Under the pieces are notes generated by a model. The model did no database searches. It was not told where the DNA came from and saw nothing but the letters and a program-made list of their open reading frames with translations. The translations under genes were made by a program, and so were the position numbers. Positions 1 to 13,940 of a stretch of 13,940 nucleotides of DNA are shown here, one piece after another; within the stretch, counting starts at the first letter, position 1, and every line of letters begins with the position of its first letter. The DNA comes from Armatimonadota bacterium (lineage in GTDB: Bacteria > Sysuimicrobiota > Sysuimicrobiia > Sysuimicrobiales > Humicultoraceae): NCBI GenBank assembly GCA_037446215.1, contig JBBIJB010000061.1, forward strand, positions 1 to 13,940, given 5' to 3'.

Positions 1-2
1 TC

Positions 3-380
3 AAGATGGAGAAGAAGGCAAGGGCCGGCGCGGAGTTCTTCCAGACGCAGGCGGTGTTTGACCCCGAGCGGTTCGCCGAGTTCGTGAGAGCAACCCGCCA
101 CATCGGCAAGCCTGTTCTCGCCGGCATCATCCTCCTGAAGTCCGCCGGCATGGCGAGGTTCATGAACAGGAACGTGCCCGGGATACTTGTCCCGGACCGC
201 CTGATCCAGATGATGGAAGGCGCCAAGGACAGGCAGGCCGCAAGCGTCGATATCGCCGCCGGGCTGATTCGGGAGCTGCGCCCGCACTGCCAGGGTATCC
301 ACCTCATGGCGATGGGCTGGGAGCATCTCACCTCGCGCGTCCTGGAGGCCAGCGGCTTGAGGGGGCAGGGGGCTGATTAG
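3..380 (+). CDS. metF: Methylenetetrahydrofolate reductase MetF, C-terminal part (gene starts upstream of the window)
   Basis: Frame is open from the window edge (AAG at 3-5, then MEKKARAGAEFFQTQAVFD...PVLAGIILLKS...NVPGILVPD...GIHLMAMGW). The KxxAGAxFxQTQ and GIHLM motifs are typical of the MTHFR barrel C-terminal half. Stop TAG at 378-380. The C1-folate gene context agrees. Confidence 0.9.
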   Translation, partial: KMEKKARAGAEFFQTQAVFDPERFAEFVRATRHIGKPVLAGIILLKSAGMARFMNRNVPGILVPDRLIQMMEGAKDRQAASVDIAAGLIRELRPHCQGIHLMAMGWEHLTSRVLEASGLRGQGAD

Positions 381-381
381 C

Positions 382-1563
382 ATGACACACGAGGAGCTGC
401 TGGAGCAATCCCCGGTCTTCAAGGGGCTGCCCGGCGAGCTGCGAGCCCTCGTAGCGGCCGTGGGGGTGGAACAGCGCTACAGCCCGGGCCAGCGCGTCTT
501 CCAGGAAGGCGACGACTCGACCCACTTCTACGTGATTGAGGAAGGCCGTGTGGCCCTGGAGATGAACGTCCACGTGGGCAGAGCCGAAGGATCCGGACGG
601 CGGGCCTTCGCCGCCGTGATCGGCCCTACGGAGTCCTTCGGCTGGTCGGCCCTGGTGCCCCCACATACGCGGACCATGTCGGCGCTTGCGATCCAGCCGA
701 CATCGGTCCTGGCGATAGACGGGCAGGCCCTGCAGCGCTTGGTCGCGGACGATGCCGCGGCGGGCGCGATAATATTCGGCCAGCTCTCCGAGCTGATCAG
801 CTCCCGCCTGGAAGAGGCGAGGGCCAAGCTCTGCTTCATCATCTCGCTCGTCTCGCACGAACTGAAGGCCCCGCTCGCGGCGGTGGAGAGCTACCTCCAG
901 GTGATGCTCGGCGGCTACGCGGGCGAGATGTCCGAGAAGCAGCGGGCAATGGTCGGGCGTTGCAGCCACCGCGTTCAGGAGCTCATAGAGCTGATAAACA
1001 GCCTGCTGAGGGTATCGAGGATAGAGACCGGCGATCTCTCGCAGGAGATCAAGCCTGCCGCGCTGGCGACGATAGTGGGCGAGGCGATGGAGAACGTGGG
1101 GCCGGCTGCGGCGATCAAGGGGATAGCCCTGCGCGATCGGATTCCGGACGGCCTCCCGCTCCTCCCGCTGGCGCCTCTAAGGATCCAGGAGACGATCACG
1201 AATCTGCTGGACAACGCCGTCAAGTTCACCCCATCGGCGGGCACGGTCGAGATCCTGGCATCCGACCATCCCGACTTCGTCGAGGTCGAGGTGGTTGATA
1301 CGGGAATAGGGATCCCGCTCGAGGAGCAGCCCAGGATCTTCGACGAGTTCTATCGGGGTGAGAAGGCGGACGCCAAGGGACTAGGCCTGGGCCTCGCGCT
1401 CGTTAAGAAGATTGTAGAGGCGCACGGGGGCCGCATCTGGGTCGAGAGCCCTCCCAGCGGAAGGACGGTTGGCACCGCCTTCCACTTCACCCTGTGGAAG
1501 TCCGGCTCCGGAAGGGCTCCCGGCTCGAAGAACTCGAAGCCCGGCAGGGTGGAGGCGGCCTGA
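382..1563 (+). CDS. Soluble sensor histidine kinase: cNMP-binding (Crp-like) domain + HisKA/DHp + HATPase_c, 393 aa
   Basis: cNMP fold (VFQEGDDSTHFYVIEEGRV; ESFGWSAL). H-box SHELKAPL (His codon 856-858), N-box NLLDNAVKFT, G1 DTGIGIP, F-box IFDEF, G2 GLGLGLALVKKIVEAHGG. No obvious transmembrane segment. ATG lies 1 nt after the metF stop, with purine-rich AGGGGG at 367-372. Confidence 0.93.
   Translation: MTHEELLEQSPVFKGLPGELRALVAAVGVEQRYSPGQRVFQEGDDSTHFYVIEEGRVALEMNVHVGRAEGSGRRAFAAVIGPTESFGWSALVPPHTRTMSALAIQPTSVLAIDGQALQRLVADDAAAGAIIFGQLSELISSRLEEARAKLCFIISLVSHELKAPLAAVESYLQVMLGGYAGEMSEKQRAMVGRCSHRVQELIELINSLLRVSRIETGDLSQEIKPAALATIVGEAMENVGPAAAIKGIALRDRIPDGLPLLPLAPLRIQETITNLLDNAVKFTPSAGTVEILASDHPDFVEVEVVDTGIGIPLEEQPRIFDEFYRGEKADAKGLGLGLALVKKIVEAHGGRIWVESPPSGRTVGTAFHFTLWKSGSGRAPGSKNSKPGRVEAA
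636..659 (+). repeat. Copy 1 of a 24-nt near-identical segment (CTTCGGCTGGTCGGCsCTGGTGCC) shared with 1816-1839; trace of cNMP-DHp duplication
   Basis: 23/24 nt identical to 1816-1839 and in the same codon phase; both encode FGWSALVP. Confidence 0.85.
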
Positions 1564-1564
1564 C

Positions 1565-2200
1565 GTGATTGTGCGCGAGGCGCTAGATCGCTGCATCCTG
1601 TTCGGGGGCCTCACCCCATCGGCCCGCGAGCTCGTGGCCTCGCTCGGCTCGGTGGAGTCCTACCAGGCAGGGCAGCGGGTGTTCTCGGAGGGCGACGAGG
1701 CCGCATCGTTCTGCGTGGTTCATTCCGGACGGATTGCCCTCGAGATGGGGGTGACTGCTCCGGAAGAGGATCTGCCGCGTGCGGCAGTCGTCGCGGTGCT
1801 CGGTCCGGGGGAGAGCTTCGGCTGGTCGGCGCTGGTGCCTCCTTTCTTGCTCACGCTCTCCGCCGTTTGCGTCGAGCCCACGACTCTGGTCTCGATCAAC
1901 GGCCCGATGCTGCGGCGACTCATGGCCATCGACTGGGAGATCGGCTATCCGGTCATGTCCGGGCTCGTGGACCTGATCGAGTCGCGGATGTCCCAGATAC
2001 GCGCGCGCCTGGCGCAGATCCACTCCGTGGCCGCGCACGATCTGCGCTCACCCGCGGTGAGGGTGGCCGACTACCTGGAGGCCATGCTCGCGGGGTCTGC
2101 AGGCGATCTCACGGGAGATCAGCGCCACATACTCGAGCGTTGCCGCGAGAGGCTCGCGGATCAGATTGAGAAGCTGAACCGTGTGCTGCATGTGCCGGAG
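1565..2200 (+). other. N-terminal cNMP-binding + HisKA/DHp module without HATPase, paralog of the upstream kinase N-terminal half, in frame with HdrL
   Basis: VFSEGDEAASFCVVHSGRI and ESFGWSALVPP (cNMP fold). AHDLRSP H-box with His at 2036-2038. Colinear with kinase residues about 1-212. No stop codon before the HdrA Rossmann motif. Confidence 0.85.
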
Positions 2201-5200
2201 GACGCGGCAGGCGCGGCCCCGGCGGCGCTGGATCAGCGGCAACTCAGGGAGGGAGGGGGCTCCGAGGTCGGCAGTGGCGACTCGGAGCGCCGGACGATGG
2301 TGACTGTGGAGCACGATGGCGAGCGCCGCGATCAGGCCCGGGCTCCGGTCGGGGCGGCGATGGTCGTGGGCGGCGGCATAGCGGGAATCCAGGCCGCCCT
2401 GGACCTGGCCGACGCGGGAGTGAAGGTCTACATGGTGGAGCGCGGCCCCGCGATCGGCGGTCGCATGGCCACGCTGGACAAGACGTTCCCTACGAACGAC
2501 TGTGCGATGTGCATCCTCTCCCCGAAGCTCTCCAGCGTCGGCAGGCATCCCAATATCGAGATGCTGACGCTTGCCGAGCTCCACAGCCTGGAGGGTTCGG
2601 CGGGTGAGTTCGTTGCAACGGTGAGGAGGCGCCCGCGCTTTGTCGACCCGAGCAGGTGTACCTCCTGCGGCGACTGCGCCGCCGTCTGCCCTGTCCGGGT
2701 GCCGAGCGAGTTCAACGCCGGGCTCGCCGACCGCACCGCCATATTCAAATCCTATGCCCAGGCGGTCCCGGGCGCCTTCTCAATAGACAAGCGCGGGGTT
2801 GCGCCGTGTCGTGACGCCTGTCCGATCCACCAGCGTGCCCAGGGATACGTGGCCCTGGTGGCACAGGGCCGCTTCGAGGAAGCCTTCAGGGTCATCCGGA
2901 GGGAGAATCCGTTCCCGGCAATCTGCGGCCGCGTGTGCAACCACAGGTGTGAGGAGGCATGCTCGAGGGGGCAGCTCGACGGTCCTGTCTCGGTTGCGGC
3001 TCTCAAGCGCTTCGTCGCCGATTGGGCCTACGCCCGTCCGCGCGAACCGCTGCCGCCCGCGGAGGTGACCCATCCGGAGGCGGTGGCCGTAATCGGAGCT
3101 GGACCGGCAGGCCTAACCGCGGCGCGCGAGCTGGCACTGGCGGGCTACCGCACCACGGTATTTGAGGCGCTACCCGTGGCGGGCGGGATGATGCGCGTCG
3201 GCATCCCCGAGCACCGGCTCCCGGCTCCAGTCGTCGAGAGGGAGATCGCGGACATCCTCGATCTCGGGGTGGAGATCAGGTACAACAGCAGGGTCGAGCA
3301 TATCAGAGAGCTCTTCGCGCAGGGCTACAGGGCGGTGTTCCTGGCCACTGGAACCCACAGGGCCCGCAGGCTGCCCATCCCCGGGGCGGACCTTCCCGGC
3401 GTACTGACGAGCACCGATGTCCTGCAGGGCAGCCGGTTGGGTCAGCCTCCGGAACTGGGCAGACGTGTTCTGGTTCTAGGCGGAGGGAACGTGGGGATGG
3501 ACGTTGCGCGGGTGTGCGTGCGGCTCGGTGCCGAGGTGCACCTGGCCTGCCCCGAGTCCCGCGACACGATGCCCGCGCACGATTGGGAGGTCGCCGCTGC
3601 GGAGGAAGAGGGAGTCCACATCCATCCCTCGACCGGCTTCGTGCGGGTGGTGGATAGAGACGGCCGCGCGGCTGGGCTCCTCTGCCAGCGGGTACGATCG
3701 ATGCGCTTCGACGAGGCGCGCCGGCTCCACCTGGATATCGAAGAGGGTAGCGAGCACGTAATCGAGGCGGATGCCGTCGTCTTCGCCATCGGCCTGGCGC
3801 CGGACCTGGGCCCGGTCTCCGACCTCCCGGGCACGACAGCCACGCCGTGGGGATCGCTGGCCGTGGACCCCGAGACCCAGTCCGCGGGCTACCCGGGCCT
3901 GTACGCCGGAGGCGATCTCGCCACCGGCACCGCCTTCCTGGTAGATGCCATCGCCGCCGGCCACCGCGCGGCAAGGGCCATCCACGCCTACCTCAGGGGA
4001 GAGGAACTCGAGCCCGAGGCCTCCGCGGCTGTGAGCAAGCCCACGGTCGCCGAGCTGGAGGCCCGGCTCTCCCGCGGAGAGATCCGCATGCAGCCGCGCG
4101 CCTCGTCCCGGGAGCTGCCCGTGGAGGTGCGCCGCGTCTCCTTCGTCGAGGTGGATGAGAGCCTGACCGAGGAGGAGGCCCGTCTGGAGGCCTCCCGCTG
4201 CCTCGCATGTGGGGTCTGTGCGGAGTGCCTGGAGTGCGTGCTGGCATGCCGCCGGGAGGCGATTGACCACGGCGAGGCGGAGCGAATCGAGAGGTTCGAG
4301 GTGGGCGCCGTCGTGCTAACCCCCGGGGTAGAGCCATTCGACGGGGCCCTCGCCGACGCCTACGGGGTGGGGAGGTTCCCGAACGTCCTGACCGGGCCGC
4401 AGTTCGAGCGGATGCTCTCGGCCTCCGGGCCGACGCAGGGACACGTCAGGCGTCCCTCGGACGGAAGCGAGCCCCACAAGATAGCGTTTCTCCAGTGCAT
4501 CGGGAGCAGGGACCAGACCCACCGTTACTGCTCATCCGTCTGCTGCATGTACGCGACCAAGGAGGCGATCCTGGCCCGCGAGCATGCGCCCGGCTCCGAG
4601 TGCACCGTGTACTACGCGGATCTGCGCGCCTTCGGGAAGGGGTTCGACGCGTACATCGAACGCGCCAAGCGTGCGGGAGTGGGCTACGTGCGCACGCGAG
4701 TGGCGGCGCTCAGGGAGGACCCCGGCACACACGCGCTCGCCTTCAGGGTCGAGGAGAATGGTAGTGTTCGCGAGGAGCAAGCAGACCTCGTAGTGCTCTC
4801 CGTGGGACTAACCCCCCCAATGGGAGCGGTGGAGCTGGCCCAGGCGGCCGGGATAGGGCTCGACGAGTACGGCTTCGCCGCCACCTCGGCGCTTGACCCG
4901 CTCCAGTCGTCCCGCCCCGGGGTGTTCGTGGCAGGGGGGTTCAGAGGCCCGAAGGACATCCCGGACTCGGTGATAGAGGGCAGCGGAGCGGCAGCCGCAG
5001 CCATGGGCATCGTGGGCGTCTCGCGTGGCACCAGGATCGTGCCGAAGGAGTACCCGCCCGAGATCGAGACAGGCCCGGAGCCACGCATAGGGGTCTTCAT
5101 CTGCCACTGCGGCTCGAACATCGCCGGAGTGATCGATGTGGCCGGAGTTGCCGATCACGCGCGCCGGCTGCCCGGTGTGACGCTGGCCGAGACCTCGATG

Positions 5201-6763
5201 TACACGTGCTCTGCCGACACGCTCTCCCGGATCAAGGAGGCGATCGCAGAGGAAGGGCTCAACCGGATCATAGTTGCCAGCTGCACTCCTCGCACGCATG
5301 AGCCGATCTTCAGGGAGGCGCTGCGGGAAGCCGGCCTCAACCCTTACCTCTTCGAGATGGCCAACATTCGCGACCAGTGCAGTTGGGTTCACTCCGCCGA
5401 CCCCCGCGGCGCCACAGAGAAGGCCAGGGCGTTGATAGATGCGGCCGTCGCGAGGGCCGGAAGGCTCGCGCCGCTGCACAAGGTGCCCGTCCCAGTGCGT
5501 CACGAGGCCCTGGTGATCGGCGGCGGGGTGGCGGGTCTGGCGGCTGGCCTGAACCTGGCGGAGCAGGGCTTTCCCGTTGTCCTGGTCGAGAAGGAGGCAC
5601 AGCTCGGCGGCCGCCTGCGCTCGCCGCTGCTCTCCTGGGACGGATCGAAGCCGGCGGCGCTGCTCCAAGACCTGGTTGCGCGCACGACGGCCCACCCGCT
5701 CGTCAGGGTGCTCACCGGAGCCACGGTCGTCGAGTCGCACGGCACGCTGGGCAACGTGGAGACCAGGATAGCGACGCCCGGCGGAGAGGAGGTCGTCCGC
5801 CACGGTGCCACCGTGATCGCGACAGGCCTCCAGGAGTGGCGCCCCACGTCGTACGGGGTGGACGAGGACACCCGGGTGCTCACGCTTGCGGAGTTCGAGC
5901 GCCGGCTGAGCGGCACCGCCTCGCCGGACGGTGCGCGCTCGCTGGTCATGATACTGTGCGCCGGGCCGTGGGACAGGATGCCGTTCTACTGCAGCCGGAC
6001 CTGCTGCGCGCAGTCCATGGCGGCGGCGATCGAGTTCAAGAGGGCCAATCCGGGGTCCTCGGTGGCGGTCCTGGCCCGCGAGATCCGGACGTACGGATTC
6101 GCCGAGGAGTTGTTCACGACGGCGAGGCGCGAGGGCGTCAGGGTCTTCCGCTACTCGCCGGAGCGGGCCCCGCGGGTCGAGCGGACGAGCGAGGCGGTCA
6201 CGGTGACCGTCTTCGATCCAGCGGTGGGCGAGGAGATTTCGCTGGCGGCCGACATGCTCGTAGTCTCTCCGGCGCAGGTTCCCTCGGAGGGGTCGTCCGA
6301 CCTGTGCACGGTGTTCAAGGTTCCCACCACGCTGGAGGGCTTCTTCTTGGAGGCCCACGTCAAGCTCCGGCCCGCGGACTTCGCGAGCGAAGGGCTGTTC
6401 CTGTGCGGCGGCGCCCACTACCCGAAGCCGGTCGACGAGGCGGTGGCGCAGGCGCTTGCAGCAGCGGCCCGCGCCAGCACGCTCCTTTGGCGCGACAGCC
6501 TAGAGGTGGGCGGGGTGGTCACCACGGTGGATCGCGACAGGTGCACGACCTGTCTCACCTGCCTCAGGCTGTGCGCCTACGACGCCATCTCGTTTGACAG
6601 CGAGGGAGTGGCCGTGATAGAGGCCACGCGCTGTCAGGGATGCGGGCTGTGCGTGGCGGCCTGCCCGGGCAGCGCGCTGAGCCTGGGTCACTACCGGCGG
6701 GATCAGATGCTCTCCAAGATCGCCGCGCTGCTGGGGCGGCAGGAGGCGTTCCATGTCTCTTGA
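1565..6763 (+). CDS. hdrA: Large HdrA-like flavoprotein (HdrL type: HdrA module with inserted GltD/NfnB-like FAD/NAD(P)H module, plus second HdrA module with C-terminal 2x[4Fe-4S]), with in-frame N-terminal cNMP-DHp module; 1732 aa from GTG 1565 (1488 aa if started at ATG 2297)
   Basis: GTG 1565 has GGAGG at 1551-1555 and is 1 nt after the kinase stop. HdrA module 1: VVGGGIAGIQAALDLA, GGRMATLDKTFPTNDCAMC, CTSCGDCAAVCP, QCIGSRD..YCSSVCCMYATK, GPKDIP. GltD/NfnB insert: APCRDACP..ENPFPAICGRVCNHRCEEAC, IGAGPAGL, LGGGNVGMD, EASRCLACG. HdrA module 2: RIGVFICHCG, ASCTPRTHE, NIRDQCSWVH, IGGGVAG, FLEAHVKLRP, CTTCLTCLRLC, CQGCGLCVAACP. Confidence 0.9.
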   Translation: MIVREALDRCILFGGLTPSARELVASLGSVESYQAGQRVFSEGDEAASFCVVHSGRIALEMGVTAPEEDLPRAAVVAVLGPGESFGWSALVPPFLLTLSAVCVEPTTLVSINGPMLRRLMAIDWEIGYPVMSGLVDLIESRMSQIRARLAQIHSVAAHDLRSPAVRVADYLEAMLAGSAGDLTGDQRHILERCRERLADQIEKLNRVLHVPEDAAGAAPAALDQRQLREGGGSEVGSGDSERRTMVTVEHDGERRDQARAPVGAAMVVGGGIAGIQAALDLADAGVKVYMVERGPAIGGRMATLDKTFPTNDCAMCILSPKLSSVGRHPNIEMLTLAELHSLEGSAGEFVATVRRRPRFVDPSRCTSCGDCAAVCPVRVPSEFNAGLADRTAIFKSYAQAVPGAFSIDKRGVAPCRDACPIHQRAQGYVALVAQGRFEEAFRVIRRENPFPAICGRVCNHRCEEACSRGQLDGPVSVAALKRFVADWAYARPREPLPPAEVTHPEAVAVIGAGPAGLTAARELALAGYRTTVFEALPVAGGMMRVGIPEHRLPAPVVEREIADILDLGVEIRYNSRVEHIRELFAQGYRAVFLATGTHRARRLPIPGADLPGVLTSTDVLQGSRLGQPPELGRRVLVLGGGNVGMDVARVCVRLGAEVHLACPESRDTMPAHDWEVAAAEEEGVHIHPSTGFVRVVDRDGRAAGLLCQRVRSMRFDEARRLHLDIEEGSEHVIEADAVVFAIGLAPDLGPVSDLPGTTATPWGSLAVDPETQSAGYPGLYAGGDLATGTAFLVDAIAAGHRAARAIHAYLRGEELEPEASAAVSKPTVAELEARLSRGEIRMQPRASSRELPVEVRRVSFVEVDESLTEEEARLEASRCLACGVCAECLECVLACRREAIDHGEAERIERFEVGAVVLTPGVEPFDGALADAYGVGRFPNVLTGPQFERMLSASGPTQGHVRRPSDGSEPHKIAFLQCIGSRDQTHRYCSSVCCMYATKEAILAREHAPGSECTVYYADLRAFGKGFDAYIERAKRAGVGYVRTRVAALREDPGTHALAFRVEENGSVREEQADLVVLSVGLTPPMGAVELAQAAGIGLDEYGFAATSALDPLQSSRPGVFVAGGFRGPKDIPDSVIEGSGAAAAAMGIVGVSRGTRIVPKEYPPEIETGPEPRIGVFICHCGSNIAGVIDVAGVADHARRLPGVTLAETSMYTCSADTLSRIKEAIAEEGLNRIIVASCTPRTHEPIFREALREAGLNPYLFEMANIRDQCSWVHSADPRGATEKARALIDAAVARAGRLAPLHKVPVPVRHEALVIGGGVAGLAAGLNLAEQGFPVVLVEKEAQLGGRLRSPLLSWDGSKPAALLQDLVARTTAHPLVRVLTGATVVESHGTLGNVETRIATPGGEEVVRHGATVIATGLQEWRPTSYGVDEDTRVLTLAEFERRLSGTASPDGARSLVMILCAGPWDRMPFYCSRTCCAQSMAAAIEFKRANPGSSVAVLAREIRTYGFAEELFTTARREGVRVFRYSPERAPRVERTSEAVTVTVFDPAVGEEISLAADMLVVSPAQVPSEGSSDLCTVFKVPTTLEGFFLEAHVKLRPADFASEGLFLCGGAHYPKPVDEAVAQALAAAARASTLLWRDSLEVGGVVTTVDRDRCTTCLTCLRLCAYDAISFDSEGVAVIEATRCQGCGLCVAACPGSALSLGHYRRDQMLSKIAALLGRQEAFHVS
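1816..1839 (+). repeat. Copy 2 of the 24-nt segment shared with 636-659
   Basis: CTTCGGCTGGTCGGCGCTGGTGCC versus CTTCGGCTGGTCGGCCCTGGTGCC; offset 1180 nt. Confidence 0.85.
2284..2299 (+). promoter_or_regulatory. Possible internal ribosome-binding site (GGAG 2284-2287) and in-frame ATG 2297 for a stand-alone HdrL
   Basis: GGAG lies 9 nt before an in-frame ATG that precedes the HdrA FAD-binding strand (PVGAAMVVGGG) by about 16 codons. Confidence 0.45.
6741..6746 (+). promoter_or_regulatory. Shine-Dalgarno for mvhD
   Basis: AGGAGG 6 nt upstream of ATG 6753. Confidence 0.8.
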
Positions 6764-7262
6764 TCTCAAGAACCACGCCGCAGAGGCGGAGCAGTCGGCC
6801 GCTTCGGCCGCGGCCGTCGAGATCGTGGCGTTCTGCTGCTTCTACTGCGCCTACGCAGCCGCAGACCTGGCAGGTGTGATGCGCCTCACCTATCCGCCGA
6901 ACGTCAAGGTGGTGCTGCTGCCCTGCACGGGTGGGGTCGACCCTCTCTACATCCTGAGGGCGTTCGAGGCCGGCGCCGACGGCGTCTTCGTGGCAGGATG
7001 CCTGGAGGGGCAGTGCCACTACCAGGTCGGCAACTACCAGGCGAAGAGCAGGGTGCGCTACCTCAAGAAGCAGCTCGACGAGGCGGGCATAGGGGGCGAG
7101 CGGCTCGAGATGTTCAACCTCTCGTCGGCGCAGGGCCCGAGGTTCGCCGAGGTCGCCCGCGAGATGACAGAGAGGGTGTCGGAGCTCGGCCTCTCTCCGC
7201 TGAGGAAGGCCCGGGCCCGCGGGGCGGCGCCGGCGGCCCCTACGGAGGAGAACAATGGCTGA
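6753..7262 (+). CDS. mvhD: MvhD/FlpD [2Fe-2S] subunit (methyl-viologen-reducing hydrogenase delta family), 169 aa
   Basis: IVAFCCFYCAYAAADLAG, LLPCTGGVDP, AFEAGADGVFVAGCLEGQCHY..GN, ERLEM, LGLSPL. Overlaps the hdrA stop by 11 nt. Confidence 0.95.
   Translation: MSLDLKNHAAEAEQSAASAAAVEIVAFCCFYCAYAAADLAGVMRLTYPPNVKVVLLPCTGGVDPLYILRAFEAGADGVFVAGCLEGQCHYQVGNYQAKSRVRYLKKQLDEAGIGGERLEMFNLSSAQGPRFAEVAREMTERVSELGLSPLRKARARGAAPAAPTEENNG

Positions 7263-13940: not shown

Follow-up and report, generated by a model that had tools for sequence, protein, structure and literature searches.

A kinase-derived sensor stub fused to an HdrL flavoprotein in Sysuimicrobiota: a candidate docking module on a putative electron-bifurcating complex

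The locus

The window, by which we mean the whole 13,940-nucleotide stretch of contig JBBIJB010000061.1 that was analyzed, holds the following features. The fused gene that concerns us here is given part by part.

3 to 380, + strand: 3' part of metF2 (methylene-THF reductase; Pfam MTHFR, E 2e-18)
382 to 1563, + strand: sensor histidine kinase with GWS cNMP-like, HisKA (H-box SHELKAP) and HATPase_c domains (Pfam: cNMP_binding 2e-16, HisKA 2e-9, HATPase_c 6e-29)
1552 to 1567, + strand: SD GGAGG (1552-1556) and GTG start (1565-1567) of the fused gene (sequence, orthologue starts)
1565 to 1930, + strand: cNMP-like beta-barrel of the 'GWS' subfamily, residues 1-122 (Pfam, GlxR/CRP alignment, AF2, Foldseek)
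1934 to 2188, + strand: C-helix/DHp alpha1 (124-175), loop and DHp alpha2 (184-208), with no CA domain after it (identity to the kinase, AF2 model)
2201 to 2350, + strand: low-complexity linker rich in Ala, Gly, Pro and charged residues, residues 213-262 (alignment, dN/dS, sequence)
2351 to 6763, + strand: HdrL body, an HdrA-type FAD/Fe-S flavoprotein (Pfam, PDB chains, NCBIfam)
6753 to 7262, + strand: mvhD (FlpD; Pfam FlpD, 6e-48)
7255 to 8631, + strand: hdrC-hdrB-like fusion, Fer4 dicluster and two CCG domains (Pfam CCG 5e-24, Fer4_8)
8691 to 9317, + strand: fchA (Pfam)
about 9335 to 10273, + strand: folD, extent of its domains (Pfam)
10276 to 10833, + strand: nuoE-like (Pfam)
10830 to 12584, + strand: nuoF-like (Pfam)
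12586 to the window end at 13940, + strand: formate dehydrogenase alpha/NuoG-like (Pfam)

The fused gene lies within a two-component operon, with two single-domain response regulators, RR-A and RR-B, encoded just upstream of the window. By tblastn, both regulators are found on contig G000:C44 together with the 5' part of metF2 and a Moorella-type hdrABC-mvhD-metVF cluster; the end of this contig shares 19 bp with the start of the window. RR-A, RR-B, metF2 and the kinase gene all lie 5' of the fused gene in eight genomes, among which RR-A is 78-97% identical. The kinase DHp is near-invariant across seven orthologues. On the downstream side, the hdrC-hdrB-like protein gives partial matches to NCBIfam HdrB and HdrC, and an in-frame TGA (13768-13770) in the formate dehydrogenase alpha/NuoG-like gene is read as Sec (translated as U, it gives CARLUHAPSV).

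A genuine gene fusion

A single frame of 1732 amino acids leads from GTG 1565 to position 6763, through barrel, hairpin, a linker of about 50 residues and HdrL. No stop codon occurs across 1469..6763, and GTG 1565 is in the same frame, 1 nt past the kinase TGA (1561-1563) and 8 nt past the GGAGG motif. Orthologues use a homologous start, either ATG or GTG ('MIxR[DE]AL'). A preliminary description of this DNA had proposed just such a stop-free frame with a good SD, and both the sequence and the orthologue starts agree with it. An internal ATG at 2297 (Met245) with GGAG upstream could start a second product, HdrL without the N-terminal extension, as judged from the sequence; this codon occurs in the window only and is not conserved in orthologues.

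Long spurious frames arise in high-GC DNA, the DHp goes unrecognized by Pfam HisKA, and the linker evolves almost neutrally. One may thus ask whether mis-assembly or a frameshift has joined two genes, or whether the N-terminal part is a non-functional remnant of a kinase duplication. This explanation is already contradicted, and we give it a negligible probability. Fourteen distinct orthologues of phylum CSP1-3 (Sysuimicrobiota), from independent assemblies, carry the fusion in frame, with linkers of differing length. Logan contigs from four runs of one study (one run being the possible source, with three further) carry no indel across 1400-2700. Moreover, dN/dS of the N-terminal part (0.08-0.25) equals that of the HdrL body (0.12-0.16). 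Close relatives have the fused gene and not two separate ones; in a distant relative, G029, kinase and HdrL are separate genes and the N-terminal part is missing. The preliminary description knew of no HdrA with a two-component DHp, and our literature search likewise found none.

A sensor barrel and a hairpin without a catalytic domain

The N-terminal 212 residues, hereafter the stub, lack a CA domain and are tethered to HdrL by a disordered linker. That they begin with a cNMP domain, as noted earlier, is confirmed by a Pfam cNMP_binding match (PF00027) at residues 31-121, well above the gathering cut-off (E 1e-12; 48.4 versus 27.5 bits), and by the barrel fold. Foldseek comparison of the AF2 model returned GlxR (E 2e-12), the orphan structure 3mdp (Gmet_1532 of Geobacter metallireducens; TMt 0.91, rmsd 1.8 A) and CRP and PKG domains. 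The fold is thus common to the stub, CRP/GlxR-type domains and 3mdp, and in the stub too a C-helix follows the barrel. Unlike CRP and GlxR, however, the stub has no DNA-binding domain, and at the cAMP contacts Trp takes the place of Glu and Leu/Phe that of Arg: in the GlxR/CRP alignment, W87 stands at the canonical ribose-binding Glu and L96 at the phosphate-binding Arg, so that the barrel lacks both phosphate-binding-cassette residues. Trp occupies the Glu position in 54 of 58 GWS family members tallied, and in 7/7 stubs. At the Arg position all seven stubs have L or F, and Arg occurs there in 0/28 free-standing relatives. A pocket motif, G86-W87-S88-A89 with T97/S99/A100, is invariant in all stubs, kinase sensor domains and free-standing proteins.

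Over 228 aa, residues 1-222 are 42% identical to the cNMP and HisKA part of the upstream kinase (E 3e-52), and the AF2 monomer model (pLDDT 93.7) consists of a barrel (1-122), a helix (124-175), a loop and a second helix (184-208). Identity to a HisKA-positive kinase and the modeled hairpin together bear out the earlier reading of a His-containing DHp. Even with max_evalue raised to 10, Pfam HisKA does not match the fused protein; nor does HATPase_c, the CA domain, the DHp running instead into linker and HdrL. No PAS domain is detected in the stub by Pfam. The H-boxes align as AAHDLRSP in the stub and SHELKAP in the kinase, with His158 encoded at 2036-2038. Over 14 distinct orthologues the acceptor position is His in 6, Y in 2, F in 3 and S in 3, while His is kept in 23/23 kinase-type relatives tallied (5/5 and 18/18). 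The control by His phosphorylation that had been suggested is weakened by this variation, by the absence of CA and by the survival of the stub after loss of the kinase (see below).

The hairpin is predicted to dimerize. A stub homodimer scored 0.57 against 0.00 for the best control, a pass possibly due to likeness to solved kinases: any DHp-like hairpin is expected to pass this test, so that a pass shows likeness and not binding. Three runs agreed in at least 91% of contacts with a partner pLDDT of at least 83, and the mark set for the test is reached by 20/30 solved homodimers and 1/23 solved monomers. Inside the predicted interface fall the invariant residues V167, Y170, L171, I189, L190, C193 and L197. 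Four further invariant residues, R161, R187, H188 and R194, are outside the listed interface residues, which suggests an exposed conserved patch on the model. R161 is the His+3 position and is invariant in the stubs. Positions of the type that usually sets regulator specificity in a DHp differ between stub and kinase (at His+8, for example, the kinase has A where the stubs invariably have R); a docking regulator therefore need not bind the stub as it does the kinase.

The linker matches the Ala/Gly/charged stretch of some 50 residues described earlier. Its length varies among orthologues from about 25 to 55 residues and its dN/dS is 0.35-1.27, i.e. almost neutral. Such a linker makes no rigid conformational relay, so any regulation would have to act by proximity or docking.

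HdrL and its putative complex

The body of the protein aligns with PDB HdrA chains 8rvu_a, 5odc_A and 7bkb_A in four stretches (E 1e-147 to 9e-178, 8rvu_a at 9e-178). This alignment begins only at about residue 149 of HdrA, which means that the N-terminal HdrA domain is absent. The earlier label of a 'two-module HdrA' was roughly right: an HdrA is split by an NfnB/GltD-like NAD(P)H insert at about 409-915 (NfnB/GltD PDB chains, E 1e-59 to 1e-103), and a second HdrA-like FAD module follows from residue 1314. Within the HdrA-type FAD and Fe-S domains, Pfam Fer4_20 and Pyr_redox_2 match at residues 413-799, and a C-terminal 2x[4Fe-4S] domain occupies residues 1654-1704. NCBIfam cut-offs for archaeal HdrA/HdrA2 equivalogs are missed (NF040770, 902 versus 1100 bits; NF041778, 681 versus 1400), which marks HdrL as apparently a relative, not an equivalog, of the archaeal CoB-CoM heterodisulfide reductase HdrA/HdrA2.

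According to the available part of PMC2702500, HdrL is a large soluble HdrA-type protein with a GltD/NfnB-like NAD(P)H module, followed by mvhD, and NAD(P)H is proposed as its electron donor. Our protein has the same fused module, and mvhD lies directly downstream. It differs in that no N-terminal sensor or DHp is mentioned for HdrL in that part of PMC2702500, which names dsr genes as partners where we find metF2, hdrCB and C1-pathway genes. Also unlike the HdrL of that source, the window HdrL has no selenocysteine that we could see.

We infer that HdrL-MvhD-HdrCB(-MetF2) forms a putative NAD(P)H-linked, flavin-based electron-bifurcating methylene-THF reductase. The nearest comparison is the MetFV-HdrABC-MvhD methylene-THF reductase of acetogens (Moorella type), reportedly described by Mock et al. 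in 2014. In both systems MetF is encoded with HdrA-type, HdrB/C-type and MvhD subunits in a Wood-Ljungdahl cluster, and a complete copy of the Moorella-type cluster lies just upstream in the same genome. In contrast to the Moorella-type system, that of the window relies on HdrL, which has its own NfnB-like module; HdrC and HdrB are fused, MetV is not encoded alongside, the genes form part of a two-component operon, and the stub is present.

Distribution, origin and selection

The fusion is present in 9/41 related genomes, in frame and with differing linker lengths: 7/8 genomes of genus g1, counting that of the window, and 2/2 of genus g5. Eight further protein clusters (1356-1738 aa) carry it, and a scan of 185,579 species, one genome each, found it at seven loci. 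In a tree of 32 sequences, seven stubs form one clade (100/100) on a long branch (0.77), sister (94/93) to seven Sysuimicrobiota kinases, with 18 foreign kinases outside. On this evidence the stub arose once, as a duplicate of the sensor and DHp hairpin of the adjacent kinase, its parent paralogue.

Substitution rates show that the stub is under purifying selection; the acceptor histidine is dispensable to it. In two species, L022 and L023 (=G011), the kinase and both regulators are absent from the genome and the stub is retained; its dN/dS there is 0.082 over 212 codons. An obligatory link to the kinase is not borne out by these two species.

Candidate function of the stub

Hdr-type flavin-based electron bifurcation is central to anaerobic energy conservation, and to our knowledge almost nothing is known of how such enzymes are regulated after synthesis. 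Here a two-component module is physically attached to a putative bifurcating enzyme of the carbon-fixing Wood-Ljungdahl pathway and is kept by selection, which hints at signaling proteins acting directly on HdrL.

Several readings may be weighed. The model of the preliminary description pairs the stub DHp with the kinase DHp in a heterodimer, tethering the kinase to the Hdr complex; His158 would be trans-phosphorylated, or the kinase titrated or inhibited by HdrL, much as RetS blocks GacS. The two are indeed paralogues with hairpins of equal length and the same G-x-A-G-[DE] loop, their genes are adjacent (in the window, stop and start are 1 nt apart), they co-occur in 8/10 genomes of known context, and D159 is retained wherever the kinase is present. 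Nevertheless, we consider this model quite unlikely: the stub is maintained by selection in the two species without the kinase, and 8/14 orthologues, including those of kinase-bearing G001 and G020, lack the His. Furthermore, the stub homodimerizes by itself in the prediction; its branch is long, and it has come to differ at the DHp surface from the kinase, whose DHp is near-invariant, as expected if the paralogues became insulated. A phosphorelay on the Spo0F/Spo0B scheme, in which phosphate would pass from the kinase through RR-A and His158 of the CA-less DHp to RR-B, would make HdrL the carrier of the histidine phosphotransferase in a four-step relay. This would apply to the His-bearing genus, where the parts fit (a kinase, two single-domain receivers and a CA-less DHp with His-Asp at the H-box) and 6/7 g1 orthologues, the window included, keep the His; the exception, G001 with Tyr, has a frameshifted hdrL. 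However, at least two losses of His are evident, one to Y in G001 and another to F or S in the g5 clade; four metagenomic clusters lack it as well, and one of the losses falls in G020, where kinase and both regulators are intact. The two regulators and the kinase occur without a stub in G029 and Dehalococcoidia, so no phosphotransferase is needed, and elsewhere the stub outlasts its relay partners. The probability that we assign to a relay is accordingly small.

The stub might also be a mere extra dimerization clamp or scaffold for HdrL that carries no signal. The predicted homodimer with its invariant core residues, the missing N-terminal domain of archaeal HdrA and the retention of the stub in species devoid of the two-component system all agree with this. 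We nonetheless hold it to be improbable: a clamp has no need of the invariant ligand-pocket motif, the unfused HdrL of G029 and Dehalococcoidia does without one, and a flexible, neutrally evolving linker is a poor structural brace.

The explanation that we prefer, with confidence about evenly divided between its being right and wrong, is a non-catalytic, homodimeric stub that serves the HdrL-MvhD-HdrCB-MetF2 complex for docking and sensing, DivL-like where a two-component system exists. The DHp would form a four-helix-bundle homodimer, placing a pair of cNMP-like barrels at the N-terminal ends of the HdrL-MvhD-HdrCB(-MetF2) complex, as a tethered module for its non-covalent modulation. In two-component species, the favored DivL-like route would have the dead DHp bind a phosphorylated regulator or, with lower likelihood, the kinase itself; the signal would then reach the enzyme directly and not via transcription. 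R161, R187, H188 and R194 are kept in both species without regulators and kinase, so regulator docking cannot be the whole story. What remains of the function once the two-component system is lost may be the sensing of a ligand or partner by the GWS barrel.

The available text of PMC4211667 reports that, in Caulobacter crescentus DivL, R553A at His+3 abolishes DivK binding; the Arg so required corresponds to the invariant R161 of the stub. By the same text, the DHp of DivL has no catalytic role and Tyr as acceptor, where 8/14 stubs have Tyr, Phe or Ser; DivL dimerizes, as the stub is predicted to, and is wired with a single-domain response regulator docking on its DHp, two such regulators being co-encoded with the stub. 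The differences, as far as that text goes, are also clear. PAS sensors and a CA domain, albeit a dead one, are retained in DivL, whereas the stub has neither CA nor PAS and its sensor is cNMP-like; DivL regulates another kinase, CckA, whereas the stub is joined covalently to an enzyme of redox metabolism. Also in contrast to DivL, His is still present in six stub orthologues, the window's copy included, and the stub has outlived the regulators where these were lost.

Should the stub dock a phosphorylated regulator or sense a metabolite, a core enzyme of carbon fixation and energy metabolism would be controlled directly by signaling proteins, and the finding would point to what is bound by the 'cNMP' domains of a widespread, non-canonical family. 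If it is a mere dimerization clamp, it is an evolutionary curiosity in the recycling of kinase parts. The system is tractable as an entry point: the stub is small and soluble, both regulators are small, and there is a single kinase.

Related sensors in other phyla

Free-standing GWS cNMP-like proteins are encoded inside hdr-mvh-metF loci of Chloroflexota and other phyla. HdrA and MvhD (or a second HdrA) lie at most 7 kb from the GWS gene in 8/72 non-fused loci, and in two of the genomes concerned (6.2 and 4.5 Mb) the nearby MvhD gene is the sole one. In a Dehalococcoidia MAG, the gene for a free GWS protein is directly upstream of an unfused HdrL; opposite lie two single-domain regulators and a kinase whose DHp is similar. 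We may tentatively hypothesize, while thinking it rather doubtful, that GWS sensors, kinase and two single-domain regulators dock post-translationally on Hdr/Mvh/MetF complexes in several phyla, an undescribed layer that would extend over Sysuimicrobiota, Dehalococcoidia, other Chloroflexota and some Acidobacteriota. Its effect could be to decide which way electrons flow in the methyl branch of the Wood-Ljungdahl pathway, or to gate that flow. On such a reading, the contact would have turned covalent in Sysuimicrobiota, which would identify HdrL as the target.

Finally, 108 positions are invariant in the eight stubs from two-component species, and only eight of them differ in both species without that system. 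The radical changes are E42A and D159Q/H, D159 being the acidic neighbor of the acceptor site. Its loss in those two species counts as one evolutionary event only.

A kinase-derived stub fused to HdrL

The HdrL protein encoded in the window carries at its N-terminus a sensor and DHp stub of single origin, derived from a histidine kinase but devoid of a CA domain, which is tethered to the HdrL body by a neutral linker and is under selection independently of its histidine. The window is one entire contig of 13,940 bp (G000:C61), and its host genome is a 2.16-Mb MAG of 68% G+C. A single open frame extends from 1469 to 6763, and the GTG at 1565, in that frame, lies 1 nt past the TGA of the upstream kinase gene and 8 nt past a GGAGG. 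The 1732-aa product comprises the stub (residues 1-212), the linker (213-262) and the HdrL body, in which Pfam recognizes HdrA-type FAD and Fe-S domains.

Pfam features of the 1732-aa fused product
Residues 31-121: cNMP_binding (E 1e-12)
Residues 413-799: Fer4_20 and Pyr_redox_2 insert
From residue 1314: second FAD module
C-terminal: dicluster domain

Among solved structures, HdrA aligns with the body over four stretches (8rvu_a, E 9e-178), and NfnB/GltD-type chains align with the insert. The arrangement is that of 'HdrL' as defined in PMC2702500, in which heterodisulfide reductase is fused to glutamate synthase and mvhD follows. An automatic JGI name, 'HdrA-like polyferredoxin/CRP-like cAMP-binding protein', indicates that the cNMP part was already visible in databases. 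We rejected the internal ATG at 2297 as the true start, since it is not conserved in the linkers of orthologues; it may give rise to an extra product in the window organism.

A word-indexed search confined to proteins of 952-3031 aa, with 8000 candidates scored, returned nine proteins at E ≤0.001: the window protein and eight clusters of 1356-1738 aa, 55-68% identical to it in the N-terminal part. All nine, from NCBI, JGI and ENA assemblies, combine PF00027 with the HdrA domain set. We also surveyed 41 related genomes for matches with E at most 1e-84 and an open frame of at least 1409 aa. Such matches occur in nine: the window genome, six of the seven others of its genus, and both genomes of a second genus in the same family. 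None was found in the other 32 of the 41 genomes, among them two unpublished ones (G015 and G024) and the seventh other genome of the window genus, which is 73% complete. A pattern scan of one genome for each of 185,579 species identified seven fused loci at 56-69% identity, all other loci being at most 37% identical. The MAGs with fused loci belong to Candidatus Fervidifonticultor and its relatives in phylum CSP1-3 (Sysuimicrobiota).

Linker length varies among orthologues, but the reading frame is kept throughout. Logan contigs from four runs of one study, one of them possibly the source of the assembly, show only substitutions and no indel over 1400-2700. An artefact or frameshift origin is thus rejected, and the fusion put forward in the preliminary description, a stop-free frame from GTG 1565 through cNMP domain, DHp and linker into HdrL, stands in all points, as judged by Pfam, paralogy, the AlphaFold2 (AF2) model and Foldseek. 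The split state was encountered in G029, a genome of another family, where HdrL is unfused. When the stub was searched against 1.84 billion representatives, none of the best 150 of 2900 matches (E 0.001 or better) exceeded 840 aa, and no second fusion family of independent origin came to light; the representative of the fused family was itself absent there, so that this search has little discriminating power.

Origin and predicted structure of the stub

The expected domain combination was recovered for cNMP_binding and the HdrA set and failed for HisKA: this Pfam profile does not match residues 1-265 of the fused protein, even at E 10. The same residues share 42% identity over 228 aa (E 3e-52) with the N-terminal half of the product of gene 382-1563, a kinase with cNMP_binding, HisKA and HATPase_c domains in Pfam, and the two H-boxes align as AAHDLRSP (fused protein) and SHELKAP (kinase). 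We thus base the DHp assignment on paralogy to the kinase and on the AF2 model. In this model (58 sequences, pLDDT 93.7), a beta-barrel (1-122) is followed by a long helix (124-175), a loop and a second helix (184-208), so that the predicted fold is a CRP-like barrel with its C-helix running into a DHp hairpin. Foldseek matches the model to GlxR/CRP and to the orphan Geobacter protein 3mdp (TMt 0.91).

The stub is predicted to form a homodimer through helices 124-207, with a score of 0.57 versus 0.00 for the best control; three runs share at least 91% of contacts, with pLDDT of at least 83. Of solved homodimers, 20 of 30 attain the mark applied, as does one of 23 solved single chains; resemblance to solved kinases may account for the stub's pass. 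Most of the invariant DHp residues (V167, Y170, L171, I189, L190, C193 and L197) fall within the predicted interface. The equally invariant R161, R187, H188 and R194 are not among its listed residues, which suggests that they form a conserved exposed patch.

A maximum-likelihood tree of the cNMP and DHp region was built from 32 rows, in which 7 stubs and 7 Sysuimicrobiota kinases are set against 18 kinase-type representatives of other lineages. All seven stubs group together (100/100), and their sister (94/93) is a clade of local kinases (100/99) that includes the kinase of the genome with unfused HdrL. This topology indicates a single origin of the stub from the lineage's own kinase. The stub branch has a length of 0.77 and the kinase DHp is nearly invariant: judging from these sequences, the stub diverged quickly after its origin, the kinase DHp remaining almost unchanged.

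Short proteins with the cNMP-like domain and most of a DHp, leaving no room for a CA domain, are also found at G047:C80:11922-12461 (locus L049) and in protein cluster P0015 (257 aa). These are possibly free-standing 'stubs' of other lineages, or truncated gene calls.

A distinct cNMP-like subfamily

Aligned to GlxR, the stub has W87 and L96 in place of the Glu and Arg that contact cAMP. Trp occupies the Glu position in all 7 stubs, all 5 local kinases, 14 of 18 foreign kinases and all 28 free-standing relatives; at the second position, Arg is seen in 4 of the local and 2 of the foreign kinases but in no stub and no free-standing relative. G86-W87-S88 reaches a conservation of 90% or more in the alignment of 58 sequences, and by these sequence features the domain represents a distinct cNMP-like subfamily, which we call GWS. 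With both contacts replaced, canonical cAMP/cGMP sensing was rejected as the default reading. Loss of the Arg was likewise dismissed as the mark of a 'dead' stub sensor, since the subfamily as a whole mostly lacks it.

Operon context

The window begins within metF2, and its first bases are identical to the last 19 bases of contig C44 of the same genome, indicating that the two contigs join. C44 encodes two single-domain response regulators, RR-A and RR-B, of 142 and about 140 aa. The resulting operon order is shared with seven other genomes.

Gene order across the junction
C44, upstream: metV, fhs, hdrA, hdrA/mvhD, hdrC, hdrB, metV, metF1, two regulators, 5' part of metF2
Full operon: RR-A, RR-B, metF2, kinase (382-1563), stub-hdrL (1565-6763), mvhD, hdrCB, fchA, folD, nuoE, nuoF, fdhA

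C44 thus carries a complete Moorella-type metV-fhs-hdrA-mvhD-hdrC-hdrB-metV-metF1 cluster, and its junction with the window brings two Hdr-linked methylene-THF reductase systems next to each other. Two variants of the operon were observed. In Fervidifonticultor species L022 and L023 (G011), metF2 is directly followed by stub-hdrL, and neither the kinase nor orthologous regulators were found anywhere in G011 (96% complete). In G029, RR-A, RR-B, metF2 and the kinase precede an HdrL that lacks the stub and begins about 35 residues ahead of the FAD motif.

RR-A (L097:9019-9447 on C44; homologues in L015, L017, L018-L021 and L024) shows 78-97% identity between genera, a level that extends to two families; the kinase (about 60-65%) and the stub (about 61-70%) are far less conserved. 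Such conservation of RR-A suggests that the RR-A surface is constrained by several partners. At the other end of the operon, the formate dehydrogenase alpha/NuoG-like gene (12586 to the window end) has an in-frame TGA at 13768-13770; read as selenocysteine (...CARLUHAPSV...), it leaves the frame open to the window end, and the '394-aa ORF' is probably a Sec-containing FdhA cut off by the contig end. The longest folD frame (9062-10273) overlaps fchA (8691-9317) by about 250 nt; because the FolD domains start only at residue 92 of this frame, the true start is probably near 9335.

Selection and the acceptor histidine

Nei-Gojobori estimates of dN/dS fall between 0.08 and 0.25 for the stub in ten pairs and between 0.12 and 0.16 for the HdrL body. 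Those of the linker range from 0.35 to 1.27, which identifies it as a neutral tether. Between the two species devoid of kinase and regulators, the stub still shows a dN/dS of 0.082 (212 codons, dS 0.24), so that it is selected even after loss of the two-component system.

Residue at the acceptor site in 14 distinct stub orthologues
His: 6 (window, G002-G006)
Tyr: 2 (G001, P0010)
Phe: 3 (G020, P0007, P0008)
Ser: 3 (G011, L022, P0009)

All kinase-type relatives tallied, 5/5 local and 18/18 foreign, keep the acceptor His. The stub lacks it even in G001 and G020, where the kinase and both regulators are present. Given this variability, phosphorylation of the acceptor residue cannot be the conserved function of the stub, and the proposed control of HdrL by His phosphorylation is unsupported as a general mechanism; such phosphorylation may occur within the window's genus. 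A Spo0B-like relay through His158 of the stub is accordingly a weaker alternative. Pairing of the stub DHp with the neighbouring kinase, suggested in the preliminary description, is also a weaker alternative: the paralogy of the two DHp regions speaks for it, and the persistence of the stub under selection in species that have lost the kinase speaks against it.

We favor a model in which the stub would form a homodimer and, being catalytically inert, serve for docking and sensing as a module of an HdrL-MvhD-HdrCB-MetF2 complex. Where the two-component system is present, a phosphorylated single-domain regulator would dock on the stub in a DivL-like manner, the most economical signal route to the enzyme. 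According to PMC4211667, the R553A substitution in DivL, at the His+3 position, abolishes DivK~P binding; the invariant R161 of the stub occupies the same His+3 position. After loss of the two-component system, sensing of a ligand or partner by the stub would go on, and the conserved pocket and surface argue for this. Of 108 positions invariant in eight stubs with the system, only 8 are changed in both species that lack it, E42A and D159Q/H being the radical substitutions. D159 is the acidic residue beside the acceptor site; the pattern, which stems from one event, hints that signaling partners constrain the H-box region.

In the HdrL and heterodisulfide reductase literature, we found no paper on the DHp stub, its kinase origin, the two-regulator operon or a GWS-Hdr linkage; hdr, metF and histidine kinase are absent from the main text of the CSP1-3 phylum paper (PMC11604079).

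As a separate observation, the fused hdrL of L021 (G001), the only member of the window's genus with Tyr for the acceptor His, undergoes a frame change past residue 1356, at about 11047, where cluster P0005 also ends. This is either an assembly error or a decaying gene.

GWS genes in other Hdr loci

Eight of the 72 non-fused loci of the pattern scan have HdrA plus MvhD (or a second HdrA) within 7 kb. Six of them (L052, L057, L064, L071, L074 and L077) share a tblastn layout of hdrCB, hdrA and mvhD with the GWS gene about 3 kb downstream; their hosts are Chloroflexia, Caldilineales, Anaerolineae and one Blastocatellaceae MAG. The Pfam-annotated operon of L052 reads hdrB/C, hdrA, mvhD, hydrogenase small subunit, NiFe large subunit, hycI and GWS protein. 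The GWS gene lies 15-19 bp past hycI in both L052 and L071, of which only L052 has a Pfam-supported large hydrogenase subunit. In two of the six genomes (6.2 and 4.5 Mb), the MvhD of the GWS locus is the sole MvhD of the genome. The free-standing GWS gene thus appears to be a recurrent, apparently undescribed accessory gene of hdr-mvh loci in Chloroflexota and one Acidobacteriota MAG. The six proteins (L052:7001-7456, L071:6974-7498 and those of L057, L064, L074 and L077) measure 150-175 aa, and in L052 and L071, the two loci with a Pfam run, the GWS gene comes last, after the hydrogenase genes and hycI.

A Dehalococcoidia MAG (L032, 2400-10233) encodes a free GWS protein directly upstream of an unfused 1518-aa HdrL. 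Facing these genes and a second HdrA are a GAF-HisKA kinase, with a DHp like that of the window kinase, and two single-domain regulators. This locus has the window's parts list in a 'split' state. In further Dehalococcoidia loci, a GWS protein or GWS kinase is accompanied by metF, metV, regulators and a NiFe hydrogenase. Together with the Chloroflexota and Acidobacteriota loci, they indicate that the linkage of GWS with Hdr/Mvh/MetF is wider than the fusion. Five of the 11 MvhD (FlpD) matches in the Dehalococcoidia genomes G043 and G044 contain one in-frame TGA, suggesting selenocysteine-containing MvhD.
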